Sequence record: PP047753 | From: Escherichia phage KEP3 | Direction: 5' to 3' (one strand) | Length of the DNA stretch: 64,000 bases | Shown here: positions 1-64,000 of the stretch, one piece after another | Layout of the letters: every line of letters starts with the position of its first letter | Numbering within the stretch: position 1 is the first letter of the stretch | The notes under the pieces: generated by a model | Database searches by the model: none | What the model was told of the DNA's origin: nothing | The model's input: only the letters and a program-made list of their open reading frames with translations | Translations under genes and position numbers: made by a program

Positions 1-327
1 GAAAATTTGCTCATTCTGCCACATATCGTAAAACTTATCACTTACTTTTGTGACTGAAGAGGTGTGCATACAATTCAGGAACCATGACGGTGTACTAGCA
101 TCCATAATTGTTTCAAGTTTTTGTGTGACATTCACATCCATGCCTGCAACAACGTAATTGCCTCGCATTTTGCAAACAATTCTTCCAAACAAGATTGCAC
201 TTCTACCTCTTCGGTCGTCACAGTACATAACTGTGTCCCCGTGCTTAACATCTTGTCCGATGCTATCAACGCCTAATTTAACACCTGAGATAATGTCATC
301 ATAAGATAGCTTTTTTGCTTTAGACAC
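1..327 (-). CDS. hypothetical protein, N-terminal part (gene runs off window start)
   Basis: Open minus-strand frame from GTG at 325-327 preceded by GGAGA; absent from ORF track because truncated by window edge. Confidence 0.35.
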   Translation of the reverse strand, partial: MSKAKKLSYDDIISGVKLGVDSIGQDVKHGDTVMYCDDRRGRSAILFGRIVCKMRGNYVVAGMDVNVTQKLETIMDASTPSWFLNCMHTSSVTKVSDKFYDMWQNEQIF

Positions 328-652
328 GGTATTTCTCCAAGTTTCTTTTTAGATATAGCCAACCATAGTCAGTTCTTTCTACACCCATAAAGAGTGGAGC
401 CATCACAACTTTACCAAAAGTATTTCTGTGTTGGCAGATTTCAAAGGAATACTCTTTCTCAATATCAATCCCATATTTGTACAGGACTGCTTTTAAAACT
501 TGTTCATTATCCAGAAGTGTATCTGGAGTCTCACCATACTTCTCGAGTAACGGGTCATTCATAAACACCGTCATAGAAATATTGTAGTTTGAGAAGTGGC
601 TCTTCTGAGCCACGCCTTCTTTATTAATGTTCTGTGAATCCATTATAACCAA
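320..652 (-). CDS. hypothetical protein
   Basis: ORF track; tightly packed in minus-strand gene series. Confidence 0.5.
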   Translation of the reverse strand: MVIMDSQNINKEGVAQKSHFSNYNISMTVFMNDPLLEKYGETPDTLLDNEQVLKAVLYKYGIDIEKEYSFEICQHRNTFGKVVMAPLFMGVERTDYGWLYLKRNLEKYRV

Positions 653-1379
653 CCCCTTTTAACCAGCACTTCAGGTTATTAGCATCATAATTCAGTTTCG
701 GGTATGAGGTTACATGGAACTGCTCACCATCATAGTAGACAATATCTGCAATCCATAGTCCATTCTCTTTACAGAAATCTTTATCTGCTTTAGAGGTAAT
801 TGGATTAACTTCTACAAAACCATCTACACCCAAATCCTTTAAGCTACATACAATACCTTTGCAGATAACGCATGTGTCAGATACTACCACAAAAAGTTCT
901 TGGCTTTCAAGTTCTACAATGTATTCACCAAGCTGAACTTTAGGGAGATTAGATTGCTTCATAATCTTCCCATCGGCTGCACGAACAATTGCATACCATT
1001 CTTTACCATCAACTACTGACATTCTGATGATACACTCTTGACCAGTACGCTTCTCAATATCTGCAAGACGTTTTAAAGCTTCTTCATAGTCGTCTGTGTA
1101 CTTCAGGTCATTATTATGGCAAACAGCTTTCATAGCACCGTTATGGTCATGTTGTGACAGGTAAATCAAACCGTCAAGAACATATTGCAAATCTGCCTGA
1201 GCATCCAGTGTCTCAATGGGGTCTTTCTCTTCAATTGCTTTTACAAGCTCTTTTGCTTCTTCAAGCATACATAGAGATTGAGATTTCAAAGATTCCCAAT
1301 ACTCATTACTGTAAGGTTGCTTTTGAGTGTTCCCACAACGAAGATTCCAGTTTTTTACTGATTCTCTTGAGTTAAACAT
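624..1379 (-). CDS. MazG-like nucleotide pyrophosphohydrolase domain protein (tentative)
   Basis: N-terminal EEAKELVKAIEE...DAQADLQYVLDGL pattern resembles all-alpha NTP pyrophosphohydrolase E/D-rich helices. Confidence 0.4.
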   Translation of the reverse strand: MFNSRESVKNWNLRCGNTQKQPYSNEYWESLKSQSLCMLEEAKELVKAIEEKDPIETLDAQADLQYVLDGLIYLSQHDHNGAMKAVCHNNDLKYTDDYEEALKRLADIEKRTGQECIIRMSVVDGKEWYAIVRAADGKIMKQSNLPKVQLGEYIVELESQELFVVVSDTCVICKGIVCSLKDLGVDGFVEVNPITSKADKDFCKENGLWIADIVYYDGEQFHVTSYPKLNYDANNLKCWLKGVGYNGFTEH

Positions 1380-1618
1380 TTGGACTCCTTAAAATATCTG
1401 TTAACCTTTAGCTCTCGTGTTTCAATATATTCCAGATGCTCACGTAGCTCTTGACGTTTAAGCATTAGGTGCTGCATTTGAGATTCAACAGCTTCAACTT
1501 CTTTAATTATTGACTCTCTGGCACTTGCAAGAATGCGCCCAAGTTCTTCAATCTTGCTGTCAACTTTTGCTACATGACTCACAGCTTTACTTTTGTTAAA
1601 CATTTTATTCTCTCTCAA
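1355..1618 (-). CDS. hypothetical coiled-coil protein
   Basis: ORF track; heptad-like charged sequence. Confidence 0.4.
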   Translation of the reverse strand: MRENKMFNKSKAVSHVAKVDSKIEELGRILASARESIIKEVEAVESQMQHLMLKRQELREHLEYIETRELKVNRYFKESKCLTQENQ

Positions 1619-1624
1619 TAGTTA

Positions 1625-2122
1625 TCAAGCACAGTTTGCTTTCATTACCTTATGGATTCTTTTTTCAGCATCTTCATAAGTTTCTTTAGTAATAAACTTA
1701 ATTGCTGCAATATTGGCATTGTAGAAGAGTCTGAGCTTAGAGTCAATCCTTTTTGTCATTACATCAAATTTATGTTGAAGGTTTGCTTCACCATAAACTA
1801 GACCACCTTTTGTGTGGTAGGTTTGAATAATGTAAAAGTCAAAAAATTCTTTTCCAAAGCTCTCAATATCTTTTTTAATATACTCAGAAGAAGTCTCATA
1901 AGTCATCCAATCACTTTCCTTAGTGACTACCTTCTTCCGAGTCTTGCCAGCAACTTTTCTTTTGGTCACACTATTAAGCTGTTTCTTTCCGATATAATAT
2001 TGTCCGGTTTTCTTACAGTATACTAAATAGACAAAACCAAAATGTTTAGTGGGGTCAACTTCCCCACACAAAGATACCCAATGACCATAGGTGGGGCAAT
2101 TGCCAAATCCTTTAATCTTCAT
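1625..2122 (-). CDS. GIY-YIG nuclease domain protein
   Basis: N-terminal GFVYLVYCKKTGQYYIGKK matches GIY-(x9-11)-YIG motif. Confidence 0.5.
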   Translation of the reverse strand: MKIKGFGNCPTYGHWVSLCGEVDPTKHFGFVYLVYCKKTGQYYIGKKQLNSVTKRKVAGKTRKKVVTKESDWMTYETSSEYIKKDIESFGKEFFDFYIIQTYHTKGGLVYGEANLQHKFDVMTKRIDSKLRLFYNANIAAIKFITKETYEDAEKRIHKVMKANCA

Positions 2123-3152
2123 TCATACACGGCTCCCAATTATATTTCTTAAAAGAGAAATTATCTTTTGGATTTCTCTCTTGATATGCTATCCAGAAAT
2201 GTTGTTCCATTAACTCTAATGGTGTTTTGGTAATAGTCTGTCCATCCCATGACACATAGGTGTAAGACTCTTTTTTAGCATAGAGTTCATAGATAGCGTC
2301 AAGACACTCTTTATAGGTCTCTTTGCCATCTAAAGCATTCATCACAGCTACTTTTCCAGCACCTTTAAGGCCGAAGTAGTTGTCTGCATTATCTCCAGCA
2401 ACAGCCTGATAACACAAAAATTTAAAACCTACACCAACTGTTTTTGCAGCTTTTGGTTTTGATTTGATAGGACAATCCCAGATATCACCAACATTATTAT
2501 CAGCAATAAAAATTAGTGGTGACTTTTCATAAGTCATGTCAATACAATAAGTCCCTTCAGCTTGTCGAAGGTCTTTGTCAATACTCATAAGAGCAGCCTT
2601 CTTACCCATCTTTTCAGCTTTAGCAATTACGATTGAGTCTGCTTCGAAGCCACCCTTTAAGAGTTTAAACTCTGGTCTTGACAGAAGATATTCACGACAA
2701 GCAACTAAGTGTGTTGGTGTGACAGCCTCTTTACGGTTACCTTGATATTGGTGCTCAAGACCTTTAATGTCTTTATGTTTATGTACACCCTTCTCTGTTA
2801 AGTAACCTACCCAAGTTCTTTCTTTACCAACAACCTTAAGCCATTCCTGAAGAACCTGCTGAGTAGCCATGATAGCTTCTTTTTCACTCTTAGCTTCTTT
2901 CCAAGTCTGTCTTTCCCATTCATCTTCATCAAATGTCAGGCCAAGTTCTTCCACAAGGATTCTCTGGTCTGCTAACCATCTTGCAGCATCTTTTGCATTA
3001 TCAAATGGTTCAGATTCTTCTGCTGTGAGTTTATTGACATACTTATATTTTGCTTTCTCAACTACACAAGCACCTTTATAGGCAATACTGTCAGAGTCAA
3101 TAAAGACATGTGTAACTGAATCTGGAAGTTTTGTTAGCGTATACTGCTCCAT
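2112..3152 (-). CDS. 5'-3' exonuclease / flap endonuclease (RNase H-like)
   Basis: VFIDSDSIAYKGA N-terminal PIN-like acidic motif, SIDKDLRQ second acidic cluster, GVGFKF...GLKGAGKV helix-hairpin-helix-like segment. Confidence 0.5.
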   Translation of the reverse strand: MEQYTLTKLPDSVTHVFIDSDSIAYKGACVVEKAKYKYVNKLTAEESEPFDNAKDAARWLADQRILVEELGLTFDEDEWERQTWKEAKSEKEAIMATQQVLQEWLKVVGKERTWVGYLTEKGVHKHKDIKGLEHQYQGNRKEAVTPTHLVACREYLLSRPEFKLLKGGFEADSIVIAKAEKMGKKAALMSIDKDLRQAEGTYCIDMTYEKSPLIFIADNNVGDIWDCPIKSKPKAAKTVGVGFKFLCYQAVAGDNADNYFGLKGAGKVAVMNALDGKETYKECLDAIYELYAKKESYTYVSWDGQTITKTPLELMEQHFWIAYQERNPKDNFSFKKYNWEPCMNED

Positions 3153-3214
3153 TATGACTCTCCATATGAAAAAGCCCCATACTAAGTACAGGGCTTTAAA
3201 GTAACTTTTAGAGA

Positions 3215-4072
3215 TTAGTCTTCTGTATCGAAGTCTTCATCTTCTTCGTCATCTGGGTCTGGCAAGTCTTCATCGTCACCATCATCAGAATCATTTGAAG
3301 GTTTGTGGTCTTTTGCGTCTTCTTCAGTGATTTCACCGTTGTCTTCAACACCGTCAAGACCAAGCATAGCCAGTTCGTCTTCATCCAGTTCAGGTTCGCC
3401 GTTAGCGCCGTTACCACCAGTGTAAGGTACAAGAGTATCAATGATAAACTGTTCCTGAATAGGTTTTGTCAGAACATTGTTCTCAAAAGTGTAGAAGTGA
3501 GTAGAAAGAATCACACTACCAAAAGAACCGTTACCAACTGCAATATCTGGATGAATTACATCATAGTTCTTATCATCTTCATGTTTGTCAGATGCTTGAG
3601 CTTTGATTTTCTTCATCGGCTGTTTAACAGCTACACGCTTACCGTTTACTTCTTCAATCAGCATTACAGGGAATGACTGTTTAGCTGTCCACACAGCACC
3701 ATCTTTATAAGCTGCTGCACGACTTACTTTCAAGATGTAGTAAGTGTCTGCTTCAAATGGTGGTTTGCAACCAAACTTCTCTTCGAAGTCATCTGCATCA
3801 ACTGCTTCAGTAGTAACTTTATCCCAACCTTCTGGGTTTTTCTTAGACTTAGTAAACTCTTTAAATAGTTTATTACCATCTTCTGCCAGAATTGAAACAC
3901 TGTAGTTACAGTCTTTGCCTGGGAATTTCTTGTCAATGGATTTACCTTTTCCCGGACGTGGGGAAGTGTTCAGGTAATAAAACCAGACATCTTTCAGAAG
4001 GTAACGCAGAGTTTGACGTTCAGTACCATTGTACTTCTCTACCGGAGCTTTCATTTTAACAACTTTAGACAT
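3215..4072 (-). CDS. ssDNA-binding protein (tentative)
   Basis: Strongly acidic C-terminal tail (DDGDDEDLPDPDDEEDEDFDTED) typical of phage SSBs; position in replication module. Confidence 0.4.
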   Translation of the reverse strand: MSKVVKMKAPVEKYNGTERQTLRYLLKDVWFYYLNTSPRPGKGKSIDKKFPGKDCNYSVSILAEDGNKLFKEFTKSKKNPEGWDKVTTEAVDADDFEEKFGCKPPFEADTYYILKVSRAAAYKDGAVWTAKQSFPVMLIEEVNGKRVAVKQPMKKIKAQASDKHEDDKNYDVIHPDIAVGNGSFGSVILSTHFYTFENNVLTKPIQEQFIIDTLVPYTGGNGANGEPELDEDELAMLGLDGVEDNGEITEEDAKDHKPSNDSDDGDDEDLPDPDDEEDEDFDTED

Positions 4073-4108
4073 TATTTAAACCTCTATCTCAATTTATGAA
4101 GAGTACCA

Positions 4109-4137
4109 ATTCTAATTTGTTGATACTCTATTGTCAA
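4109..4137 (-). promoter_or_regulatory. sigma70-like promoter (minus-strand TTGACA, 17 nt spacer, TAGAAT) upstream of SSB-like gene
   Basis: Reverse complement of 4109-4137 gives TTGACA-17nt-TAGAAT. Confidence 0.4.
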
Positions 4138-4145
4138 ACATTAAT

Positions 4146-4294
4146 TACTGGAAGTTGTGCTTATCTTTAGAAGCTGCTTTACGTGCAGTTTTTCCAGTTC
4201 TTACACGCTTCTCTTCATAGTATTTTGCTGGTTTTCCAGCAGTGGCTTTTAAGGAATCCCCAAAAACTTTTTCAAATGCTTTAGAGTGTTTCAT
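4146..4294 (-). CDS. small basic protein (49 aa)
   Basis: ATG with GGAGA RBS, ATGA start/stop overlap with upstream gene; below ORF-track size cutoff. Confidence 0.3.
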
Positions 4295-4578
4295 GATATT
4301 CTCCGATATACTTGATATTCAAACACATTTTCTTTTATTACAAACAGCCAACCAATATTATGTTTAGGTATAGTAATAGTGACTGTGATTATGCTGTGAT
4401 GGAACTTTTCTTCTACCTCAACACCTCCATCACATTTCATGTAGAGCATTCTATAGAACCTATCAACCTTTGTCAAACACTCTTCCTGAAATTCATTTAA
4501 ACTTTTTTCTTCAAAGAAGGGTATAAACCCCTCTCTTTTATAACTATCACTCAGTTTCGAATGGGCAGTCATCTGCAT
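4291..4578 (-). CDS. hypothetical protein
   Basis: ORF track. Confidence 0.4.
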   Translation of the reverse strand: MQMTAHSKLSDSYKREGFIPFFEEKSLNEFQEECLTKVDRFYRMLYMKCDGGVEVEEKFHHSIITVTITIPKHNIGWLFVIKENVFEYQVYRRIS

Positions 4579-6532
4579 CCTCGCTTAATACAGGTGGAAT
4601 CGTTGAGCTTTGACGCTGTTCTTCAGTATAGACTTCACCAGTCTCACGGTCAAACACTTCATCCTCATAATGAGGTAAAGAGTCGTCATAATGGTCTTCA
4701 GCTTCACCAATACCAAACTGTTGACGGATATTTTCTGCTGCACCATCAATGTCAACACCACACCCAGAAGCTTTGATAAGACGCCCTGTGTCTGGATTGT
4801 ACCAAGTATGACCAGCAATACCTGTTGACTTACCATGACGACGACACTTAGTTAACTTGATTTTTGTCAAGTTTTTCTTAACAGGGTCTGGGTCAACCTT
4901 GTTACGCATTAACAGGATGTTGTTCATGGAAATCTGGAAATACGCACCAGAGCCTTTAATGTCCTCTTCAGAGATATCTCCACCTTCAGAGTTAGCTTTC
5001 TGACCACCTGCACTCTTACGAACGTGACATACGTTAACCTGTGCATACTGGTAGCGTTTGCAACGACGTAATAGTTCAGACAAAACCTCCTCTTCATCTG
5101 TATCTGAACGTGACAGAGCCAGCGTAATAGGGTCAAGAATTATAATCTTACAGTCTAAACTGTTAACAAGATAGTCAACAAATTCCAGCAGGTTATCTTG
5201 GTCAATTGCCCCTTGATGGTCTACGATGTGGATACGACGACCTTTAGATAGTTCTGCGTGTGCTTCCTTTAATTCATCCCAATCACGTTCGTCATAAGGA
5301 ATCTCGGAAATCTGCTTACTCAGGTGGATTGCACAGAGCATCTCCATCAACTCTTCGTAGGTATCTTCTACAGGAATTACACCAATATTATAATCGGTTT
5401 CCTTCCAAGCTGAATAAATCATCTCACGAGTGTAAGCTGACTTACCTACTGAAGATGGTGCTGCCAGAGTTGTAATCTCACCTAAACCATAACCACCATA
5501 AGTCAGTCTGTTCAAATCCCCGAAAGATTCTGGGAAAGGAATCAAAGGAATCTGACCACGATTCTTCATTGCCTCAAAACCATCTGCAAAGTTCTTGATA
5601 CCAGCAGGGCAATAACGAGGTGCATTGTAGATACGCTGCTTAAATCCTTCAAGAACTGTATCTTTCTCTTTATAGAACTTTGTCCACCATTCATTAAGGT
5701 CTTTTACACCTTCTGGATACTGGAATAAACGAACCTTCTCAATAGGTAGGATACCAGCAGCCTCTTTGGTGGCTTTAGCACCCGCTTCATCGTTATCAAA
5801 GCACAAGTAAATCTCATCAAATGATGTGATGTACTGATAGTTGTCTTTGATAGACTTAATGTTTGCACCTGATGGGACAGATACGTGGCAGTAATTCTTA
5901 CGACGAGACTTATCTTTAATTGCCAGAGAAGTCATGTAGATTGCTGTAGCACATTCCATCTCACCTTCCCAGATGAATAGACGGTTGCCACCTTCTGGAG
6001 CAATCCATGAACCAAACATTGCCAGTTCACCTTTAATGTCTCCAACACCACCTGAAAAGTCTTTTAGCTTACCACGTAGGTGCTCTTTTGGGTGGTCTTC
6101 TGGGTAACGGTGACGAACACGGTAGCCAACATGTTCTAGCTTGCCATCTTCATTACGTTTGTAAGTCGGATAGAAATGTGCATCAATTTCACCATCACTG
6201 TCAATGTCGACCTTGATACCTAAGCGTTCAAGAACTTTTGCAGGAATCTTCCTGTCTTTCAAGTCCATTGCTTCAAGGTTTTCTTTTACATCGTCTAAAT
6301 CCATTCCACGGAAAGTACGGTTTTTATTATCTGAACCAGTAGAATAAGTGCTCACAATCTGTCCTTTATCAAAATCCCACTCTGGGAAACCTTTCTTACA
6401 ACTAAAGCAAGTCATCGAATAAGAATCATCGTCATGATGGTAGATTGAACCAGCATCTGATGAACCACAACGTGGACATGCACAATGACCAACAAACTGA
6501 CCAGCCTCTTTCAATTTACGACCTTTAGACAT
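4547..6532 (-). CDS. DNA primase-helicase (zinc finger + TOPRIM-like + DnaB-like helicase)
   Basis: CPRCGSS...CFSCKKG zinc ribbon; Walker A APSSVGKS; start moved to ATG at 6532 with GAAGAGGTG RBS. Confidence 0.8.
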   Translation of the reverse strand: MSKGRKLKEAGQFVGHCACPRCGSSDAGSIYHHDDDSYSMTCFSCKKGFPEWDFDKGQIVSTYSTGSDNKNRTFRGMDLDDVKENLEAMDLKDRKIPAKVLERLGIKVDIDSDGEIDAHFYPTYKRNEDGKLEHVGYRVRHRYPEDHPKEHLRGKLKDFSGGVGDIKGELAMFGSWIAPEGGNRLFIWEGEMECATAIYMTSLAIKDKSRRKNYCHVSVPSGANIKSIKDNYQYITSFDEIYLCFDNDEAGAKATKEAAGILPIEKVRLFQYPEGVKDLNEWWTKFYKEKDTVLEGFKQRIYNAPRYCPAGIKNFADGFEAMKNRGQIPLIPFPESFGDLNRLTYGGYGLGEITTLAAPSSVGKSAYTREMIYSAWKETDYNIGVIPVEDTYEELMEMLCAIHLSKQISEIPYDERDWDELKEAHAELSKGRRIHIVDHQGAIDQDNLLEFVDYLVNSLDCKIIILDPITLALSRSDTDEEEVLSELLRRCKRYQYAQVNVCHVRKSAGGQKANSEGGDISEEDIKGSGAYFQISMNNILLMRNKVDPDPVKKNLTKIKLTKCRRHGKSTGIAGHTWYNPDTGRLIKASGCGVDIDGAAENIRQQFGIGEAEDHYDDSLPHYEDEVFDRETGEVYTEEQRQSSTIPPVLSEDADDCPFETE

Positions 6533-6725
6533 TAGCACCTCTTCGTTGTAGTTCTGCCTTCAATCCATTTTCAATCTTGTCCAGTTCATGGATTTCATCT
6601 GCAATCTCTTTCCTTCGTGATTCAACTCTCTTAAGACGTTCAATCATTACCTCATTGGAAAGAGATGAGAGTTCCACTAAACGATGGTCAATAACTTTGA
6701 AATTATCTTTTACTCTCATCTTCAT
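6525..6725 (-). CDS. hypothetical protein
   Basis: ORF track. Confidence 0.4.
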   Translation of the reverse strand: MKMRVKDNFKVIDHRLVELSSLSNEVMIERLKRVESRRKEIADEIHELDKIENGLKAELQRRGANV

Positions 6726-6733
6726 GCTCTCTT

Positions 6734-7477
6734 TTAAATTTTAAGGATAGCTCTTAACTTGCTTTCAAGGTCTGCAAGAGTACCATTATTATGAATAATG
6801 TCACGCGCATATTTGGTAGAAATTCCATTTTCTGAAACATGTGATGAAACCTTGTCCACATTGTCTCTTTTTACTTCAATAGTTTGGTGTGCAAATCTAC
6901 TCAGCCACTCAGCTTCAGAGTCAAACCTTAAGTCACTGATTAAAACAACACCTTCTTGATTCTTAAGTGAGCAAACGTCAAAGAAATTTGCCATTCGTTT
7001 TTCTAGGTCTTTAGCCCAGAATTTGTCACCCATAACTTTACGGATAACTTCAGTACCCCAAATCTGTTGAATTTGTCTTGATGAGAATTTATACTTTTTG
7101 CTAAATCCCAGACGTGTCAATAGAGTCGGTTTAGCGACCTTCTTTAGTTCCATAATTAATCGTCCAGTCAACTCTGACATGAGTTTGAAGTCATCATGGT
7201 AACGTTCACCTCTGAAGGTAAACTCCATAGCTTCTGTGACTTTGAACATCAGTTCATGGTATGATAAATCAAAAACCTGTGGAGTTTCTTTAGTTTCACC
7301 GTACAGGTCATTCCAAGTCAGGTCAAATATCTTTGAAGCAGAGAGTTTAAGGTTGTCTGCATAGGCCATTACTGCAACATTGTATCCGTACTCATCCTCT
7401 AAGATGTTCTTCACAATAGAACATGAGGTATCTTTTCCAGAACGTGCCTTTCCAGTAAATGCGATAATATTACTCAT
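6734..7477 (-). CDS. deoxynucleoside monophosphate kinase
   Basis: N-terminus IIAFTGKARSGKDT closely matches T4 dNMP kinase P-loop (LSGVKRSGKDTT). Confidence 0.65.
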   Translation of the reverse strand: MSNIIAFTGKARSGKDTSCSIVKNILEDEYGYNVAVMAYADNLKLSASKIFDLTWNDLYGETKETPQVFDLSYHELMFKVTEAMEFTFRGERYHDDFKLMSELTGRLIMELKKVAKPTLLTRLGFSKKYKFSSRQIQQIWGTEVIRKVMGDKFWAKDLEKRMANFFDVCSLKNQEGVVLISDLRFDSEAEWLSRFAHQTIEVKRDNVDKVSSHVSENGISTKYARDIIHNNGTLADLESKLRAILKI

Positions 7478-7538
7478 TCTATCTCCCTTAATTACTAAAA
7501 AGCCCCCAGCTAAGGAGGCTTGTAAGTTTTATAAAGAC

Positions 7539-8351
7539 TTAGTGTAGTTGGTCAGTATTAATCTGTGAGTGTTCTTTTTCAGCCATAGCTGAGATTTGCT
7601 TAACAAAATCATCACCGAAGTTAATGCGAAGCTTCTCTTCAATGATTGAAGCACCGATGCTTACCAAAACATCATTGATTGCTTGCATACTCACACCGCC
7701 AGTCATTTCCTCAACGAACTCAATGGTTACTCCCAACATCTGAGAAAGTTGGATTAGTGCAACGATATTCATCATTGTAGAAATAGCTGGAATCATCAGA
7801 GCAACCTTCACCTGTAGTGGTTCTACATCAGCTACAGAATCATCTTTCACAGCTTCTTCTAAAGAATCTTTAGTTTGCTGGATAATCTCTTTGATTCGTG
7901 GGTTTAACTCTTCTACACCCCAATCAAGTTTTTCATATCGTGACAGCTTCTCTTCCATGCGCTTCTCAAGAGCAGCCATAACAGCACTCGTTGACGAAAT
8001 TAACAGGTCAACTAGCTCATTATTATCTAAGAGCAATAGCGAGTCTTTTTCTTCAGAGGTCATGGCAATATAGTCATTTTTCTGCATCTCATAAAAAATG
8101 AACTCTGCAATAGCATCAACACCTACAACAATAGATGCTAAAGCAAGTGTTTTGTCACACAGCATCATATTAACCTGTTCTGCAAAAGCACCGTTATCAG
8201 ACTTGTCTTTAGGCAGGTTATAGCTTGCAGGCATAAACTGTTCTGTGTAGTTGTTTCCACGAAGAATCATAGCCATGCTTTCTACGGCATTGATTAAGAA
8301 AGCTTCGTCAATACCTTTTTCTTCAAGCATCTGGTCTACAGTAGTATTCAT
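7539..8351 (-). CDS. hypothetical protein
   Basis: ORF track. Confidence 0.5.
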   Translation of the reverse strand: MNTTVDQMLEEKGIDEAFLINAVESMAMILRGNNYTEQFMPASYNLPKDKSDNGAFAEQVNMMLCDKTLALASIVVGVDAIAEFIFYEMQKNDYIAMTSEEKDSLLLLDNNELVDLLISSTSAVMAALEKRMEEKLSRYEKLDWGVEELNPRIKEIIQQTKDSLEEAVKDDSVADVEPLQVKVALMIPAISTMMNIVALIQLSQMLGVTIEFVEEMTGGVSMQAINDVLVSIGASIIEEKLRINFGDDFVKQISAMAEKEHSQINTDQLH

Positions 8352-8352
8352 A

Positions 8353-8775
8353 TTATTTCTCTCTCAGTTTGTTAAGTTTCTTTCTAGAACATTTTAAGTT
8401 TTCTGATGAAGAAAAGTCAAGTGTCTTTTCAGAACGTGGATAGTAATGTCTATCCCAAGAAGTTTCAACATCATTAATCAGTGACGCTAGATTACACAGG
8501 TCTGTACCACTTTGCAACCTCTTTTTAAGAGAATCTAGTAAAGCAACTGTGTCTTTAGCTTTACGTCTAGCTGTAGCAACATCTTTCATATGCTCAAATA
8601 CAGAGCATTTTAAGTCATCTTCATAGTTTTCAGACAACTCTATTTCATGTTGTATATCAACCATTCTCCTGTGATGGTGAGCATATTCCCGTTGAGCAGC
8701 AATGTCAAGTTCTTCCAACTTCTGCAAAGCTCTAACAAAGTCAGCTATGTCTGGGTGAACAAACATTTTCTGCAT
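8353..8775 (-). CDS. hypothetical protein
   Basis: ORF track. Confidence 0.5.
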   Translation of the reverse strand: MQKMFVHPDIADFVRALQKLEELDIAAQREYAHHHRRMVDIQHEIELSENYEDDLKCSVFEHMKDVATARRKAKDTVALLDSLKKRLQSGTDLCNLASLINDVETSWDRHYYPRSEKTLDFSSSENLKCSRKKLNKLREK

Positions 8776-8952
8776 GTAAGCCTCTTTTAAGTAACTATTA
8801 AGTTTTAATCTTTTATCTTAACGTATTCTATACGTTATACTTTAAAGCTTTTTAAAAGCTATTAAATAATCTTTTAAGAGTTTTAAAGTATCTGTATAGT
8901 TAAACTGTTAAGTAACCTTTTAAGTAAAAACCCACTTCGCAAAGATTAACAC

Positions 8953-8974
8953 CTTGTCAAGTACATTGTCAACT
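8953..8974. promoter_or_regulatory. CCTTGTCAAGTACATTGTCAAC motif in divergent promoter region
   Basis: Tandem TTGTCAA half-sites; near-identical copy at 51688-51709. Confidence 0.4.
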
Positions 8975-9032
8975 TGCTTTTTATAATTTTTTGCAGTAAT
9001 GTATGAGGTTAATGATTTTAGAGGGAGTAAAA

Positions 9033-11732
9033 ATGGAAAACGTAGATTTTAAAAACTTACATTTAGTTGGTGATACAGAAACTGATGGTTTACTCCTTGA
9101 GTTCACTAAAGTGCACGTAATGGCTTTCGCAGACTATAAATCTGACGATGAAGAGCCACCTGTATGGGTCTTTACAGATGAGCCTATCCTCGGTCACAAA
9201 TACACCAAGTACATCAAGGGTGGTTTGCGTGAAGGTATTGAGTTTGCGTTAAAGGCAAAACGACTTTGCATCCATAATGGTCTGGGTTATGACTGGTGGG
9301 TTTTCAATCACATTGCACCTGATTTATGGAACTTTGATAATCCAAAGTGTAAGCCGTGGAGTAATTTCTTTCAGGATTCTCTTATCCAGTCTCGTGTTCA
9401 GTGGATGGATAGACCAACTCCAAAAGGCTATAAAGGTGCTCATGGCTTGGCTGCATGGGGTGCTCGTGTTGGTGTCCGTAAACCAGAGATTGAACATTGG
9501 GGTGTGTGGAATGCAGAAATCTTCACTCGTGTTGTGGAAGATATCCGTATTAACGCCAAAACTAAACGCGCACTGGATAATGAGTATCTCAAGCTAAAGA
9601 AGTGTGGCATAGACACTTATGAAACCTATATGCGAGCTAAAGAAACATCTTTCTGGATGAGTCAACAAGCTATCAATGGTTGGAAAGCTGATAAAGAACT
9701 TATGGAGTTCCATGTAAAGGAACTTGACAAGTTGACTAATGAGCTTGCTTCAGAAGTTGAACCACATCTTCCTCCAACTATTAAGACCAAAGGTAAAGTT
9801 ACTGGGGAAGAGTTTGCAAAAGCTTGGAATGAGTATGTTGAAACATTCGGTCATGCAGATGGACTGAAGAGAATTACCAAGTACCCTAAGACAAAGTATC
9901 GTCAGCAGGTACGTAACGGTGAGATGCAGACATATGAAATCAAGCCATTTGGTAAGCCAACTACAAAGATTTTTAACATTGAAAAGAGAAATTGCTATAC
10001 ACCAACCAACTCTGTAACTGGTGAAGAGTACAAGGAAGGTTTTGTAGCAATGAAGGATGCTCGTGCAATTTGCAACGAGTTGAATGCAAAGATTGGTAAG
10101 AAATGCAAAGACTGGAAGCCAGTAAAAACAGTTAAGACTGTGAAGTACTATAACAGTCATGTTGTTAACCACTTTGAACTTGAGTCAAGTCGCTACACAG
10201 GATTGATTGATGCACCATATACACCAATTGAGTTTGAAGTTTCTCGTATGACTCAGGTAGCAGTTGTTAAAGACTACTTGAAATCAGTTGGTTGGATTCC
10301 AGATGACTGGAACTACAAGAAAGATTCAGACGGTCGCCCTGTCAAAGTTTGTCGTTTCAAAGACAACAAAAAGATGATTACAAAGCATCCTAAGTGGCAG
10401 GAGATGGTTGAACGGTGTGGGTTGAGTTATGTTGAACACGAAGGTGTCCAGTACATCGAACATAACTGGTCTGTGAAGAAGTACACGGATTTGCTTGAAC
10501 CTTGCTTAATCCGTACTTCACCAAAACTTACTGAATCTTCTTATGATACGATTGAAGGTGAGCTTGGACAGAAGATTGCTAAATACTATACTTTGATGCA
10601 CCGACGCAGAACCATTGAGAACTCAAAGGATGATGAAAAAGGTTGGCTAAACCAGATTCGTCCAGATGGTCGCCTTAGTGCTGGTGCAATGGTATTTGGT
10701 ACTTCAACTGGACGTATGACACAATATGGTATTGTAAACGTACCGTCTGGTGCTGCTGTCTATGGGGAACCAATGAGGGCAGTATGGATTTGTGAAGAAG
10801 GTACTAACGTTGTCTCTGTAGACATGAACTCAGCCCAGCTAGTTCTTCTTTGTAACTTTATGGGTGACAAAGACTTCACCAAAGCGGTAACGCAAGGTAA
10901 AGAAGAGATTGAGTTTATTCGTCAAGAAGATGGACGCTATTACTGCAAACACTTTGATGAGTACCTCAACCCAGAGATTGATAAGTACCTCCGCTATGAC
11001 TCTGAGAATGACCTGTACGTTGTCTATTCAGGGACTGATGCACACACACTGAACAGTATTTACTTTAGCTTGAATGATGAGCAGGATATCTTGACTTGTC
11101 GAGCCACTCAGGATGAGAATCTTCTCCATGAGATTAGTAAGGGTCGTAAAAAAGCTAAGAATGGTATCTATGCACTGCTGTTCGGTGCAGGTGATGAGAA
11201 GTTTGCTAAGACAATTAAAGCTGCAACTACTCAGGAAGGTGCACTGACCAAACAGACTTACTTTATTCGTTTGCCTAAAATTAAGAAGCTGCTGGATGAC
11301 TTGGAAGCTGACTACAAAGCGACTAAAAAGGCACTTGAAGAGGTGTTTGGTAAGACCGCTGCAATCTCTAAAGGGGGATTTGTAAAGGTTGCTGGAGCTT
11401 GGTTGTGGTGTAAATCTCCACACAAACTGTTGAACTATCTTTTGATGGGTTCAGAGGCTCAGATTCAAAATGAGGCAATCAACCTTGCTTGTCGTCGTAT
11501 GATTGACGAAGGTTTGATGAAGTTAAATGGTCGTCAACCAGCTATTGGTGCTCGTTTACTCTGTGCATATCACGATGAAACAAGCTGGGAATGTCCAGAA
11601 AGTATGACGGCAGAAGTGAAAGCAGTTACTGACTGGTATTATGGACAAGCTTCTAAGAACTTAGGTCTTAAGAAAGAAACACTTGTAACAGGTACTGGTA
11701 AGGTTGGTAAAAGCTGGCTTGAAGTACACTAA
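9033..11732 (+). CDS. DNA polymerase, family A, with 3'-5' exonuclease domain
   Basis: Exo motif LVGDTETDG; pol motifs SVDMNSAQL, KNGIYALLFGAG, YHDE; start moved to ATG 9033 with GAGGGAG RBS. Confidence 0.85.
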   Translation: MENVDFKNLHLVGDTETDGLLLEFTKVHVMAFADYKSDDEEPPVWVFTDEPILGHKYTKYIKGGLREGIEFALKAKRLCIHNGLGYDWWVFNHIAPDLWNFDNPKCKPWSNFFQDSLIQSRVQWMDRPTPKGYKGAHGLAAWGARVGVRKPEIEHWGVWNAEIFTRVVEDIRINAKTKRALDNEYLKLKKCGIDTYETYMRAKETSFWMSQQAINGWKADKELMEFHVKELDKLTNELASEVEPHLPPTIKTKGKVTGEEFAKAWNEYVETFGHADGLKRITKYPKTKYRQQVRNGEMQTYEIKPFGKPTTKIFNIEKRNCYTPTNSVTGEEYKEGFVAMKDARAICNELNAKIGKKCKDWKPVKTVKTVKYYNSHVVNHFELESSRYTGLIDAPYTPIEFEVSRMTQVAVVKDYLKSVGWIPDDWNYKKDSDGRPVKVCRFKDNKKMITKHPKWQEMVERCGLSYVEHEGVQYIEHNWSVKKYTDLLEPCLIRTSPKLTESSYDTIEGELGQKIAKYYTLMHRRRTIENSKDDEKGWLNQIRPDGRLSAGAMVFGTSTGRMTQYGIVNVPSGAAVYGEPMRAVWICEEGTNVVSVDMNSAQLVLLCNFMGDKDFTKAVTQGKEEIEFIRQEDGRYYCKHFDEYLNPEIDKYLRYDSENDLYVVYSGTDAHTLNSIYFSLNDEQDILTCRATQDENLLHEISKGRKKAKNGIYALLFGAGDEKFAKTIKAATTQEGALTKQTYFIRLPKIKKLLDDLEADYKATKKALEEVFGKTAAISKGGFVKVAGAWLWCKSPHKLLNYLLMGSEAQIQNEAINLACRRMIDEGLMKLNGRQPAIGARLLCAYHDETSWECPESMTAEVKAVTDWYYGQASKNLGLKKETLVTGTGKVGKSWLEVH

Positions 11733-11738
11733 TTAGTA

Positions 11739-11773
11739 TTGACAAGGTACTCATGGAAGAGTACCTTATACAA
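11739..11773 (+). promoter_or_regulatory. TTGACA box followed by perfect 7-bp inverted repeat (GGTACTC/GAGTACC) and TATACA
   Basis: Seen directly; could be promoter/operator or terminator for polymerase gene. Confidence 0.3.
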
Positions 11774-11793
11774 TATCTTATATAGGAGGGCTT

Positions 11794-12003
11794 ATGAGCC
11801 ACCGTGGAAGAACCCATGCAGCAATGATGAAAGGTGCTTCAAAGGAAACTATCAAGAATCGTAAGCAGAAGTTGTTTGAGAGAATAAACAGGTTGATTGA
11901 CAATTCATCTCTTTCAGGTTCTGAGAAGGTTTTCTTGAAAGGTAATCTGAAAAGCATTGCACAAGAACTTGTAGATATTGAATATTGGAGACATCAAAAA
12001 TGA
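11794..12003 (+). CDS. hypothetical protein
   Basis: ORF track; TAGGAGGG RBS. Confidence 0.5.
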   Translation: MSHRGRTHAAMMKGASKETIKNRKQKLFERINRLIDNSSLSGSEKVFLKGNLKSIAQELVDIEYWRHQK

Positions 12004-12218
12004 CACTTGCAGACGTTATTCAGCAACTTCATGATAACTGCTACACTCCAGAGTTAATTCAGGAGATGTCCATTGTAGTCATGCCTAGCAAGTTCGTAAA
12101 AACCTTTAACAACGACGCTTTAAGGTCTACACACATCCTTATCGTTGACGGTAAGATTGCAAAAGACCGTACTGGAGTACTTAAAGGTGAACGTATTGAT
12201 ATTCTGGAGTTGCTATGA
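12000..12218 (+). CDS. hypothetical protein
   Basis: ATG at 12000 with GGAGA RBS and ATGA overlap. Confidence 0.45.
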   Translation: MTLADVIQQLHDNCYTPELIQEMSIVVMPSKFVKTFNNDALRSTHILIVDGKIAKDRTGVLKGERIDILELL

Positions 12219-12360
12219 AGAAAATGTACAGTCTCTGGGGAAGGGTTGGTAAAGGTTTTGACTGGACGCTTCTTCGTTCAAACGTTAAACGTAGTGAATT
12301 ACCAGAACTCATCACTCACTATTTAAAAACATACAGAGAGGTAGACTATCGTGAACAATA
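12215..12360 (+). CDS. small protein (48 aa)
   Basis: ATGA overlap with upstream stop, GGAG RBS; below ORF-track cutoff. Confidence 0.3.
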
Positions 12361-12608
12361 AGGTTAAGAGTTGTGTGAAAGTAATGGTTGCACTTGGAGT
12401 AATTTTTCTATCTGGCTGCAACCCCTCTTATGAAGATAAAAATGCTTCCTACAGCCTCCCACCAGAGATGCAAGATTGCACAGTCTATGAGTTATATGGT
12501 GATACTGTAAGCAGAGATATTGTTGTTGTCAGATGTCCAAACTCTCAAACAACAACATCTTATATCTATGGCAAAAATGGTCAATCACATACCACGGTTA
12601 TTGAGTGA
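12351..12608 (+). CDS. putative lipoprotein
   Basis: Hydrophobic signal sequence ending in lipobox LSGC. Confidence 0.5.
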   Translation: MNNKVKSCVKVMVALGVIFLSGCNPSYEDKNASYSLPPEMQDCTVYELYGDTVSRDIVVVRCPNSQTTTSYIYGKNGQSHTTVIE

Positions 12609-12618
12609 GGTTTTTACG

Positions 12619-12825
12619 ATGGAAGTATTAGTAAACTATATCTATCGTTATGATGTTGTTCACTCCACTACAACTGTAGCTCAACGCAATCCAATAGTCC
12701 CACGAGAAGGTGAGCTTGTTCGCATTGAGGGTTGGACTTACACTGTGGAAAGCATCATCCATAAGTTTGATGTTGCTGGCGATGTTCAAGTTATTGACGT
12801 AGAAATTGGTGGTAAGAGAAAATGA
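12619..12825 (+). CDS. hypothetical protein
   Basis: ATG 12619 with GAGG RBS; ORF-track upstream start overlaps previous gene. Confidence 0.4.
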   Translation: MEVLVNYIYRYDVVHSTTTVAQRNPIVPREGELVRIEGWTYTVESIIHKFDVAGDVQVIDVEIGGKRK

Positions 12826-13040
12826 CTGTAGAAGATAAATTTAAGAACGCAGTTCTTACAGAAGAGGGTGAGCTTGAAACATTCATTCTTCGTGTTGATG
12901 GTAAGCTATTCCGGTGTCGTTGTGGGTCAAACTGTTTCCATAAACCAGATAAAAATGACTTAGAGCTTTACGCATGTAATGCTTGTTACACTTGGTATCA
13001 CTCAGAGGTTAAAAATGACAATTCTGTACAAACAAAATAA
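12822..13040 (+). CDS. small Cys-rich zinc-ribbon protein
   Basis: CRCGSNC...CNAC cysteine pairs. Confidence 0.45.
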   Translation: MTVEDKFKNAVLTEEGELETFILRVDGKLFRCRCGSNCFHKPDKNDLELYACNACYTWYHSEVKNDNSVQTK

Positions 13041-14115
13041 AGACGGCTCTTTTAACGTCTGGTCATGCGTTGCTGTAGGTGACAAAGTTATTACAACCTA
13101 CGGTAAAGAAAATGGCAAGATGATGTTTGAAGAGTATACAGCAGAACCTAAAAACATCGGTAAAAAGAATGAGCGTAACGCTGAACAGCAAGCTCTTTTT
13201 GAAGTTGCTGCAAAGTATAAAAAGCAGGTTGACCGCAAAGGTTATGCTTACACAAAAGAGTCTGCACAGAATACTGAAAAGGTGGGTGTACAGCTTGCTC
13301 ATGATGCTGCAAAGGTTAGCCATGCAAAGTATTTGATATTCCCTGCTGATGCTCAACCAAAACTTGATGGTGTTCGTTGTAGAATTTCAAGAGATGCTGA
13401 TTTAGTTAGCTTCACGGCTTATTCTCGTGAGAATACTGTTTACAACGTCCCAGAAGAACTAATCCCAGATTTGCTTTTGTTGCTTAAATTGCATCCACAA
13501 GTCGAAGACTTTGATGGTGAGATTTATGCTCATGGTTGGGACTTAGAAGATATTGTGTCTATGATTAAGAATGCTGACAATCCAGACCGACATCTACTCC
13601 AGTTCTACTGGTACGATATCTGTGACAGCACTAAGACGTGGCCTGAGCGTAGAGATATTATTGAGACTTCACCATTGAATGACTTTAGAGACGGCTGTAA
13701 AGTTGTTCCTGTTAAGTCTCGTCGTGTAAATTCTTGGGAAGAGTTTGATGAAGCTCATGATAAGTGGGTTGAAGCTAAGTTTGAAGGTGCAATGTACCGT
13801 TCAATCTCTGAAGACTCCTTCTATGAGTGTTGTCACCGTTCATACTTCTTGATTAAGCACAAGAAGATGCACACTGAAGAGTTTAAAGTGACTGGTGTAA
13901 AGACTGATAAGCGTGGTCATGGCAAGTTCGTTGTAGAGACTCTTCCTAACGTCTTTGTAGATGTCTCATGGAAGACTACTCATGAGAAGAAACAGTATCT
14001 TGCTGAACATCCTGAAGAGTTTATCGGCAAACCTTTGACGGTTCAGTTCCAGAAGATGACTCGTAAAGGTTCTTTACAGTTCCCTGTTGGGTTAGTTATT
14101 CGAGACTACGAATAA
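13015..14115 (+). CDS. ATP-dependent DNA ligase
   Basis: Adenylation motif KLDGVR; size ~366 aa like T7-type ligases; start set to ATG 13015. Confidence 0.7.
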   Translation: MTILYKQNKDGSFNVWSCVAVGDKVITTYGKENGKMMFEEYTAEPKNIGKKNERNAEQQALFEVAAKYKKQVDRKGYAYTKESAQNTEKVGVQLAHDAAKVSHAKYLIFPADAQPKLDGVRCRISRDADLVSFTAYSRENTVYNVPEELIPDLLLLLKLHPQVEDFDGEIYAHGWDLEDIVSMIKNADNPDRHLLQFYWYDICDSTKTWPERRDIIETSPLNDFRDGCKVVPVKSRRVNSWEEFDEAHDKWVEAKFEGAMYRSISEDSFYECCHRSYFLIKHKKMHTEEFKVTGVKTDKRGHGKFVVETLPNVFVDVSWKTTHEKKQYLAEHPEEFIGKPLTVQFQKMTRKGSLQFPVGLVIRDYE

Positions 14116-14122
14116 AAAGCTG

Positions 14123-14150
14123 TTGACATAGAAAATTTGGTGAGTATACT
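14123..14150 (+). promoter_or_regulatory. sigma70-like promoter TTGACA-16nt-TATACT
   Basis: Seen directly; 8-bp inverted repeat GGTGAGTA/TACTCACC (14139-14178) overlaps -10. Confidence 0.5.
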
Positions 14151-14305
14151 GAGCAGCATAAACCAACGGGTACTCACCAGCATCACTTAAGAGTCTTTTA
14201 AAAGGGTTTTTAAGTGATGTCCGGTCGGGTGAGGTAGGGTTAAGTATTGTCCGGTACGGTCGGGTAAAGTACGGTACGGTAAGGCAAAGTAGGGTATGGG
14301 TAGTT

Positions 14306-14331
14306 AGTCTCAGCTACATTAAAATGAGACT
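14306..14331 (+). other. hairpin H1 (stem AGTCTC/GAGACT, loop AGCTACATTAAAAT)
   Basis: Inverted repeat; followed by TTTTT. Confidence 0.6.
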
Positions 14332-14448
14332 TACCTTTTTAAAAGGTCTTTAAAGAGGGTCTTTTAATGAGGTGGGGTCTGGTTTGGTATGGTAATGTGA
14401 GGTATGGGTCAGGTGGGGTGAGGTGTAGTTAGGTCTGGTATGGGTGGA

Positions 14449-14476
14449 TGGTAGTAGCCACGTTAAAAATCTACCA
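14449..14476 (+). other. hairpin H2 (stem TGGTAG/CTACCA, loop TAGCCACGTTAAAAAT)
   Basis: Inverted repeat with loop related to H1. Confidence 0.55.
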
Positions 14477-14533
14477 AGTTTCTAAAGAGTCTTCTGTTGA
14501 GGGTTCTTTACAAACAACTTAACAATAAACTAA

Positions 14534-15139
<606 letters not shown>

Positions 15140-15141
15140 TT

Positions 15142-15582
15142 ATGAATACAAAAGCATTAGCAGCAAAGTTTAGTTACGGTGACACTGTATCACACTCTGA
15201 GATGGATACCTTCTTAGGTATTGTGAAGCCAACTTATCAAGGTGACATTGTTAAGTACGAAGATGAAATGAAGGCTTATGCACTTACACGCCTAAACCGA
15301 CTTGAGAAGTTTATTGAGAAGCTTCTTAAAGAAGAGAAGATTTATCTGGTTGCTTCAATGGGTGTTGGTTATCGTGTGGTTGAACCTAAGCATCAAGCAA
15401 CTATTGCAAAACGTAAAATGTCTGGTAAGATTGGTCGCGCTTTAAAGCAAGCCACTCAAGCGATTGAGAATGTGAACACTATGGCACTTAGCCATCAAGA
15501 ACGCTCACGACTGATTGAACAGCAAAACCATTTAGCTGCTATGAAAGCTAACATTAACAAGCAACGTAGAAAACCTTTCTAA
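15142..15582 (+). CDS. hypothetical protein
   Basis: ORF track. Confidence 0.5.
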   Translation: MNTKALAAKFSYGDTVSHSEMDTFLGIVKPTYQGDIVKYEDEMKAYALTRLNRLEKFIEKLLKEEKIYLVASMGVGYRVVEPKHQATIAKRKMSGKIGRALKQATQAIENVNTMALSHQERSRLIEQQNHLAAMKANINKQRRKPF

Positions 15583-15593
15583 GTTGACTAGGT

Positions 15594-15616
15594 AGCCTCT
15601 TCGGAGGCTCCTTTTT
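15594..15616 (+). terminator. rho-independent terminator (AGCCTC-TTCG-GAGGCT + T5)
   Basis: GC stem, tetraloop, T-run. Confidence 0.6.
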
Positions 15617-15717
15617 AAAAGGTCTTTAAGAGGGTCTTTTAATGAGGTTTGGTATGGTCAGGTATGGTGTGGTGTTGTAAGGTTTGGTGCGGTCAGGTTA
15701 GGCTTGGTATGGGTAGT

Positions 15718-15745
15718 TAATCGGAGCTACATAAAAATCCGATTA
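15718..15745 (+). other. hairpin H3 (stem TAATCGGA/TCCGATTA, loop GCTACATAAAAA)
   Basis: Inverted repeat; loop conserved, stem differs from H1. Confidence 0.6.
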
Positions 15746-15855
15746 CATCACTTAAGAGTCTTCTAAGAGGGTTTTTAAGTGGTGTTTGGTAGGATAGAGT
15801 AAGGTAAGTTAAGGTAGGGTGAGGTCTGGTATGGTAAGGTAATGTATGGGTAGTT

Positions 15856-15881
15856 AGTCTCAGCTACATTAAAATGAGACT
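15856..15881 (+). other. hairpin H4 (identical to H1)
   Basis: Exact repeat of 14306-14331. Confidence 0.6.
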
Positions 15882-15982
15882 TACCTTTTTAAAAGGTCTT
15901 TTAAGAGGGTCTTTTAACAAGGTATTGTATGGTGTAGTTTGGTTAGGTATGGTTAGGTGTGGTAAGGTAAGGTATGGAAGGA

Positions 15983-16010
15983 TGGCAGTAGCCTTATAAA
16001 AAATCTGCCA
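15983..16010 (+). other. hairpin H5 (stem TGGCAG/CTGCCA, loop TAGCCTTATAAAAAAT)
   Basis: Inverted repeat with related loop. Confidence 0.55.
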
Positions 16011-16012
16011 AA

Positions 16013-16057
16013 TAAGCTATAAAATCTGTTGACAAGTCAGGTGTTATAGCTTATTTT
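16013..16057 (+). promoter_or_regulatory. promoter candidate (TTGACA 16029-16034, TATTTT -10) flanked by inverted repeat AAGCTATAA/TTATAGCTT
   Basis: Seen directly; spacer 17. Confidence 0.4.
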
Positions 16058-16101
16058 TATACTCAATGTAATACAAAATTTAATATAACTTTGAGGTCAT
16101 T

Positions 16102-16485
16102 ATGAAAAAGATTTTATTAGCTGCTGCAATGGTTATGGCAATGAATTTACCAGTCAATGCAACAGAACTCCCAAATGTGGACTTATCAGGTGTTTCAGAA
16201 GACACTTGCCAGATTGTTAAAGGTGTTGCGCTATCTAAAGGTGAGTTACTTAAACCAATCTCTGAAGAGTCTTTGACAGAGATGACTGATAAGGTGACTG
16301 ACTACCAGTATCGTGTTCTTGCAGAGTATTTCCTGCAATCTGCAAACATTAAAGAGAAACACCATGACGATATTGATGTACAGGCGATGCTCAATCATCG
16401 CATCCAGTTTAAAGAAGATTTGATGCAAAAAGCTATGTATGGTGTTGAGTATTTCTTAGAAAACAGAAGCTGCACAGGTATTTGA
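16102..16485 (+). CDS. secreted/periplasmic protein (signal peptide)
   Basis: N-terminal MKKILLAAAMVMAMNLPVNA; GAGGT RBS. Confidence 0.5.
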   Translation: MKKILLAAAMVMAMNLPVNATELPNVDLSGVSEDTCQIVKGVALSKGELLKPISEESLTEMTDKVTDYQYRVLAEYFLQSANIKEKHHDDIDVQAMLNHRIQFKEDLMQKAMYGVEYFLENRSCTGI

Positions 16486-16486
16486 T

Positions 16487-16699
16487 ATGGCTCTTAAAAA
16501 GTTACATCCCAGAAGCGGTTATGGTAAGATAATTGACGATACAGACGGCTTTACAGTCTTTACAGTTATCTGTCAAGATGATTCACAGATTGAAAAGGCT
16601 CTTGATGATTATCTTAACGATGAACGTGAAAAGGTTAGAGCTACAAACATAGACTCATTGATTGACACTTCACGCAAACGGAAGAAGAAAGATGAATGA
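16487..16699 (+). CDS. hypothetical protein
   Basis: ORF track. Confidence 0.4.
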   Translation: MALKKLHPRSGYGKIIDDTDGFTVFTVICQDDSQIEKALDDYLNDEREKVRATNIDSLIDTSRKRKKKDE

Positions 16700-16991
16700 G
16701 GTTTTTGACCCTTATGCTCCACAAGATGATTGGGAGGCTGATAGAGAGGCTGAAATGGAGAGTTATATTTGCCCAATGGATGTAGACGAAATGAGAGACT
16801 TCGTTGCACATCGTTTTAAGAGAGAGATTAAATCCAGAGGTCTTTCTCAAGAGCAAGTTGCTAAAATTTGTGGTATCTCTCAGGCTCGTGTATCCAACAT
16901 AATCCACCTCACTGGGAATGTTTCCCTTGAGTATATGTTGGAAGTATGTGAAAAATTTGGTGTTAATTTCAATTTAAGGTTGGCAGATTAA
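16692..16991 (+). CDS. helix-turn-helix DNA-binding protein
   Basis: VAKICGISQARVSNIIHLTGN resembles XRE/Cro-type HTH; start set to ATG 16692. Confidence 0.5.
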   Translation: MNEVFDPYAPQDDWEADREAEMESYICPMDVDEMRDFVAHRFKREIKSRGLSQEQVAKICGISQARVSNIIHLTGNVSLEYMLEVCEKFGVNFNLRLAD

Positions 16992-16992
16992 T

Positions 16993-17352
16993 ATGAAACG
17001 TGAAAACATTATCCACTCTGAAAACTTCGCACTAGGCTTTTATGGTGCACCTACTCACCTTGAAAAGTACTACGGTGTAAAAATTCTTTCCAATCTCATT
17101 ATGGCTTACAAAGATGGTAAGATTAAGCACACTGAGAAGAAACGTGTCATGGGCTACATGGCTGTAGGTTCAGCAATCTCGAACATTAAGCTGGAAACCA
17201 CTAGCAGTCAGATTGTAAAAGACCACTTCATCAAAGAGCTTTACCATAATCTTGACGGTGTAGATGTTCAGGCTGTTTGGTTGGATGTTGATGGTCACAA
17301 CTACACAAGTTTCGTTTTCAAAAACGACGACATTAAGTGTCTGTTCCCATAA
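16993..17352 (+). CDS. hypothetical protein
   Basis: ORF track. Confidence 0.45.
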   Translation: MKRENIIHSENFALGFYGAPTHLEKYYGVKILSNLIMAYKDGKIKHTEKKRVMGYMAVGSAISNIKLETTSSQIVKDHFIKELYHNLDGVDVQAVWLDVDGHNYTSFVFKNDDIKCLFP

Positions 17353-17359
17353 TAGGTGA

Positions 17360-17881
17360 TTGCTTATGATTGATATCTACTTACAAGATGCTCATGCAGA
17401 TTTCCTTAAAGAAATGCTTAAAAAGTTTATGGCTTCACAGTATGAGAATGAAGCATCTTTTAAAATAGTTACATGTGGCGATGAAGCTGGTTTTGTTGAG
17501 ATTGAACATGAAGGTACTGGAAAGACTGTTTGTAAGTTACCTGATAGTATGTTCTCTAGCTCATTCTTAACAAAGACTAGTATAAATGTTAAGCTTGTAC
17601 CTCATATTGAAACATACTCTGGTACAGATTACCCTAAAGGGTTCAAGTCACTGATGAAGTACTTCTTAGATGACTTTGTGAGTAATCTTCTGAGGGAGGT
17701 AAAAGAAAGTCGTACAGTGTTAACTGTAGAGAATATAGGAGGCACTATAAGGGTCACTTCTGACTGCTATGTAATGAGCCTCTTCGACTTTGTTCCTAAG
17801 AACTTTGATGGTATTCTGGATGAAGAGGATGACTGTGTAGACTTTATATTGGTTCTTGAGCCAGTTTTTGAGGTTAAATAA
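17360..17881 (+). CDS. hypothetical protein
   Basis: ORF track. Confidence 0.45.
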   Translation: MLMIDIYLQDAHADFLKEMLKKFMASQYENEASFKIVTCGDEAGFVEIEHEGTGKTVCKLPDSMFSSSFLTKTSINVKLVPHIETYSGTDYPKGFKSLMKYFLDDFVSNLLREVKESRTVLTVENIGGTIRVTSDCYVMSLFDFVPKNFDGILDEEDDCVDFILVLEPVFEVK

Positions 17882-18142
17882 ATGAAAATTGAACACTGCT
17901 ATGAGTCTGATGGAACACCTATCCGATGTCCACATTGTGGATGTACAGACTTGCAAGGTGAGGTAAGTGAAATAGTCAACGGTCATATCGCTGAAGAGAG
18001 TACAAGGTGTACAGGGTGTAATGAAATCATTGCTTTCTGGGCTTATGGTTCATACCAACCTGCACCACACTTAATCTACCATAGCAATAAAGCTGTGAAG
18101 AATGTTATCAACTGGTTCATTAAGAAAGGATTTACAAAATGA
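17882..18142 (+). CDS. small zinc-ribbon protein
   Basis: CPHCGC...CTGCNE cysteine pairs. Confidence 0.45.
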   Translation: MKIEHCYESDGTPIRCPHCGCTDLQGEVSEIVNGHIAEESTRCTGCNEIIAFWAYGSYQPAPHLIYHSNKAVKNVINWFIKKGFTK

Positions 18143-18684
18143 TTAAATTAATCTTTGCAAGTGGTGAAAACGGTGAATTTGGTACACCGACTGGTATGCC
18201 GTGGCCTCGACATAAACAGGACATGCAAGAGTTTAAGAGACTCACTAAAAATAACTTAGTAGTCATGGGTAATGAGACTTTTAAGACTCTGGGTAGTAAA
18301 CCTTTACCAGAACGTGCAAACCTCATCTTAACAAATTCTGTACCATACTTAGGCATAGACTTTGGCAAAGATGATGTAATGTATGCTAAAGCCAGTAAAG
18401 AGTCATTTGGAGCATTTTTGAAGTATCTTGATAGCTCTATTGATGAAGATGTCTTTGTAATTGGTGGTGCAGGTATCCTTGTCAATGCTTTACCGTATGC
18501 TAGTGTGGTGTTCCATACTGTTTTCCATAAAGTTACTGAAGAGGCCACTGTGCATTTACCTTTTGAAAACTTCTTTGAGAAGCTGTATGATAACCGTGTG
18601 TTTACAAAGGTACAGTCAAAACCATCAGAGGATGGTAAAGCAACTTTTGAAATTTATGTTCCACAAGTAAAAGGACACTTTTGA
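18139..18684 (+). CDS. frd: dihydrofolate reductase
   Basis: N-terminal IKLIFASGENGEFGTPTGMPWP...VVMGNETF matches DHFR signature. Confidence 0.85.
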   Translation: MIKLIFASGENGEFGTPTGMPWPRHKQDMQEFKRLTKNNLVVMGNETFKTLGSKPLPERANLILTNSVPYLGIDFGKDDVMYAKASKESFGAFLKYLDSSIDEDVFVIGGAGILVNALPYASVVFHTVFHKVTEEATVHLPFENFFEKLYDNRVFTKVQSKPSEDGKATFEIYVPQVKGHF

Positions 18685-18685
18685 T

Positions 18686-19585
18686 ATGTCACAAGCAGAT
18701 ACAAGTTACAAAAATATCCTGAACCATGTTTTATCCGTTGGTGAACTGCGTACTACACGAACTGGAGATGTTATCTCTGCTTTTGCTCCACCTCAGTTTC
18801 GTTTTGATATGAGGACTGGTTTCCCGCTCTTAACATCTAAACAGGTGTTTACACGGCAAGTTATTGGGGAAGCTTTATGGTTCCTGAATGGTGAGAATAA
18901 GCTTGGTGAACTTCGTTACCGTACTTGGGATGAAAATGACGGAGAACGCTGGACTATCTGGTCAGATGATTTTAAACGTTGGTTAAGCTCTAATTATTCT
19001 TCTGAACAAGACTGGTTAGATGACGCAGGTGGGAGAATCTACGGGGTTCAGTGGAGAAACTTTGAAGGTCATAATGGTTGTGTTGTAGACCAGTTAGAGA
19101 CCTTAGTAACGAAGATGAAGGGTGATATTACAGACCGCTACATGCTTGTTAATGCTTGGAATGCAGCAGATATTGCATCCAACTCGATGGCTTTAGCACC
19201 TTGTCATGTTCTGTTTCAGATTTATATCACTAATGAGGGTGAAGTTGACTTACAGTGGTATCAACGTTCAGTAGACACCTTTTTAGGACTTCCGTTTAAT
19301 ATTGCATCTTACGGTTTTATTCTGGAAGTTCTTTGTAAGATGACTGGATACACTCCACGGTACTTGATAGGTGTCTTTGGGGATACCCAGATTTATCAGA
19401 ACCATATGAAGCAGGTTTATGAACTGATGAACAATGAAGAGTTCCATGCACCTACTTTTGAGATTGGTGTACCACTTAACACACTAAGTGACCTAAAACA
19501 CCTTACTGCAAGTGATTTTATTGGTGGCATTTACAACTACCAACATGCAGGAAAGATTGAAGCACCTTTGTCAGTAGGTAAGTAG
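18686..19585 (+). CDS. thyA: thymidylate synthase
   Basis: NAWNAAD...MALAPCHVLFQIY...YQRSVDTFLGLPFNIASYG catalytic region. Confidence 0.8.
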   Translation: MSQADTSYKNILNHVLSVGELRTTRTGDVISAFAPPQFRFDMRTGFPLLTSKQVFTRQVIGEALWFLNGENKLGELRYRTWDENDGERWTIWSDDFKRWLSSNYSSEQDWLDDAGGRIYGVQWRNFEGHNGCVVDQLETLVTKMKGDITDRYMLVNAWNAADIASNSMALAPCHVLFQIYITNEGEVDLQWYQRSVDTFLGLPFNIASYGFILEVLCKMTGYTPRYLIGVFGDTQIYQNHMKQVYELMNNEEFHAPTFEIGVPLNTLSDLKHLTASDFIGGIYNYQHAGKIEAPLSVGK

Positions 19586-19593
19586 AAACAAAA

Positions 19594-19618
19594 AAGGCTC
19601 CTTTTTACGGGAGCCTTA
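19594..19618. terminator. bidirectional terminator between convergent genes
   Basis: GGCTCC/GGGAGCC hairpin flanked by A-run upstream and T-run downstream. Confidence 0.55.
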
Positions 19619-19622
19619 AACT

Positions 19623-19994
19623 TTATTTTTCAGTACTTTTTGTGTTCTTCTCAGTAATAGCTTGGAGGGCTGATACTGATTGAGCCAGATTATTTACACT
19701 GTCAGAGAACTTATCAAGAGTTTTGGTAAGCTTTGCATTCTCACCCTTAACATTCTCTAACTGAACTTTCTGATTCTCCATCCCTAACTGAATAAGTCTC
19801 ATGTCAGACTGTAAATCACGAATAGCTGAATAGTTACTTTTGGTGTAATTATCTAGCTGCTGTAACTTCGTTGTGACAGACACTTCTTGCTTACCACTTG
19901 AAACTTGCATCGTGGTATACATCCCAATAACACTAAAAATACCAACTACAATTGCACCAATATTATTTTTAAAAGCATCCTCTAGCCACTTCAT
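19623..19994 (-). CDS. membrane-anchored coiled-coil protein
   Basis: N-terminal hydrophobic helix then coiled-coil-like sequence. Confidence 0.4.
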   Translation of the reverse strand: MKWLEDAFKNNIGAIVVGIFSVIGMYTTMQVSSGKQEVSVTTKLQQLDNYTKSNYSAIRDLQSDMRLIQLGMENQKVQLENVKGENAKLTKTLDKFSDSVNNLAQSVSALQAITEKNTKSTEK

Positions 19995-20188
19995 TTATTC
20001 TCCCCCTTAAAAGCTTTTTCTAAGTTATCTACGAACTCATCATCAATAGGTGTGTCTGTTTTACTCGCAAGGTATCTTGCAAGCTTAAAGAACACTTTCT
20101 CAATCATGTATTCACTTAGAAGGGATAAAATGAGTTTCCAGAAGAAGCTACCTAGATTTTTTAGAAGAATTGCTAGGATTGTAGGCAT
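19991..20188 (-). CDS. small hydrophobic protein
   Basis: ORF track. Confidence 0.35.
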   Translation of the reverse strand: MPTILAILLKNLGSFFWKLILSLLSEYMIEKVFFKLARYLASKTDTPIDDEFVDNLEKAFKGENK

Positions 20189-20267
20189 TTAATCACCTCA
20201 TCAGCCAAGATGGTGAGAATACCTATAAAGAATATTAACACCATCTTAACAATCAGTCAACAAGGGA

Positions 20268-22817
20268 TTAAGCAGTTCTTACCCAAGCCATTAACTTATA
20301 GAACTGGTTAGTAACACTAAATGCTAAACCAGAACCAGTACCACCTGTGTTACCACTAACTGTGTGGCTGTGAGCACCAATACCAACAGTGTGGCTGTGG
20401 TTACCTGTTGTATTCGTTACACCAGACCAGTTTCTTGATGCGTTGAAGTTGACAGGGATACCATTAGTAAAGTTGTTACCAGTATACCCTTTAGAACCTG
20501 CCTGACTACCGAGGTAGAATGCACCACTTGCTGTGTAGAAGCTACTAGCGTCACTTCTGAAGTAACCAAATGAACCAGTAATCTCCATAGTACCTCTGTT
20601 GTGGTTGTGGTTACCAGTTGTGCTAGAAGTCTTAGTACCATAGTCAAATGATGAAGTAGTAGCAGAGAAGCTGTGCGTGTGTGAAGGTAAGTTACCAACA
20701 GACAGCGTTACAGAGTCTGAACCACCAGTTGTAGCAACATCTGAACCGTTTGCTGCTGCAATTCTAATAGTTCTACCAACACCATTATTCAGGTACGTCC
20801 AAGTTAACCCAGGAAGTGCTGTGTTTGGGTTGACATTACTGTTAAACCACGTCACAATACCTACTGGATAGATTTTATTCAGGTCTGTAGAGTCACTAAT
20901 TGCTTCTGCAATCTTCTGGTCAGTTTCTGCTTTAGTGTATGCACCAATATCTGAAGGGGTTGGTTTTTGCAAACTTGTGTAGTATTTTGCAATTGTACCC
21001 TTCACAATACCTTGTGGAGCATCATCAAATGTCTGTGGGACTTCAAACAACTGTACACTTGCATTACTAGAAGACTGAACCCTTGTCGTTGTGCTGTTTT
21101 GATACGTACCAGCAAGATAGTAAATATCATAGGTGTCTCCAGAAGTATTCACATAACCAATATCCCTGACAATGGTGTTCTCTGATGTTCTCCAAGCAAC
21201 AACATTTAAGCCCTTTGGATTGTTATTTGAAGTTCGCAGAACAATTTCACATTTACCTGCTTGGTTTGGTGTATTAATATTAAAACCTGACCCACCAAAT
21301 ACCTCAATAACAGCAGTGGATGCTGATTGTGGCATCACAACAGTGGCAATTTTAGCCCACTTATCAGTGTTTCCCACATTGAAGCTAGTGCTTCTGATTC
21401 TTAGGTATCTACTATCACTAGCACTTTGCGTAAAGTATCTAGCATCTAAGTTAGAGAAATCTGAAGGTTGAACTTGTCCAGCAATAGTCAATGTTTTGTT
21501 AATGTATGATGTTGTATTCCCGAGAACCAATTGGGTTCCAGAATAACTGTTATTTAGGGTAACATCATGCGTATCAGCACCACCAACACCAATCCACCAT
21601 CTTGATACATTAGTAGTGTCCACACCACGAATATATAATGGTCTATTCTGAGTAGAGTTTTTAACAATCAGACCTTCATTATCCGTAACAACTGTCTGTA
21701 CACCATTAAAAGTATTCCTTGCATTAGTTCTTGCAATTGTACTTAATGTTGCTGCCGGAATATATCTAGAGTCAATGTTAGCCCAATCTGAAGGTTGAAC
21801 TTGTCCAGTGATTCTGACATTTTTATTTGCTGATACTCCAGCAGCATCTAAGACCAAAGAGGTGTTAGTGGTATAGTTGTAGATAGTTACACCAGCACCT
21901 GAACTACCTTTACCAAGATACCATAAGTTTCCACCTTCATAATCTTTTGCAAGTAGATACAGGGATTCGTTTGCTGATGCACATTGCAGTGTGATAGCAG
22001 CAGCATTTGAGATAACACTCATAGTCCTAAATGTGTTAGCACCTGTAAAGGTGTTATTACCAGCTAACTGTGCAAATCTCTGATTAGCAACTGTCTGAGT
22101 GAAGTATCTAGCATCTAAGTTAGAGAAATCTGAAGGTTGAACTTGACCAGTGATTGCTAAAGACTTATTAACAGAGATATTGCTTGCAATAGTCAAAGCT
22201 GAGTTGTATTTGTTATTGTACAGTTTTACTTCATCAGAGCCATTACTACCAATACCAACCCACCATCTAGCTGAACCATCTAAGTTCACACCCTCAATAT
22301 ATTGCGCATTATTTGCATTCTGGTTTCTAAGACGAAGTAAGTTAGCATCACCTTGAATGTTCTGAGTTCCAGAGAATGTGTTTGTGACAGCAAGCCTTGC
22401 ATATCTTGCATCATTCTCTTCATTAGTTCTCATCCCAAGCTCATTAGGGCTTGGTTTATTCAAAGTGTGATAAACAGTTGCCGACCTTGAAGCATCTGCA
22501 ATAGTGAGTTTAAGACCATTTGCATTAATTTTAAAAGTCTTTAAAACATCCCCAATAGTAACCTCAGAAGAGCCTGTTGGGTCAAATACTGCCTTACCAC
22601 CGTAAAGTAACTTGACAATACCTAAATCCCCAACCATAGTACTCCCAGCAATCTGAACAAACCTTTCTAGTTTGAAGGAAGCTAAGAAGTCTTGATAGGT
22701 CATTCTACGGTCTTCGTCACCCAACATTTCAGGTCTTTTCTTAACTCTGATGTGCAATAGGTCTTCTGAACGAATTGTGTCGATTGAGTTTAACTGACTC
22801 AATTTGTAATCTGCCAT
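20268..22817 (-). CDS. tail fiber protein (long)
   Basis: Three internal repeats GQVQPSD(F/W)(S/A)N(L/I)D(A/S)RY; His-rich HxH C-terminal region. Confidence 0.65.
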   Translation of the reverse strand: MADYKLSQLNSIDTIRSEDLLHIRVKKRPEMLGDEDRRMTYQDFLASFKLERFVQIAGSTMVGDLGIVKLLYGGKAVFDPTGSSEVTIGDVLKTFKINANGLKLTIADASRSATVYHTLNKPSPNELGMRTNEENDARYARLAVTNTFSGTQNIQGDANLLRLRNQNANNAQYIEGVNLDGSARWWVGIGSNGSDEVKLYNNKYNSALTIASNISVNKSLAITGQVQPSDFSNLDARYFTQTVANQRFAQLAGNNTFTGANTFRTMSVISNAAAITLQCASANESLYLLAKDYEGGNLWYLGKGSSGAGVTIYNYTTNTSLVLDAAGVSANKNVRITGQVQPSDWANIDSRYIPAATLSTIARTNARNTFNGVQTVVTDNEGLIVKNSTQNRPLYIRGVDTTNVSRWWIGVGGADTHDVTLNNSYSGTQLVLGNTTSYINKTLTIAGQVQPSDFSNLDARYFTQSASDSRYLRIRSTSFNVGNTDKWAKIATVVMPQSASTAVIEVFGGSGFNINTPNQAGKCEIVLRTSNNNPKGLNVVAWRTSENTIVRDIGYVNTSGDTYDIYYLAGTYQNSTTTRVQSSSNASVQLFEVPQTFDDAPQGIVKGTIAKYYTSLQKPTPSDIGAYTKAETDQKIAEAISDSTDLNKIYPVGIVTWFNSNVNPNTALPGLTWTYLNNGVGRTIRIAAANGSDVATTGGSDSVTLSVGNLPSHTHSFSATTSSFDYGTKTSSTTGNHNHNRGTMEITGSFGYFRSDASSFYTASGAFYLGSQAGSKGYTGNNFTNGIPVNFNASRNWSGVTNTTGNHSHTVGIGAHSHTVSGNTGGTGSGLAFSVTNQFYKLMAWVRTA

Positions 22818-22863
22818 TATGAATTTTCCTCTTAAAAGGGGCTATAAAGCCCCTGTAAAGAAA

Positions 22864-24039
22864 TTAAGCTGTTCTCTGCCACACATACACTACAAAAGAT
22901 GGCTGCTCAACACTGAAAGCTTGACCACCACCAACAGAACCAGATGTCCCTGAGTGTGTATGCTCAGAGCTAGAAACAGTAACAGTGCCTGTATGACTGT
23001 GCGAACCAATATTAACAGTGTGGCTGTGAGCACCAATTGCGACAGTATGGCTATGAGCACCAGATGATGCAGTTGTACCTGAGAAGCTATGGGTGTGAGC
23101 ACCAGCTAAATCAGTATACATAGCATTACCAACACCAGCATCAGCAGATGCAGTAATAGCGTTTGTGCCACCCCTATCATTACCCCTCATAGGGACTCTA
23201 TGGTTGTGGTTACCAGCATTACTTGTTGTGCCACTAAACGTGTGAGTGTGAGAACCAGCACTATTAGTCGTTTTTGTACCGTAATCAAAAGTTGATGTAC
23301 TTTTTGAACCATAATCAAAACTAGAGATAGATACACTTGCAGAGTGTGTATGACCACCACCTGTTAGATAGATAGAGTGAGTATGCGCTGGTAAATTATT
23401 ATTTGTTAATGCTACAGTCTGAGAACCAAACGTTGAACCAACAGGTCTAGAATATGTATCATAACCAACTAGTGCTCTACCTTTAGAAACTAACTCCCAA
23501 GTACCTCCACAAAGCAAGTAAGTGGATGGGTTATCAGAGTTAACAGATAGATGAATAGTACCCACTGGATATGATGCTTGGATAGCTTTGTATAAATTAT
23601 TAACTGCTTTCGCGGTAGCATATTTATCAGCATCTTCATTGTACAGATTGGATGTTGTCCAGTTCTGAACATTACTTAAACCAACCTGTGCTTTCGTTGT
23701 GTTATGTGGGTTACTTTTGTCGTCAATATGTTGCTGAATTAAGTTATTCACTTCCTCTGACGACATAATTTGTAGATTTGCTCTTGCCTCAGCAACATTT
23801 ACAATATCTGACAAGTTATTAGCTGCAACTAATTGAAGAGAGTTAATAACATTATCAAGACCTACTTGCGATTTAGTTACACCATGAGGGTTATTCCTCA
23901 AAGATGCGTGAGGTGCTAACAACTGCTCAAGCGTACATCTTTTATCCTCAACACCTTGCTTAAGATGGAAGATATCACTTAAATCAACTGGTAAGGCCGC
24001 TTGTGGCAAGGCACTAATTTGAATTTCACCTACTGCCAT
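22864..24039 (-). CDS. tail fiber protein (short), paralogous C-terminus
   Basis: Duplicated N-terminal NPH(G/N)(V/T)TK(S/A)QVGL(D/S)NV motif; HTHS/HSHT repeats; C-terminal end similar to 20268-22817. Confidence 0.6.
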   Translation of the reverse strand: MAVGEIQISALPQAALPVDLSDIFHLKQGVEDKRCTLEQLLAPHASLRNNPHGVTKSQVGLDNVINSLQLVAANNLSDIVNVAEARANLQIMSSEEVNNLIQQHIDDKSNPHNTTKAQVGLSNVQNWTTSNLYNEDADKYATAKAVNNLYKAIQASYPVGTIHLSVNSDNPSTYLLCGGTWELVSKGRALVGYDTYSRPVGSTFGSQTVALTNNNLPAHTHSIYLTGGGHTHSASVSISSFDYGSKSTSTFDYGTKTTNSAGSHTHTFSGTTSNAGNHNHRVPMRGNDRGGTNAITASADAGVGNAMYTDLAGAHTHSFSGTTASSGAHSHTVAIGAHSHTVNIGSHSHTGTVTVSSSEHTHSGTSGSVGGGQAFSVEQPSFVVYVWQRTA

Positions 24040-24041
24040 TA

Positions 24042-24344
24042 TTAAGCTCCTACATATTCATATGTGTAAAGGTTTCCTGTACTTGTTGATGCAGTCCCTG
24101 TCTCAGATTTAATCAGATTCCATCCATTAGCCACTAAATCTGGTTGCTCAGTTGCATATGAGCGAACTTCACCAACAGTGCCGTTTACTTTATTAAGCAG
24201 GTAGTTGATAATATAGTTGAACCACTGTCTACCCATAGGTTCACCCTTTAAAAGACCTGTCTCTTGAACTTCCGGTGGTGGTAAAACTTTTAACTGGTTA
24301 CCATCAGTATCTACTTCATTTGTAGACCAATTTAAAACTGCCAT
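24042..24344 (-). CDS. hypothetical tail protein
   Basis: ORF track; position. Confidence 0.4.
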
Positions 24345-25198
24345 TAAGAATTTCCTTCTTGTTGTGATTTATCTTTTCTGCCTTTGACAATTTGTGCAAC
24401 CTCAGCCATGATTCCATATGCACCAGCTGCAATAGCTTCTTTACCAACGATGAAATAGCCACTATTATTGGACCTATCTACAGTCATATAATCATCACTC
24501 TGTGAGTTTGCTGCTCTGTCAACCCTAAAGTAACCATCAATAACACCAGCATCTGCAAGACTACCTACTAAGTTGGACTCCAGAGAGCCACCAGTGTTAT
24601 TTGTGACAAGACCTCTGTTAGCATCAGTTACAAACCAGTTCTCTTTATCATCAACAATAGCAAGTGATGAATCAGCAACCTCTACAGGTGTCCAAGCAGT
24701 CCCATTTAAAGTAACATCTCTTAAGATAACAGCGGAGCCAGTAGTTGTTGCAGAAATCTTTGACAGTGTATATGCAGCATCTAGAACGCTTTTTCTAGTG
24801 TTGATACGGATAACGATACCACCAGTCTTAGGAGTAATATGCTCAAAAATCTGAGAGAAAGTTGCACCGTATAGCGTCATAATTGCTTTTTGCAAGAATG
24901 TTGGGGTGGTGTCAGAGCGTCTTAGGAAGATTTGAATATAAAGCATAGCCCTATATGTTTCATCATCTGCACCTAAAGGTCTAGGAACTTTAATCAGTGA
25001 GCCAATATTATCAAGTTGTTGGCCTACTGACGTCCTGATATTCCTCTCTGTGTGCATCTGCCAGCAAACATCCTCTAGAGTTTGTAATTCATCAGTGATT
25101 GCTTTCAAGATACTTGTATAGATAAATTTATCTTTAAACTGTGTTACAGTCCTTTCATCAAGTGTTTTGTAATAAACGCTATCAATCTTTTCAAACAT
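24344..25198 (-). CDS. baseplate/tail protein (tentative)
   Basis: Position between baseplate and fiber genes. Confidence 0.35.
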
Positions 25199-25200
25199 TA

Positions 25201-26669
25201 TTACTCCTTAGTGATGGTATACTGACTGCTTTCCCAAACAGTATATTGGTCACCATCAACAGTAATTCTTGCTGTAGTATACTGCCCGTCACTAGGTGGA
25301 ACTGATTGGCTGTTTGATAAGGCTACTTTAACCTCATTAATCTCAATACCTTTAATTACGTCATAGATATATCCATAGATTCTGTTAGGGATAACATCAT
25401 TACCAACCTTAAGAGTTCTCCCATAAGCATTAATACCTTGTACAATACTGTCTCTGATATCCTCTTCAGGGATTGTCAAGCTTTCTTCATCATATAAAGA
25501 GTAAGAGACTTTAACAAATGCGTATTTTGGTGTTGGTCTGCTAAAATAAATATTATGTGCCAAACCACCTAAATCATGGGCTGTACCAAAAATTGAGCCG
25601 TAAGCTCTAATACCAGCAGGTTTTGTATCCCAGATTGCTTGAGCAACATTATCATTTTGACCACCGACTACGACAATCTTAAAAGATTTTGGTGGAAGAC
25701 CTTCTGAGTTCGTCTCTTCAGTATCATTTTCAACACCTGAAGCATCTGAGACACCTTGAACCCTTTTAACAGCAGCTACAATTGCATCCAAAGTCCCTAC
25801 ACCAGTAACTGCTAAGGATTCTAAATACCTCTGTCTAAGTTCTGTGTCAGTTTCTTCGTTTCTACCAGTTGTTAAGTCATACCTGTTATAGATGCTGTCA
25901 AGGCCATCAACAGTGGTTTCAATCTCAATAAGAGTCCCAGCTAAAGCAGGAATAGCACCAACCTCTTCAGCTACTACATCTGAGATAGTTGTAATCTTTG
26001 TAAATGTCAGAAACGTTGTCGCAGTAACAACCATAGGGTTTGTTCTTGCAATAATATCACCCTCATCTTTATAGACTCTTAATGAGGCTCCATCATTGAT
26101 AACTTCTGCTTTTGCTACAATACCACCATTAATAGCCTCTGCTAATTTAGTTAGTAGTGTGGTAATTGTGTCTGATGAGGTTGGTTTATATGAGAAAATA
26201 ACGTTATCAATAATAATAACATAATCTGCATCAGTTCGTAAAGAGTTAACTTCAAGAACAGCTTCAACACAATATGATGGGGTGAGGGTAATATTGTTAA
26301 CTGGATAAAAGATATTTCCAGCAGTACTTCTCAATCTTGTTGTTGAAGAGATGGTAGCACCAGTTGTTCCAGTGAACTCAACCTGACCCCTTGTTGCCTG
26401 AGCAACATATCTGTATACAGCATTCAAAGCTGTGATATCATCAAGGTTAAATCCTTCAGCCTTGTCAATTGTCCCGCCGTCATAGATTTCTGATAGAATC
26501 TCATGTGTATCTGCTAAAGACCTTGCAATTGAAGCTAGGAAGAGACCTAATTGGCTATCTTCAGAAACGTCAAGGTTTGGTGAGATATCTCTAAGAAGTC
26601 TTGATTTGATATTATCAAAAATTTCCTGATATCTTAGAGTTTGTAATCCTGTTGTAGTTAATCCTGCCA

Positions 26670-26670
<1 letters not shown>
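25201..26670 (-). CDS. baseplate wedge protein (J/gp6-like, tentative)
   Basis: Size and position next to gp25-like gene. Confidence 0.35.
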
Positions 26671-32054
<5,384 letters not shown>

Positions 32055-32055
<1 letters not shown>

Positions 32056-32294
32056 TACATTTTTCCTGCTCTTCTAAGTTCGTTGTAAGCAATTTCCTCT
32101 TTATACGACCTCTGAATCTCAAGAAATTGTCTCAATGATAATAAATCAGAGAATGTCATAGCAAAGAGTTGGTCAAGTGTTTCTTTACACCCTTCCATAC
32201 CATAAATAGCAAGCACAAATTTCATCTCGTCTGCTTCTTCATAGGTTGCCTCTACAGCAGCATCAGTCAGTGGTGTCTGTAGAGTGTTACCCAT
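32055..32294 (-). CDS. tail assembly chaperone, downstream frame
   Basis: Starts 2 nt after stop of 32297-32695 in the -1 frame. Confidence 0.4.
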
Positions 32295-32296
32295 GT

Positions 32297-32695
32297 TTAC
32301 TGAGAAGTTAGGCTTTTGAAAATGCTTGCTTCGAAAAAACTTCCGAAGTTTGCCTCCAGCGCAAATGCTAAGTAATCAATAAATTCACCGTAGTTTGCTT
32401 GGAAGTATGTATCAATATTAAGTGGGAAGTCATCAACAGTTGCCCCTTGAAATAACAGGGTAGCCATTTCTTCAAGATTAATTTCTTCAATTCTGTCAAA
32501 ACAAGCTTCAACAAGTTCTTTAAATGGAACCATTGGAGCTTCTTTCTTATCTTTATCAGTCAGGCTTGACAGCATCTGTGCAAATGTTGGAACAACAATT
32601 TTACCCAACTTCATAGACATCTTAATACCATCTCTTGCCCCAAGCAGAACGATATTTACTTTCTTACCATTAATTACTCTAGATTCTGTTTTCAT
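32297..32695 (-). CDS. tail assembly chaperone (tentative)
   Basis: Position between tube and tape measure genes. Confidence 0.4.
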   Translation of the reverse strand: MKTESRVINGKKVNIVLLGARDGIKMSMKLGKIVVPTFAQMLSSLTDKDKKEAPMVPFKELVEACFDRIEEINLEEMATLLFQGATVDDFPLNIDTYFQANYGEFIDYLAFALEANFGSFFEASIFKSLTSQ

Positions 32696-32715
32696 TGTGA
32701 TTCCTTAATACTTTA

Positions 32716-32752
32716 AAAGAAACAAAAAAGGGGAAGACCTTTTAAAGTCTCC
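32716..32752 (-). terminator. rho-independent terminator after tube gene
   Basis: Minus-sense GGGGAGAC...GTCTTCCCC hairpin followed by TTTTTTGTTTCTTTT. Confidence 0.55.
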
Positions 32753-32767
32753 CCCTTATAGGATTTA

Positions 32768-33214
32768 TTAAACACTTGACGCTGGAATTGTAGAAGTGTA
32801 GTCTAGCTTCTCACAACCAAAAATCCAAGTTTTAGAGTTCTGGTCACGACCAAGTTCAATCTGTGGTAATTCCTGCAACCAAGCATTAATACCAGTTGCC
32901 AGAACAGAGCCTGATGGGTCGTAGATTACGAAGTTAGAAGAGATATCTTCTTCAAGTTCCATATTGTCTTGTTTAGCTTGAATTGCAGAAAGCATCTGAT
33001 TAGAGAGAGAAGTCTGCATTAGCTCAATCTCAATAGTACCTGTCTTGTCTGCATTTCTTGTCAGAGCAACCTGACCACCTGCACCTACAACTGGTGTCAC
33101 AAGTGGTGATGTTCTCTGTAGACGTAAGAATGAGTCTGGGGCAAAGCCTTCAATGGCAATACCATTCCAGCTACACACAACGTCTTTAGGGGAATATTGC
33201 TGATACATAGCCAT
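32768..33214 (-). CDS. tail tube protein (probable)
   Basis: 148 aa directly downstream of sheath-sized gene. Confidence 0.45.
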   Translation of the reverse strand: MAMYQQYSPKDVVCSWNGIAIEGFAPDSFLRLQRTSPLVTPVVGAGGQVALTRNADKTGTIEIELMQTSLSNQMLSAIQAKQDNMELEEDISSNFVIYDPSGSVLATGINAWLQELPQIELGRDQNSKTWIFGCEKLDYTSTIPASSV

Positions 33215-33229
33215 TCCAATTTACCTCTA

Positions 33230-34582
33230 TTATTCGTAAGCCACTGTACCTTTCAAGTCAACATCCAAGATAGCCCCTGCTAAGATACCTGCGAAGGTAA
33301 CATCTTTCAGGATACGAGCTTTCTTGTCTGCCAAAGCAACTTGAGAGGCTTTAGGAACATTAACTGTGTAAGATGACAGGAAGTTTCTGTTGACTGCTCT
33401 TTGTAGAGAGGTTTCAATGACTTGACGAATACGGGTAATACCAGTATCATCATAAGTAATCTTACCACCCTTCTGGTTAATTAGCAAGTCTCTCAGAGAA
33501 GTTTTCAGGTCTGATTCTAACCAGTCAACACCACGGATGATATCAATCCATTCCCCACCAGAAGTAATCCCTCTACGAACCACTGGAACACCACCATCAA
33601 GGTCAATAAAGTTACAGTGACGTGCATCTAAAGCTGACTTCTGAATACTTGTCAGAGGTCTCTGATTAGATGGCTGTAGAGAAGCAGCTACACCAGTTAA
33701 CTGTGCGTTACCCCAAGCAATTGAACCTGCATCATACGGAGCACCATAAGCAATATAAGCCATTTCTGGATAGTCTTCTGCTGCTGTGTGATGCCACAAG
33801 CAAACTGTACGAGTGTACTGATTCTTAGCAAGCTGTGCTGGAACATCATTTGCACTCGCTAATTCTGTACCTTGCAGTGCTGCTACATCGGAGTTAGCTG
33901 TAAAGAAAATCTTCTTACGAGCTTGAATCTCAGAAGCCATTGCTAAGACAAACTGTTGAGTTCTGTCTTCTGCTGCAATGAAATACCAGTCAGTTGAATA
34001 CGCTTCAATAGCTGCCAGAGCAGTCGATGCTGTGTCAGCAGTTGTGCTTGCAATTGACACTGTTTGTGCTGTAGTAGTAACCTTCACGAAGTCGTTGACA
34101 CCAGCTTTGGTGATTACCATTGTTGCTGAACCGCCAGCACCAGTTACATTGACAGTAACAAGGTCTTTTACAGAAGGTTCTGCTTCAATCTGAGTTTTAA
34201 GCTGCTGTAGCACCTTCTCAGCAGTATCTTCTGACTGTGAAGTGTACTGGAATGGCTGAGAAACTCCACCGCTCACAGCTACAGTTAAAGAATAGTCGGT
34301 GCTCTCAGTAACCTCATCAGGAATTGATACAGTGTACTGCATAGCACGTCTACCAATATAAAGCTGAGTTACTTTAGGAGTCTGACTCCAAAGTTGTTTA
34401 GCAGCCTTATATGCAGCAGAATTTTCATCGAAATCTTCAGCAACTTCAGTTAAGGAAGTGTAACCACGGACTCTTTCTTCAAAGTTATCTGTTGAAGCTA
34501 AAAATAGTGGCAGCCCAAAACCTTCTCTTGTAGTTCCTGCGGTGTTCAATGTAATATCTACATTAACAATTGGATTCCACAT
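33230..34582 (-). CDS. tail sheath protein (probable)
   Basis: 450 aa major tail gene followed by small tube-sized gene and gp25-like baseplate gene. Confidence 0.45.
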   Translation of the reverse strand: MWNPIVNVDITLNTAGTTREGFGLPLFLASTDNFEERVRGYTSLTEVAEDFDENSAAYKAAKQLWSQTPKVTQLYIGRRAMQYTVSIPDEVTESTDYSLTVAVSGGVSQPFQYTSQSEDTAEKVLQQLKTQIEAEPSVKDLVTVNVTGAGGSATMVITKAGVNDFVKVTTTAQTVSIASTTADTASTALAAIEAYSTDWYFIAAEDRTQQFVLAMASEIQARKKIFFTANSDVAALQGTELASANDVPAQLAKNQYTRTVCLWHHTAAEDYPEMAYIAYGAPYDAGSIAWGNAQLTGVAASLQPSNQRPLTSIQKSALDARHCNFIDLDGGVPVVRRGITSGGEWIDIIRGVDWLESDLKTSLRDLLINQKGGKITYDDTGITRIRQVIETSLQRAVNRNFLSSYTVNVPKASQVALADKKARILKDVTFAGILAGAILDVDLKGTVAYE

Positions 34583-35182
34583 TTATTTTACCCCTTTGGA
34601 GTCTACATCTAGATGGATAGTATATTCTGGTGGCTCTTGTCCTTCTTCGTAAACTAATTCACCATCAACAATGACACGTTCAATAATACTTCCACGTTCA
34701 TCTTTCAGGACTGAATTTTTTACAAGAGTTACAACAAGAGGTGCAGAATTTTCGAAATCTGTATTAAGATAAGTGTAGTCATTTGGGATAGCTCCAGTGT
34801 CTAAAACTGTAGCTCCTGTCTCTTCAAGAATTAAATCTCTGACTGAACTCATCTCTAATCGTTGTTTAAGCTCAAGCATAATACTGTGAGCACCTTTACC
34901 ATTTACCGTAATTAATACTGGAATTTGAAAAGCAATTCTATAGCAAACTACATCATCCTCAACAAACTTATCAAGAACCCAACCATAAGGTGTTGCAGCA
35001 TCTTGACAATATACGGTAATAAATGGCTGGTCAGGTTTTAAACCTTTGTCATTTGAGTTATCAGAAGGGTAAGCTCTAATTACGTTTGGTCTATTATTTT
35101 TATCACGAGCTAGTCTGTGACCAATAACATCCACTAAGGTTCTAACTAGACCTTTTTCAAGTTCTGCTGTTTCTAACTGCAT
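34583..35182 (-). CDS. neck/tail completion protein (tentative)
   Basis: Position between capsid and tail genes. Confidence 0.35.
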   Translation of the reverse strand: MQLETAELEKGLVRTLVDVIGHRLARDKNNRPNVIRAYPSDNSNDKGLKPDQPFITVYCQDAATPYGWVLDKFVEDDVVCYRIAFQIPVLITVNGKGAHSIMLELKQRLEMSSVRDLILEETGATVLDTGAIPNDYTYLNTDFENSAPLVVTLVKNSVLKDERGSIIERVIVDGELVYEEGQEPPEYTIHLDVDSKGVK

Positions 35183-35558
35183 TCATTTTATCCCTTCTAA
35201 TAATGATATATTCATAATGGGACGTATGGGCTAATTGCTGTGACCAATCCATAGTCATAAATACTTCATACTCATGACCATCAATCATAACAATGTCAGA
35301 CTCATTCCACTCTACATCATCTGAAGTTCTAAGTTTATATGTAGTATACAGGATTCTTGTATCGGTAAGCCTAATACCTTCCGGTAAAGCAATCTGTGTA
35401 CCATTCTTTACAGAACCTTTGATATACGGCTGGATATTACCTTTACAGTTAACCTCTACAATATCTTGTGAAGCTACCCAATCACCATCATCATTATAAT
35501 AACCGTCTTCAGAGACTTTACGCTTTACTATAAAGCTGTGTCTGTTTAAGAGCCTCAT
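35157..35558 (-). CDS. neck protein (tentative)
   Basis: Position. Confidence 0.35.
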   Translation of the reverse strand: MRLLNRHSFIVKRKVSEDGYYNDDGDWVASQDIVEVNCKGNIQPYIKGSVKNGTQIALPEGIRLTDTRILYTTYKLRTSDDVEWNESDIVMIDGHEYEVFMTMDWSQQLAHTSHYEYIIIRRDKMNAVRNSRT

Positions 35559-36037
35559 TTTTTAATACCCTTCTTAGTAGAAATTTTATAAGCAAGGTTA
35601 TCCCTTAAGTCACCTGTCTCAACAAGAGGTGCATTAAAGCCTTTTTTCTTGACTGTGGAAGGTGCGTTAGGAGGGAGGATAGCAGAATTACCAAAACCTC
35701 TTTTAATTGCCTTCTGAGCATTCTTTGCAAATGCTTCTAAGGTATTTGAAGGGTCTGTGTTGAGACTGCTAAGTTGCTTATATAGATTCTTCTTAGTCTG
35801 CTCTAACAAGGTCTGTCTGTTTAGCATCATAGTGATTTCAAACAACCTACGATATACTTTACCAGAAGCTGAAGGAACCCCAATAACTTCTTGTAAATAC
35901 ATTAAAGCAGGATAAGAAAAACCAGAGCTATGTTGACCTTGTTCTTGAAAATACCCAACTTGAGCATTAGCCGTTTGCAAGTTCTTCATAGCCCCGACTA
36001 ATTTTGCTCTAGCGGGGTGAATAACCCTTTTAACCAT
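35555..36037 (-). CDS. head-tail connector protein (tentative)
   Basis: Position. Confidence 0.35.
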   Translation of the reverse strand: MVKRVIHPARAKLVGAMKNLQTANAQVGYFQEQGQHSSGFSYPALMYLQEVIGVPSASGKVYRRLFEITMMLNRQTLLEQTKKNLYKQLSSLNTDPSNTLEAFAKNAQKAIKRGFGNSAILPPNAPSTVKKKGFNAPLVETGDLRDNLAYKISTKKGIKK

Positions 36038-36486
36038 TATTCATCTCGCTCGATAATAAATACGCCATTAACACGGTTGCAGTAATCTCTGCCTTCGTAT
36101 CTGGCAGCATCACCATATTCTGTGTATTTCTTGACAGAGCAAGGATTCTGACGACGCATATCAATATCACACTGATTAATACCACCTGCATAGGGTAGTC
36201 CTGAAACAGAGCTTTTAACAAGGTCATCATAAACAGCTTTCAGAGATTTGAATCTGGAAGAGTTACGTAAATAAACACCACCAACCTTCTCATCTCCCAT
36301 CTTGGCTACTTGAAAGAGTAAATATTTAAGAGCTTTGATGGCTGCTTTCTTTTCATCCTTTCCAGATTCTAGATAGAACCACTCTAGCACAGACTGTTCA
36401 ATAAGAATTTCATCATTATTGGTGTCTGTGCAGAGGATTCTTACTCTATCAAGAGGGTTATTGGCTGGGTCGCCTGTATAACACAT
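36037..36486 (-). CDS. head completion protein (tentative)
   Basis: Position. Confidence 0.35.
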   Translation of the reverse strand: MCYTGDPANNPLDRVRILCTDTNNDEILIEQSVLEWFYLESGKDEKKAAIKALKYLLFQVAKMGDEKVGGVYLRNSSRFKSLKAVYDDLVKSSVSGLPYAGGINQCDIDMRRQNPCSVKKYTEYGDAARYEGRDYCNRVNGVFIIERDE

Positions 36487-36507
36487 TCATAACCCTCCTT
36501 AAGAATA

Positions 36508-37614
36508 TTATTCGTCTTTAGCGTCAGAACGAACGTCTACCAGCAACTGAGGACGAGTACAGTATGGCAGCATGTAAGAGTGAGCTTCGAAGTCAATACC
36601 TTCATCACGGTCTTTTTCGTATTCGAATACGTACAGTTCCTGACCAAGTGTATTTGCGTAACCCATCTTAGGGCATGGGCCATAAGCCACTTCGAAGATG
36701 TTGTTTGCTTCACCCAGCATAGAAACGTTAGGGAAAGCGTGTCCTACACCAACCTCTGCACCAGCACCATCAATGCTCACCAGAGTATGAACCTTACCAC
36801 GCTTGTCTTTGAACTTACCGTTGTACTGGACAAACTTAACACCACCGTAGTAGAAAGTGTTCATGTGAGCCTGAACGCCGTCAGTACCACCAGTTCTCAG
36901 AGAACCAGTAATCTGTTGCCAAGCCAGTGGGGTCTGCTGTGCAAGATAGGCATCACGAATCTTAGGGTGTTTAGTCAGCTTGCTGAAGAATACACGGTCA
37001 ACAACTACGTGAATTTCTTCACCGTTGATTACAGTGCCAGTCTTAGCTTCGTCTTCCATGTGCATACGCAGTTCTTCAATAGAAGCGTCGATGTCAGCAT
37101 TAGGGTTGTCAAGGTCGAAGTAAACAGTCTTCTTCTCAACGTCGAACTGCTTGTACAGGTCAGCATACAGAGTACCACGAGCATCAACAACTTTACCCTT
37201 CAGAGCTTGCATAAACAGGAACTCACGAGTAATATCGAACTTGGTACGAATCTTCATCAGCTTCTTAGCACGTACTACAGCTTCAGTAGTCAGTTCGTTT
37301 GCAGTGCCTGGCTGACGTACACCCTGAATTTCATCAGGAGTAATGCTTTCAACTTCTTTGAAGTACATCATTGGGAAGCTGATTTGACGAACACGCTCAG
37401 GTGCGCTAGTCTCTGCTTTACGGCTATCACGGTCTACCGCATCAAGCAAGCTAACATCCCAATCAGTCAAATCCATAAGGAAAGTAGTTTGGGTGATTGG
37501 TGCTGAACGGAACAGACCTAAGTTGGAAATATACCCATAAGTATTTGGGATAGACTGGACTTCACCAGTCAGGTCAGCAAGGAAAAATCTGCTTTTTTCA
37601 GAATTAGTCAACAT
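36508..37614 (-). CDS. major capsid protein (lambda gpE-like)
   Basis: 368 aa downstream of protease and decoration genes; C-terminal region resembles lambda E family. Confidence 0.7.
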   Translation of the reverse strand: MLTNSEKSRFFLADLTGEVQSIPNTYGYISNLGLFRSAPITQTTFLMDLTDWDVSLLDAVDRDSRKAETSAPERVRQISFPMMYFKEVESITPDEIQGVRQPGTANELTTEAVVRAKKLMKIRTKFDITREFLFMQALKGKVVDARGTLYADLYKQFDVEKKTVYFDLDNPNADIDASIEELRMHMEDEAKTGTVINGEEIHVVVDRVFFSKLTKHPKIRDAYLAQQTPLAWQQITGSLRTGGTDGVQAHMNTFYYGGVKFVQYNGKFKDKRGKVHTLVSIDGAGAEVGVGHAFPNVSMLGEANNIFEVAYGPCPKMGYANTLGQELYVFEYEKDRDEGIDFEAHSYMLPYCTRPQLLVDVRSDAKDE

Positions 37615-37647
37615 TGTAAAATTCTCCAGAATGTCTTATTATTGTTA

Positions 37648-38025
37648 TTACAGGCCAGTTGGTACGAAATCAATACCTTTAGCAGCCAGAGCTGTCTTGA
37701 CGCTCTCGGCATTAACACCAGACTCAAGAGTCAGCATGTCTTTCAGTTCTGCGTCACGGTAAATACCAACAACTTTCAACTGACCGTGGTAAGACAGTTG
37801 CAGGTCTGCATAAAAGTTAACGATACATACAGAGTCAGCCTGAGCTTCTTCCCCTGCTGCAACTTTAGTACCATCTGCTTTCAGAACTTCACCTACACGA
37901 TATTCTGTAGATGCCTGTGGGGTGTACTCTTTACGAGAGTGGCCTGTTGGGGTAACCTGTTCCCAAAGAATGATATCATTCAGAGGTTCTCTTTTACCTA
38001 ACTTAGTAAAACCTTGATATGCCAT
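37648..38025 (-). CDS. head decoration protein (gpD-like, tentative)
   Basis: 125 aa immediately upstream of capsid gene. Confidence 0.45.
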   Translation of the reverse strand: MAYQGFTKLGKREPLNDIILWEQVTPTGHSRKEYTPQASTEYRVGEVLKADGTKVAAGEEAQADSVCIVNFYADLQLSYHGQLKVVGIYRDAELKDMLTLESGVNAESVKTALAAKGIDFVPTGL

Positions 38026-38036
38026 TATTGTGTTCC

Positions 38037-39383
38037 TTATTTGATAAGAGATTTTAGAGCATTCTGGAGAGCCAGTTTGCGTTGTTCAGCGGTGTCTTCG
38101 GAAGCATTCTTAGCTGGTTCTTTTTCTTCTTCAACTAAATCAGCTTCGCCGTCATTACCCACTTCTTCCATAGCGTTGGAATGTTCAAGAACAGCACCAG
38201 CAGTTTCTTTCAGCTTGGTAATTTCTGATTCTTTTTCTTCCATTGCAGAAGCATGGGACGCGATAGTTTCATTAAGTTTCTGGTTAGCACCTTCCATAGC
38301 ATTCATAAACAGAACACTCAGAGGGTTGTCAAGACCAGCACCTAAAATAGTCGTTGCAGCTTCTTTTGCATCAAATCCAAAAGCTTCAGCAGAAGCAGAA
38401 ATCTTATTAGTCAAATCTGACAAAGCAGCTTCCTGTTCTTTAGCTTTCATTTGAGCAACCTGAAGACGCAAAGCTTCTAGTTCTTGCTTTTCTTGTTCAG
38501 TCATTTCTTCACCTGAATTGTTAACGTTTAAACTTACAGGAGCCTCTTCAGAACCTTGTAAGTAATTTAAGAAATCATCTTGAGACATGATTGAGTTAAT
38601 TAAACCAAGTTCAAGAGCTTCCTGAGCAGAATAAACATTCGCCTCAGTATTCTTTACAGCTTCTTCAGAGATATTACGTGATTCAGCTACAAAACCTGTG
38701 AAGGTTGCGTAGGTATCATTAATTCTCTTTTGAAGTCTTTCTTTGCTTTCTTCTGAAAGTGCTTGGAATGGTGAACCCATGCCTTTAAACTCACCAGCTT
38801 TGATGACGTTAATTGTTACGCCATTCTTTTCAAATGCCTTAGTTAATTCCTGATGAACCATGATTACACCGATAGAACCAACATCTGCATCTGGTGATGC
38901 AATAATTTCTTCAGCAGAAGATGCAAGAGCATATGCAGCGGAACAAGCGAACTCATCTACATAAGCAATAATTTTCTTTTGGCCTCTTGAAGCCATAATG
39001 TGACGTGCTAATTCAAAGCAACCTGAAGCTTCACCACCACCAGAATCAATGTGCAGAACAATAGTCTTAATTGACTCATCTGCTAAAGCTTCGTCAAAGC
39101 CTCTACGTAAACCTTCATAAGAGCTTAAACCACCAGTACACATTGCATCAATGAATGTCATACGATGAGTTAAACCACCCATAATAGGGATAATAGCAAT
39201 ATCATCTTTTACTTTTAAAAGACTTCTTGCTTCACCTTTGGGTTTATCAAAGTTTACTGCTGCTTGGACATCACCCAGCAATCTGTTATTCACATAAGTT
39301 GCTGCTGAGTGAGCTAATGATTCAGTGGCTAGTAAAGGTTGGTTGAATAATCTATCAGCAAGTCTGAAGATATTCGAACTCAT
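38037..39383 (-). CDS. prohead protease (S49 family) fused to scaffold-like C-terminal domain
   Basis: ACSAAYALASSAEEIIASPDADVGSIGV matches S49/lambda gpC serine region; C-terminal coiled-coil. Confidence 0.75.
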   Translation of the reverse strand: MSSNIFRLADRLFNQPLLATESLAHSAATYVNNRLLGDVQAAVNFDKPKGEARSLLKVKDDIAIIPIMGGLTHRMTFIDAMCTGGLSSYEGLRRGFDEALADESIKTIVLHIDSGGGEASGCFELARHIMASRGQKKIIAYVDEFACSAAYALASSAEEIIASPDADVGSIGVIMVHQELTKAFEKNGVTINVIKAGEFKGMGSPFQALSEESKERLQKRINDTYATFTGFVAESRNISEEAVKNTEANVYSAQEALELGLINSIMSQDDFLNYLQGSEEAPVSLNVNNSGEEMTEQEKQELEALRLQVAQMKAKEQEAALSDLTNKISASAEAFGFDAKEAATTILGAGLDNPLSVLFMNAMEGANQKLNETIASHASAMEEKESEITKLKETAGAVLEHSNAMEEVGNDGEADLVEEEKEPAKNASEDTAEQRKLALQNALKSLIK

Positions 39384-39394
39384 TTTTACTCACC

Positions 39395-39727
39395 CTATTT
39401 GTTTAAATCTACAGAGACTGAAGAGATGACATAGATACCTTCTTCAGCAAAGAATTGAGGTTTGCTAAGAGCACCAGTTGCCACGCATTTATCGTTAGCA
39501 TCCCACAAGCTATAGTGTGAGACCATTGCAGAAGCTGGAACAGTAATATTAACTGTGTCTTCTGAGGCAATTAAGCCATTATCCGGTTCAGAAAAATAAA
39601 TAGCCACTGGCTGAGTAACCTTATTTGCTGTAGGGTCTGCCGTTGGGTCTACATTGTGTAAAATAATAGTCGTTGGGGTTAGCGTGGCGAGGATTTTATT
39701 CTTACCATCAATAGTTAATGTTCCCAT
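39395..39727 (-). CDS. hypothetical head protein
   Basis: ORF track. Confidence 0.4.
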   Translation of the reverse strand: MGTLTIDGKNKILATLTPTTIILHNVDPTADPTANKVTQPVAIYFSEPDNGLIASEDTVNITVPASAMVSHYSLWDANDKCVATGALSKPQFFAEEGIYVISSVSVDLNK

Positions 39728-40227
39728 TAATTAAACCTTACTTTTTGTTTAAGGACTGTTGAATGGTTACCAGATTCATCTACCACATTTACAATCATAT
39801 CATATACTTTACCTTTGACAAGTACTTTGTAATCATTTTGTGAAAAAATGTATTCAAGTCTGTTTGTTTCTTTGTTAACTGTCATTGGGGATTGAAATGC
39901 AGTATCGAGGGTAATGAAAGCGGCTTCAATGCTATTAACATTGATACGTTTATTCTCGCAGTTATATAACTTTACACCCAAAAGGCATGAACTGTCAAAT
40001 GGAATTTTAACAATTTCACTACAATTTCCTGAAATAAACGGTTTACCACTCATTGGTGCATCAAGTAACCTGCAAATAGTGAAAACGTCAGAGACTCCAC
40101 CATCACTAACATAACCTGAAAGGCTGACCCTTGAGACAGCCTCTACAGATAACTTATCAGTAATGATAAGAACACCCCTATACGAATGCACTCGTGTAGC
40201 ATTTGAAATAGAGATAACTTCAGCCAT
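39727..40227 (-). CDS. hypothetical head protein
   Basis: ORF track. Confidence 0.4.
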   Translation of the reverse strand: MAEVISISNATRVHSYRGVLIITDKLSVEAVSRVSLSGYVSDGGVSDVFTICRLLDAPMSGKPFISGNCSEIVKIPFDSSCLLGVKLYNCENKRINVNSIEAAFITLDTAFQSPMTVNKETNRLEYIFSQNDYKVLVKGKVYDMIVNVVDESGNHSTVLKQKVRFN

Positions 40228-41693
40228 TATTTATTTGCCTTATTTGCTGTGCTTGGGTCTTTCGCTGAAGGTGTCTTTGCAGTACCTTCTCCAGCGGTCT
40301 TATAACCATCTCCTGAACGGCTTTGGCTATTTGGAGAAAGTTTTTCAGATACTGGCTGAGACTCATCAGCAGGAGGAAGACCAATATGCTCTCTAAGTTT
40401 GTTAGATAGCTCTTTGTCAACTTCCAAAGCACCTACTGCAACAGTCTTCTGAATATAAGAACCGATTGCTTCAAGGTCTGGAGTTTCGATATCATCATAC
40501 GTGATTTGTACATGTTCTTCATCATCCCACATATTAAGAGCATAAGTCTGTGCAACTAAATCACGGTTAATTACGTTCTTAATTTGCTTCAGCAGAATAT
40601 CTACTGACATTGCTAATAGGCTTGTCTTAGAATCTGCAAGAGAGAATGAACCATATTTTGACTGACCCATAGCAAGAACATCTGACATGAATGCCATCAT
40701 AATCTGCTTGGAATATCTATCAATAATAGAACCTGTATCGTATGCTTTAGCACCCTGTCTAGAAACTAATGAGAACTCAAAAATATCCTCTTTAGTATCT
40801 GGGTCGATATATCTAGGCCAGATTAAACCTGCTCTGTCATTAGCAATCATATCATTAACAACAGTTTTGCAGTATTGTACGAAAGCTTTCTTTTCAGGTT
40901 CTGCATTTTCATCCAGATAATCTGGTGGTAAACCAATCTTTGGCATACCTACTAAGTCTCTTGAAACGCCAACAGCCTCATACTCTTCAATCTGTACTTT
41001 ATATTTCCACGGTACATAAGCATTAAGTAATGGTGAACGACCTTCTGGATTTCCATATTCATCGTCATACTTAAACAGCATGAATTTAGCTCGTGGAAGT
41101 TTTCTTGTTAGAGGTCTTTCTCCAAGATTGATTGCTCCAGCAATGTGTGAAACATTTCTCAGATTCTGTCTAACACCAGTAACTTTTCTAAAGTCTTCGT
41201 CAAAATACCACTTATCAAGCGTTGACTGGTTTCTGATTGGTAATTTAGCCCACCCAATTAGACCATCATCAAATTTTGACTGGTACTTTCCTTTTTTACC
41301 CTGACGCTTCTTATAAACCTTTTCGTTAACACAGAACCCATAAGTGCAGAATGACATTACAGAGTTAATAAAATCTGCCCAATCATGCTCCATGTCATCC
41401 ATTAAAGAATTAAAGAAGTCTGCTCTTTCAAGCATTTTAGGGTCTTGCTCTTTTCCCTTTGGAGGTACGAATCTCCAGTTGACTTTTCTGACAAACATCT
41501 TAATAATATTTACAGATGCTGCTACAGCAGGGTCACGCATCATTAATTGGAAAGTTTTAATACTTTCAGGGAACCTTAGTGCCTGACGAGGTTCTTCATA
41601 GATTCTTCCATTCTTAACCTTCAGACCCAAAGAACCTACTTCACCCATTCTAAATGGTGGTAAGCTTTCTTGTGTTTCTGTAATATCTGCCAT
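40227..41693 (-). CDS. portal protein
   Basis: ~490 aa directly downstream of terminase large subunit; start set to ATG 41693 with AGGTGA RBS. Confidence 0.55.
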   Translation of the reverse strand: MADITETQESLPPFRMGEVGSLGLKVKNGRIYEEPRQALRFPESIKTFQLMMRDPAVAASVNIIKMFVRKVNWRFVPPKGKEQDPKMLERADFFNSLMDDMEHDWADFINSVMSFCTYGFCVNEKVYKKRQGKKGKYQSKFDDGLIGWAKLPIRNQSTLDKWYFDEDFRKVTGVRQNLRNVSHIAGAINLGERPLTRKLPRAKFMLFKYDDEYGNPEGRSPLLNAYVPWKYKVQIEEYEAVGVSRDLVGMPKIGLPPDYLDENAEPEKKAFVQYCKTVVNDMIANDRAGLIWPRYIDPDTKEDIFEFSLVSRQGAKAYDTGSIIDRYSKQIMMAFMSDVLAMGQSKYGSFSLADSKTSLLAMSVDILLKQIKNVINRDLVAQTYALNMWDDEEHVQITYDDIETPDLEAIGSYIQKTVAVGALEVDKELSNKLREHIGLPPADESQPVSEKLSPNSQSRSGDGYKTAGEGTAKTPSAKDPSTANKANK

Positions 41694-41709
41694 TCTTCTC
41701 ACCTAGCTA

Positions 41710-43311
41710 TCAACGTCTAAGCCCCTCATATGGGTTTCCTCTCACTAAGTCTGTGTGAGCACCCATTGATGGTGGCTTGAATAATTTAACTTCGTTAAGA
41801 CTGTTGAAAGCATCACTGGTAGCATCCACTTGGTCATCTTTAGTTTTACCATCACCACAAAAACCTTCAAGTTCTTGAAAGTAAGCTTCGTTCCAACTGC
41901 CTCTCAAGACTTTTACAAGTCCAGCTTCAGAAGCAGCAGAAAACCCCGCAAATCGGGTAACTTTGTCTTTATTTGTTGGTTTAGCCCTTGCTCGATAACC
42001 TTTCTCGGCAAGTTTCCTGATGAGGGATGTTGCGTAGGATTTACCAGCAGCGCCTGGGTCTTGAGGGATAAAAATACCAGTTCGCTTACCGTCACTTTCA
42101 GCAGTCAAATTAATTTGTGTTTCGACTCCAGAGGGTCTATCTCTAAATCTTACTACATCAATGATATAATAGCAACCGTCTTTTTTAGATTTACCCATCT
42201 TAACACCTGCTGTCCAGTCTGGATTAGGGTTAATCTCAGATGGTAAAGTTGCTGCTAAGTCCCATGCTCTGACATCGAATACATCTTCTGGGAGTGAATC
42301 AACAATTTCACACCATTGTCTTTGCCAATAGTTTGAACCTTCTGCACGAGCCTTCCAGTTACCGAAACGAAGTCTTGCAACGTTTACAGGAGTGTTGTTT
42401 TCCAACTTACCACGGTATTTTGGTTCTAAGAAGTCAAGAATTGGGTTATCATCAATCGTACCAGAGATGAATGTATATGTTTGAGGAATCTCAAGAGGAA
42501 ACATTTCAAGAATCTTGTCTCTCTCCCAATCAGAAACCATAACACCATCATTCATTACATACCAACGAATACGACCACACTTTTCAGGGTCTGGGTAACC
42601 TTCTTCATCTAAGAATGGTTCTACCCAATCGTAAATAAAGTGGTCTCTGTCTGGGTTCATAGAAATCTTCATGTATGAATCACCTTCAGCCCCAGAACGT
42701 AGACGAGTCTGTAGGTATGAAATCTGTGAAGCAGAGAAGTGAGTACCTTCGTCAAAGTAAATAGCTGAATACTCAATACCCTGATGACCTTCAGCGTGCT
42801 TTTCAAGCTCTAGATAGGTAAACTTGATAGTTGCCCCAGAAGGGAATGTGATAGTCATCTTCTGCTCGTGAGGAACCCCACCAAACTTACCAAATAGTTT
42901 CTTTGCAGCAGGCCACAAACCACCTTGTAGCTGTGTTGTATTTCGACGGAAATATACAGCATTATAATTAGGGTCGTCAATAAACCTTAAAGAGTCCATT
43001 AACAATGCAGCAGTCTTACCAGCACCCGCAGCACCACCATAGAGGACCAAGTCAGCATTAGTATTTAAGAAGACCTCTTGAGAACCCGGCTGAGGGGCTA
43101 CATAGTTCTTATCAGTCATCAATTTGAAGATAAGTCTAACTTGGTCTGGTGTGTATCTTAATAAAGTCAGAATTTGAGTTGGAAGGAATTTAGAGGGGTC
43201 TTTACCGAATGATTTGATAATTTCTTTTACTTCATCAGAAAGCCCCAACTCTCCAGCTAGGACTTTCCTAACATCTTCCACTCGCTTCTGCTTAACAGCA
43301 TTTAAGTCCAT
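41710..43311 (-). CDS. terminase large subunit
   Basis: Walker A LYGGAAGAGKTAAL; start set to ATG 43311 with GGAGGT RBS. Confidence 0.85.
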   Translation of the reverse strand: MDLNAVKQKRVEDVRKVLAGELGLSDEVKEIIKSFGKDPSKFLPTQILTLLRYTPDQVRLIFKLMTDKNYVAPQPGSQEVFLNTNADLVLYGGAAGAGKTAALLMDSLRFIDDPNYNAVYFRRNTTQLQGGLWPAAKKLFGKFGGVPHEQKMTITFPSGATIKFTYLELEKHAEGHQGIEYSAIYFDEGTHFSASQISYLQTRLRSGAEGDSYMKISMNPDRDHFIYDWVEPFLDEEGYPDPEKCGRIRWYVMNDGVMVSDWERDKILEMFPLEIPQTYTFISGTIDDNPILDFLEPKYRGKLENNTPVNVARLRFGNWKARAEGSNYWQRQWCEIVDSLPEDVFDVRAWDLAATLPSEINPNPDWTAGVKMGKSKKDGCYYIIDVVRFRDRPSGVETQINLTAESDGKRTGIFIPQDPGAAGKSYATSLIRKLAEKGYRARAKPTNKDKVTRFAGFSAASEAGLVKVLRGSWNEAYFQELEGFCGDGKTKDDQVDATSDAFNSLNEVKLFKPPSMGAHTDLVRGNPYEGLRR

Positions 43312-43332
43312 TAAGCACCTCCGCAAATAGAA

Positions 43333-43533
43333 TTATTCAGAGTCTGTAGCAGTCTCTTCTTTCTTAACTTCGAACTTTGCATCAACAGCATCAAGAAGTG
43401 CATCCATAGATGCTTCTTTAATATCAATACCTGTTGCTACAGATAATCTGTCTGCAATTGCCATGATAGTATTCTGCATAAACTCTAGCTTCTTATTAGC
43501 TTCATAAAGTTCTTTATAAACGGTCTCGCTCAT
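43333..43533 (-). CDS. hypothetical protein
   Basis: ORF track; too small to call terminase small subunit confidently. Confidence 0.4.
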   Translation of the reverse strand: MSETVYKELYEANKKLEFMQNTIMAIADRLSVATGIDIKEASMDALLDAVDAKFEVKKEETATDSE

Positions 43534-43578
43534 TATGTTTTCTCCAAATAATTAACCATGTTTCCCCTTAAAAAAGAC

Positions 43579-43602
43579 GGCACAGAGACCGTCAAGGAGA
43601 AA
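43579..43602 (-). terminator. rho-independent terminator
   Basis: Minus-sense GACGGTCTCTGTGCCGTC + TTTTTT. Confidence 0.55.
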
Positions 43603-43658
43603 CCACAATGTACGTCAGAGACATACTGTATAAGTCTTCTTATAAAGTATAACTCTGT

Positions 43659-43718
43659 AAAAAAGCCCTGTCTAAAAATACTCTTCGGTAGCGAAAGGAA
43701 GAATACTTATAGCAGGGC
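43659..43718 (-). terminator. terminator at 3' end of tRNA array
   Basis: Minus-sense GCCCTG...CAGGGC stem followed by TTTTTT. Confidence 0.5.
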
Positions 43719-43745
43719 ATTATTATTATTTTAATTGAGAGAGAG

Positions 43746-43821
43746 TAAAATAACTTGGAGAATCCGAAGGGACTCGAACCCTTATAAACCTGTTTTGCAG
43801 ACAGGTACATAGCCATTTCTG
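43746..43821 (-). tRNA. tRNA-Cys: tRNA-Cys (GCA)
   Basis: T-arm GGGTTCGAGTCCC, 7-bp acceptor, anticodon loop CTGCAAA, CCA encoded. Confidence 0.75.
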
Positions 43822-43825
43822 TCAC

Positions 43826-43918
43826 GGATTCAAATTGGAGGAAGATACCAGACTTGAACTGGTACACCGATTTCTCAGCTACTGGCAGTTTAGCAAACTG
43901 CTCCCTTACCTTTTAGGG
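43826..43918 (-). tRNA. tRNA-Ser: tRNA-Ser (GCT), class II
   Basis: T-loop TTCAAGT, anticodon loop TTGCTAA, long variable arm. Confidence 0.65.
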
Positions 43919-43929
43919 TTAATCTTCCG

Positions 43930-44664
43930 TTATTTCTGTAATGCGTTCTTCATTTCTGGTGTTGCAATAGTATCAATTACACCAGTTTTACAAGCATCAT
44001 CAAACCAGTCTGGTAAGATACCTGCTAAGAACCCATTGATATTCGTTTTAAGGTACTCTGCAATAAGAGCAGCTTCTTCTTCAATCATCTGCACAACTTC
44101 ATCTGCATAAGCTGTAATCTTCGAGATACCTTCATTAATCTTGCTAACAGCTTGGTTAGCTAAATCAGAAACAGTATCAAGACCTTTGTCAATAGCATCT
44201 TGTAAGTCACTTAATACATCATTAACACCATCTAATGTACTGTTAATTGTGTCAATAGCTTTTTGACCGTACTCTGTAGCAACACCCATAATACCACTAA
44301 ATGGTGTACAACCGACTTGCTCTCCTGCTGCACCCATAACATTGGAATATCCTTTTGCTACCTGCATACGTGATGAAAACTCATCAATTGATTTTTGACC
44401 GTAATCTGTCAGTGTCTTAGTAGTTGATGTAGTGCTTGTCAGACTCGTTGTAAAGCTATTAAGCAGAACTGTTGTAAGTCCAGCAGCAATAAGCTTATCC
44501 TTTATTGTAGGGTCGGTTACAGAGCTAATAGAGTTTACAAGTGATGTAGAGGCAGCTACGGTTCCACCGAGAACTGCTGCACCAGTAATAAGGGGATTAG
44601 AAAACCCTCTACCGGTTTTTAAGAGATTAAAAATCTCCTTACCTTGTTCTGTCATCTCTTTCAT
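43930..44664 (-). CDS. hypothetical Ser/Thr-rich protein
   Basis: ORF track; start trimmed to ATG 44664 (AAGGTG RBS) to avoid overlap with tRNA. Confidence 0.45.
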   Translation of the reverse strand: MKEMTEQGKEIFNLLKTGRGFSNPLITGAAVLGGTVAASTSLVNSISSVTDPTIKDKLIAAGLTTVLLNSFTTSLTSTTSTTKTLTDYGQKSIDEFSSRMQVAKGYSNVMGAAGEQVGCTPFSGIMGVATEYGQKAIDTINSTLDGVNDVLSDLQDAIDKGLDTVSDLANQAVSKINEGISKITAYADEVVQMIEEEAALIAEYLKTNINGFLAGILPDWFDDACKTGVIDTIATPEMKNALQK

Positions 44665-44680
44665 TAAGCACCTTTGAAAT

Positions 44681-44758
44681 TGGTAGTCCAGTGGGATTTG
44701 AACCCTCTTCTCATGTTTTTCAGACACGCGCTTTAACCATATAAGCTACTTGGACTAT
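44681..44758 (-). tRNA. tRNA-Phe: tRNA-Phe (GAA)
   Basis: T-loop TTCAAAT, acceptor TAGTCCA/TGGACTA, anticodon loop CTGAAAA. Confidence 0.6.
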
Positions 44759-44762
44759 AAAT

Positions 44763-44838
44763 TGGGGTGACCTACGGGATTTGAACCCGTATAGACCATG
44801 TTCACAGCATGGGTCATTACCATTTATGATAAGGCCAC
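44763..44838 (-). tRNA. tRNA-His: tRNA-His (GTG)
   Basis: T-loop TTCAAAT, anticodon loop CTGTGAA. Confidence 0.7.
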
Positions 44839-44869
44839 ATTTAAGGACTCTCGTAAGAATCCTTAGAAG

Positions 44870-44946
44870 TGGCAGCGGCATAAGGATTTGAACCTTAATA
44901 AGACAGCTTCAGAGACTGCTGCATTGCCAGTTATGCTATACCTCTA
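44870..44946 (-). tRNA. tRNA-Gln: tRNA-Gln (CTG)
   Basis: D-stem GCAT/ATGC, anticodon loop CTCTGAA; one acceptor mismatch. Confidence 0.55.
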
Positions 44947-44950
44947 AATT

Positions 44951-45029
44951 TGGTACTCCATATCGGATTCGAACCGATACATAACACAGATTTTAAGTCT
45001 GGCCTCTCTGCCAATTGGAGTAATGGAGC
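44951..45029 (-). tRNA. tRNA with anticodon TAA (Leu codon UUA), class-I-like length
   Basis: T-arm ATCGG-TTCGAAT-CCGAT, anticodon loop CTTAAAA, discriminator A; short variable region. Confidence 0.55.
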
Positions 45030-45031
45030 AT

Positions 45032-45107
45032 TGGCGGGGGATGTTGGAATTGAACCAACTTCTTCGATTTCAAAGACCGAGGTTTTAACCTTGTAAACTA
45101 ATCCCCT
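45032..45107 (-). tRNA. tRNA-Gln: tRNA-Gln (TTG)
   Basis: T-loop TTCAATT, anticodon loop CTTTGAA. Confidence 0.65.
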
Positions 45108-45115
45108 TTAAATCT

Positions 45116-51558: not shown

Positions 51559-51687
51559 TGGTATGCCTCTTATAAGACCTCTTAAAAGGCTTTTAAGATA
51601 AAAGATAGATATCCAGAAAGATATCTGTTTAAATAGCCTTTTTAGAGGAACCTTTTAAGTTATCTTCTAAGTATTTATAAGCCTACA

Positions 51688-51709
51688 CCTTGTCAAGTAC
51701 TTTGTCAAC
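51688..51709. promoter_or_regulatory. CCTTGTCAAGTACTTTGTCAAC motif, second copy
   Basis: 21 of 22 identical to 8953-8974; also in a divergent intergenic region. Confidence 0.4.
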
Positions 51710-51807
51710 AACTTTTTTAACTTGTAATAGTTCTTGACTTGTTGTATGGATTACTGTACCATCTTACTTAAAGCTGTAGGTCTGCCTTGTTCTACAAAGG
51801 AGACTTA

Positions 51808-51969
51808 ATGAGAAAATCAAATAACCCGAAGAAAGGTAAAAATACCAATCACTGTAAGGAATCAAAAAGGGTAGAGTTACTCTACTATTCATCCTCTGAA
51901 ATTGGTCTGTACCTGTTCTTTCAAAATTACAGAAGACAAGAGGATTATCTATGTGTAGTTCCCAATTAG
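51808..51969 (+). CDS. small hypothetical protein
   Basis: ATG 51808 with AAGGAGA RBS; ORF-track start is TTG. Confidence 0.3.
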   Translation: MRKSNNPKKGKNTNHCKESKRVELLYYSSSEIGLYLFFQNYRRQEDYLCVVPN

Positions 51970-52184
51970 AAATCGCAGATATTATAGATTTATATCAAAC
52001 TGCAAAGAGTCATGGCTATATAACCTCAATTGGAAAGAATAGTCACTATGATGCTTTGACTGGAATGTATTTCAGGGCAATGGCTCAATCTAGTGAACAA
52101 CACTTAATGGTTTCTTCCAGTGAGTTTACTTCGTTTCTCTATTGCAGCAAAATTATAAATCGCAGGAGAACTGAAAAATGTTAA
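51951..52184 (+). CDS. hypothetical protein
   Basis: ORF track; AGAGGA RBS. Confidence 0.4.
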   Translation: MCSSQLEIADIIDLYQTAKSHGYITSIGKNSHYDALTGMYFRAMAQSSEQHLMVSSSEFTSFLYCSKIINRRRTEKC

Positions 52185-52768
52185 CAGTAAGTTTTAATTA
52201 CAATAGTGATGGCTCTGTATCAATTAATTCACCATATGCAAACGACCTATTGAAAGAGTTAGTTAATCAGTGTGACAGAGGTCTTCACTATGTTCCAAAT
52301 TCTTTTAAGCAGAAGACTATCGCCAATAACCTGATGCGTGTGACGGTTACAACATCAAATCCGAATTATGACATTGATAGTGAAAGCCCTTACTCTTTAG
52401 TGGCTCTTGGTGAATGCAGTCAATTCAAACTTGTATGCCACGACGCAGAAACATTTCTTAAGGTATTTTCCAGCCTCATTCACAATAATAAGTATGGGTA
52501 TGTTGATGGGAGTGTTAACTTCTATCCGGCAAACTATACCTGTCTATTGATTGATAATATGAGAAGCAGCAAACAAGAACCTACAGAAATTTCATTTGAT
52601 GTGAACTCTAGTCCAGACGCAGAAACAAGTAATAACTTCGATATGAGTTACGCACTATCACTTAGTAAGAAATCCGAGTTCATTGATTATGTCAATGGAT
52701 TTGGTTTTAAGTTTGATGAGAGCATGAATCTCAAAAAGCTTAAGAACCTACTTAAGACCAAAGCTTAA
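52178..52768 (+). CDS. hypothetical protein
   Basis: ORF track; AGGAGA RBS. Confidence 0.5.
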   Translation: MLTVSFNYNSDGSVSINSPYANDLLKELVNQCDRGLHYVPNSFKQKTIANNLMRVTVTTSNPNYDIDSESPYSLVALGECSQFKLVCHDAETFLKVFSSLIHNNKYGYVDGSVNFYPANYTCLLIDNMRSSKQEPTEISFDVNSSPDAETSNNFDMSYALSLSKKSEFIDYVNGFGFKFDESMNLKKLKNLLKTKA

Positions 52769-52775
52769 GTGTAAA

Positions 52776-52800
52776 CAGGGGCTAACGCCCCTTTATCTAT
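52776..52800 (+). terminator. rho-independent terminator (AGGGGC-TAAC-GCCCCT + T-rich)
   Basis: Seen directly. Confidence 0.5.
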
Positions 52801-52815
52801 TTATAAGGATATTTA

Positions 52816-53187
52816 ATGAAGGCTAAGAGTGCAAAAGACTTTTATTGCTTCCTACAATCCTATATCCACTCCGTGGAGAATGGTGAAAAATACAATCTTA
52901 ACGATGTTATTTCATCACCTTTAACATGGAGAATGAGTAGATGGCCTGAAGAGGATATTACACCAACTGCCGAGCAACCTACCTATAACCCAGACATTAA
53001 ACTCCCAGATTCAGATAAGTTACTATACCCAATGTTCCACATTGTTGGGCTTGGTACGTTTCTTATGGATATCCAGTATGTAATTGGTAAGGGTTATAAA
53101 GTTGAAGGTATTGTTGTTGGTGATGTGTCTCCACAACATAAAGGCTATTTCAGATTAAACGCACGTTTAGAGGCTAAAAAGAAATGA
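52816..53187 (+). CDS. hypothetical protein, paralog of N-terminal domain of 53184-54566
   Basis: Alignable to first ~120 aa of the next gene. Confidence 0.5.
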   Translation: MKAKSAKDFYCFLQSYIHSVENGEKYNLNDVISSPLTWRMSRWPEEDITPTAEQPTYNPDIKLPDSDKLLYPMFHIVGLGTFLMDIQYVIGKGYKVEGIVVGDVSPQHKGYFRLNARLEAKKK

Positions 53188-54566
53188 TTAAAGCAAAGAC
53201 TTATCCAGACTTCAAAGAATTTGTAAAGGGCTTCATTGCAAATGTAAAGGCTGGTAAGAGATATGATTTTAGAACATATCAAGAGGCTATTTTACCACTT
53301 ACCTATAGTTCATATTGGCCTGAAGCTGATATCGCAGAGGTTGAGAAGTTTGACTACAAACCAGACTACAAAGTTCCTTTCAGTGATGATTTGCTTTACA
53401 GTATCGGTGCTCAGATGAGAACTTCTGACTTCTTCATGGATTTACAATACGCAATTATCAATGGTAAAGACGTTGATACAGTTTATTGTGAATGGTTGGC
53501 AAGAGTTAAACCGTTCTCAATGTTGAATGCTAAGTTGAAGGATGCTATTAAGCCGCCAGCAATCACTCAGCAACCGACAAACCAAACAGTTAATGAGGGT
53601 GGCACACTTACCCTAAGCGTTATCGCAACTAACGCCACTGGATATCAATGGAAGAAGGGTGGTGAGGACATCTCCAGTGCCACTTCTGCAACTTATACAA
53701 AACAATCTGTAGTGCCTTCTGACGCTGGTTCATACACTTGTGTTGTATCTGGAGAGGCAGGGACAAGTGTTACATCAGATGCGGCAACAGTTACTGTTAA
53801 TGCGCTACCCGTGATTACACAGCAACCTTCTAGTCAGACCATCAATGAGGGTGGAAATATCAACTTGGAGGTTACTGCAACGGGTGCAACAGGTTACCAA
53901 TGGAAGAAAGATGGCTCTGACATCCCTTCAGCTACAGAAGCCACCTATAGCAAGTCTGGCGCACTGCCAACAGATGCAGGCTCATACACTTGCGTTGTAA
54001 CGGGTGCAGGTGGTTCTGTTACTTCTAGCCCTGCGACTGTTGTAGTAAACGCTCTACCAGTGATTACCAAGCAGCCAACCAACCAAGCAGTCAATGAAGG
54101 TAGTAGTTTGACGCTGAGTGTTGAGGCTACAGGTGCAACAGGTTACCAATGGAAGAAAGACAATGTGAACATCCCTAGCGCAACTGGTGCAACTTACACG
54201 AAAGCTAAAGCAGTCCCTGCTGATGCTGGCTCATATACCTGTGTAGTAACTGGTGCGGGTGGTTCAGTCACATCTAGTGCAGCGACAGTTACTGTGAATG
54301 CTCTTCCTGTAATCACTCAACAGCCAACCAATCAAGAAATCACTGAAGGTGAGACCTTAACGCTGAATGTTGTGGCAACAGGTGCAACCGGATATCAGTG
54401 GAAGAAGGGTGAGGAAAACATCCCAGATGCAACTACTGCAACTTACACCAAAGAAGGTGCAACCGCTGCTGATGCAGGAAGCTACACTTGTGTAGTAACT
54501 GGCGCAGGTGGTTCGGTAACATCTAATGCGGCAACAGTTACAGTTAATCAAGCAGGAGGTGAATAA
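53184..54566 (+). CDS. Ig-like tandem-repeat protein
   Basis: Four ~80-aa repeats ALPVITQQP(T/S)NQ...GATGYQWKK...DAGSYTCVVTGAGGSVTS...ATVTVN after an N-terminal domain. Confidence 0.6.
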   Translation: MIKAKTYPDFKEFVKGFIANVKAGKRYDFRTYQEAILPLTYSSYWPEADIAEVEKFDYKPDYKVPFSDDLLYSIGAQMRTSDFFMDLQYAIINGKDVDTVYCEWLARVKPFSMLNAKLKDAIKPPAITQQPTNQTVNEGGTLTLSVIATNATGYQWKKGGEDISSATSATYTKQSVVPSDAGSYTCVVSGEAGTSVTSDAATVTVNALPVITQQPSSQTINEGGNINLEVTATGATGYQWKKDGSDIPSATEATYSKSGALPTDAGSYTCVVTGAGGSVTSSPATVVVNALPVITKQPTNQAVNEGSSLTLSVEATGATGYQWKKDNVNIPSATGATYTKAKAVPADAGSYTCVVTGAGGSVTSSAATVTVNALPVITQQPTNQEITEGETLTLNVVATGATGYQWKKGEENIPDATTATYTKEGATAADAGSYTCVVTGAGGSVTSNAATVTVNQAGGE

Positions 54567-55030
54567 TGCAACTCTCAAGAAAAGGTTTAGAAGCCATTAA
54601 GTTCTTTGAAGGTCTGAAGTTAGAGGCTTACGAAGACTCTGCTGGAATCCCTACAATTGGGTATGGGACAACCAGTATTTCTGGTAAACCTGTTAAGATG
54701 GGTATGAAAATCACGGCTGAACAAGCTGAACAGTATCTTCTCGCAGATGTTGAAAAGTTTGTTGCAGCAGTGAACAAAGCTATCAAGGTTCCAACTTCTC
54801 AGAATGAGTTCGATGCACTTGTAAGTGAAACATACAACATCGGTATCACAGCTATGCAGGATTCTACATTTATCAAGCGCCACAATGCTGGTAATAAGGT
54901 AGGTTGTGCAGAAGCTATGCAGTGGTGGAACAAGATTACAGTCAAAGGTAAGAAGGTCACTTCAAACGGCTTGAAGAACAGACGTAGAATGGAAGCTGAC
55001 ATTTATCTTGACAGTGTATATCCAAAGTAA
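54566..55030 (+). CDS. endolysin, T4/lambda-type lysozyme (GH24)
   Basis: LEAYEDSAGIPTIGYGTT catalytic region. Confidence 0.85.
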   Translation: MQLSRKGLEAIKFFEGLKLEAYEDSAGIPTIGYGTTSISGKPVKMGMKITAEQAEQYLLADVEKFVAAVNKAIKVPTSQNEFDALVSETYNIGITAMQDSTFIKRHNAGNKVGCAEAMQWWNKITVKGKKVTSNGLKNRRRMEADIYLDSVYPK

Positions 55031-55036
55031 TATCTT

Positions 55037-55066
55037 CATAGGCTCCTTCGGGAGCCTTTTTTTTTT
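55037..55066 (+). terminator. strong rho-independent terminator (GGCTCC-TTCG-GGAGCC + T11)
   Basis: Seen directly. Confidence 0.8.
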
Positions 55067-55081
55067 TCTAAGGAGAAAACT

Positions 55082-55480
55082 ATGAAGCTTTGGGCTAGTG
55101 ATTTTGGGACTTTTAAATACACTCGTAATGGTTCGCTTGTACGCATCATTGGAAACAATGTAGTTTCAAGAGGCGACAAGGTGTATACACGGTTTACTGT
55201 AGAGCTTGTTGAACTGTCACCTATTGAGTCTGTGAACAATGGTATGTTCAAGTTTGAGACTTACAATGTCAATGAGCATGGACAATTCAATCCTCTTGGT
55301 GAAAGTGGACTTGATATTATTTCAGAGCACCCATTGACAAAAGAGCAACTTGCAGGTTACTATAAAACTGTTCTTGAAAGGCAGTTAGCAACACATGAAC
55401 AAGAAGCTAACTACCATTTACAGCATTGCGAAACTTTAAGAGCAAAAATCGAACAAGCAGAGAGAGGTTTTTATGAATAA
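55082..55480 (+). CDS. hypothetical protein
   Basis: ORF track; AAGGAGA RBS. Confidence 0.5.
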   Translation: MKLWASDFGTFKYTRNGSLVRIIGNNVVSRGDKVYTRFTVELVELSPIESVNNGMFKFETYNVNEHGQFNPLGESGLDIISEHPLTKEQLAGYYKTVLERQLATHEQEANYHLQHCETLRAKIEQAERGFYE

Positions 55481-55868
55481 TAACAGTCATATCCACGTTA
55501 AAGTTGATGTCAGTCGTTACAGCGAAAATGAGGAACTAGACCTGCGAGATGCTCTTCTATTTGAGAAGAATGGCAATCTTCATTTGCATTTTGAAGGTAC
55601 AAATACGTACCTCCACAGATGCCGAGATGATGCAGACGGTTGTCCTGTTTTTGCTTGGTATAATTTAGAGTTTCCTCTTTATGCCATCCACTATCCAGAT
55701 GGTGGAGAAGACTGGACTACCCAATCAATCTTTGATGAGCTTAACGGTATTCCAGTTGAGCAAGAAGAGCAAGAGCCTGTTGAACTCACCTTTACTTTCA
55801 TCAAAGAAGAGAAAGTTGGTGATTTGTCTGTAACTGAAGCAATTCAAGTTTCACAGGTTATTCGTTAA
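55473..55868 (+). CDS. hypothetical protein
   Basis: ORF track. Confidence 0.5.
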   Translation: MNNNSHIHVKVDVSRYSENEELDLRDALLFEKNGNLHLHFEGTNTYLHRCRDDADGCPVFAWYNLEFPLYAIHYPDGGEDWTTQSIFDELNGIPVEQEEQEPVELTFTFIKEEKVGDLSVTEAIQVSQVIR

Positions 55869-56161
55869 TGAGCAAAGTACAGGTTATCTTCCCTATTTGT
55901 GACTTCTCACTAGAGCGTGAACTTGACCTGTACGAAGAAATTACTGACGAAATCATCTGGTCTGTTGTAGAAGAGGCTATCAAGAAGCTGTATGGTGGCC
56001 TCTTAAACCCATCAAGTAAAAAGCTCAATACTAAACAAGTAGCTGATACGTACACTTCATACGATGCCTACAACAAACCTTTTGAGAATACCTGCTTTGA
56101 CCTTATGGTAGGTAATAATAAAGTCAACTATTTCTTCGTCAGAGAGTTTAACGATGAGTAA
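55868..56161 (+). CDS. hypothetical protein
   Basis: ORF track. Confidence 0.45.
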   Translation: MSKVQVIFPICDFSLERELDLYEEITDEIIWSVVEEAIKKLYGGLLNPSSKKLNTKQVADTYTSYDAYNKPFENTCFDLMVGNNKVNYFFVREFNDE

Positions 56162-56498
56162 GCTCCATGTCACAGTGTACAAAAACTTCTCAGATATTAA
56201 AGAGTCTTTAACCAATAAGCTTGACATGCAACGGAAAAGACTCTTTTTAATGTATGACATTGATAACTACAACCACCCTAGAGAGTTTAACTACAAGGAT
56301 GGTACAAAGGTTGTTGAATTTGAAGATTCTGTAACAGTGTATGTCAAACATGACTTACCAGCAAAGTACATAGGGATGTTAGAGTATTACATATTTAAAC
56401 ATACAGGTATGCGTGGTGAGTCTGTCAAGATATCTTCTATAGAAGTTTTTGAGAAACCTAACACACAACTTAAAAAGTATTTAATGAGGAAACTATAA
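56154..56498 (+). CDS. hypothetical protein
   Basis: ORF track. Confidence 0.45.
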   Translation: MSKLHVTVYKNFSDIKESLTNKLDMQRKRLFLMYDIDNYNHPREFNYKDGTKVVEFEDSVTVYVKHDLPAKYIGMLEYYIFKHTGMRGESVKISSIEVFEKPNTQLKKYLMRKL

Positions 56499-57079
56499 TG
56501 TCAGAAGAACATGAGCACATCCAACCAGAAGTTACATTAGTCAAACATTTCGGGAATGTAGAAGGCTGTGTAGCACTTTTTCAGACCAACATTAACTCTC
56601 CAGTCAAACTGTGCAAATTGACGATAAACACCAACAACATCAGTGTATGTGTGAATGAAGAAGTTCAATACTTCAAATTCAATGACAAAGAGGTCGATGC
56701 TGCACTATTGAAATATAGAGCAAATCTTGAAAAAGATATTGACCATAAAGAGGTGGTGAGTCTCTTTGCAGACCTTCATAAGCTTCTTGATAAGGTTGAA
56801 AAAAGAACATACTACATGAATAATGGTTCTATCATTACTACCATGATTTCACCATGTATCTCCGAGCCAATCTTCACAGATGATGGTGCTTATTACATTG
56901 TAGCTTCGGCAGTGTCTGATTGGTGGTTAAAGAACAACGCCCTGAAAACAGTGATTGATGCTATCAGAGAGCACATCCCTACATTCAGCCCGTGGAAAGG
57001 GAAAGGTGATGAGTTTATCGCATTATTGAGTGAAGAGAGTAACAAGCGCAGTGCATTACTGCCTAAAAAATACTCTTGA
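56498..57079 (+). CDS. hypothetical protein
   Basis: ORF track. Confidence 0.5.
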   Translation: MSEEHEHIQPEVTLVKHFGNVEGCVALFQTNINSPVKLCKLTINTNNISVCVNEEVQYFKFNDKEVDAALLKYRANLEKDIDHKEVVSLFADLHKLLDKVEKRTYYMNNGSIITTMISPCISEPIFTDDGAYYIVASAVSDWWLKNNALKTVIDAIREHIPTFSPWKGKGDEFIALLSEESNKRSALLPKKYS

Positions 57080-57162
57080 CCGAATATACAACATTAACTA
57101 TGATGGGAGCTATCGAGAGGTAGTTCCCTTTTTAGTTTCTTGAGAAGATACGTGGTGGAAGA

Positions 57163-57381
57163 ATGAAAAAACTAACTACAGTTGAAGATTACTACAAACT
57201 GTCCCTATTAGAGCAGTATCGTAGGAGTCAGAACATCAGAAAATGCTACGGTAAACACGCTGAAGGTGACTTTTACCATTGTTACGATGCAGATTTAAAA
57301 GGTGTAACACCTAGAGGTAAAGTCCTGCAAAGACTTGTTGACCTTGAGTGGAACAAACGATTGAGAGGGGTTGGAAAATGA
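57163..57381 (+). CDS. hypothetical protein
   Basis: ORF track. Confidence 0.4.
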   Translation: MKKLTTVEDYYKLSLLEQYRRSQNIRKCYGKHAEGDFYHCYDADLKGVTPRGKVLQRLVDLEWNKRLRGVGK

Positions 57382-57881
57382 TTTACGAAGAAAGATACAA
57401 AATAGACTACCAGAAGACTGGTCATCATACTTCCCTGAGAGTAACCAAACCAAATGGAGATACTGGTATCATAGCACATTTCGGTGGTGATTATTGGTAC
57501 GGTACAGGTTGCTTTGAAGGCTACAGTCAAGAATACTTGAAAGCTTTCTACAGAGACTTTACAAATGACTACAACAGGGTTGTTGAAGAGAAGAATAAGT
57601 GCATTAAGCATGAATACCATGCCAGAGGTTGTCTGAATATTGTTATGATACTGGTTTTCTTCTTAGCAACATTACTAGCCGTCTCAGCAATCAGCTACAT
57701 AGCTCAAGACTTGACCATTACACAGATTGCTGCAAAGGTATATGATGTTTGGTACTTGTATGTTGTCCCTTTAGTTGGTATCATCATCTCACTAATAAGA
57801 TTCAGAGTCCATAAGAAACGACTTAAGGATTCTGAGGTTAAACTTGAAGAGGTAAGTAAAGAATGCAACCTACAATTATAG
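57378..57881 (+). CDS. hypothetical membrane protein
   Basis: ATG 57378 (ATGA overlap, GAGGGG RBS); two hydrophobic helices. Confidence 0.45.
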   Translation: MIYEERYKIDYQKTGHHTSLRVTKPNGDTGIIAHFGGDYWYGTGCFEGYSQEYLKAFYRDFTNDYNRVVEEKNKCIKHEYHARGCLNIVMILVFFLATLLAVSAISYIAQDLTITQIAAKVYDVWYLYVVPLVGIIISLIRFRVHKKRLKDSEVKLEEVSKECNLQL

Positions 57882-57957
57882 CTGTATGTGTTCGTTTTGC
57901 AATCGCTGAAATGATTAACAAGGCAATCTTGAAAGATGCCTATGGAGAGACTAAGTA

Positions 57958-58182
57958 ATGATTAAGACACCTGTACCAATTTTTGGATTTCCTTCTATAG
58001 AAGAGTTCAAAGTTTATCTTGACAAAAACTTCTACAATGAGCAGCCTGTTACTTTGCTGAAGAGTGACTTATCAGAGCTTCTTGACATGGTTATCAAGGC
58101 AACTTCTGAAAAGGAACCTGAACAGAAAGCTGAGAAGAAGACTAGTAAGAAATCCGATAAGAGGGCTGAAAAGTCTGAGTAG
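57958..58182 (+). CDS. hypothetical protein
   Basis: ORF track. Confidence 0.4.
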   Translation: MIKTPVPIFGFPSIEEFKVYLDKNFYNEQPVTLLKSDLSELLDMVIKATSEKEPEQKAEKKTSKKSDKRAEKSE

Positions 58183-58236
58183 TAACTTGAGGGGTTACTT
58201 GATAGCCCCTTTGTAGAAACTTATAAGGTATCGAAT

Positions 58237-58665
58237 ATGCAAATCATTGCTGGTCAAGAACTTGACATCATAGATGCAAAAACACAGAAGTATATCGCAA
58301 CAGTGAAGGCTATAGGAGTCAGGGATTGGAATACTGAATACCCCATTCAATGCCTTGTGCTGGAAAAGTTTAAAGCTAATGGTATACACTTTTATCATGG
58401 TGACTACATCAGCTTTAACAAAGACGGTTATTGGCAAGGTAAGAACCATCCTCAAGCAAATGAGTTTGATATGCGTCTAGTGATACCACAAGAAGGTAAA
58501 TCACAAAATGTAAAAGATATCCTTGTAGAAGCCTATGCAGAAGGTATAATAGATGTTGTGCATGATGTTGAAGAAGCTTTAAAGCTTATTATGCCACATT
58601 TAGAATCTGGAAAGCTGACTTTAGAGATGCTTAATAGGGTTATTCGGAGAGCTTATGAAAGTTAA
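58237..58665 (+). CDS. hypothetical protein
   Basis: ORF track. Confidence 0.5.
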   Translation: MQIIAGQELDIIDAKTQKYIATVKAIGVRDWNTEYPIQCLVLEKFKANGIHFYHGDYISFNKDGYWQGKNHPQANEFDMRLVIPQEGKSQNVKDILVEAYAEGIIDVVHDVEEALKLIMPHLESGKLTLEMLNRVIRRAYES

Positions 58666-59119
58666 AGTAGTAGTTCAAAAAGCAATGCTTAACAATTCAA
58701 CTAAAGATAAGATGTACAAAGAGATTTGTGATAAGCTGAGTTGTTCAAGACATGCTGCTAAGGCTCTTGTGCATTGCTTTATCTTGGAATGCTCAGAAGC
58801 TTATATGAAACATATAGCTTTTGAAAGTTCTAACTTACTAGGTGATGTAGAAGTTGGTGAGAAGCTAAAAGAACCTGAGATGAAAACAGTTCCTAAAGTT
58901 GGTAATGTATACCCTCTTAAAGATTTCAAGACTGGAAAGATTGTTGCAAAAGGTGTAGTAGAATTTGTTTACCATGATGGTAAATACTTACTTAAAATAT
59001 TTGAGTATGATAGCCGCTATACACACTTATGTGGTCTTACACTCTTAGTAACAGAAGAAGACCTCATTAAGAACAACAACAACAAGTTTGCAGTTCCAGC
59101 TTACCAAGTTTTACGATAA
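58655..59119 (+). CDS. hypothetical protein
   Basis: ORF track. Confidence 0.5.
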   Translation: MKVKVVVQKAMLNNSTKDKMYKEICDKLSCSRHAAKALVHCFILECSEAYMKHIAFESSNLLGDVEVGEKLKEPEMKTVPKVGNVYPLKDFKTGKIVAKGVVEFVYHDGKYLLKIFEYDSRYTHLCGLTLLVTEEDLIKNNNNKFAVPAYQVLR

Positions 59120-59132
59120 TGGTGTGATAGAT

Positions 59133-59681
59133 ATGGAAAAAGATAACTTAAAAGAAGTTGAAGGTAACTATCTAGTACTTGATTGGGCTGATATTCGGGA
59201 AGCACTCTCCGAAGAAAATCTTGACTGGTTCCAACAAATTATCTTTGCAGTACGGCATAACAGAGAAGTTGAAAATGGTAAAGAGCCACTTGAAGGAATC
59301 TTTGTAGAAAGGTCTTATCCGTTCTATGAAGACACTTTACAGAAAGTTAAGATGTACTTTAGACAGAAGAACCGTAAAGTGGTCACTATGGTATCTCTTG
59401 GTGGTCAGAGTATGTCTGTGATGGAAGATATCAACCCTAAGAGACCGAGTAAAGGTGTTTGTATAAAAATCACAGGTCATGAAGAGTATATCTCAGTGGA
59501 TGATTTCAGTTCATTCTGTAATGGTTCTGCTGTCTTTAATGGGTTTCACTATGATATCCGAGTGTACCCAATCAAGGGAGATGATATCATGATGCAGGTA
59601 TTCGATAACAACAATGGATTTACTCATTTTTATCAGACAACCAAGTCATCACTGAAGACAGTTCTGGAAACACTGGTTTAA
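59133..59681 (+). CDS. hypothetical protein
   Basis: ORF-track frame; first ATG at 59133 (ORF-track start is TTG inside upstream gene). Confidence 0.45.
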   Translation: MEKDNLKEVEGNYLVLDWADIREALSEENLDWFQQIIFAVRHNREVENGKEPLEGIFVERSYPFYEDTLQKVKMYFRQKNRKVVTMVSLGGQSMSVMEDINPKRPSKGVCIKITGHEEYISVDDFSSFCNGSAVFNGFHYDIRVYPIKGDDIMMQVFDNNNGFTHFYQTTKSSLKTVLETLV

Positions 59682-59690
59682 AATATCTTA

Positions 59691-59722
59691 AGAGCCTCCT
59701 TAATTGGGGGCTTTTTAATTTT
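59691..59722 (+). terminator. rho-independent terminator ending plus-strand cluster
   Basis: AGCCTCC-TTAATT-GGGGGCT followed by TTTTTAATTTTT. Confidence 0.6.
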
Positions 59723-61269
59723 TATAAAATTTTATCGGTTGTCCCAACCTCTGGGTCACCATCATATGTGAATAAAATATCTACCCTTCTTAACAACCTT
59801 CTTAAGCTTACTCTCTATATAGTTATATAGTACTATATAGTATCTTAGTATCTATCTAGTGGTCTTAATAGCCCCTCTGTATAGCCCTTCTAAACACTCT
59901 TCTAACAAGCCTTCTTAACAACCTATACAATCACCTTAACCATCTCTCTACACCCTCTTAGAAGCTCCTATACACCTCTTAATCTCTAGGTTAGCTATGT
60001 TACCCTCTATAGGTGTTCACTAGGTATTACTAAGCCTCTATATAGACTGTTTTAACAAACTTAACAGGAATATCTTTACAGACCTTATCTCACAAGGTCT
60101 AACACGGTACTAACAAGGTATCTTATAAGCCTGTTTCTACCTGTATTTTTAAAAGACTGTCTAGGTAATTATTCAGAATTTTAAAATTTTTATAAAATAG
60201 GACTATCAAGTCATTTTTTTAGGGTCTTTGAAGGGACTGAAAAATATCTGTAGAAGATGTATATCTGCTTGGTAGCCCTTAACAGCTCCCTTACAAGTAC
60301 TTTGCAAAATTTTAAAATATCCTTAACAATCTCTTAACAACTCTCTCAAGCTCTTAACACCTCTTCAAAGGTCTTAACAGTTTCTTAACAGAACTAACAA
60401 GAACTTAACAGTTTTCTAACAAGTGCTGAATAGTCTTTACAGAGTCTTAACAGATAACTAACAAGAGCTAACAAGTTAATTTTTAAGAGTTATTTTGTTA
60501 AGATAATTAACAAGTTCCTAACAAGTGTTTAATCTTTTTAACAAGCTATTAACATGGTCACTATCTCTTTTCTTATCGTTCCCTTTCCCTCTTAGTGAAT
60601 CTCTAAACATACCTCTTAAAAACCCTCTATAGCCCCTTATAAGCCCTTTTAAGTCTCTTCCTAGTATTTACCCCTCAACTGTATGGATAGCTCTTTATAG
60701 GGCTTTACAGGAGCTTTTAAGGCTATGCCAAAGACTCTTACAAGGCTTTTACGTGGTCTTAACAGAGATTTAACAAGGGGCTAACAAGTCTCTAACAAGC
60801 ATAACTATGTAGGGATTGTTAAGAAATTGTTAAGAAAATGTTAAGGGGGCTAGCATTTACGTAACTTTATAGCCTCTTTCACGTAACTTTGAAGTAACTT
60901 TATAGCCCCTATAACATACTTTTAAGACACTAACAAGCCCTTTTTAGATATTCACAAGATAGCTAACGAGATAATAAAGCTTACACCCTTATAAGATTCT
61001 TTTAAGCCTCTAGGAAGCTTTATAAAGGGCTTTTAATGGTTAGGTAATGCAATCCCTTAAGTTAGGTTGATAAGGCTGTTATAGGGCTTTATAGAGCGTT
61101 TAAATGGGCCATCCCCTTTCTGGGGTTATTGGCTTTTATTTAAGTTGATTTGATAAGGGGCTATAGAGTAAGCTATAGAGTTATTGCTTTTAAGGTACGA
61201 GATAGATTCTATCGAATCAGTGGGATAGATTCTGGAAAGGGAAGGAAAGAGATTGTATAGAGATTTGAT
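59723..61269. repeat. 1.5 kb non-coding repeat-rich region (YTAACAR iterons, TATATAGT, GTTAAGAAA, GTAACTTT, GATAGATTCT repeats)
   Basis: No ORF of 60 aa or more; about 20 YTAACAR copies in 60290-60560. Confidence 0.8.
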
Positions 61270-61293
61270 AAGACGTAAAAAGCCCCATTTAAG
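61270..61293 (-). terminator. rho-independent terminator ending minus-strand small-gene series
   Basis: Minus-sense GCCCCTTAAATGGGGC + TTTTT; second GC hairpin at 61297-61312. Confidence 0.6.
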
Positions 61294-61336
61294 GGGCTGT
61301 AAAGGTATCTGGGGCTATTTAGCCCCGTTGCGTCGA

Positions 61337-61585
61337 TTAGTTGTACCCTTGTTTGCTGTAGTACAGGGAGACAATCAAATCACCCCAATAATGGTAATGA
61401 TGTTCATCGTTTAACGCCTCTTTTACTGCATCTTTCCAGAAGTCATCAGTAGGGTTATAATCTGGGATAACTTGCTTAATAACTGTCTTCACTAATGAAA
61501 AGCATTCATCAGTTCCACCAATATCAAATTTAACGTCCAGAGTGTAGCAGCCATAAGCATTAACAGTAGCGCGGATAGTAGCCAT
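61337..61585 (-). CDS. hypothetical protein
   Basis: ORF track; preceded by conserved module 1. Confidence 0.45.
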   Translation of the reverse strand: MATIRATVNAYGCYTLDVKFDIGGTDECFSLVKTVIKQVIPDYNPTDDFWKDAVKEALNDEHHYHYWGDLIVSLYYSKQGYN

Positions 61586-61650
61586 TTTTGAATCTCCTAG
61601 TTTAAGGTATTTATCTAGTGGGAGGTAATAACCTCCCGTTGATTAGTAAT
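61586..61650 (-). promoter_or_regulatory. conserved upstream module copy 1
   Basis: Fills space between upstream stop and next ATG; GC hairpin + AGGAGA RBS. Confidence 0.6.
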
Positions 61651-61914
61651 TTACTGCATGTTGGCGTAGGTTGCAAGTCTTTTTTCGTTGTATTTTGTCA
61701 GAATCTCACAAGATAATACATCGTACTTTGTAATAGCGTTGCCTTTGTCGAGGTCAAAGAATCCGAATGCTTTACCGTCTTTGAATCCGACAACTTCGTA
61801 AGATTCTTTAATGATTTCACCATTGAACAAATCACTTTCGATACGGTGGAATAGCGCTACATCCTCTTTGTCGGTTGCAATTTGTAAAAGTGTGGTCAGT
61901 TCGACGTGTTCCAT
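61651..61914 (-). CDS. hypothetical protein
   Basis: ORF track. Confidence 0.45.
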   Translation of the reverse strand: MEHVELTTLLQIATDKEDVALFHRIESDLFNGEIIKESYEVVGFKDGKAFGFFDLDKGNAITKYDVLSCEILTKYNEKRLATYANMQ

Positions 61915-61975
61915 TTTGAATCTCCAGTTTAGGATTTTATTTAGTGGGGGAGGTCATCCCCCGTTGATTGACAAT
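61915..61975 (-). promoter_or_regulatory. conserved upstream module copy 2
   Basis: GGGGGAGGTCATCCCCC hairpin, CTGGAGATTCAAA-ATG. Confidence 0.6.
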
Positions 61976-62506
61976 TTACAGACTTTTGATTGTCTCGTCA
62001 ATATCTTTTTCAATTTCTCTTAAAGTTTTTTCTAAGTTCTTGATATTCAGCATTAACCCCTCTCCCAGTGTCTTAGCGTAACCATTTGGGCGATGGTCAT
62101 AAAGCTCGATTTCTTCCACTTCGTAAAGGCTGACATTGAAGCCCCCTACCCCGTAGGCTGTGGATGAAGTGCCTTCCGGTGCTTTGTAGTATTTATTGAG
62201 ATTCTTTAAAGAGCGCTCGTAAGCCATACGATAACCGTTTAACACTGTTTTGGTGCAATCGCGTACACTTTCACACTGTGCCGCATACTTTTCTAAGAAC
62301 AGCGGGAGGAGTTCCGCTACCGCTTGCATGAAGTGACGAACAACGAAAGTAGACATATTACGGCGGTGAATGTAGAAAACACCCGTATCAGATTTAGTGA
62401 TAGTTGCGAAATGTTCACCATTGCAACGGAATTCATAGGTATCTTTTACAGGCTTGGACATTACACGATTTGAACGAATGTAATTGATTGCTTGAAACTT
62501 GTTCAT
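61976..62506 (-). CDS. hypothetical protein
   Basis: ORF track. Confidence 0.5.
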   Translation of the reverse strand: MNKFQAINYIRSNRVMSKPVKDTYEFRCNGEHFATITKSDTGVFYIHRRNMSTFVVRHFMQAVAELLPLFLEKYAAQCESVRDCTKTVLNGYRMAYERSLKNLNKYYKAPEGTSSTAYGVGGFNVSLYEVEEIELYDHRPNGYAKTLGEGLMLNIKNLEKTLREIEKDIDETIKSL

Positions 62507-62575
62507 TTTGAATCTCCAGTTTAGGATTTTATTTAGTGGGGGAGGTCATCCCCCGTTGATTAGTAATTTACTTGT
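62507..62575 (-). promoter_or_regulatory. conserved upstream module copy 3
   Basis: Near-identical to copy 2. Confidence 0.6.
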
Positions 62576-62722
62576 TTTAATTTGTCTTTGCAAGCAATTT
62601 TTTAAGTTTATCTATAAAGAATCTTTTAAGTGAATCCCTTTTAGATAAACCCCCTCGAACAAATGTACTATTGTCAAGGGGTATCGTCAAGTAATTTTTT
62701 AAAGTTTTTTATAAGTTATTGA

Positions 62723-63064
62723 TTAACTGATGAATATTTTTTCAGGTTTTACATAACTGATACGCTGGCTTTTTAGCAAGTCATCCCAGATTAGCGCGGC
62801 AATGTGCCCATATCCGGCCTCACGTAACCCCTTCATCGTTTCAACTCGACTCTCAAAACGATTTGCGTAGTACTCGCTATTCAGTGTCGTTTTATTCCCT
62901 TCGTTATCTGTATGGATGATTTGCATTACCTGAAAGGGGCTTACATCCTCGCCTTTGTTCCACTGCTCAAAGTATTTTAGGCACTGCATAGGTGACATCT
63001 TATCACTAACCTGAGTTGACCAAGATGAATTCTCTTTATCGGTAATTACAGTTACATAAGCCAT
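62723..63064 (-). CDS. hypothetical protein
   Basis: ORF track. Confidence 0.45.
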   Translation of the reverse strand: MAYVTVITDKENSSWSTQVSDKMSPMQCLKYFEQWNKGEDVSPFQVMQIIHTDNEGNKTTLNSEYYANRFESRVETMKGLREAGYGHIAALIWDDLLKSQRISYVKPEKIFIS

Positions 63065-63153
63065 TTTTGAATCTCCAGTTTAGGACTTTGTTTAGTGGGG
63101 AAGTTCATTCCTTCCCCGTTGATTGACAATTTACAGATTTTTATCAGGCTTGT
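63065..63153 (-). promoter_or_regulatory. conserved upstream module copy 4
   Basis: Variant hairpin GGGGAAG...CTTCCCC, same flanks. Confidence 0.55.
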
Positions 63154-63387
63154 CTAGTCTTTTTCAATGATAATTTCATATTGGCCGTCCACGCTGTCAA
63201 AATAGATACCGTCTTCATCTTCTGTCTTAAAGTAACATTGTATATCATCACTGGCGGGATAGTCTTGCCTTGCTATCTGGCAAACTTGAATAGCATTTTC
63301 TTTACTCCCTGTAAACTCCTCAAGCCCTTTAAAATCGCATGAATGACCGTTACAAATAGAAAGGATGAGATAAATGGTTGTCAACAT
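63154..63387 (-). CDS. hypothetical protein
   Basis: ORF track. Confidence 0.4.
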   Translation of the reverse strand: MLTTIYLILSICNGHSCDFKGLEEFTGSKENAIQVCQIARQDYPASDDIQCYFKTEDEDGIYFDSVDGQYEIIIEKD

Positions 63388-63453
63388 GATTTAAGCCCTC
63401 TAAAAGCCCCTACAAGGGGCTGATTAGTGTTTATAAGGTGATTGCATAGGTTT

Positions 63454-63996
63454 TTAGAAAAAGCTCTTTAAATCCTCTTCTGCAATGTTTCCTGTCAGTG
63501 TATCCATGATGTCACAAAAAACCTGAATACTGTCTGACTGTTGAACACTTTTAGCGAGAAGCTCCAGAGACTCATCAAGATAGTTTAAATTTGGGTTATC
63601 CAGTGAAGGGAGACAAAAAGGTGAAAACATAGCGTTAAACTCTGTTGTATAGACCTTTTTAATCCAATTTACATCAAAGTACTCTGTAAAACTTGCTAAA
63701 CTCGACATATTATCACAAGAATAATCATCATTTAGCTCATCCTCTGGAATATCGAGTTCTAAGATAACAATATTTTGGGTTTTCATCTGGAAAGCTGCGG
63801 TGATAGTGGCATTTCCTAGAGCTTGTTGGATACCTTCTGATGCTATTTCTTCCTCATCGTCGCCATAGATTTTATTTTCTGGATACACGTAAAAATTGCC
63901 GTCCATATCCGAACAATTCCATGCGCCTGATGGTTTATCACCGTTATTAATCAGGTTGATGAAGTTTTCTTGAGTAGTTCCGTGATAGCATTTCAT
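63454..63996 (-). CDS. hypothetical acidic protein
   Basis: ORF track; ATG at 63996. Confidence 0.45.
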   Translation of the reverse strand: MKCYHGTTQENFINLINNGDKPSGAWNCSDMDGNFYVYPENKIYGDDEEEIASEGIQQALGNATITAAFQMKTQNIVILELDIPEDELNDDYSCDNMSSLASFTEYFDVNWIKKVYTTEFNAMFSPFCLPSLDNPNLNYLDESLELLAKSVQQSDSIQVFCDIMDTLTGNIAEEDLKSFF

Positions 63997-64000
63997 TTTT

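Follow-up and report, generated by a model that had tools for sequence, protein, structure and literature searches.

Promoter-early stem-loops (PeSLs) have been described in T4-like phages, namely RB49/phi1, PST/T4 and nt-1/KVP40 (Arbiol et al. 2010, PMC2839356; Comeau et al. 2014, PMC4122927). They were defined in RB49, where the stem-loop was shown to terminate transcription (PMC2839356). Felix O1-like phages are widely used in Salmonella typing and biocontrol, and the Felix O1 genome paper left unexplained both the passage of transcription past many terminators and its timing (PMC3185647). The literature that we searched yielded no transcript 5' or 3' ends for phages of this group. A further system, Viral Interference Programmable Repeat (VIPR), is RNA-guided; its vrRNAs consist of 9-16 alternating GGY/NN units plus a conserved structured tail, and its targets, which for phage SUSP1 lie in E. 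coli genomes, correspond to the NN code with a single base skipped (bioRxiv 10.64898/2026.04.26.720920). The same preprint contains no discussion of flanking promoter or stem-loop elements.

In this study, we examine a 64-kb stretch of DNA, hereafter the window, from a Felixounavirus, a Felix O1-like phage. A sequence-only reading had picked out four TTGACA boxes, each with a perfect inverted repeat, and had proposed that DNA structure or different regulators gate each promoter individually. All four boxes and repeats are present, with arms of 9, 9, 13 and 9 bp. We propose, with a probability of roughly 0.55, that they are composite promoter/stem-loop elements of the PeSL kind, in which the transcribed strand of the repeat folds, as RNA, into a hairpin that attenuates read-through. 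Promoters at three of the sites (in the AYO145A annotation), the PeSL kind itself (in T4-like phages) and VIPR (in the preprint) are already known. If the stem-loop promoters act as they do in RB49, each short gene block would be insulated and served by a host-polymerase promoter of its own, and the set would provide a concrete, testable map of early transcription. PeSL-type elements would then reach beyond the T4-like phages, which would suggest a design general to large lytic phages dependent on the host polymerase. For the SUSP1-type VIPR operon, a probable native promoter and a probable end signal emerge, neither of which is described in the VIPR preprint, together with a candidate mechanism for the presence and absence of VIPR among close relatives.

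Promoters and inverted repeats in the window

The window contains 11 intergenic promoters with a perfect TTGACA box and a -10 element at 16-18 nt. Site 1 (11739-11767, plus strand), 3' of the DNA polymerase gene (stop at 11732), combines the predicted promoter P11739 with a stem-loop. Its -35 box (11739-11744) is followed after a 17-nt spacer by a weak -10 element, TACCTT (11762-11767); a better-looking TATACA at 22 nt is too far away for sigma-70. The repeat AAGGTACTC/GAGTACCTT has 9-bp arms (11744-11752 and 11759-11767) and a 6-nt loop, and its RNA folds at -16.3 kcal/mol (z -4.2). AYO145A has an annotated promoter here. The repeat is perfect in this genome, as had been claimed, but not in its relatives, where G stands opposite T at pair 6 of the stem (G.U in RNA) in 31 of 31 cases.

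Site 2 (14123-14179, plus strand) lies 3' of the DNA ligase gene (stop at 14115). The predicted promoter P14123 matches the consensus at 11 of 12 positions, with its -35 box at 14123-14128 and TATACT at 14145-14150 separated by 16 nt. The 9-bp arms TGGTGAGTA/TACTCACCA (14138-14146 and 14171-14179) enclose a 24-nt loop that holds the -10 element and the predicted start site. At site 3 (16010-16063, plus strand), on the downstream edge of the VIPR locus, the predicted promoter P16029 has its -35 box at 16029-16034 and, after 17 nt, a weak -10 element, TATTTT (16052-16057); a second hexamer, TATACT (16058-16063), is 23 nt from the -35 box. The 13-bp arms AAATAAGCTATAA/TTATAGCTTATTT (16010-16022 and 16044-16056) bracket the -35 box, fold as RNA at -17.8 kcal/mol (z -3.6) and are invariant in 28 relatives. 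They exceed the 7-9 bp originally given for the repeats, a range that holds at sites 1, 2 and 4.

Site 4 (49644-49680, minus strand) follows a DUF2828/DUF7788 gene and precedes the tRNA cluster. The predicted promoter P49672 has its -35 box at 49672-49667 and TAATAT at 49649-49644 (17-nt spacer), and the 9-bp arms AAAGGGTAT/ATACCCTTT (49649-49657 and 49672-49680; loop 14 nt) again bracket the -35 box, with an RNA fold of -12.6 kcal/mol (z -2.4). Mooglevirus Silverhawkium keeps the inner 7 bp of this stem. The predicted promoter P51174 (51139-51174, minus strand), absent from the earlier list, has its -35 TTGACA at 51174-51169, TAAAGT at 51150-51145 and a repeat, TGACAGACT/AGTCTGTCA, with 9-bp arms at 51165-51173 and 51139-51147; the RNA folds at -17.0 kcal/mol (z -3.0), and arm variants A/G and C/T in relatives keep the pairing as G.U.

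Two further predicted promoters on the minus strand have weak 7-bp stems. P49581 (49548-49581; -35 at 49581-49576, TAAAGT at 49557-49552) is directly upstream of tRNA-Pro and carries AACCACT/AGTGGTT, with a fold z-score of -1.3 that is not significant; in Erwinia phage SunLIRen, the orthologous promoter has a different 5-bp stem around its -10 element. P47517 (47489-47526; -35 at 47517-47512, TATAGT at 47494-47489) lies inside the tRNA cluster, its -35 box bracketed by ATAAAGT/ACTTTAT (z -1.5). An 11-bp repeat around a TTGACA at 56221 was rejected as a further element, since it lies in coding sequence and is not conserved.

Comparison with PeSLs

Under the same scan, RB49 shows the same three layouts: stem in the spacer, -10 element in the loop, and arms bracketing the -35 box. 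PeSLs likewise pair a strong sigma-70-type promoter, placed after the stop codon of one gene and before the ribosome-binding site of the following gene, with a stem-loop that lies between the -35 and -10 elements, overlaps either box or sits just outside. All 11 promoters of the window have a sigma-70-like pair of elements at about 17 nt, and seven have a stem-loop in or next to the promoter. The elements occupy the same kind of position, except that the tRNA-cluster promoters precede tRNA genes instead. Further likenesses are G-T pairs in the stems and the insertions, deletions and cassette replacements with which the elements are associated when close relatives are compared. The A+T content of the 45 nt upstream of the promoters is 60-78%, against 61% for the genome, and these stretches are clearly A-rich only at 49581, 49672 and 16029.

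The differences are also clear. This phage belongs to the Ounavirinae, whereas PeSL phages are Straboviridae, and its stems are of mixed sequence with loops of 6-32 nt, in contrast to the Gn-loop-Cn stems and short loops of RB49. Unlike those of RB49, the elements are not near-identical copies. A shared repeated motif of about 100 bp was not found between copies in this genome, and the stems all differ; the copies share their hexamers and, at some sites, upstream bases resembling AAAGTTGTTGACA and a leader of the form ATAC..ATATAGGAGG. In SunLIRen, which is a distant Ounavirinae member, the promoters carry G+C stems of 5-6 bp about their -10 elements. The present elements are known from sequence; terminator activity and mini-circle formation belong to PeSLs. 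Hairpins at promoters are also found in the promoters of the phage N4 virion RNA polymerase and in Frpo, the single-strand promoters of conjugative plasmids. There the hairpin itself is the promoter, which requires a special polymerase or single-stranded DNA, and the N4 stems are of 5-7 bp with 3-nt loops, whereas the elements described here have a normal -35/-10 pair and long loops.

Enrichment of repeats at promoters

Perfect inverted repeats with arms of 9 bp or more and a loop of 3-30 nt number only 15 in the window, and five of these overlap promoter cores. Such a repeat is overlapped by five of the 11 intergenic TTGACA promoters, and one of at least 7 bp by seven. With the background defined as the share of 30-bp windows that touch a repeat of at least 9 bp, the binomial probability for 5/11 is 3.8e-7 against a genome-wide background of 1.5% and 1.6e-4 against one of 5.4% in non-promoter intergenic DNA. 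An independent set was provided by the 16 promoters that others annotated in AYO145A, where overlaps were found at 3/16 for repeats of at least 9 bp (P = 0.001), 4/16 for at least 8 bp (P = 0.0035) and 5/16 for at least 7 bp (P = 0.049). To call box and repeat consistently paired is therefore too strong, as such a repeat is missing from four of the window's 11 promoters and from the majority of those in AYO145A; the sites as sigma-70-type promoter-like sequences are supported, three of the four listed being annotated in AYO145A. Each of the seven promoters with a repeat is preceded by a gene or transcript that runs in the same direction. As a natural control, two of the four promoters that lack one (8972 and 51708) lie in divergent gaps, where there is nothing to read through.

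Conservation, covariation and strand asymmetry of the arms

Among approximately 30 relatives, variable columns make up 12/118 in the arms, 35/101 in the loops and 90/263 in the flanks (Fisher P = 9e-8). The arms are three times better conserved than the loops, and the repeats are under purifying selection, although the right arms overlap -10 elements, so that promoter constraint may explain part of this conservation. At site 2, the arms of different genomes are unrelated in sequence: the window has TGGTGAGTA, and relatives L017, L018 and L021 have AAACATAGCAAGT, TAGTGGGT and CCTGACGGGT, respectively. In each of the four the repeat is perfect, and the first T of TATACT is the last base of the left arm. 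The hairpin architecture thus covaries at this site, with its position constant and its arm sequences different.

Together with the enrichment, these patterns show that the non-identical repeats recur at promoters non-randomly and under selection. It is accordingly unlikely that the repeats have no regulatory role and instead result from recombination at promoter cassettes, serve it as substrates, or reflect chance complementarity between A+T-rich upstream DNA and the -10 element. Homology breakpoints between relatives do pile up at promoter edges, the two weakest (7-bp) repeats are within chance expectation for intergenic DNA, and the repeat at 56221 is an example that is coding and unconserved; such an origin would nonetheless leave unaccounted for the threefold difference between arms and loops, the maintenance of pairing with different sequences and the excess of repeats over other intergenic DNA.

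Transitions within the arms indicate which molecule folds. All eight that were found (8/8; eight events in related genomes, binomial P = 0.004) read as G.T on the sense, or transcribed, strand, and the same eight would read as A.C on the opposite strand. Pairing of this type on the transcribed strand only fits an RNA hairpin, and not a cruciform or a double-stranded operator. RNA folding in relatives was better for the sense than for the antisense strand at five of seven sites. Fold z-scores were -4.2, -3.6, -3.0 and -2.4 at four sites, and the other three of the seven hairpins were no more stable than shuffled sequence.

DNA-level effects of the repeats are thereby disfavoured. Were each repeat the operator of a dimeric DNA-binding regulator, with every promoter controlled separately, the conserved arms and their overlap with the -35 or -10 element, where repressors usually bind, would be expected, and the palindromes of lambda OR/OL and the LexA boxes overlap promoter elements in this manner. 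In the window, however, every repeat differs, with seven sequences and variable, long arm spacing (15 to 34 bp centre to centre), and the arms covary instead of keeping their sequence. The four unrelated arm pairs at site 2 among close relatives, added to the seven sequences, would need a co-evolving regulator for each, and in this phage family one transcriptional regulator gene is annotated in the region. Transition variants that form G.T on one strand only would moreover be meaningless to a double-stranded operator. Gating by different regulators is therefore unsupported, and we consider operators very improbable.

Gating by DNA structure, whether through cruciform extrusion or another dependence of promoter strength on supercoiling via the repeats, is likewise unsupported and scarcely credible. 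The perfect 9-13 bp arms in this genome would suit it, as would the good TATAC(A/T) hexamers of sites 1 and 3, which stand 22-23 nt from the -35 box with the repeat in between. A cruciform needs pairing on both strands, and for this reason the strand-specific G.T variants do not fit; site 1 has a mid-stem G.T/A.C mismatch in 31/31 relatives. Loops of 14-32 nt strongly disfavour extrusion, and extruding the 24-nt repeat of site 1 would remove the whole spacer and not correct its length.

Proposed effect on read-through transcripts

From these observations we infer promoter activity, RNA and not DNA as the folding molecule, and a function in attenuation. The TTGACA box and its -10 element form a predicted promoter for the host sigma-70 RNA polymerase, and the repeat wrapped around the -35 box, spacer or -10 element would specify a hairpin in the RNA of the transcribed strand. 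In every case the left arm, at least, is upstream of the predicted start site, so the hairpin would form only in RNA that arrives from the upstream gene. There it would most likely attenuate or end read-through, or cap the 3' end of the upstream message, and each downstream unit would then be expressed from its own promoter.

An intrinsic terminator followed by a promoter is a related arrangement, in that a hairpin in the upstream transcript adjoins the restart promoter, and AYO145A annotates one overlapping terminator/promoter pair (3499-3549). The hairpins described here differ in that they enclose promoter elements and have long loops and no proper U-tract. A terminator scan found no canonical intrinsic terminator among them (U-tracts weak or absent, loops 6-32 nt); canonical terminators are used elsewhere in this phage, at 15594 and 55040. 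The hairpins might instead be RNA-level elements other than terminators: caps that protect the 3' end or processing sites in read-through transcripts, or features that distinguish read-through from promoter-initiated mRNA, for example by altering access to a ribosome-binding site a few nucleotides past the right arm. The evidence for sense-strand RNA structure applies equally to such roles, the U-tracts are lacking, and in L017, L018 and L021, 3-10 nt separate the end of the right arm from a GGAGG ribosome-binding site. Classical RNase III sites need longer stems than the 7-13 bp seen here, which speaks against processing. The stem-loop of the RB49 PeSL cut downstream expression like a strong terminator (PMC2839356), and on balance we regard a role other than attenuation as rather unlikely.

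The VIPR locus between sites 2 and 3

Judged by its sequence, the DNA between sites 2 and 3 (14180-16009, plus strand) is a VIPR locus of type II, as in SUSP1. It contains, all on the plus strand, vrRNA1 (~14221-14335), vrRNA2 (~14371-14475), vipr (14552-15139), vap (15142-15582), vrRNA3 (~15646-15745), vrRNA4 (~15788-15890) and vrRNA5 (~15921-16009). The vrRNAs, seen as GGTNN arrays, are five (GGYNN)n arrays of 11-15 units each with conserved tails, in which stem changes between copies are compensatory; NN positions differ between phages with identical flanks. The Vipr protein is 98% identical to the 195-aa SUSP1 protein that adjoins vrRNA1, and Vap is 99% identical to its SUSP1 counterpart. 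An AlphaFold model of Vipr (pLDDT 95.4) has the RAMP fold, the top 47 PDB matches all being CRISPR RAMP proteins (Csm3/Cas7, Cas6, Cmr). Two vrRNAs lie upstream and three downstream of the genes, in contrast to one and three in SUSP1. A target scan for vrRNA1 and vrRNA3, which covered IMG/VR, found no perfect full-length match.

SUSP1 has the counterpart of P14123 ahead of its vrRNA1. In the proposed scheme, P14123 would start the vrRNA/vipr unit, the 13-bp hairpin at 16010-16056 would close it, and P16029 would restart transcription.

Breakpoints and cassette exchange

Homology breakpoints between relatives fall at 11711-11739 in 17 loci, at 14105-14121 in 15 and at 16011 in 11. The enrichment at the edges of sites 1-3 is modest, because gene boundaries generally collect breakpoints. 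Between sites 2 and 3, relatives have the whole VIPR cassette, a reduced form with 1-2 vrRNAs or none of it; in close relatives the same two promoters flank five vrRNAs and two genes, two vrRNAs, one, or nothing. We tentatively suggest that the stem-loop promoters could be joints for the insertion, trimming and loss of VIPR modules in the Ounavirinae, and could, in addition, shield the expression of guide RNAs from the replication genes next to them. In that event, an RNA-guided interference system would spread between phages by way of PeSL-like cassettes. The three VIPR-less genomes have a single promoter, its upstream half resembling site 2 and its leader resembling site 3, and at P47517 three kinds of upstream flank and two kinds of downstream flank occur in different combinations among relatives.

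Location and architecture of the promoter elements

The DNA around the four promoter sites is 92-94% identical to that of Felix O1-like Escherichia phages (Felixounavirus: MET-P1-301, AYO145A, Andreotti, and others). Site 1 (11739-11767, plus strand) lies 3' of the DNA polymerase gene, site 2 (14123-14179, plus strand) 3' of the DNA ligase gene, site 3 (16010-16063, plus strand) 5' of a small gene starting at 16102, and site 4 (49644-49680, minus strand) between the DUF2828/DUF7788 gene and a block of 26 tRNA genes. In AYO145A, sites 1-3 already carry the annotation of promoters "similar to TTGACA(N15-18)TATAAT", and the announcement of that genome reports 16 predicted host-polymerase promoters (PMC4472883). 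The Felix O1 genome paper lists a few such promoters and states that the timing of transcription and its passage through terminators are unknown (PMC3185647); the literature searched held no usable transcriptome or start-site map for Felix O1 or Felixounavirus.

The four TTGACA boxes and inverted repeats singled out by the sequence-only reading are all present and correctly placed. Its arm length of 7-9 bp holds for sites 1, 2, and 4 (9 bp each) but not for site 3 (13 bp), and plausible -10 spacing is found at site 2 (TATACT, 16-nt spacer) and site 4 (TAATAT, 17 nt), whereas the elements of site 1 (TACCTT at 17 nt; a better TATACA at 22 nt) and site 3 (TATTTT at 17 nt; TATACT at 23 nt) are weak. 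The site 1 repeat is perfect in the window, but its sixth pair is G.T in 31 of 31 relatives. The -10 elements of sites 1-4 and of P51174, a further repeat-bearing promoter on the minus strand, end at 11767, 14150, 16057, 49644, and 51145, and the corresponding right arms at 11767, 14179, 16056, 49649, and 51139.

Several promoters have in common a leader of the form TATAC(T/A)...ATAC(A)AAAT..TATATAGGAGG (11767-11790 and 16058-16095, and after the ligase gene in the relatives' loci L017, L018, and L021), in which folding predicts a small hairpin immediately 5' of the ribosome-binding site. Because this leader recurs, the promoter cassettes are suggested to be related copies. A separate class of phage-specific promoters defined by TATAC(T/A) was rejected, with only 13 of 72 occurrences intergenic and no pattern outside the known sites. 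Beside site 4, the gene at 49691-51106 (minus strand), directly upstream of the 26-tRNA cluster, encodes a protein of 471 aa that contains DUF2828 and DUF7788 domains; its annotation is "RNA-binding protein" in phage BPS17L1 and vWA-containing in Silverhawkium, and a Ro60-like role for it is a guess.

Association of promoters with inverted repeats

To the sequence-only reading the pairing of promoters with repeats had appeared consistent. Among all intergenic perfect TTGACA boxes of the window with a plausible -10 (n = 11), seven are overlapped by a perfect repeat of 7 bp or more, namely sites 1-4 plus the minus-strand promoters P47517, P49581, and P51174. Perfect repeats of at least 9 bp, of which the 64 kb hold only 15, overlap five of the 11, as against 5.4% of 30-bp non-promoter intergenic windows (P = 1.6e-4). 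A second count, which avoided a self-chosen set, used the 16 AYO145A promoters annotated by others; repeats of at least 7, 8, and 9 bp overlap 5 (P = 0.049), 4 (P = 0.0035), and 3 (P = 0.001) of these, respectively. A textbook case in that set, outside the window, is the rIIA-rIIB promoter, TTGACA-AGGGGCT-tcaa-AGCCCCT-TAGAAT. Enrichment is thus seen in both promoter sets, but 4 of the 11 window promoters have no repeat, and the association is real yet far from universal.

The window has one more strong repeat, a sixth, of 11 bp (56199-56246), which encloses a TTGACA at 56221. It was dropped as coding sequence and chance, because variation falls at third codon positions, the TTGACA is unconserved, and the repeat is lost in distant relatives. 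Two divergent intergenic regions (8960-8972 and 51696-51708, minus strand) carry a double -35 box, TTGACAa(t/a)gtacTTGACAaggtgt, with CTTAAAAGGTT about 45 nt further on; a double TTGACA also occurs in the distant Erwinia phage SunLIRen (L067, 16302, plus strand).

Selection on the repeat arms

We compared about 30 relatives, retrieved for the regions surrounding the ligase and DUF2828 genes. Variable columns number 12 of 118 in the arms, 35 of 101 in the loops, and 90 of 263 in the flanks (Fisher P = 9e-8). Since the right arms touch the -10 elements, this conservation may in part be promoter constraint; the left arms fall outside the hexamers. The strongest evidence that the repeats are functional comes from site 2, where the window repeat is TGGTGAGTA/TACTCACCA. 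The loci L017, L018, and L021, which lack the downstream cassette, retain the TTGACA, the 16-nt spacer, and the TATACT, and each has at the same place a perfect repeat of its own (AAACATAGCAAGT/ACTTGCTATGTTT, TAGTGGGT/ACCCACTA, and CCTGACGGGT/ACCCGTCAGG), the left arm stopping in all four cases at the first T of TATACT. Pairing at this site is retained and sequence is not.

The hairpins as probable RNA elements on the sense strand

The repeats had been proposed to gate promoters individually, through DNA structure or through different regulators, and neither form of gating is supported. The eight transition polymorphisms found in the arms among relatives all produce G.T, never A.C, on the transcribed strand (P = 0.004), and the sense RNA folds more stably than the antisense at 5 of 7 sites across relatives. 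Four of the seven hairpins are clearly more stable as RNA than shuffled controls (-16.3, -17.8, -17.0, and -12.6 kcal/mol; z = -4.2, -3.6, -3.0, and -2.4), and the remaining three are not by this folding comparison. The predicted start site is always downstream of at least the left arm, and hence the hairpin can form only in RNA from an upstream promoter. In line with a hairpin that exists only in read-through RNA, each of the seven promoters with a repeat is preceded by a gene or transcript running in its own direction; of the four that lack one, two (8972 and 51708, both with the double TTGACA) lie in divergent gaps, where there is no read-through. On this evidence the hairpins are under selection and sense-strand in character.

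That they are canonical intrinsic terminators was considered and rejected: their loops span 6-32 nt, their U-tracts are poor or missing, and none was called by an intrinsic-terminator scan of the window. Canonical terminators do occur in the phage, at 15594 and about 55040.

Comparison with PeSLs and a proposed mechanism

The T4-like phages in which promoter-early stem-loops (PeSLs) were described are RB49 and phi1 and, later, PST and nt-1. A PeSL is a strong sigma-70 promoter whose stem-loop lies in the spacer from -35 to -10, over either box, or just outside, and the stems are drawn with G-T pairs (PMC2839356, PMC4122927). One PeSL stem-loop lowered downstream lacZ expression like a strong terminator (PMC2839356, PMC4122927). 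As a positive control, the scan used on the window was applied to the first 50 kb of RB49, where it found three layouts identical to those of the window: a stem held in the spacer (TTGACAggggatcggtgatcccctatact), a -10 held in the loop (ATGGGAGTAgtaaaaTACTCCCAT), and a -35 bracketed by arms of which the right extends into the -10 (ATAGGGGtaTTGACA...CCCCTATaat). In SunLIRen, 5-6-bp G+C stems surround the -10 of several promoters, including one 5' of tRNA-Pro. The full-text literature searched contained no PeSLs outside T4-like phages. Unlike PeSLs, the window elements have mixed-sequence stems with long loops and are not near-copies of one another; terminator activity was demonstrated for one PeSL stem-loop, whereas attenuation in the window is argued by analogy. 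The description that best suits the elements is that of PeSL-like promoter/stem-loop composites, in a phage lineage new to this class.

In the mechanism that we propose, the TTGACA promoters would be start points for host polymerase. Polymerase arriving from the upstream gene would copy both arms, and the hairpin would form while it crosses the promoter. The outcome would be less read-through or a protected 3' end on the upstream message, and the downstream unit would consequently depend on its own promoter. We infer both promoter activity and attenuation from the RB49 precedent.

Two elements bound a VIPR locus

VIPR (Viral Interference Programmable Repeat), studied in Escherichia phage SUSP1, was described in a June 2026 preprint as a phage RAMP-like protein, Vipr, with an accessory protein, Vap, and guide vrRNAs; the latter comprise 9-16 alternating GGY/NN units and a structured tail, and recognize DNA via the NN bases, with one base skipped (bioRxiv 10.64898/2026.04.26.720920). 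A complete SUSP1-type locus occupies 14116-16101 of the window. It contains vipr (14552-15139; 98% identical to the SUSP1 195-aa protein), vap (15142-15582; 99% identical to the 146-aa protein), and five vrRNAs, two upstream and three downstream of this pair, in the long non-coding stretches 14116-14536 and 15583-16101. In each vrRNA module, 11-15 GGTNN units in tandem precede a conserved hairpin tail, and the NN positions vary between phages with identical flanks. With an AlphaFold model of the window Vipr (pLDDT 95.4) as query, the top PDB matches were exclusively CRISPR RAMP proteins. Perfect-match targets of two vrRNAs were sought in IMG/VR and none was found.

Two of the PeSL-like elements bound this known locus. 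SUSP1 is among the relatives compared, and its locus is syntenic with that of the window; the site 2 promoter (TATACT) stands 5' of vrRNA1 and the site 3 stem-loop/promoter (AAATAAGCTATAA...TTATAGCTTATTT hairpin) 3' of the last vrRNA, with sequences identical to those of the window. Neither flanking element is discussed in the preprint (bioRxiv 10.64898/2026.04.26.720920). Under the proposed mechanism, the guide RNAs and vipr would be driven by P14123, the site 2 promoter, and the unit would be closed at 16010-16063, where UUUUUAUACU follows the 13-bp hairpin. Among relatives the flanking promoters enclose 0 to 5 vrRNAs, the distance between them being about 175 nt with one vrRNA, about 320 nt with two, 1,600-1,900 nt with the full locus, and zero in three genomes, which have a single hybrid-looking promoter.

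Other candidates for the GGTNN arrays, moot in view of the preprint, had been Chi-like sites (the window has no GCTGGTGG), a known RNA family (no Rfam match), and a replication origin by GC skew (the skew merely tracks gene orientation). Tandem modules of about 11-13 NNGGT units, parted by short conserved delimiters (AAGGCTAATGG; AAGGTAAGGAATGGTTTAATGAATTTAAT; AGGGCAAGGCAGGT), also occur in the unrelated viral contigs L077 (4500-5150, minus strand), L087 (2200-3150, plus strand), and L072 (1-330, plus strand), and presumably represent arrays of vrRNAs from other VIPR types. At least 120 stretches match 7 consecutive NNGGT units exactly.

Possible cassette exchange at the elements

PeSLs mark sites of cassette exchange (PMC2839356, PMC4122927). 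Homology between the window and its relatives ends in clusters at 11711-11739 (17 loci), 14105-14121 (15 loci), and 16011 (11 loci), positions that coincide with the upstream boundaries of site 1 and site 2 and with the first stem base of site 3. In many relatives the polymerase gene is separated from site 1 by a homing endonuclease gene (e.g. L002, 1233-1745) that the window lacks (11733-11738), and similarity restarts at the site 1 TTGACA. At P47517, three types of upstream flank and two of downstream flank are found in differing combinations among relatives. The breakpoints are consistent with PeSL-like cassette exchange and modestly support it, short of strong proof, because breakpoints gather at gene boundaries generally.

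Other repeats and motifs

The motif TTAA(A/G)AG(G/A), complement (T/C)CTT(T/C)TAA, is concentrated in gaps, which hold 32 of its 60 occurrences and make up about 10% of the window (8776-9002, 14190-14370, 15610-15920, 32710-32750, 51570-51665, and 62600-62650); it is often a tandem pair, such as AAGGTCTTTAAGAGGGTCTTTTAA 5' of each vrRNA. No long ORF occurs in the 1.65 kb at 59682-61336, where repeats of the CTTGTTAG / CTGTTAAG / TTAAGAGG type, with a phase of about 10-11 bp, are densely packed; the stretch looks like a series of binding sites for protein, as at an origin, a packaging site, or a genome end. The sequence CCCCGTTGATTGACAATTTACAGA(C/T)TTTT occurs twice (61940-61990 and 63095-63145, plus strand), each time beside G+C-rich hairpins in a gap between minus-strand genes, and part of it is similar to the direct repeats of 57 bp that have been reported in Felix O1.

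Follow-up and report, generated by a model that had tools for sequence, protein, structure and literature searches.

A small lipoprotein of the uncharacterized DUF4884 family in a Felix O1-like phage and its possible role at the host envelope

We demonstrated that a reading frame of 85 amino acids lying between the DNA polymerase and DNA ligase genes is a real gene under selection, carried by a Felix O1-like virulent phage, and encodes a small lipoprotein. By its sequence, the product is a member of the uncharacterized DUF4884 / PHROG 902 family of small lipoproteins. At the loci that we examined in unrelated large virulent phages of Gram-negative bacteria, the genes of this family were single and stand-alone, and were located among replication or early-type genes. 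As the best explanation we tentatively proposed a periplasmic, envelope-directed accessory role of the protein, possibly receptor-independent exclusion.

The lipoprotein gene and its signal peptide

The window, that is, the whole 64-kb stretch of phage DNA that was analyzed, belongs to a Felixounavirus genome with 92–95% nucleotide identity to known isolates. The lipoprotein gene, which is the homologue of Felix01p170, is part of a co-directional gene run from DNA polymerase to DNA ligase, and it has the following features.

12335–12341, plus strand: Shine-Dalgarno-like sequence AGAGAGG, read from the sequence, 9 nt upstream of the GTG at 12351
12351–12608, plus strand: coding sequence of the lipoprotein precursor (85 aa; GTG start; TGA stop at 12606–12608), PHROG 902 / Pfam DUF4884
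12351–12416, plus strand: signal peptide, residues 1–22, with a Lys-containing n-region, the core VMVALGVIF and the lipobox residues L-S-G before Cys23
12375–12377, plus strand: alternative in-frame GTG start, giving a 77-aa precursor, MKVMVALGVIFLSGC
12417–12419, plus strand: codon of Cys23, the predicted site of lipid attachment and signal peptidase II cleavage, invariant in the family
12417–12605, plus strand: mature domain of 63 aa with five predicted beta strands

The 85-aa precursor begins MNNKVKSCVKVMVALGVIFLSGC and continues with NPSYEDK after the lipobox cysteine. Lipoproteins were recognized by a basic n-region, an uncharged hydrophobic core and the pattern [LVI][ASTVI][GAS]C, with the cysteine approximately 15–35 residues from the start. 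A regular-expression and hydrophobicity scan found all of these elements in MNNKVKSCVKVMVALGVIFLSGC, in which Lys4, Lys6 and Lys10 are followed by an uncharged hydrophobic stretch and then by L-S-G-C, with the cysteine as residue 23. Compared by eye, this signal peptide also agreed with the PROSITE PS51257-type rule. A regular-expression search of all six frames, with all alternative starts, returned it as the sole lipobox ORF of the window. Nearly all of approximately 255 relatives also had a lipobox, and 33 of 116 family members matched Pfam LPAM_1. Taken together, the sequence, the scan and the family-wide lipobox confirmed the initial annotation of an 85-aa product with a signal peptide and the lipobox LSGC.

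The alternative GTG at 12375 is one codon past the ATG position of the 78-aa "MWK" form of the relatives, and the 77-aa form of the window protein corresponds to this 78-aa form, which is the one annotated in most relatives. A valid lipoprotein precursor is predicted from GTG 12351 and from GTG 12375 alike. The AGAGAGG sequence lies inside the 3' end of an upstream 48-aa ORF (12215–12361), which overlaps the lipoprotein ORF by 11 nt. Across the sources checked, the gene was named "hypothetical protein" or "Lipoprotein" and nothing else.

The lipoprotein gene is tightly packed and co-directional with the genes for DNA polymerase, DNA ligase, DHFR and thymidylate synthase. Its position between the polymerase and ligase genes was kept in Felixounavirus, Mooglevirus and Suspvirus, with the adjacent small ORFs swapped. 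An early-region location had been assigned to the gene previously; its packing, orientation and setting among replication and early-type genes agreed with this assignment, but a scan for promoters and terminators yielded site counts no higher than chance and no strong promoter directly upstream of the gene.

Family membership, conserved features and distribution

The window protein matched PHROG 902, a family of unknown function, over residues 3–83 (E=2e-16). Pfam DUF4884 (PF16225) was the precomputed match of relatives from the two homologue searches, including those at 62–85% identity, and of the family genes at four loci that were looked up, where the match carried no mark of being weak or faint. 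The precomputed match was missing in four listed relatives, two of which were truncated or frameshifted sequences and two of which were weak hits. A local Pfam hmmscan gave no PF16225 match for the window protein itself, and its DUF4884 label rests on the precomputed hits of the relatives. Pfam and NCBIfam scans of the protein and of five small neighbors gave no meaningful match. Because the family has no assigned function, membership in DUF4884 explains nothing mechanistically, and our literature search yielded no function for DUF4884, Felix01p170 or any homologue.

A profile search placed approximately 1,340 clusters at 50% identity in the family, 816 of them at E<=1e-10. Nearly all members share a length of approximately 75–110 aa, a lipobox, two further conserved cysteines and a VVRCPNSxT-type motif, all of which are present in the window protein. 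In alignments of 116 and 150 sequences, C23, C43 and C62 were invariant and P37, V60, P63 and K75 were conserved in at least 90% of sequences; the conserved motifs of the mature domain are LPxE(L/M)xDC and VVRCPNSxT, the latter including R61, N64, S65 and T67. Pairwise dN/dS values against seven relatives ranged from 0.11 to 0.39, which points to selection that is purifying but relaxed, and both amino-acid change and dN/dS were higher in the lipoprotein gene than in the neighboring genes.

In precursor numbering, Cys43 and Cys62 flank a predicted beta hairpin. From the invariance of these cysteines and the order of the strands, rather than from coordinates, a Cys43–Cys62 disulfide is likely. 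One AF2 model had five strands and a pLDDT of 72, and the other had a pLDDT of 68. Foldseek searches with these two models (pLDDT 68–72) gave no match in the PDB at E<=0.001; because the model confidence was moderate (pLDDT 72), the missing fold matches are weak evidence. In a viral library, Foldseek returned only family members, with a TM score of 0.75 to a protein of a Yersinia jumbo phage. When the full-length profile was searched against the PDB, the only matches were to signal peptides of unrelated lipoproteins (FlgP, BamD, TrwH and Llp), and the mature-only profile gave just a chance match to a P2Y12 tail.

Homologues were detected by tblastn in 541 phage records. The carrier phages were very different, including Ounavirinae, Vequintavirinae, jumbo, T4-like, N4-like, Vibrio and Acinetobacter phages, and the same invariant motif occurred in phages of Enterobacterales, Vibrio, Acinetobacter, Aeromonas and Pseudomonas. 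Nearly all members with context were on phage or phage-like contigs. A motif scan, which in the bacterial genomes detects only members with the exact VVRCPNSxT[ST] motif, found 38 loci in IMG/VR versus one locus in 185,579 bacterial genomes; the neighbors of this single bacterial locus, in Hylemonella gracilis, had no informative PHROG match.

All-against-all clustering of the neighbors at 24 distant loci identified no conserved partner, with only the lipoprotein itself common to the loci. The Pfam families in 147 neighboring ORFs included RNA ligase, DnaB, RdgC, Dam, dNMP kinase, the clamp loader, a late-transcription coactivator and one Imm_superinfect. Single loci adjoined an origin-binding protein and helicase, PNK, NrdC.11, or rIIB and dam, or were located in an N4-like early region, and at some loci the neighbors included host-takeover genes such as those for ADP-ribosyl glycohydrolase, SIR2, R2K ATP-grasp and NADAR.

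The +2 residue, next to the lipid-attachment site, also varied within the family. In the window protein, Cys23 is followed by Asn at +2 and Pro at +3, and the Ounavirinae members likewise had Asn at +2; under the E. coli rule, Asn at this position predicts outer-membrane sorting of the window protein. Across approximately 116 members, the +2 residue was D in 25, E in 19, S in 17, N in 15, T in 14 and G in 11. Asp at +2, which is an inner-membrane retention signal in E. coli, was present in these 25 members, including some from enterobacterial jumbo phages and Vequintavirinae; members from 4MG-like phages, PBECO4 and BF are examples with a predicted inner-membrane location. The anchor membrane thus apparently differs between family members, as predicted from a +2 rule that comes from work on Enterobacterales and could fail in Vibrio or Acinetobacter hosts.

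Candidate roles at the host envelope

From established lipoprotein biogenesis, the precursor would undergo Sec export, lipidation at Cys23 by Lgt, cleavage by signal peptidase II and N-acylation by Lnt; because residue +2 is Asn, Lol would then carry the protein to the periplasmic face of the outer membrane. At this membrane the protein would display its 62-residue beta-rich domain, probably stapled by the Cys43–Cys62 disulfide. Less firmly, the most likely ligand of the domain is a component of the periplasm or envelope that is conserved in Gram-negative cells, rather than a surface receptor specific to one phage; we infer such a target from the RCPNSxT-centered motif, which is kept across host genera and receptors, and from the apparently varying anchor membrane. 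The domain would condition or protect the envelope of the infected cell during infection, and the most attractive version would be a receptor-independent block of superinfection or of lysis from without, as with T4 Spackle (Sp) or Imm. Both T4 proteins are small, envelope-located, encoded by early genes of a virulent phage and independent of the receptor. The resemblance is functional, without homology, and neither of the two is a lipoprotein, Sp being a soluble periplasmic protein and Imm an integral membrane protein. In Acinetobacter phage QH4, a true Imm_superinfect gene was located approximately 410 nt downstream of the DUF4884 gene, an arrangement seen once only, in one of the 147 neighboring ORFs. 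The exclusion or protection role is drawn from location, topology and distribution only, and no homologue points to a function of the family.

It is also possible, if somewhat unlikely, that the protein is a periplasmic counter-defense or host-takeover factor; by inhibiting some conserved enzyme or sensor of the host envelope, it would keep the infected cell productive instead of keeping other phages out. Candidate targets would include a protease, a peptidoglycan hydrolase, an envelope-stress sensor, an envelope component of abortive infection and the release of outer-membrane vesicles. An invariant polar motif across host genera, the apparent independence of the anchor membrane and the stand-alone genes in accessory or early regions beside host-takeover genes are all consistent with such a factor, as is a dN/dS above that of the neighboring genes, a trait that genes in conflict with the host often have; the faster amino-acid change could equally mean an arms race with a host factor. 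On the other hand, the protein matched no known inhibitor family and none of the PADLOC models. Sequence data alone cannot separate counter-defense from exclusion.

The initial annotation had named the protein a candidate receptor blocker of the T5 Llp kind, and this proposal was not supported by homology, gene position, receptor type, the spread of the motif or the +2 residue. In Llp/Cor-type exclusion, a lipoprotein located in the inner leaflet of the outer membrane attaches, on the periplasmic side, to the receptor that the phage itself uses and shuts out further phage, and we considered it improbable that the window protein acts in this manner. The general format is shared. Like T5 Llp, the protein is a small lipoprotein of a virulent phage with a mature part of approximately 62 residues and an internal cysteine pair (PMC9586334). 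The likeness extends to the Cor proteins of T1, phi80, N15 and HK022 (PHROG 1119), which are also small phage lipoproteins with a mature part of approximately 60 residues, made during lytic infection. As with Llp, a periplasm-facing position at the outer membrane is predicted, from the Asn at +2, for the window protein and the Ounavirinae members, and faster amino-acid change than in adjacent genes would also fit a receptor blocker. However, the cysteines differ in position, at 21 and 40 in the window protein versus 11 and 58 (Cys11–Cys58) in Llp in mature numbering, and the two belong to different PHROG families, with Llp in PHROG 1119 ("Cor superinfection exclusion protein") and the window protein matching only PHROG 902. 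With the signal peptides removed, hhalign against Llp gave a probability of 1.9%. The full-length comparison with T5 Llp had given 76.6%, which was due to the signal peptide, with only this peptide and approximately nine further residues aligned. In the profile search against the PDB, Llp (8a60_B) was listed at E=9.7 with no passing stretch, and a Foldseek search of the PDB, which includes Llp 8a60, listed 50 matches for each model, none of them an Llp entry. No sequence similarity to Llp/Cor remained once the signal peptide was removed, and models of pLDDT 68–72 gave no sign of a shared fold.

Gene position and receptor type pointed in the same direction. The llp and cor genes directly adjoin receptor-binding or tail-fiber genes (PMC9586334; PMC13164509), with cor directly downstream of the tail-fiber cluster (PMC13164509), and T5 llp starts 80 nt from oad. 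In contrast, the tail-fiber genes (20268–24039) are at a distance of 7.7 kb and at least 12 genes from the lipoprotein gene; between it and the nearest of them (20268–22817, minus strand, PHROG 4277) come the ligase, DHFR and thymidylate synthase genes. The literature on Felix O1-type phages in general, rather than on this particular phage, gives LPS and not a protein as the receptor (PMC8594841), whereas exclusion of the Llp/Cor type inactivates an outer-membrane protein such as FhuA or BtuB, a TonB-dependent transporter, as the terminal receptor; with LPS as the target, the periplasmic side would offer no outer-membrane protein plug for a lipoprotein to block. Furthermore, the candidate binding motif does not vary among phages whose hosts and receptors are unrelated, and the sorting signals vary across the DUF4884 family, with Asp at +2 in many members from enterobacterial phages. 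The T1-like phage Henu8 is reported to have a gene labeled "DUF4884", known by this label only, besides its cor and spanin genes (PMC12210894), and pSf-1, a phage related to Henu8, had no detectable homologue.

A role in lysis, as an Rz1-like o-spanin that pairs with an inner-membrane partner and fuses or disrupts the outer membrane late in infection, or as another lysis component, is very improbable. The likeness lies in a small phage lipoprotein with a predicted outer-membrane anchor and in two annotations: the homologue of Vibrio phage PhiImVa-1 is called "putative spanin", and the gene upstream in phage 4MG, which matches PHROG 6073, is called "Rz-like spanin". However, close relatives already have a canonical overlapped Rz/Rz1 pair elsewhere, adjoining rIIB; this separate pair was seen in relatives at approximately 92% nucleotide identity, and the corresponding region is outside the window. 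In Alf5, ORF006 combines an N-terminal TMD with a coiled-coil-like region and has PHROG 1152 ("Rz-like spanin") as its match (E=1e-41), and ORF007, which has a lipobox, overlaps its 3' end; the pair is located at 5406–5916 and the endolysin at 18953–19417. Unlike an Rz1 gene, the DUF4884 gene neither adjoins nor lies within an i-spanin gene, and it is not part of a lysis cassette. The upstream 48-aa and 77-aa ORFs have no TMD, approximately 17 of 23 distant loci had an upstream gene without a TMD, and an enclosing ORF, itself without a TMD, was present at one locus only. The loci shared no neighbor family, and no lysis or tail family, endolysin and holin included, was among the 25 most frequent of the 44 neighbor Pfam families. 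Under the E. coli rule, Asp at +2 in many members would give inner-membrane retention, which is incompatible with an o-spanin, although Asn at +2 in the window protein itself predicts outer-membrane sorting. Finally, o-spanins of the Rz1 type are Pro-rich and extended, whereas a conserved, folded, Cys-stapled beta domain is predicted here.

Finally, a chance ORF or a decaying remnant without function is effectively refuted by conservation: the gene was left without annotation in some relatives (finno, momo and PspYZU05) and was frameshifted in two metagenomic relatives (P0011 and P0012), but against this stand the 1,340 clusters of the family, whose cysteines are invariant and whose motif is conserved, a dN/dS well below 1 and a gene position kept across three genera.

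Reach of the family among virulent phages

Returning to the envelope-directed accessory role, a bolder and rather doubtful form of it is that DUF4884 represents an unrecognized, widespread class of receptor-independent envelope guards in virulent phages. In such a guard, the invariant RCPNSxT loop of a disulfide-stapled periplasmic lipoprotein would bind a conserved component of the Gram-negative envelope, and would block genome delivery or cell-wall penetration by superinfecting phages or protect the cell from lysis from without. The mechanism would be common to Ounavirinae, Vequintavirinae, jumbo, T4-like, N4-like and marine Vibrio phages.

The gene in the window is itself one more copy of a catalogued, uncharacterized family, and its interest is in the reach of this family, which extends over numerous mutually unrelated groups of large virulent phages that infect Gram-negative bacteria, with a motif almost absent from bacterial genomes. 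The carriers include therapeutic and biocontrol phages (Felix O1-like, rV5-like and jumbo phages). With so many lytic phages sending such a protein to the host periplasm, it probably has a general effect on the envelope, and identification of its target could reveal a new mechanism of exclusion or takeover together with a conserved, vulnerable component of the envelope. If the exclusion role is true, it would also touch the design of phage cocktails, in which an exclusion factor would affect co-infection by the cocktail members.

The lipoprotein gene and its surroundings

The ORF at 12351-12608 (+) begins with a GTG, 9 nt 5' of which lies AGAGAGG, and encodes an 85-aa product, MNNKVKSCVKVMVALGVIFLSGC followed by NPSYEDK.... 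Its signal peptide comprises n-region lysines, an uncharged hydrophobic core and the lipobox L-S-G-C, with the cysteine at residue 23. Most relatives are annotated with a 78-aa 'MWK...' form; its equivalent here would be a 77-aa precursor from an alternative in-frame GTG at 12375, and both starts (85 aa and 77 aa) are predicted to yield valid lipoprotein precursors. All six frames were scanned from every alternative start for ORFs combining a hydrophobic core and a basic residue with a lipobox, and this ORF was the sole match within the 64 kb. Thus, the ORF reading and the scan bore out the initial annotation of an 85-aa small lipoprotein with a signal peptide and an LSGC lipobox. The gene is unannotated in finno and momo, as is its homologue in Pseudomonas phage PspYZU05 (NC_055720). 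In finno and momo, its 3' half is covered by an N-terminally over-extended downstream gene (window equivalent 12520-12825, +, TTG start at 12520; loci L010 1524-1826 in finno and L015 1770-2072 in momo), the true start of which is probably the ATG at 12619, because its PHROG 4427 match spans 1-68 of 68.

Region 11000-14000 matched 260 phage records, the best at 92-95% identity, and almost all were Felix O1-like, with Escherichia, Salmonella, Shigella or Citrobacter as host; thus, the window is part of a Felixounavirus genome. The lipoprotein ORF is the counterpart of Alf5 ORF091c, labelled 'similar to Felix01p170', and lies in a co-directional, densely packed gene run with start/stop overlaps.

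Genes of the run and the convergent tail-fibre genes
9003-11732: DNA polymerase
11794-12361: three small ORFs
12351-12608 (+): lipoprotein
12619-13040: two small ORFs
ending at 14115: DNA ligase
18139-19585: DHFR and thymidylate synthase
20268-24039: tail-fibre genes, convergent to the run

A promoter scan of the window returned counts at chance level, uninformative on timing. Homologues were detected by tblastn in 541 phage records. Pairwise dN/dS of the lipoprotein gene against seven Ounavirinae genomes was 0.11-0.39, compared with 0.02 to 0.15 for the polymerase, the ligase and most adjoining small ORFs, indicating purifying selection that is laxer than on those genes. The position of the gene is constant in Felixounavirus, Mooglevirus (Sf13) and Suspvirus (mistaenkt), where the flanking small ORFs are swapped or absent. 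The lipoprotein gene is real, conserved and selected.

Among the flanking ORFs, the 77-aa ORF (11985-12218) shows just 38-42% identity in Sf13 and mistaenkt, both of which lack the 48-aa ORF (12215-12361) and the 72-aa ORF. In Alf5 and VpaE1_ev035, identity of the latter (12822-13040, +) is 69-74% (dS >1), and the polymerase and ligase are at 89-100% in the same phages. These small ORFs are mosaic, which suggests allele replacement by recombination. The 72-aa product carries paired cysteines (CRCGSNC ... CNAC) and looks like a zinc ribbon; in finno and momo, its homologue bears the label 'DNA ligase' (VOG1487). Its ORF overlaps the longest ligase ORF, which begins at 12979, and since 366 aa are annotated in relatives, the ligase start is probably downstream of this position. 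An HNH homing endonuclease gene lies directly 3' of the polymerase gene in Alf5 (L008 16218-16769), Sf13 (L013 336-863), mistaenkt (L014 368-880) and momo (L015 459-962) and is missing there in the window (11732-11794), finno, UAB_Phi87 and VpaE1_ev035, which makes this mobile endonuclease a presence/absence polymorphism.

The DUF4884 family

The lipoprotein matched PHROG 902 ('unknown function', E=2e-16). A precomputed match to PF16225 (DUF4884) is carried by nearly all relatives in a large protein collection; our local Pfam scan did not return PF16225. The lipoprotein is a new member of this catalogued, uncharacterised family, the proteins of which are named 'hypothetical protein' or 'Lipoprotein' in all naming sources, and the literature mentions DUF4884 solely as table entries. 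Searching the family profile against 1.84 billion cluster representatives yielded 1,340 clusters at E<=0.001 (816 at E<=1e-10), with member lengths of 71-154 aa among the 150 clusters listed. A lipobox was recognisable in all but a handful of approximately 255 sequences inspected. Three cysteines, namely the lipid-attachment cysteine, C43 and C62 (precursor numbering), were the sole invariant columns in two alignments (116 and 150 sequences), with the motifs LPxELxDC and VVRCPNSxT(S/T)T around them. Many members (P0033, P0035, P0085, P0122, P0124, P0133, P0163, P0195 and others) are extended at the C-terminus, by an 'ALNKLTxEExKALGL' tail or by repeats of a 'V(V/I)IDGVxY' unit; the Felixounavirus protein has neither.

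Position +2, directly after the lipidated cysteine, is variable (D 25, E 19, S 17, N 15, T 14, G 11), and members with Asp come largely from phages of Enterobacterales. In these hosts, Asp at +2 is an inner-membrane retention signal by the established +2 rule; thus, the outer membrane is apparently not needed for family function.

AF2 modelled the full precursor at pLDDT 67.6 and the mature domain alone at 72.0, with five beta strands. C43 and C62 (mature 21 and 40) were placed at both ends of a hairpin of strands 22-27 and 35-39, and given this strand order a disulfide stapling the hairpin is plausible. With these models (pLDDT 67.6 and 72.0), Foldseek found no PDB match at E<=0.001, and in the viral library it found family members only, such as a Yersinia jumbo-phage protein (TM 0.75) and the Aeromonas Aeh1 'Lipoprotein'.

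Family members occur, at one copy per genome, in the following phages:
Ounavirinae; Vequintavirinae (4MG, Certrevirus, CR3)
jumbo Asteriusvirus and Eneladusvirus phages
T4-like Aeromonas, Acinetobacter and Pseudomonas phages
one N4-like Vibrio phage; 114-kb Vibrio phages
Acinetobacter Obolenskvirus; ICP1-like JSF10

A scan for VVRCPNSxT[ST], which misses variant-motif members, returned 38 loci in IMG/VR and one among 185,579 bacterial and archaeal species (one genome each), in Hylemonella gracilis ATCC 19624 (NZ_AEGR01000062; L009 5956-6234). These counts indicated that the motif-bearing core hardly occurs outside phage genomes and is mostly missing from prophages. The ORFs flanking the Hylemonella locus had no informative PHROG matches, and the locus may belong to a prophage or another mobile element, or come from a contaminating phage contig. 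The Pfam DUF4884 label is also found on a Bacteroides protein.

No protein family besides the lipoprotein itself was shared between 24 distant loci. The directly upstream gene usually lacks a transmembrane segment, and an enclosing ORF was present in one locus only. Pfam matches in 147 neighbouring ORFs included RNA ligase, DnaB, RdgC, Dam methylase, dNMP kinase, a clamp-loader subunit, a late-transcription coactivator, a sigma-70 region 4 protein, NADAR, homing endonuclease and one Imm_superinfect; endolysin, holin, spanin and tail families were absent from the 25 Pfam families listed. From the lack of a partner family and this neighbour content, we concluded that the family is a stand-alone accessory gene. 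It is found almost exclusively in phage genomes. The loci examined place it in replication or early-type regions, and in that sense the early location first assigned to the KEP3 gene held.

Individual neighbours of DUF4884 genes
L022 3612-3821: true T4-type Imm gene (matching Pfam Imm_superinfect at E=8e-14), ~410 nt downstream, Acinetobacter phage vB_Aba_QH4
L004 2620-2892: A4_191, two genes downstream, Escherichia jumbo phage A4
L016 5791-7456; L064 3396-4259 and 7736-8473: genes for R2K-type ATP-grasp and ADP-ribosyl-glycohydrolase proteins, nearby, in two large, related environmental phage contigs

A4_191 encodes another small, Cys-rich lipoprotein (MIKKLLTVFVVFCTMFLTAC...), unrelated to the first and without a Pfam match, and jumbo phages may cluster several periplasmic lipoproteins together. 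One of the two environmental contigs also has a SIR2-domain gene directly downstream; R2K ATP-grasp, ADP-ribosyl-glycohydrolase and SIR2 genes are typical host-takeover or counter-defence accessory genes.

Candidate functions of the lipoprotein

Less firmly, we infer that a conserved RCPNSxT-centred surface would bind a conserved periplasmic or envelope component, and that the lipoprotein would condition or protect the envelope of the infected cell. The most attractive version would be receptor-independent exclusion of the Spackle/Imm kind. The T4 Imm link is the Imm_superinfect gene near the DUF4884 gene in a single Acinetobacter phage, the sole link to a known exclusion function among the 147 neighbours. 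A role in counter-defence or host takeover comes close to exclusion in likelihood, and the sequence data fit both.

Occasional 'spanin' annotations of homologues or neighbours look like guesses from the lipobox. Alf5 has a textbook overlapped spanin-type pair adjoining rIIB, ORF006 and ORF007 (L007 5406-5916; the candidate Felixounavirus pair, outside the window and read in relatives only). ORF006, with a TMD at its N-terminus, matches PHROG 1152 'Rz-like spanin' (E=1e-41); ORF007, a plain hypothetical protein in RefSeq, starts within the ORF006 3' end, with MKKLSQSFIMFVLLITMSGC and the lipobox ITMSGC. Given this separate pair, the members with Asp at +2 and the fact that most loci have no i-spanin candidate adjoining the gene, an o-spanin identity is unlikely.

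The initial annotation had suggested receptor blocking as by T5 Llp, an outer-membrane lipoprotein on the periplasmic side that carries a Cys11-Cys58 disulfide and jams the FhuA plug (PMC9586334). Llp is a 77-aa precursor of PHROG 1119, whereas the KEP3 lipoprotein belongs to PHROG 902. The family profile aligned to Llp with 76.6% probability over the signal peptide plus nine residues, and with 1.9% once signal peptides were removed. Only 80 nt separate llp from the receptor-binding gene oad, and the Cor proteins, of the same fold, are always encoded 3' of the tail-fibre cluster in FhuA/BtuB-using phages (PMC13164509); the KEP3 gene, in contrast, is positioned differently, and Felix O1-type phages use LPS, not proteins, as receptor (PMC8594841). 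In addition, the invariant motif is common to phages of five or more host genera, the opposite of the pattern of a receptor-specific blocker. The mature-domain probability, gene position, LPS receptor and multi-genus motif thus speak against an Llp-type receptor blocker.

Taken together, the lipoprotein call and the early-type context of the first interpretation stood, and its Llp-type receptor blocking was not supported. As an experimental target, the family is of greater value than the single KEP3 copy.

Follow-up and report, generated by a model that had tools for sequence, protein, structure and literature searches.

Organization of the tail fibre locus

The window analysed here is a stretch of 64,000 nt from Escherichia phage KEP3 (PP047753) and excludes about 24 kb of the genome. 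Positions 20268–24039 are filled by two ORFs, exactly two in the ORF list, both on the minus strand and separated by a spacer of 46 nt.

20268–22817, minus strand: long tail fibre gene (LTF, 849 aa), equal to wV8 gene 83 and corresponding to Bas63 gp27
22818–22863, minus strand: hairpin between the genes (GGGGC-UUUAUA-GCCCC, then UUUU; RNAfold, −16.8 kcal/mol) and LTF ribosome-binding site
22864–24039, minus strand: short tail fibre gene (STF, 391 aa), equal to wV8 gene 82 and corresponding to Bas63 gp26

The DNA of the window was 96–98% identical to that of vB_EcoM_H12, wV8 and related phages, and the 239 matching phage records were mostly Escherichia and Salmonella Felixounavirus. KEP3 is a wV8-like Felixounavirus, and phages of this kind already carry tail fibre annotations for both genes: in wV8 (NC_012749), genes 82 and 83 have the same locus, order and lengths as in KEP3, and other wV8-like fibres are those of vB_EcoM_H12 and the O157 typing phages 1, 8, 11 and 12. 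The STF shared 99% amino acid identity with wV8 gene 82 and matched the tail fiber profile phrog_2097 (E 3e-137) and Pfam Gp10_C (E 1e-17). The LTF shared 94% amino acid identity with wV8 gene 83 and matched the tail fiber profile phrog_4277 with 1344 bits over aa 1–849.

The gene order, which matches that of wV8, is two baseplate wedge genes (489 and 284 aa), a gene for a 100-aa protein, STF, LTF, two small membrane-protein genes, td and frd, with the last two on the opposite strand. The fibre genes lie directly downstream of the wedge genes and a small fibre-platform gene. The same fibre-locus order was found in Felix O1, Sf13, Alf5, pEP20 and PC79-13, and Bas63 (JohannRWettstein), of the same genus, has wedge proteins of 489 and about 285 aa. 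Both the position after the wedge and fibre-platform genes and the full-length family similarity identify the pair with wV8 genes 82/83, Felix O1 gp76/gp77 and Bas63 gp26/gp27, and among three Ounavirinae genera the N-termini are 73–97% (LTF) and 81–99% (STF) identical. The intergenic hairpin was missed by a simple consensus scan; its equivalent, shared by KEP3, is annotated in wV8 as a rho-independent terminator. After the LTF there are only ORFs of 65 and 123 aa, with hydrophobic N-termini and without a PHROG function, and the larger of the two is annotated as a holin in Sf13.

Segments of the two fibres

The short fibre was divided into the following segments, all encoded on the minus strand.

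23620–24039, minus strand: aa 1–140, N-terminal baseplate-binding region with two NPHxxTKxQVGL helix-and-turn motifs (aa 50 and 110)
23386–23619, minus strand: aa 141–218, collar domain (YPVGT...NLPAHTHS), alignable with both the collar of T4 gp37 and the C-terminal domain of T4 gp10
23200–23385, minus strand: aa 219–280, ascending needle strand with HxH at 219, 230, 264 and 278 and a duplicated SFDYGxK
23098–23199, minus strand: aa 281–314, head (distal tip), hypervariable among relatives, between ascending and descending HxH like the T4 head
22867–23097, minus strand: aa 315–391, descending needle (HxH at 315, 329, 338, 347 and 360) and C-terminal strand AFSVEQPSFVVYVWQRTA

The role of the N-terminus is taken from the Bas63 structure (PMC12609058), and this region is the best-conserved part of the STF among relatives (81–99%). 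The two copies of NPH[GN][VT]TK[SA]QVGL described in the sequence-only reading were recovered by regex at aa 50 and 110, and the segments around them (36–75 versus 96–135) aligned with z = 12. The Pfam Gp10_C stretch covers aa 154–276, and the ascending strand has one HxH and one FDYG unit more than that of T4 gp37. The head is 100% identical to that of wV8 and 21–25% identical to the alleles of Felix O1, Alf5 and EP1, and the C-terminus is invariant among relatives.

The long fibre comprises the following segments.

22404–22817, minus strand: aa 1–138, N-terminal baseplate-binding domain, 73–97% conserved in three Ounavirinae genera
21408–22403, minus strand: aa 139–470, three rod repeats of about 110 aa, each ending ITGQVQPSD(F/W)xN(L/I)DxRY
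21828–22067, minus strand: nt ~750–990 of the gene (aa ~251–330, repeat 2 core), recombinant patch, pEP20-like
20979–21407, minus strand: aa 471–613, mid-shaft beta-sandwich cassette (143 aa)
20682–20978, minus strand: aa 614–712, PTPSDIGAYTKAE linker and collar domain, 69–100% conserved, aligning to the T4 gp37 collar
20601–20681, minus strand: aa 713–739, ascending needle strand with HxH at 713 and 737 and SSFDYGTK
20400–20600, minus strand: aa 740–806, enlarged aromatic-rich head (11 F/W/Y in 67 aa) without HxH
20271–20399, minus strand: aa 807–849, descending needle (HxH at 807 and 816) and C-terminal strand AFSVTNQFYKLMAWVRTA, 77–98% conserved

The LTF N-terminus is weakly similar to that of the STF (p ~0.004, 2000 shuffles). 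The three copies of GQVQPSD[FW][SA]N[LI]D[AS]RY reported earlier are indeed present, at aa 224, 338 and 447 by regex, and this 15-aa motif is the best-conserved part of longer repeats of about 110 aa that are 35–46% identical pairwise (z = 23–39) and appear at the DNA level as repeat family D1 with a spacing of 327/342 nt. They matched PF20744 (gp37_trimer), whose units of about 95 residues are T4 gp34/gp37-like shaft repeats, in three stretches (E 2.9e-77; 255 bits against a gathering cut-off of 21.7), and a family profile matched the T7 gp17 fibre 4A0T (E 1e-6). The internal repeats, which had been taken as a sign of domain shuffling, are structural rod repeats and helix-and-turn linkers and do not by themselves indicate it. 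The mid-shaft is 100% identical to that of wV8 and 28% identical to that of EP1, whereas most relatives, including Felix O1, Alf5, Sf13 and pEP20, carry an unrelated, shorter domain in its place. The Pfam Gp10_C stretch covers aa 647–742. The LTF head is 61% identical to the alleles of pEP20 and Sf13 and 12–23% identical to those of Felix O1, Alf5 and EP1.

Similarity between the two C-terminal tips

Both C-termini are rich in HxH motifs, as the sequence-only reading had stated. By regex there are nine in the STF and four in the LTF, at the positions given above, compared with means of 1.4 and 0.13 and maxima of 8 and 3, respectively, in 5000 shuffles. Among the segments quoted for both fibres, AHSHTV occurs in both, whereas HTHSFSGTT and SHTHT are confined to the STF, the LTF having HTHSFSATT. 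The last 20 residues, described as alike, are identical at 10 positions when read from both sequences.

Pairwise alignment of the C-termini, which had been proposed as a check, gave a significant result. LTF 623–849 and STF 136–391 aligned by composition-adjusted BLASTP with 30% identity and E 5e-17, and the homologous stretch comprises about 230–260 residues. In Smith-Waterman comparisons against 500 composition-preserving shuffles, the whole tips scored z = 18.2, the collars 9.7 and needle plus head 12.8; the final 30 aa, compared with 2000 shuffles, scored 11.3. The heads alone showed no similarity in the same comparison (z = −0.3). The similarity is confined to the scaffold, namely the collar, needle and C-terminal strand, and the presumptive receptor-contacting heads are unrelated.

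Homology to the T4 gp37 tip

In the homotrimeric T4 gp37 tip, each HxH level forms one octahedral metal (Fe) site. The likeness of the KEP3 fibres to T4-type tips, noted earlier as a resemblance, can be raised to homology. STF 146–362 matched PDB 2XGF, the T4 gp37 tip, with E 2.5e-26. The LTF alone gave E 5.6e-4, and a profile of 56 LTF-tip relatives gave E 3.9e-50 over chain residues 20–239 of 242, from the collar to the C-terminus. The phmmer matches to 2XGF carry high bias scores (31–33 bits). Collar, FDYGTK motif and HxH needle of both KEP3 fibres are homologous to those of T4, the C-terminal strand would likewise return towards the collar, and in a multiple alignment with T4 gp37 785–1026 the HxH motifs are in register, with the heads between ascending and descending sets (4/5 in the STF, 2/2 in the LTF and 3/4 in T4). 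The sequence of the T4 head is unrelated to those of the KEP3 heads, and the HxH counts differ (7 in T4 versus 9 and 4). With four HxH and a 67-aa head, the distal part of the LTF may depart from T4 geometry. The T4 tip also caps the 1026-aa distal half-fibre of a jointed fibre of four proteins, whereas the KEP3 fibres are single proteins directly on the baseplate.

Structure prediction had likewise been suggested. In an AF2 monomer of LTF 462–849 the mid-shaft was modelled mostly with pLDDT 74–92, and its best Foldseek matches were Pantoea WceF 6TGF (E 2e-6) and Acinetobacter phage tailspikes; across needle and head, pLDDT was 38–66. As the needle and head of this model are of low confidence and 2XGF was not among its Foldseek matches, the assignment of the tip fold rests on sequence homology and the Bas63 map. 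In the latter, a 2025 cryo-EM study, both fibre tips consist of collar, HxH needle and head, and the chain reverses at the distal head and brings the C-terminus back to the collar, the topology thereby reported for the genus; the fibre density is too weak for side chains (PMC12609058). Compared by that paper's description, the Bas63 STF and LTF have 7 and 6 HxH (9 and 4 in KEP3), and the KEP3 LTF head is larger and aromatic-rich. T4-like tip similarity in this phage group was noted in 2010 and 2015. T4-like, metal-stapled tips on both fibres are thus known for this group, and the KEP3 finding is correct but ordinary because such a tip has already been described for Felix O1-type phages.

T4 gp37 requires the chaperones gp38 and gp57A. 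As a point against the T4-type reading, a homologue of gp38 or Tfa was not detected in the 64-kb window (tblastn E 0.2 for T4 gp38 and 0.056 for prophage Tfa, over 28–35 aa), and a neighbouring dedicated chaperone gene is an accessory rather than a fold-defining feature of the T4 gp37-type tip. As regards the T2/T6-type fibre capped by gp38, no adhesin-like ORF follows the LTF, T4 gp38 having been the sole gp38 query and being, according to the T4 record, unrelated to the T2 adhesin. By its match to 2XGF, the KEP3 tip is classed as a T4-type fused adhesin, and the T2/T6 type is set aside.

Exchange of fibre segments among phages and prophages

From aa ~360 to the end (mid-shaft, collar, needle and head), the wV8 LTF is 98–100% identical to that of KEP3, whereas the repeat 2 core (aa ~251–330) is merely about 50–60% identical. 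By sliding 60-nt identity, this core was 90–98% identical to pEP20 versus 43–58% to wV8; its flanks were 90–100% wV8-like, and the breakpoints lie inside the conserved linkers. The repeat 2 core is therefore a small recombinant patch, pEP20-like within a wV8-like gene.

The LTF head with its flanks (aa 720–821) is 71% identical, and the mid-shaft (aa 474–626) 44% identical, to Stf-like fibres of E. coli prophages. These lambda Stf-like fibres (for example WP_182924593 in NZ_AP022298; clusters P0033, P0035 and P0036) have the order of the KEP3 LTF, that is, mid domain, collar, needle and head, but start with the N-terminus of lambdoid Stf, and their collar resembles that of T4 gp37 in sequence instead of being the Felixounavirus collar. 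They are also followed by a Tfa (Caudo_TAP) gene, either directly (L011) or with a macro-domain gene in between (L013), and KEP3 has no detectable counterpart of Tfa in the window. At the DNA level, 15 of the 5426 complete E. coli genomes have a match of 290 nt with about 75% identity. The carriers of this type of head are a few E. coli prophages (STEC, O104:H4 and others), where it has the different collar and would be served by Tfa.

The two fibre tips of Felix O1 share 55% overall identity (E 1e-41), with head and distal needle near-identical over about 90 residues. In the comparison of nine phages, the tip alleles of STF and LTF vary together. Shuffling at the fibre locus thus occurs among phages at conserved linkers, with prophage fibres and, in Felix O1, between the two fibres. 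The earlier proposal of domain shuffling between receptor-binding proteins holds for exchange with other phages and prophages and fails for the two genes of KEP3. The suggested comparison with fibres of related phages revealed segments exchanged among phages; in KEP3, the STF and LTF tips are only about 30% identical, with unrelated heads. As a precedent, T-even adhesins recombine at conserved motifs (Tetart 1996 and 1998, cited in PMC3157838).

Proposed architecture and alternative explanations

We consider, with a probability of about 0.88, that the two genes encode the STF and LTF of a wV8-like Felixounavirus, with T4-gp37-type tips built on an anciently paralogous scaffold and specificity residing in unrelated heads. 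Both fibres are presumably homotrimers with an N-terminal domain in the baseplate, followed by a shaft and a receptor-binding C-terminus. The LTF repeats form three beta-structured rod units with conserved helix-and-turn linkers between them, and the two STF NPH motifs are linkers of the same kind without intervening rod units. The tip would consist of a globular collar and a needle along which the chain extends outward and then returns; by homology, each HxH from three chains would provide six histidines for one metal ion, giving nine predicted sites in the STF and four in the LTF, compared with seven in T4. The head at the turn of the needle would contact the receptor, which for this phage group is lipopolysaccharide (PMC8594841; PMC4690856), and the C-terminal strand (AFSV...W.RTA) would return to the collar. 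Specificity would reside in the heads, which are unrelated between the fibres, with a possible contribution from the LTF mid-shaft beta-sandwich. Linkers and needle motifs, because they are conserved at the DNA level, serve as crossover points at which rod units, mid-shaft domain and head are exchanged with phages and prophages.

Beyond this, we tentatively suggest that the wV8-type LTF is a distinct tip variant and not merely one more allele, with a shortened four-site needle, a large aromatic-rich head moved between virulent Ounavirinae and prophages, two glycan-binding sites, and STF and LTF heads inherited as matched partners, although this is doubtful. If true, the lectin-like mid-shaft beta-sandwich and the head would give the LTF its two glycan-binding sites, and the variant might account for the host range of the wV8 lineage on STEC/O157.

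It is improbable that the LTF is the sole receptor-binding fibre and the STF a baseplate part like T4 gp10/gp12, with a gp37-like tip that mainly docks to the tail sheath or triggers the baseplate instead of selecting the host. Gp10_C is the best Pfam match of the STF, PDB 2FKK and 5HX2 match with E 1e-5, the STF head of resting Bas63 virions is flanked by sheath domains (PMC12609058), and the role of the short fibre in this genus was not yet explored according to the BASEL paper (PMC8594841). However, the match to the gp37 tip far exceeds that to gp10 and spans a needle and head that gp10 lacks. The head is also the most variable segment of the STF, which fits selection imposed by the host, and STF tip alleles co-vary with those of the LTF.

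Still less credible is that the KEP3 tips are alike because one gene was recently duplicated or converted from the other, which would be true shuffling and would give both fibres the same specificity. Felix O1 offers a precedent in the family, and short DNA repeats are shared by the two KEP3 genes, among them family D2 with 60 nt at 75%. Against this, the KEP3 tips are just 30% identical, like those of six other related phages (27–33%, the range seen in 7 of 8), and the heads lack similarity. The DNA matches are short (22–60 nt at 64–84%) and confined to HxH and GIGAH motifs, and no longer near-identical stretch between the genes was found in the window. The likeness of STF and LTF reflects a structural scaffold that became paralogous long ago, not shuffling between the two in KEP3; with the scaffold shared and the heads unrelated, the "His-rich module" described earlier is this anciently paralogous scaffold.

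A chance alignment of Gly/Ser/Thr/His-rich, low-complexity C-termini, in which HxH would be structurally meaningless, might be suspected from the biased composition and the phmmer bias scores, but has next to no probability and was refuted by the shuffle controls: the composition-adjusted and shuffle-based scores are high, HxH counts exceed those of all 5000 shuffles, the collar (which is not His-rich) and the C-terminal strand also match, and the motifs are in register with the solved structure 2XGF.

Two tail fibre genes on the minus strand

Positions 20268-24039 are occupied by two minus-strand ORFs in the ORF list, separated by a spacer of 46 nt, which we call the short and the long tail fibre (STF and LTF) after the Bas63 paper.

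22864-24039, minus strand: STF gene, ORF of 391 aa
22818-22863, minus strand: spacer hairpin, a GGGGC/GCCCC stem and then a U-run (folding, -16.8 kcal/mol)
20268-22817, minus strand: LTF gene, ORF of 849 aa

The DNA aligned with vB_EcoM_H12, KEP2, wV8 and several O157 typing phages over 89-100% of its length at 94-98% identity, and the 239 matching phage records were nearly all Escherichia or Salmonella Felixounavirus and relatives. In wV8, STF is annotated as gene 82, 'tail fiber protein GP37', and LTF as gene 83, 'tail fiber protein'. Genes for a Baseplate_J-like protein and other baseplate proteins lie upstream of the fibres on the same strand, while downstream of LTF there are two small ORFs with hydrophobic N-termini and then, on the opposite strand, the thymidylate synthase and dihydrofolate reductase genes. 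Missed by the consensus terminator scan, the hairpin at 22818-22863 was confirmed by folding, and the wV8 annotation has a rho-independent terminator at this place. Such a terminator could reduce LTF expression relative to that of STF.

A shared tip scaffold carrying unrelated heads

The sequence-only reading had claimed a His-rich C-terminal module common to both fibres, and a formal alignment of the C-termini had been named beforehand as the test that could refute it. The similarity was significant: LTF 623-849 and STF 136-391 shared 30% identity in composition-adjusted BLASTP (E 5e-17), and the whole tips scored z = 18.2 against composition-preserving shuffles. HxH motifs numbered nine in STF and four in LTF, each count above all 5000 shuffles. 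All the quoted motifs were recovered by motif search, although among the HxH segments only AHSHTV occurred in both fibres, HTHSFSGTT and SHTHT being restricted to STF; the last 20 or so residues were indeed similar (10/20 identical). Composition artefact and recent intragenomic duplication were both rejected as sources of the tip similarity, and a T2-type gp38-capped fibre was considered and set aside.

A segment-wise comparison of STF and LTF showed relatedness in the collars (z = 9.7), in the needle region (z = 12.8) and over the final 30 residues (z = 11.3), but none in the heads (z = -0.3). The proposed likeness to T4-type fibre tips was right. STF 146-362 matched 2XGF, the crystal structure of the T4 gp37 receptor-binding tip with its collar, HxH needle and head, at E 2.5e-26, and a weaker match of STF to the T4 gp10 C-terminal domain ran via the collar. 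LTF by itself matched 2XGF at E 5.6e-4, and a profile of 56 relatives of its distal half did so at E 3.9e-50, covering chain residues 20-239 of 242. In a multiple alignment with T4 gp37 785-1026, from which, together with the description in the Bas63 paper, the T4 tip domain limits were taken, the HxH motifs fell in register, with 3 + 4 ascending and descending motifs in T4, 4 + 5 in STF and 2 + 2 in LTF. The extra STF motifs accompany a duplicated FDYGxK unit on the ascending side and an SSEHTHSG unit on the descending side. As in T4, each head is flanked by the final ascending HxH motif and the initial descending one.

STF aa 281-314, minus strand: STF head
LTF aa 740-806, minus strand: LTF head

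Aromatic residues (F/W/Y) made up 11 of the 67 residues of the LTF head versus one of the 34 in the STF head. Since collars, needle and C-terminus are related but the heads are not, what the two fibres have in common as their His-rich module is structural scaffold, and they differ in the segments that presumably meet the receptor.

Structure prediction was informative for only part of the fibre. In the AF2 model of LTF 462-849, built from the 56-sequence alignment, confidence was confined to the mid-shaft domain and a portion of the collar; the needle and head were poorly modelled, as expected of a monomer model of an intertwined trimer. When the model was searched against the PDB with Foldseek, 2XGF was not among the matches.

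Shaft repeats and a mid-shaft cassette in LTF

The motif GQVQPSD(F/W)(S/A)N(L/I)D(A/S)RY was present in three LTF copies (aa 224, 338 and 447) and NPH(G/N)(V/T)TK(S/A)QVGL in two STF copies (aa 50 and 110), as first read. LTF has three full repeats of about 110 aa (35-46% pairwise identity, z = 23-39), seen in the DNA as repeat family D1 with a spacing of 327/342 nt, and the 15-residue motif forms the end of each repeat that is best conserved. Pfam gp37_trimer (PF20744) matched three stretches of LTF (E 2.9e-77), and a family profile reached the T7 gp17 fibre (4A0T) at E 1e-6. The same arrangement is described in the Bas63 cryo-EM paper (PMC12609058), according to which the Bas63 STF has the same helix-and-turn motifs without beta-helix domains between them. 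Judged by their position, GQVQPSD...RY and NPH..TK.QVGL would be Bas63-type helix-and-turn linkers.

Between the repeats and the tip lies a further domain.

LTF aa 471-613, minus strand: mid-shaft cassette, 143 aa

AF2 gave a confident beta-sandwich at about aa 481-611 (pLDDT mostly 74-92). With the confident part of LTF, Foldseek returned the Pantoea stewartii tailspike-like WceF (6TGF, E 2e-6) and Acinetobacter phage tailspikes, the matches for the mid domain being tailspike C-terminal domains; lectin and galectin folds stood lower in the list, with non-significant E-values. In phmmer against the PDB, the mid-shaft domain had chance-level matches alone (E >= 0.25). This domain might plausibly bind carbohydrate.

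Domain shuffling at the locus

Domain shuffling between receptor-binding proteins had been suggested from the repeats and tips. For the locus the suggestion is right, although not on those grounds: the two fibre genes of this phage have had no recent exchange with each other, and the shuffling shows at four other levels, namely the rod unit, the mid-shaft cassette, the head alleles and, in Felix O1, the two fibres of one genome. DNA matches between STF and LTF here were short stretches only, 22-60 nt at 64-84% identity, and STF/LTF tip identity was 27-33% in six other relatives too.

Compared with wV8, the LTF gene had 90-100% DNA identity except at nt ~750-990, the core of repeat 2, which was 43-58% identical to wV8 and 90-98% identical to phage pEP20; both breakpoints of this pEP20-like patch lie in conserved linker sequences. 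The mid-shaft cassette was present in this phage and wV8, with a distant match in EP1 (28%), and an unrelated shorter domain replaces it in Felix O1, Alf5, Sf13, pEP20 and PC79-13. The shorter alternative (retrieved loci L002, L003, L006, L007 and L008; columns ~480-640 of fibre alignment A1) matched Mu tail fibre protein S (8JU3) at E 2.9e-23, and it is another cassette common to unrelated phages. The Sf13 annotation of the shorter domain is T7 gp17-like C-terminal domain (PF12604).

As the comparison with related fibres brought out, the heads fall into discrete alleles while the collar and needle that carry them stay constant. In Felix O1 (locus L002, 1544-2710 and 2761-5109), the two fibres had nearly identical heads and distal needles over about 90 residues, and the tips were 55% identical overall (E 1e-41) versus 27-33% in seven other phages, a pattern that indicates a recent exchange between its two fibre genes. 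The tail-fibre passages of the Felix O1, VpaE1, BASEL and Bas63 papers make no mention of such an exchange. The family does show exchange between the two fibres, only not in this phage.

The tip alleles of STF and LTF co-varied in the alignments A1 and A2 of nine Ounavirinae phages. One pair, with nine and four HxH motifs in STF and LTF, was found in this phage, wV8, pEP20 and Sf13; a second, with seven and six, in Alf5, EP1 and PC79-13; and a third, with nine and six, in Felix O1. These pairs cross the boundaries of Felixounavirus, Mooglevirus and Suspvirus, nine phages being too few to separate co-variation from shared ancestry. In Citrobacter phage BSwM KMM2 (locus L004), the LTF gene is annotated as two CDS (2758-4548 and 4564-5133) split immediately before the tip, which could reflect a sequencing error or a truly truncated fibre. 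For T-even fibres, the classical view is that variable adhesin segments recombine at the conserved motifs on either side of them (Tetart et al. 1996, 1998, as cited in PMC3157838).

Related tips in prophage fibres

LTF aa 720-821, comprising the head and flanking needle motifs, was 71% identical to lambda-Stf-like fibre tips of E. coli prophages (proteins P0033-P0051), and the mid-shaft domain was 44% identical to the same fibres, which have a T4-gp37-like collar sequence in place of the Felixounavirus one. Of 5426 complete E. coli genomes, 15 had a DNA match of about 75% that covered exactly the head region, and strains with the LTF-type head include O104:H4 and STEC. One prophage locus (L013, E. 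coli NZ_AP022298, 1736-4405) has the gene order gpJ, lom, stf, macro-domain gene, tfa, and in another (L011) a tail fibre assembly gene directly follows the fibre gene. Whereas T4 and prophage fibres have a gp38 or Tfa chaperone, no homologue of either was detected when T4 gp38 and a prophage Tfa were searched against the window, which covers roughly three quarters of the genome.

Proposed mechanism and relation to published fibres

On the best-supported account, we infer that STF and LTF would each be trimeric and anchored to the baseplate by the N-terminal domain; in Bas63, the reported partner of STF is wedge protein 2 and that of LTF the small platform protein. Metal ions would staple the needle at the end of each fibre, every ion coordinated by six histidines that come from three HxH motifs, which predicts nine metal sites in STF and four in LTF. 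The head would contact the receptor, reported as LPS for this phage group (PMC8594841; PMC4690856), and any order of engagement of the two fibres belongs to the same inferred scheme.

The core of the finding is already known, because the Felix O1, VpaE1 and Bas63 papers report it: published genomes nearly identical to this one have both genes annotated, and for the genus the architecture has been described. The Felix O1 genome paper (2010, PMC3185647) states that both fibre proteins resemble T4 gp37 C-terminally. The VpaE1 paper (2015, PMC4690856) restates the gp37-like C-termini and describes conserved N-termini, variable C-termini and a variable long-fibre middle. The Bas63 paper (2025, PMC12609058) describes both fibres as ending in a collar, HxH needle and head like T4 gp37, with the tips and beta-helix repeats as the variable parts across the genus. 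It counts 7 and 6 di-histidine motifs, versus the nine in STF and four in LTF here, Bas63 being compared via the text of that paper only. The only details that are mildly new are HxH counts of 9/4, an enlarged head of the wV8 type that prophage Stf proteins share, the mid-shaft cassette and the pEP20-like patch.

The result therefore carries little weight as a discovery, and in practice it is of use as a map of this phage's fibres at the level of residues. The map sets what can be exchanged, namely the heads (STF 281-314, LTF 740-806), the rod units and the mid-shaft cassette (LTF 471-613), apart from the constant scaffold, and it locates natural crossovers in conserved linkers and needle motifs, junctions that would be wanted for host-range engineering of Felix-type phages against STEC or Salmonella.

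Further features of the fibres and their neighbours

At their N-termini (22660-22817 and 23880-24039) the two fibres were weakly but non-randomly similar over the first ~45 residues (2000 shuffles, p ~0.004), DLLHIRVKK..GDEDRRMTYQDFLA aligning with DIFHLK..GVEDKRCTLEQLLA. This faint resemblance is in line with Bas63, whose baseplate-binding domains are reported to be alike in structure with little similarity in sequence. The baseplate spike protein (27089-27712, minus strand, 207 aa) has one HxH motif, H188/H190; the Bas63 puncturing apparatus is described as having a di-histidine motif at those same positions (188/190), where it is presumed to bind iron at the tip of the spike.

After the LTF gene, ORFs of 65 and 123 aa (19623-20188, minus strand) were both of unknown function in PHROGs, and the homologue of the 123-aa ORF is annotated as a holin in Shigella phage Sf13. 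The order of fibre, small ORF and holin echoes that of T4 gene 37, gene 38 and t; the 65-aa protein had no similarity to gp38 or Tfa. Nothing meaningful came out of relaxed Pfam scans of the N-termini of STF and LTF and of both downstream ORFs. Further on, both strands scored for a terminator-like hairpin at 19594-19617 (AAGGCTCC...GGAGCCTT). Because it is placed between converging genes, that of thymidylate synthase (plus strand) and the 123-aa holin-like gene (minus strand), it is probably a bidirectional terminator, and wV8 has a terminator annotated at the equivalent place.

Follow-up and report, generated by a model that had tools for sequence, protein, structure and literature searches.

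The two small tail chaperone reading frames of Escherichia phage KEP3 are very likely joined into a 213-residue fusion by ribosomal slippage on a T_TTT_TTC heptamer near the end of the first frame, and the site, judged from sequence comparison, looks like a genuine and conserved programmed -1 frameshift of the G/GT type, akin to E/E+E' of phage P2. We reached this reading from a 64,000-nucleotide stretch of the phage genome (sequence record PP047753; hereafter the window). The first-pass annotation of this DNA had proposed a frameshift of this type, and the proposal is supported by gene context, conservation, the lack of a Shine-Dalgarno (SD) sequence before the second frame and a fusion deposited for Salmonella phage Meda. 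The site is already known at the level of annotation; its sole element that may be new is a family-wide GAGG-13 nt-T_TTT_TTY cassette, which suggests a 5' stimulator like that of dnaX.

A 1.5-kb query around the site matched 294 phage records with a top identity of 99.7%, the great majority of them Felix O1-like myoviruses of E. coli, Salmonella and Shigella (Ounavirinae, Felixounavirus), and by these matches the window is that of a Felix O1-like myovirus in Felixounavirus. On the minus strand the genes run in the order sheath, tube, chaperone ORF1, ORF2 and tape measure (Table 1), and this order, together with Pfam and PHROG matches, bears out the earlier description of two small tail chaperone ORFs upstream of a tape measure gene. 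ORF1 scored 71.5 bits against Pfam PF21822, Phage_TAC_15 (cut-off 22, E = 1.2e-19, residues 9-124) and E = 8e-49 against PHROG 1613, tail assembly chaperone, and ORF2 with the -1 extension matched PHROG 4963, 'tail assembly chaperone', at E = 2.8e-55. The gene directly upstream of the chaperone probably encodes the tube, given its place right after the sheath gene.

Table 1. Features of the tail chaperone region and of the proposed shift site, in window coordinates.
Feature	Position	Strand	Basis or content
Tail sheath gene, 450 aa	33230..34582	-	PHROG 205 tail sheath, E = 1.6e-125; Pfam DUF3383
Tail tube gene (putative), 148 aa, directly upstream of chaperone	32768..33214	-	Pfam KPP10_Orf10; PHROG 280 virion structural protein
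ORF1, G-like tail assembly chaperone, 132 aa, zero frame	32297..32695	-	Pfam PF21822; PHROG 1613
SD-like GGAGG inside ORF1	32353..32357	-	Codons CTG GAG GCA = L113 E114 A115; 13 nt before heptamer
Slippery heptamer T_TTT_TTC, proposed -1 shift site	32333..32339	-	Sequence and phase
Dual-coding overlap, heptamer to ORF1 stop	32297..32332	-	Zero frame EASIFKSLTSQ*; -1 frame RSKHFQKPNFSV...
Predicted -1 extension, T-like, 92 codons plus stop	32055..32333	-	Re-reads C32333; ends at TAA 32057..32055
ORF2 as usually annotated, 79 aa from ATG 32294	32055..32294	-	PHROG 4963
Tape measure protein gene, 742 aa	29827..32055	-	Pfam TMP_3; PHROG 4036

Two features flank the chaperone frames. Between the tube and chaperone genes lies a strong intrinsic terminator (32728-32757, minus strand, T tail to about 32718), with a 13-bp stem containing six G-C pairs followed by TTTTTGTTTCT; the phage Meda record annotates a terminator in the same gap, and the element may leave the chaperone and tape measure genes less transcribed than the sheath and tube genes. 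At the other end, the tape measure ATG overlaps the stop codon of ORF2 and the fusion (TAATG, 32055-32059, minus strand), with AGGA about 9 nt upstream, and only frameshifted or reinitiating ribosomes would terminate there.

ORF1 ends with TAA at 32299..32297, two nucleotides follow (32296-32295), and ORF2 opens with its ATG at 32294 in the -1 frame relative to ORF1, as the first-pass annotation had described. Its statement that the -1 frame is open across the junction likewise agrees with the translation, this frame running without a stop for 106 codons, from about 32375 (76 nt before the ORF1 stop) to 32058, and the +1 frame closing within a few codons. The zero frame at the site reads GGA AGT TTT TTC GAA, the last four codons being S119, F120, F121 and E122, and T_TTT_TTC, composed of the last base of Ser119 (AGT), Phe120 (TTT) and Phe121 (TTC), is an X_XXY_YYZ heptamer correctly phased in ORF1. 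Its presence and phase (AGT TTT TTC GAA) had been recognized earlier, but the interval then assigned to the site, 32294-32330, does not contain the heptamer, which lies at 32339..32333; and the gap from its last base to the first base of the stop is 33 nt (11 codons) instead of the estimated 25 nt or so. The predicted fusion CDS, complement(join(32055..32333, 32333..32695)), would encode 213 residues, 121 from the zero frame and 92 from the -1 frame, with the junction ...EANFGSFF followed by RSKHFQKPNFSVNMGNT... and a GluC junction peptide of ANFGSFFRSKHFQKPNFSVNMGNTLQTPLTDAAVE. A PDB sequence search with the 213-residue fusion returned no meaningful match, and an exact-sequence look-up found the window's own fusion sequence absent from the protein collection.

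Because a phased heptamer would occur by chance in an overlap of about 25 codons in roughly 5-10% of cases (a rough estimate), a lone heptamer of this kind is weak evidence. Across both strands of the window, TTTTTTC occurs at 13 sites compared with 28.1 +/- 5.4 expected from dinucleotide-preserving shuffles, all 100 of which held at least 13 sites, a scarcity that would fit slippery T runs being avoided in general. The heptamer at 32339..32333 is the only TTTTTTC in the window that is both phased in a long ORF and accompanied by another long open frame. Elsewhere in the window, at 55057-55067 (plus strand), stands a run of about 11 T followed by C, a run of A on the minus strand, whose length is sufficient for polymerase slippage or for ambiguity in the sequenced length.

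The first-pass annotation had also suggested checking the heptamer in relatives. Relatives were taken from GenBank records and 80 IMG/VR loci and, after removal of duplicates, formed 29 ORF1 protein clusters (<60% ORF1 identity between clusters, local GC 0.35 to 0.65); the degenerate peptide pattern used to fetch the IMG/VR loci ended in ...FF, which biases the set toward Phe-Phe as amino acids and not toward any codon choice. T_TTT_TTY was found in 29/29 clusters, as T_TTT_TTC in 21 and T_TTT_TTT in 8. Heptamer, phase and -1 extension are kept by all the relatives examined, including those with protein identity as low as 23-28%, with the extension open for 76-124 codons in every locus, the +1 frame usually short, and the distance from heptamer to ORF1 stop ranging from 27 to 132 nt.

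We weighed whether the heptamer could be a by-product of a Ser-Phe-Phe motif and codon bias, alongside a -1 frame that is open by accident. In its favour, the protein always has Phe at positions 120 and 121 (F120 and F121), and a short overlap could without great improbability contain one phased heptamer by chance; codon choice, however, is fixed against background. In 29/29 clusters T is the final base of the codon before Phe-Phe (AGT, TCT or TGT), compared with 35% of other Ser codons in the same genes (P about 5e-14), and where this residue switches from Ser to Cys the T-ending codon is kept. The first Phe codon is TTT in 29/29 clusters versus a 42% background (P about 1.6e-11), and this extends to GC-rich phages: in the clusters of 0.60-0.65 GC, TTT makes up 3/47 of the other Phe codons and the slip site is still TTT. 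Nor does an accidental open frame fit the selection acting on it, since in comparison with SUSP2 the ORF2 frame shows 20 synonymous and 4 nonsynonymous codon differences, whereas this DNA read in either of its other frames has 0-2 synonymous and 22 nonsynonymous ones, a pattern of frame-specific purifying selection on ORF2. With TTTTTTC otherwise depleted in the window and the statistics on an upstream GAG codon (24/29 clusters, below) also contradicting it, we give the by-product account next to no credence, and across the sequences compared, conservation rules out a chance origin of the site.

Immediately after the heptamer both frames are conserved on the same nucleotides, the zero frame as GGIG.L and the -1 frame as R..RYW.P or RSKHFQKP. 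An attempt to locate the shift by the frame conserved just 3' of the heptamer was therefore uninformative, as both frames carry conserved motifs. In some distant clusters (L051, L054, L055, L061, L062, L064, L066, L068, L078 and L093) a GGTATTGG motif stands approximately 12-20 nt after the heptamer and is read as G-I-G in the zero frame and as R-Y-W in the -1 frame, which is compatible with either dual coding or an RNA element.

The two frames could alternatively be separate genes without recoding, with ORF2 translated from ATG 32294, for example by reinitiation, and the heptamer incidental. Most GenBank and RefSeq records, including those of Felix O1 and RefSeq EC6, do carry two separate CDSs, and in Felixounavirus, Mooglevirus and Suspvirus an ATG stands near the ORF1 stop, 2 nt after it. 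However, the 18 nt before ATG 32294 (CCTAACTTCTCAGTAAAC) are without an SD-like sequence; ATA replaces the start codon in a Felixounavirus contig (L023) of 99% identity; and outside these three genera, the first -1-frame ATG is absent or 28-74 codons deep, the ORF2 ATG being missing from most relatives. The records of Erwinia phage phiEa21-4 and Pectobacterium phage Wc4 annotate no ORF2. Every locus nevertheless keeps its -1 frame open from the heptamer onward, and two separate genes would leave unexplained why both synonymous positions making up the heptamer are fixed in 29/29 clusters; we judge this arrangement highly improbable. Because the ATG is not conserved, no SD precedes it and the frame stays open, the ORF2 domain would, family-wide, be translated by ribosomes coming from ORF1, and ORF2 is probably not an independent gene. 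In this particular phage, termination-reinitiation at TAA-AC-ATG could conceivably contribute to ORF2 translation. In phiEa21-4 (L011, NC_011811) and Wc4 (L010), an unannotated gap of about 235 nt between chaperone and tape measure (1612-1847 and 1624-1858 of the respective loci) corresponds to the -1 extension without a usable start codon; this gap being unannotated, the T-like domain is missing from both proteomes.

Returning to ribosomal slippage on the heptamer, we found a candidate stimulator on its 5' side. GAGG or GGAGG stands at exactly the 13-nt spacing seen in KEP3 in 57/63 distinct sequences and 24/29 clusters, and the invariant Glu114 codon is GAG in 24/29 clusters versus a background of 30% (180/603), computed on Glu codons before G in the long open frames of the same loci (binomial P = 5.5e-9; 0/200,000 Poisson-binomial simulations, with clusters taken as independent, reached 24). 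Since neighbouring synonymous sites (Leu, Ala/Val, Asn, Phe/Tyr and Gly codons) vary freely, the GAGG signal is probably not merely a product of shared ancestry. Sharma et al. (2014, PMC4066793) sought SD stimulators of -1 frameshifting 6-17 nt upstream, and the SD-like motif here falls within that range and is conserved beyond what codon usage accounts for. These codon statistics make GGAGG a candidate 5' stimulator of the slip.

On the 3' side, we found no stem-loop or pseudoknot 5-9 nt after the heptamer, and a 110-nt fold starting from the heptamer had a minimum free energy z of -1.38. This fold contains a weak stem right after the heptamer, and its only solid hairpin starts about 44 nt downstream. 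Slip sites and their stimulators are typically spaced 5-9 nt apart, and the stem abutting the heptamer was on that account judged too close to stimulate. The first-pass annotation had suggested checking downstream structure in relatives as well, and RNAalifold on six Ounavirinae gave no consensus structure downstream. With the stem too close, the hairpin at about 44 nt too far and no consensus pairs, a downstream stimulatory structure was rejected as a conserved feature. An Rfam scan of 31900-32800 yielded sub-threshold matches on the terminator hairpin only.

Directly before AAG-TTTTTTC, at 32343-32359 (minus strand), a weak six-pair hairpin, CTGGAG/CTTCGG, was flagged as terminator-like and holds the GGAGG. 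As a conserved element it was rejected, being intact in 8/29 clusters only and showing no compensatory pattern; the hairpin is probably incidental, and the GAGG within it is conserved in its own right.

The same change of frame could arise during transcription, were RNA polymerase to add one U on the T6 run so that normal translation entered the ORF2 frame. The site is a homopolymeric T run, reaching TTTTTTT or longer in 8/29 clusters, and in this phage the weak terminator-like hairpin stands directly before it. Efficient runs in bacteria, however, comprise about 9 A or T (PMC5009743), compared with T6 here and T6-T8 in relatives; the hairpin is intact in few clusters; and an SD-like motif fixed at 13 nt suits a ribosome, not RNA polymerase. 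We consider transcriptional slippage very unlikely and retain slippage by the ribosome as the preferred reading.

Phage_TAC_15 spans Felix O1-like, rV5-like and many uncultured phages, with GC from 35% to 65%. That a fixed GAGG-13 nt-U_UUU_UUY cassette runs through the whole family, with its SD element acting as a genuine 5' stimulator and setting the G:GT ratio with no 3' structure, is a tentative proposal to which we would give slightly less than an even chance.

From this anatomy and its conservation we infer that slippage takes place and that it is ribosomal, and likewise its efficiency, its stimulation by the SD-like motif and the roles of both proteins. Most ribosomes would reach the ORF1 stop and produce the 132-residue, G-like chaperone. 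A minority would pause on U_UUU_UUC, with the P-site UUU and the A-site UUC each decoded by tRNA-Phe, and both tRNAs (anticodon GAA) would move back one base to re-pair with UUU and UUU, after which reading in the -1 frame would continue for 92 codons to give a 213-residue, GT-like fusion whose N-terminal 121 residues are common with the ORF1 product and whose C-terminal part is the 'ORF2' domain. [quoted passage not shown] If lambda G/GT and P2 E/E+E' are a guide, the part common to both products would coat or bind the tape measure protein, the -1 extension would recruit the tube protein, and neither chaperone would end up in the virion; the arrangement likely serves to fix a low ratio of the two products, set by slip efficiency. 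The window also carries a cluster of 26 tRNA genes at 43756-49525 (minus strand), including tRNA-Phe(GAA) at 44681-44756, and this phage-encoded tRNA is the species that would fill both ribosomal sites on the heptamer.

Points that count against slippage on this heptamer include the weakness of U-rich heptamers in E. coli and the absence of a 3' stimulatory structure. U_UUU_UUA and U_UUU_UUU are far weaker than A_AAA_AAG in E. coli (Atkins review, PMC5009743), and Sharma et al. (PMC4066793) found UUN A-site codons and all-pyrimidine motifs to be shift-prone in that host. A weak U-rich heptamer would fit a low G:GT ratio such as the approximately 30:1 of lambda. We found no experimental detection of the fusion in Felix O1-like phages in the literature, and a preprint on gene essentiality in Bas63 does not discuss the chaperone.

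Several relatives already carry the fusion in their annotation. The GenBank entry of Salmonella phage Meda contains a joined CDS named 'Tape measure chaperone frameshift product', that of Citrobacter phage Maleficent has a joined CDS too, and fusions are deposited for Meda (AXY86324.1), Moogle (YP_009145710.1), Michonne (YP_009177317.1) and Maleficent (AYR00813.1). The Mooglevirus fusion is deposited from Michonne, Maleficent and phage Mordin, with a separate 212-residue product for Moogle, and the frameshift is stated in the genome announcements of Moogle and Mijalis (PMC4319497, PMC5543628). The deposited fusions follow ORF1 to ...GSFF and continue in the -1 frame as RSKHF... or RGKHF.... 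By exact-sequence look-up, AXY86324.1 consists of ORF1 residues 1-121 followed by the -1 frame, and the join therefore falls inside this heptamer; the same look-up for six alternative join positions found none. ORF1 of the window is 97.7% identical to that of Meda, and the annotated Felix O1-like fusions (Meda, Moogle, Michonne and Maleficent) share gene, heptamer and join with the site described here, with no substantive difference. In a separate record, LR597658.1 (Escherichia phage VpaE1_ev108, L003), product names across 1-4502 seem out of register with the genes: 'Ad1 adapter protein' is given for the sheath, 'Hc1 head closure protein' for the chaperone, 'Tc1 tail completion protein' for ORF2 and 'Tail sheath protein' for the tape measure, which is probably an annotation-transfer error.

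Among characterized systems, P2 E/E+E' (Christie et al. 2002; Xu, Hendrix and Duda 2004) shifts by -1 on TTTTTTG with no downstream structure (PMC3091744). The likeness lies in the contractile tail, a gene pair upstream of the tape measure, a T-run heptamer and the absence of downstream structure. The chaperone here, unlike that of P2, belongs to Phage_TAC_15, with no sequence link to P2 E found, its heptamer ends in C or T instead of G, and an SD-like motif stands 13 nt upstream; the P2 frameshift is experimentally proven, whereas that of the Felix O1-like group is known from sequence. As in lambda G/GT, the site lies between the tube and tape measure genes; unlike this myovirus, lambda is a siphovirus, and the chaperone proteins are without detectable sequence similarity. 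The lambda heptamer is reportedly G_GGA_AAG. Lambda makes two products from one start at a ratio of about 30:1, neither of them found in the virion, the shared N-terminal part binding the tape measure protein and the T part the tube protein (PMC5009743). The site also shows the gene position, open -1 frame, phased heptamer and conservation beyond coding need by which G/GT-type sites are recognized (Xu, Hendrix and Duda 2004). Like the dnaX and IS cassettes, it has an internal SD-like sequence at a fixed short distance 5' of X_XXY_YYZ, 13 nt in this case. For dnaX the SD spacing is said to be 10 nt. In dnaX a strong 3' stem-loop accompanies a shift of about 50%; unlike dnaX, no 3' structure is seen here and a low efficiency would be expected.

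The main value of these results is for annotation: the chaperone locus is likely one gene with two products made through a -1 slip, not two small genes, and most proteomes of this phage group, which is used in therapy, lack the 213-residue fusion. For phages with a Phage_TAC_15 chaperone, T_TTT_TTY with GAGG 13 nt before it offers a search rule, and the locus is a natural system for asking whether an internal Shine-Dalgarno sequence alone tunes low-level frameshifting. Current understanding of tail assembly is unchanged. Frameshifting in phage tail chaperones is usually described as resting on the slippery sequence alone; if the cassette is true, an rRNA-mRNA mechanism like that of dnaX would be at work in these chaperone frameshifts.

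Follow-up and report, generated by a model that had tools for sequence, protein, structure and literature searches.

The gene at 53184–54566 on the forward strand of the window, a 64,000 nt stretch of DNA from Escherichia phage KEP3 (PP047753), encodes Hex-Dec, the Hoc-like decoration protein of capsid hexamers in a Felix O1-type myophage. The phage belongs to Felixounavirus, the group of Felix O1-like myophages, and the locus matches that of coliphage Bas63 in gene order and at 94.9 % nucleotide identity. Hex-Dec has already been characterised in Felix O1-type phages, and the main feature is thus already known. A modest new lead is the 123 aa gene directly upstream, a conserved copy of the Hex-Dec capsid-binding domain without the anchoring arginines, which is undescribed in the literature searched. 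Confidence is high in the explanation taken together, that is, the identity of Hex-Dec, its place on the capsid, the role of its Ig string and the upstream duplicate.

The two ORFs lie as given in a preliminary description of this DNA, at 52816–53187 (+, 123 aa) and 53184–54566 (+, 460 aa), and the larger protein has the layout proposed there, an N-terminal domain followed by four Ig-like repeats of about 80 aa; four Pfam Ig domains are found, in units of 83–84 aa. The capsid-binding domain (CapBD, aa 1–123, with Arg79 and Arg107) occupies 53184–53552 and is followed, likewise on the forward strand, by Ig-like unit 1 (aa 125–208, 53556–53807), unit 2 (aa 209–291, 53808–54056), unit 3 (aa 292–374, 54057–54305) and the C-terminal unit 4 (aa 375–457, 54306–54554). 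Residues 1–460 align with PDB 9ncf chain S, the Hex-Dec of Bas63, at ~95 % identity (E 1e-280), the divergence being mostly within Ig unit 3. Homology to gp20 of phage Sf14 (9c2d_S, E 7e-167) also extends from residue 1, and the protein matches PHROG 3995. Among Pfam models, Ig_3 (E 3e-43; 146.6 bits, gathering cut-off 30), Ig_2 (E 2e-36) and I-set (E 3e-33; 114.2 bits, cut-off 23.7) each match four stretches of the protein, well clear of their gathering cut-offs. Both I-set and Big_2 had been put forward as models to search for; I-set was found, together with Ig_3, whereas Big_2 (PF02368) is absent among the Pfam matches of the 460 aa protein, and Big_7 stays at 18.5 bits, under its cut-off of 24.1. 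NCBIfam has no model for either domain. Big_2 does occur on distant homologs of the capsid-binding domain (P0100).

Cryo-EM puts the Hex-Dec orthologs of both Bas63 and Sf14 in the centres of capsid hexamers (PMC12609058, PMC11821841). Both are Hoc-like monomers that sit in the pentamer-proximal hexamers of a T=9 capsid, and Arg79 and Arg107 form salt bridges with Asp221 of the major capsid protein (PMC11821841). All 24 distinct capsid-binding domains compared, that of KEP3 among them, have both arginines, and dN/dS for the domain is 0.05. The binding partner, the major capsid protein, is encoded in the same window on the reverse strand at 36508–37614 (9ncf_A, E 1e-245; 9c2d_A, E 5e-233); it keeps Asp221 (HPKIRDAYL), with no indel before residue 221. 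The ~95 % identity to the ortholog and the conserved contact residues point to the same hexamer-centre placement in KEP3. In the T=9 head, each of the 60 pentamer-proximal hexamers would carry in its central depression a single copy of the 123 aa N-terminal CapBD, held by the Arg79/Arg107 salt bridges to Asp221, and the four I-set Ig-like domains would project outward as a flexible string. The Ig string is not resolved in either cryo-EM map (Bas63, Sf14).

The 460 aa gene is widely mis-annotated. In most GenBank records and in PHROG 3995 its product is assigned to the tail, even as the major tail protein. The 'tail protein' label that PHROG 3995 carries is repeated in many records, Felix O1 gp36 was named 'major tail protein' following virion mass spectrometry, and the Ig region resembles Ig domains carried by certain tail-tube proteins of siphophages (PHROG 158, 853). 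However, two independent cryo-EM structures locate the ortholog on capsid hexamers, and the Bas63 authors explicitly call the tail label wrong. The mass spectrometry of gp36, which was detected in virions at 44 % coverage, showed that the protein is present in the particle, not where it is, and the matches of the 460 aa protein to tail PHROGs are confined to the Ig region. Sf14 gp20 was likewise detected by mass spectrometry. The tail reading is already refuted for the orthologs, and we give it practically no chance of holding for KEP3. Thus, of the earlier suggestion of a surface-exposed capsid or tail decoration, the capsid half stands on the cryo-EM of orthologs and the tail half does not. 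The correct label for this gene and hundreds of orthologs is 'Hoc-like hexamer decoration protein', not 'tail protein'.

Together the Ig units span nt 53556–54554. They had been described as near-identical at the nucleotide level, and the gene as prone to variation in repeat number for that reason. Pairwise identity among the units is only 62–73 % in nucleotides (69–76 % in amino acids), and the longest exact stretch they have in common is 29 nt, others being 11–16 nt. Tandem Repeats Finder reports a period of 249 with a score of 635, 76 % matches and only 2.3 copies. The motif DAGSYTCVVTGAGGSVTS is common to units 2–4, with codons differing in each. Because nucleotide identity is this low, slippage-prone identical repeats were ruled out, and instability based on slippage is unsupported. 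What survives of the claim is the variation itself: comparison among relatives, which the same description had proposed, finds 1, 2, 3 or 4 Ig domains. This range is already published (PMC12609058) and is also seen in a census of 29 IMG/VR loci, with Hex-Dec lengths of 210, 294, 377 and 460–461 aa.

At those loci where splitting into Ig units worked, 2-domain forms match units 1 and 4 and 3-domain forms match units 1, 2 and 4, with unit 4 retained in 2-, 3- and 4-domain relatives. A mosaic patch at 53956–54315, covering the end of unit 2 and all of unit 3, has 58–72 % nucleotide identity to Bas63 between flanks of 98–100 %, and is a swapped cassette relative to that phage. Variation in unit number looks like old gain, loss or swap of whole-unit cassettes and not ongoing slippage; whole 83 aa units would have been gained, lost and swapped over the evolution of the group. 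A tie between loss of the upstream paralog and the 1-Ig form was also considered and rejected: an intact paralog accompanies a single Ig domain at four loci (L017, L020, L022 and L028).

By analogy with T4 Hoc only, the Ig string may help the particle adhere, weakly and non-essentially, to surfaces of the host or the environment, or may modulate particle aggregation. It could instead be a genuine secondary receptor-binding device that sets host range. The PhageMaP screen, in which the essentiality score of Bas63 g124 was higher on E. coli S17-1 than on three other strains, would fit such a device, as would the fact that the protein varies most in its Ig units, with unit 3 swapped between near-identical phages. 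However, the PhageMaP listing of g124 reflects a score that diverged on only one of four strains, and its role in adherence to S17-1 is the authors' own speculation. The Sf14 authors report that host range is alike in 2- and 3-domain phages, and Ig unit 1 has a dN/dS of 0.13, which is purifying and not diversifying. A device that sets host range is therefore considered unlikely, and a weak accessory adhesin is the reading preferred here.

Hex-Dec is encoded outside the structural module, directly 5′ of the endolysin, a position conserved wherever loci reach far enough downstream, Felix O1 included. The adjacency to an endolysin, noted earlier from the sequence, is borne out: the gene at 54566–55030 (+) is a phage lysozyme (Phage_lysozyme, E 1.8e-41) whose first base is also the last of the Hex-Dec stop codon. 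The endolysin is a conserved neighbour and lies outside the decoration function. The unit of paralog, Hex-Dec and endolysin has its upstream boundary at a terminator-like GC hairpin at 52777–52792 (+; AGGGGCTAACGCCCCT, then a T-rich tail), between the 196 aa gene and the 123 aa paralog; the Felix O1 terminator table includes an identical hairpin (PMC3185647 Table 2). A strong intrinsic-terminator-like hairpin followed by T10, at 55040–55057 (+), closes the unit downstream. Synteny is invariant across the 29 IMG/VR loci.

Within the unit, the paralog gene is preceded by a ribosome-binding site, and its stop is coupled to the start of Hex-Dec through an ATGA at 53184–53187 (+), with bases common to both codons. 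The ATGA overlap is present in 25 of 28 other paralog-carrying loci, and the remaining 3 have an 8 nt overlap or none. Such an overlap suggests translational coupling from the paralog to Hex-Dec. A fusion of the two by frameshift or read-through was excluded, as the genes are in different frames and the ATGA overlap is clean in most loci.

The 123 aa product of 52816–53187 (+; PHROG 4463) had been called a paralog of the Hex-Dec N-terminal domain alone, and the alignment agrees, with 36 % identity over 121 aa (E 6e-18). It also matches the solved capsid-binding domains (9ncf_S at E 1e-12, the other at 3e-11). Its orthologs include Felix O1 ORF37, bas63_0125 and VpaE1 ORF40c, and its position is always directly upstream of Hex-Dec. 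An AF2 model from 19 near-identical family members was unusable (pLDDT 45.6). Adding capsid-binding-domain sequences gave a low-confidence model (pLDDT 55, pTM 0.53) that served only for a coarse fold match; its only significant PDB matches by Foldseek were 9c2d_S and 9ncf_S (TM 0.61). The contact residues have changed: Gly stands in place of Arg79 in 25/25 distinct paralogs, and Gln, His or Asn in place of Arg107.

The paralog is under purifying selection, with a dN/dS of 0.12 at dS ~0.8. Family members are 75–99 % identical and 122–124 aa long in nearly all clusters, with 51 invariant columns. A copy at ≥60 % identity is kept in 232 of 252 phage records. The other 20 (~8 %) are without one; Z31 and SP116 carry a dead remnant, and in SP3_SHan-2021 the paralog has been fused away. 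Since some 8 % of relatives are viable without the paralog, any role it has is therefore accessory. These absences and remnants would also suit a functionless, slowly decaying leftover of tandem duplication. Against decay stand the low dN/dS at that depth, the constant length and invariant columns, the ribosome-binding site and coupled stop/start, and a synteny retained in a relative with only 47 % paralog identity; a mere leftover is very unlikely. The preferred reading is that the gene arose by an old tandem duplication of only the capsid-binding domain and has been kept by selection.

In Felix O1, both ORF36 and ORF37 reach their maximum late by RT-PCR. The paralog, which has lost both anchoring arginines, would thus be made late, its translation probably coupled to that of Hex-Dec. 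The list of Felix O1 virion proteins, drawn up with a 25 % coverage cut-off that a 14 kDa low-copy protein could fail to reach, does not include it; in VpaE1 it is not flagged as structural and is annotated 'hypothetical', and no extra density that would correspond to it is reported in the Bas63 or Sf14 cryo-EM maps. Neither structure paper mentions its paralogy to the Hex-Dec anchor domain, and the Sf14 supplement is silent on it. UniRef names some family members 'Tail protein', a name that looks to be inherited from the label of the neighbouring gene.

The paralog is thought not to be a stable virion component. Our best guess, held with low confidence, is a role while heads are being assembled or decorated: the protein might sit on hexamer sites for a time, compete for them, or pair with the anchor domain of Hex-Dec. 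The 123 aa gene could be a neofunctionalised copy of the hexamer plug that regulates head decoration, or takes part in it transiently, in a way not yet described; this proposal is possible but tentative. Hex-Dec sits on only 60 of the 80 hexamers, and such a copy might set which ones those are; it might instead cover the hexamers of the procapsid until expansion, or decorate the 3-fold hexamers unseen, at low occupancy.

The paralog could also be a second, Ig-less capsid decoration on sites without Hex-Dec, e.g. the 20 hexamers on true 3-fold axes, missed by icosahedral averaging through low occupancy or disorder. It belongs to the fold family of a proven hexamer-centre binder and is expressed late alongside morphogenesis genes, its altered contact residues could direct it to the 3-fold hexamers, which differ in shape and remain free of Hex-Dec, and distant relatives have Ig-less capsid-binding-domain proteins (P0104). 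However, the other hexamers are without reported density in both Bas63 and Sf14, the Felix O1 virion list lacks the paralog despite including smaller proteins (9.7 and 11.7 kDa), and the VpaE1 protein carries no structural flag. A second decoration of this kind is accordingly judged improbable, and a role during decoration or assembly, without stable incorporation, remains the preferred reading.

Felix O1-type phages are used in typing, biocontrol and therapy of Salmonella and E. coli. With its Ig string, which is dispensable and faces outward at 60 sites on the capsid, Hex-Dec lends itself readily to display and engineering, and the string may influence persistence on mucosal surfaces. The late paralog, uncharacterised and under purifying selection, is unaccounted for in two recent whole-virion structures and could bear on why only a subset of hexamers receives Hex-Dec. 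The natural knockouts (Z31, SP116) and the natural fusion (SP3_SHan-2021) make its role cheaply testable.

Among known systems, the closest is Bas63 (Escherichia phage JohannRWettstein), whose Hex-Dec (bas63_0124, 9ncf chain S) is likewise a 460 aa protein of one CapBD and four Ig domains. The neighbours are the same as in KEP3 (196 aa gene, 123 aa paralog, Hex-Dec, endolysin), the capsid proteins to which Hex-Dec binds are ~98 % identical, and the difference between the two Hex-Dec genes lies in the swapped cassette. Shigella phage Sf14, of the genus Mooglevirus, has in gp20 (9c2d, 9c3a chain S) a homologous CapBD with Arg79 and Arg107 conserved as in KEP3, and a monomer with I-set Ig domains in the pentamer-proximal hexamers; however, gp20 has three Ig domains in 372 aa and its sequence is more diverged from that of KEP3. 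The T5 decoration protein pb10 (5lxk, 8zvi) has a single Ig domain, and its capsid-binding domain is unrelated to that of Hex-Dec.

T4 Hoc shares with Hex-Dec one monomer per hexamer centre, an outward string of I-set Ig-like domains and dispensability in the laboratory. In contrast, the capsid-binding domain of Hoc is C-terminal, an order reversed with respect to the N-terminal domain of the KEP3 protein, and the two capsid-binding domains have no detectable homology and are distinct in topology, as described in the Bas63 paper. Likewise, no Hoc chain was found among the PDB matches of Hex-Dec residues 1–123, and the Hoc-like PHROG matches of the 460 aa protein cover the Ig region only (residues 121–457). 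T4 Hoc is a functional analogue of Hex-Dec, not a member of its family.

The preliminary description placed two open reading frames directly before the endolysin gene, and both lie exactly where it put them: a 123-aa gene, hereafter the paralog (52816–53187, plus strand), and the gene for the 460-aa Hoc-like capsid decoration protein Hex-Dec (53184–54566, plus strand). The endolysin follows at 54566–55030 (plus strand; Pfam Phage_lysozyme, E 1.8e-41). An AAGGA ribosome-binding site precedes the paralog, its stop overlaps the Hex-Dec start as ATGA, the Hex-Dec stop codon shares one base with the endolysin start, and terminator-like hairpins mark the upstream (52777–52792) and downstream (55040–55057, strong) edges of the three-gene block. 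Region 52100–55100 matched 248 phage records, nearly all Felix O1-like with Escherichia, Salmonella, Shigella or Citrobacter hosts, the closest being Escherichia phage JohannRWettstein (Bas63) at 94.9 %. Gene order is the same in Bas63, with bas63_0126 (196 aa), 0125 (123 aa), 0124 (460 aa, annotated ‘immunoglobulin-like domain protein’) and 0123 (endolysin), and in Felix O1, with ORF38, ORF37, ORF36 (‘tail protein’, 294 aa) and ORF35 (endolysin). Across 28 IMG/VR loci and Bas63 the order is invariant wherever downstream sequence reaches far enough. The ORF adjoining the endolysin downstream (55082–55480) matched no Pfam family, and the Felix O1 genome paper describes holin-lysin cassettes as absent.

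Several other features surround the block. The 196-aa gene at 52178–52768 belongs to PHROG 4034 (function unknown), has no Pfam or NCBIfam match and accompanies the paralog and Hex-Dec with a synteny as tight as that of the endolysin; in the distant loci L038 and L039 its place is taken by a gene of 185 aa. The minus strand carries, divergent to the Hex-Dec block, a cluster of 26 tRNA genes (43756–49525), a gene for a 471-aa DUF2828/DUF7788 protein (49691–51106; ‘RNA-binding protein’ in the Felix O1 annotation) and a DUF5681 gene (51187–51558). A Felix O1-type paralog/Hex-Dec locus, with 84.6 % amino acid identity, is also found in ‘Staphylococcus phage SA1’ (GU169904.1, 143190–143558), a record whose assembly is probably mixed or contaminated.

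Hex-Dec is not new: two cryo-EM studies published in 2025 have described it in close relatives. In PDB sequence searches it matched chain S of the Bas63 capsid over residues 1–460 (9ncf, ‘Immunoglobulin-like domain protein’, E 1e-280) and chain S of the Sf14 capsid (9c2d/9c3a, E 7e-167). The Bas63 protein, named Hex-Dec by the authors, is an ordered monomer in hexamer centres, located in the T=9 capsid at facet-edge hexamers only, and its gene is by their account more than 10 kb away from the structural module (PMC12609058). The Sf14 homologue gp20 is likewise described as a hexamer-centre decoration, anchored by its N-terminal 118 residues, in which Arg79 and Arg107 contact Asp221 on three of the hexamer's six capsid protein subunits; hexamers on the true 3-fold axes are unoccupied because the Asp221 residues are displaced there (PMC11821841). 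[quoted passage not shown] The window's major capsid protein (36508–37614, minus strand; match to 9ncf_A, E 1e-245) conserves Asp221, with no indel preceding it. Given the ortholog structures and the presence of these contact residues, we infer with high confidence that KEP3 Hex-Dec would share the hexamer placement and binding mode of its orthologs. The initial reading of the protein as a surface-exposed decoration was thus essentially correct, its claim of nucleotide identity excepted, since cryo-EM places the orthologs on the capsid.

Felix O1 virion proteomics found gp36 with 44 % coverage and named it ‘major tail protein’ (PMC3185647). The label ‘tail protein’, carried by PHROG 3995 for the Hex-Dec family and widespread in annotations, may originate in this early naming, and was judged wrong by the Bas63 authors (PMC12609058). 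Both structure papers propose a Hoc-like role: sensing of the environment, control of aggregation, or attachment to bacterial or mucosal surfaces (PMC12609058, PMC11821841). Carbohydrate binding, put forward in the preliminary description, is a candidate activity. By analogy, the Ig string would fit an accessory adhesin.

Pfam searches confirmed the predicted Ig-like repeats, with four stretches each of Ig_3 (E 3e-43), Ig_2 (2e-36) and I-set (3e-33), all far over curated cut-offs; the domains are not Big_2, a family that had also been suggested. The four units span residues 125–208, 209–291, 292–374 and 375–457 (together nt 53556–54554), with a period of 249 nt (Tandem Repeats Finder, score 635). 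They are not near-identical at the nucleotide level, as had been claimed: pairwise identity is 62–73 % for nucleotides and 69–76 % for amino acids, and the longest exact run is 29 nt (units 2 and 3; 11–16 nt in other pairs). The dN/dS of unit 1 is 0.13. Variation in repeat number, anticipated from that supposed identity, is real, with one to four units in relatives, and has already been published (PMC12609058, PMC11821841); instability of identical repeats as its cause does not hold. Hex-Dec lengths of 210, 294, 377 and 460–461 aa in the 28 IMG/VR loci and Bas63 correspond to one, two, three and four units. Among the best 30 of the 248 nucleotide matches, 11 cover ~3004 nt unbroken (four units) and 19 cover ~2751 nt split in two (three units); the four-domain form is therefore not unique to Bas63. 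At loci where unit splitting succeeded, two-unit proteins correspond to units 1 and 4 and three-unit proteins to units 1, 2 and 4 (1+2+3-like in one locus), patterns from which whole internal units appear to be gained or lost. Additionally, the window and Bas63 are 98–100 % identical over 52816–55030 outside a patch at 53956–54315, where identity falls to 58–72 %. This patch, which takes in the whole of unit 3 and the tail end of unit 2 within a near-identical region, is a single swapped Ig cassette; the window's version also occurs in loci L005 and L016 (90–91 % amino acid identity). Overall, the variation in Ig number looks like long-standing exchange of modules that have diverged in sequence.

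The paralog is the sole part of the locus for which no discussion was found in the searchable literature, and the residual novelty lies here; the Bas63 and Sf14 structure papers contain neither mention of the upstream gene nor the word ‘paralog’ (PMC12609058, PMC11821841). It aligns to Hex-Dec residues 2–119 with 36 % identity (E 6e-18), and the proposed paralogy to the N-terminal domain alone is therefore real. The paralog and CapBD families share 35 conserved columns, including the fold-defining motifs WPExDI, LLY, FxMDxQY and LNAxL, and a low-confidence AF2 model (pLDDT 55) had as its only significant PDB matches the two solved CapBDs (TM 0.61). At the anchor positions, one arginine is replaced by Gly in all 25 distinct paralog sequences, and the other by Gln, His or Asn.

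The gene is maintained. Its 51 clusters among 5.8 billion proteins are all 104–124 aa, mostly 122–124 aa, with 51 of 123 columns invariant, and its dN/dS is 0.12 (mean dS 0.8), compared with 0.05 for CapBD and 0.08 for the endolysin. By RT-PCR in Felix O1, ORF36 and ORF37 are maximal at 60 min, like tail-fibre and baseplate genes, and ORF35 and ORF38 earlier, at 25 min (PMC3185647). The paralog is not among the 17 Felix O1 virion proteins, a set that includes proteins as small as 9.7 and 11.7 kDa (PMC3185647), and neither capsid map has extra density at unoccupied hexamers (PMC12609058, PMC11821841). The VpaE1 counterpart is still annotated ‘hypothetical’. These data are evidence that the paralog is a conserved late gene, with its anchors removed, whose product is no stable part of the virion; a function in assembly or regulation is tentatively favoured over a hidden structural one. 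That this anchor-less copy acts specifically as a regulator or transient component of head decoration is speculative and rather unlikely.

Natural losses are evidence that the paralog is dispensable. No copy at 60 % identity or above is present in 20 of 252 phage records. In Shigella phage Z31 (L032, MN655999.1, 2306–2497) and Salmonella phage SP116 (L021, 3809–4000) only 192 nt of it survive, as a dead remnant that has lost ~220 nt and the start codon. Hex-Dec of Z31 is annotated as two fragments. Salmonella phage SP3_SHan-2021 (L031, MW296865.1, 2501–3379) has no separate paralog but a 292-aa in-frame fusion, paralog-type over residues 1–48 and Hex-Dec with two Ig units thereafter, the crossover lying at the WPE(E/A)DI motif common to both.

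In a search of 1.84 billion representative proteins, a combined paralog and CapBD profile found only 12 members (representatives at 50 % identity); the anchor domain is therefore an invention of one narrow lineage. All four genes (195-aa gene, paralog, Hex-Dec of 298 aa and lysozyme) are retained in this arrangement in an 87-kb metagenomic relative whose paralog is only 47 % identical (CapBD 59 %), which makes the duplication an old one. Relatives at a greater distance (L038, L039) have a single CapBD gene adjoining lysozyme, no paralog, and a Lys-rich tail in place of Ig domains (protein P0104), and other CapBD homologues carry Big_2 or a single I-set domain (P0100/P0101 in L035; P0102 in L036 and L037). 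The anchor is what stays constant, and the domain it displays is exchangeable.

Like T4 Hoc, Hex-Dec is present as one monomer per hexamer centre with an I-set string facing outward. It is nevertheless not a Hoc family member, because the domain order is reversed, ‘Hoc-like’ PHROG matches are restricted to residues 121–457, and the Bas63 CapBD is topologically distinct according to its authors (PMC12609058). T5 pb10 is also among the matches of the Ig units (5lxk, E 2e-12), and a very strong one, over 53556–54554, is to the Ig repeats of GhpA, the grappling-hook protein of Aureispira (9flp, E 1.6e-92). The GhpA match exceeds any to a eukaryotic Ig protein by a wide margin, a hint that phages and bacteria have traded Ig cassettes.
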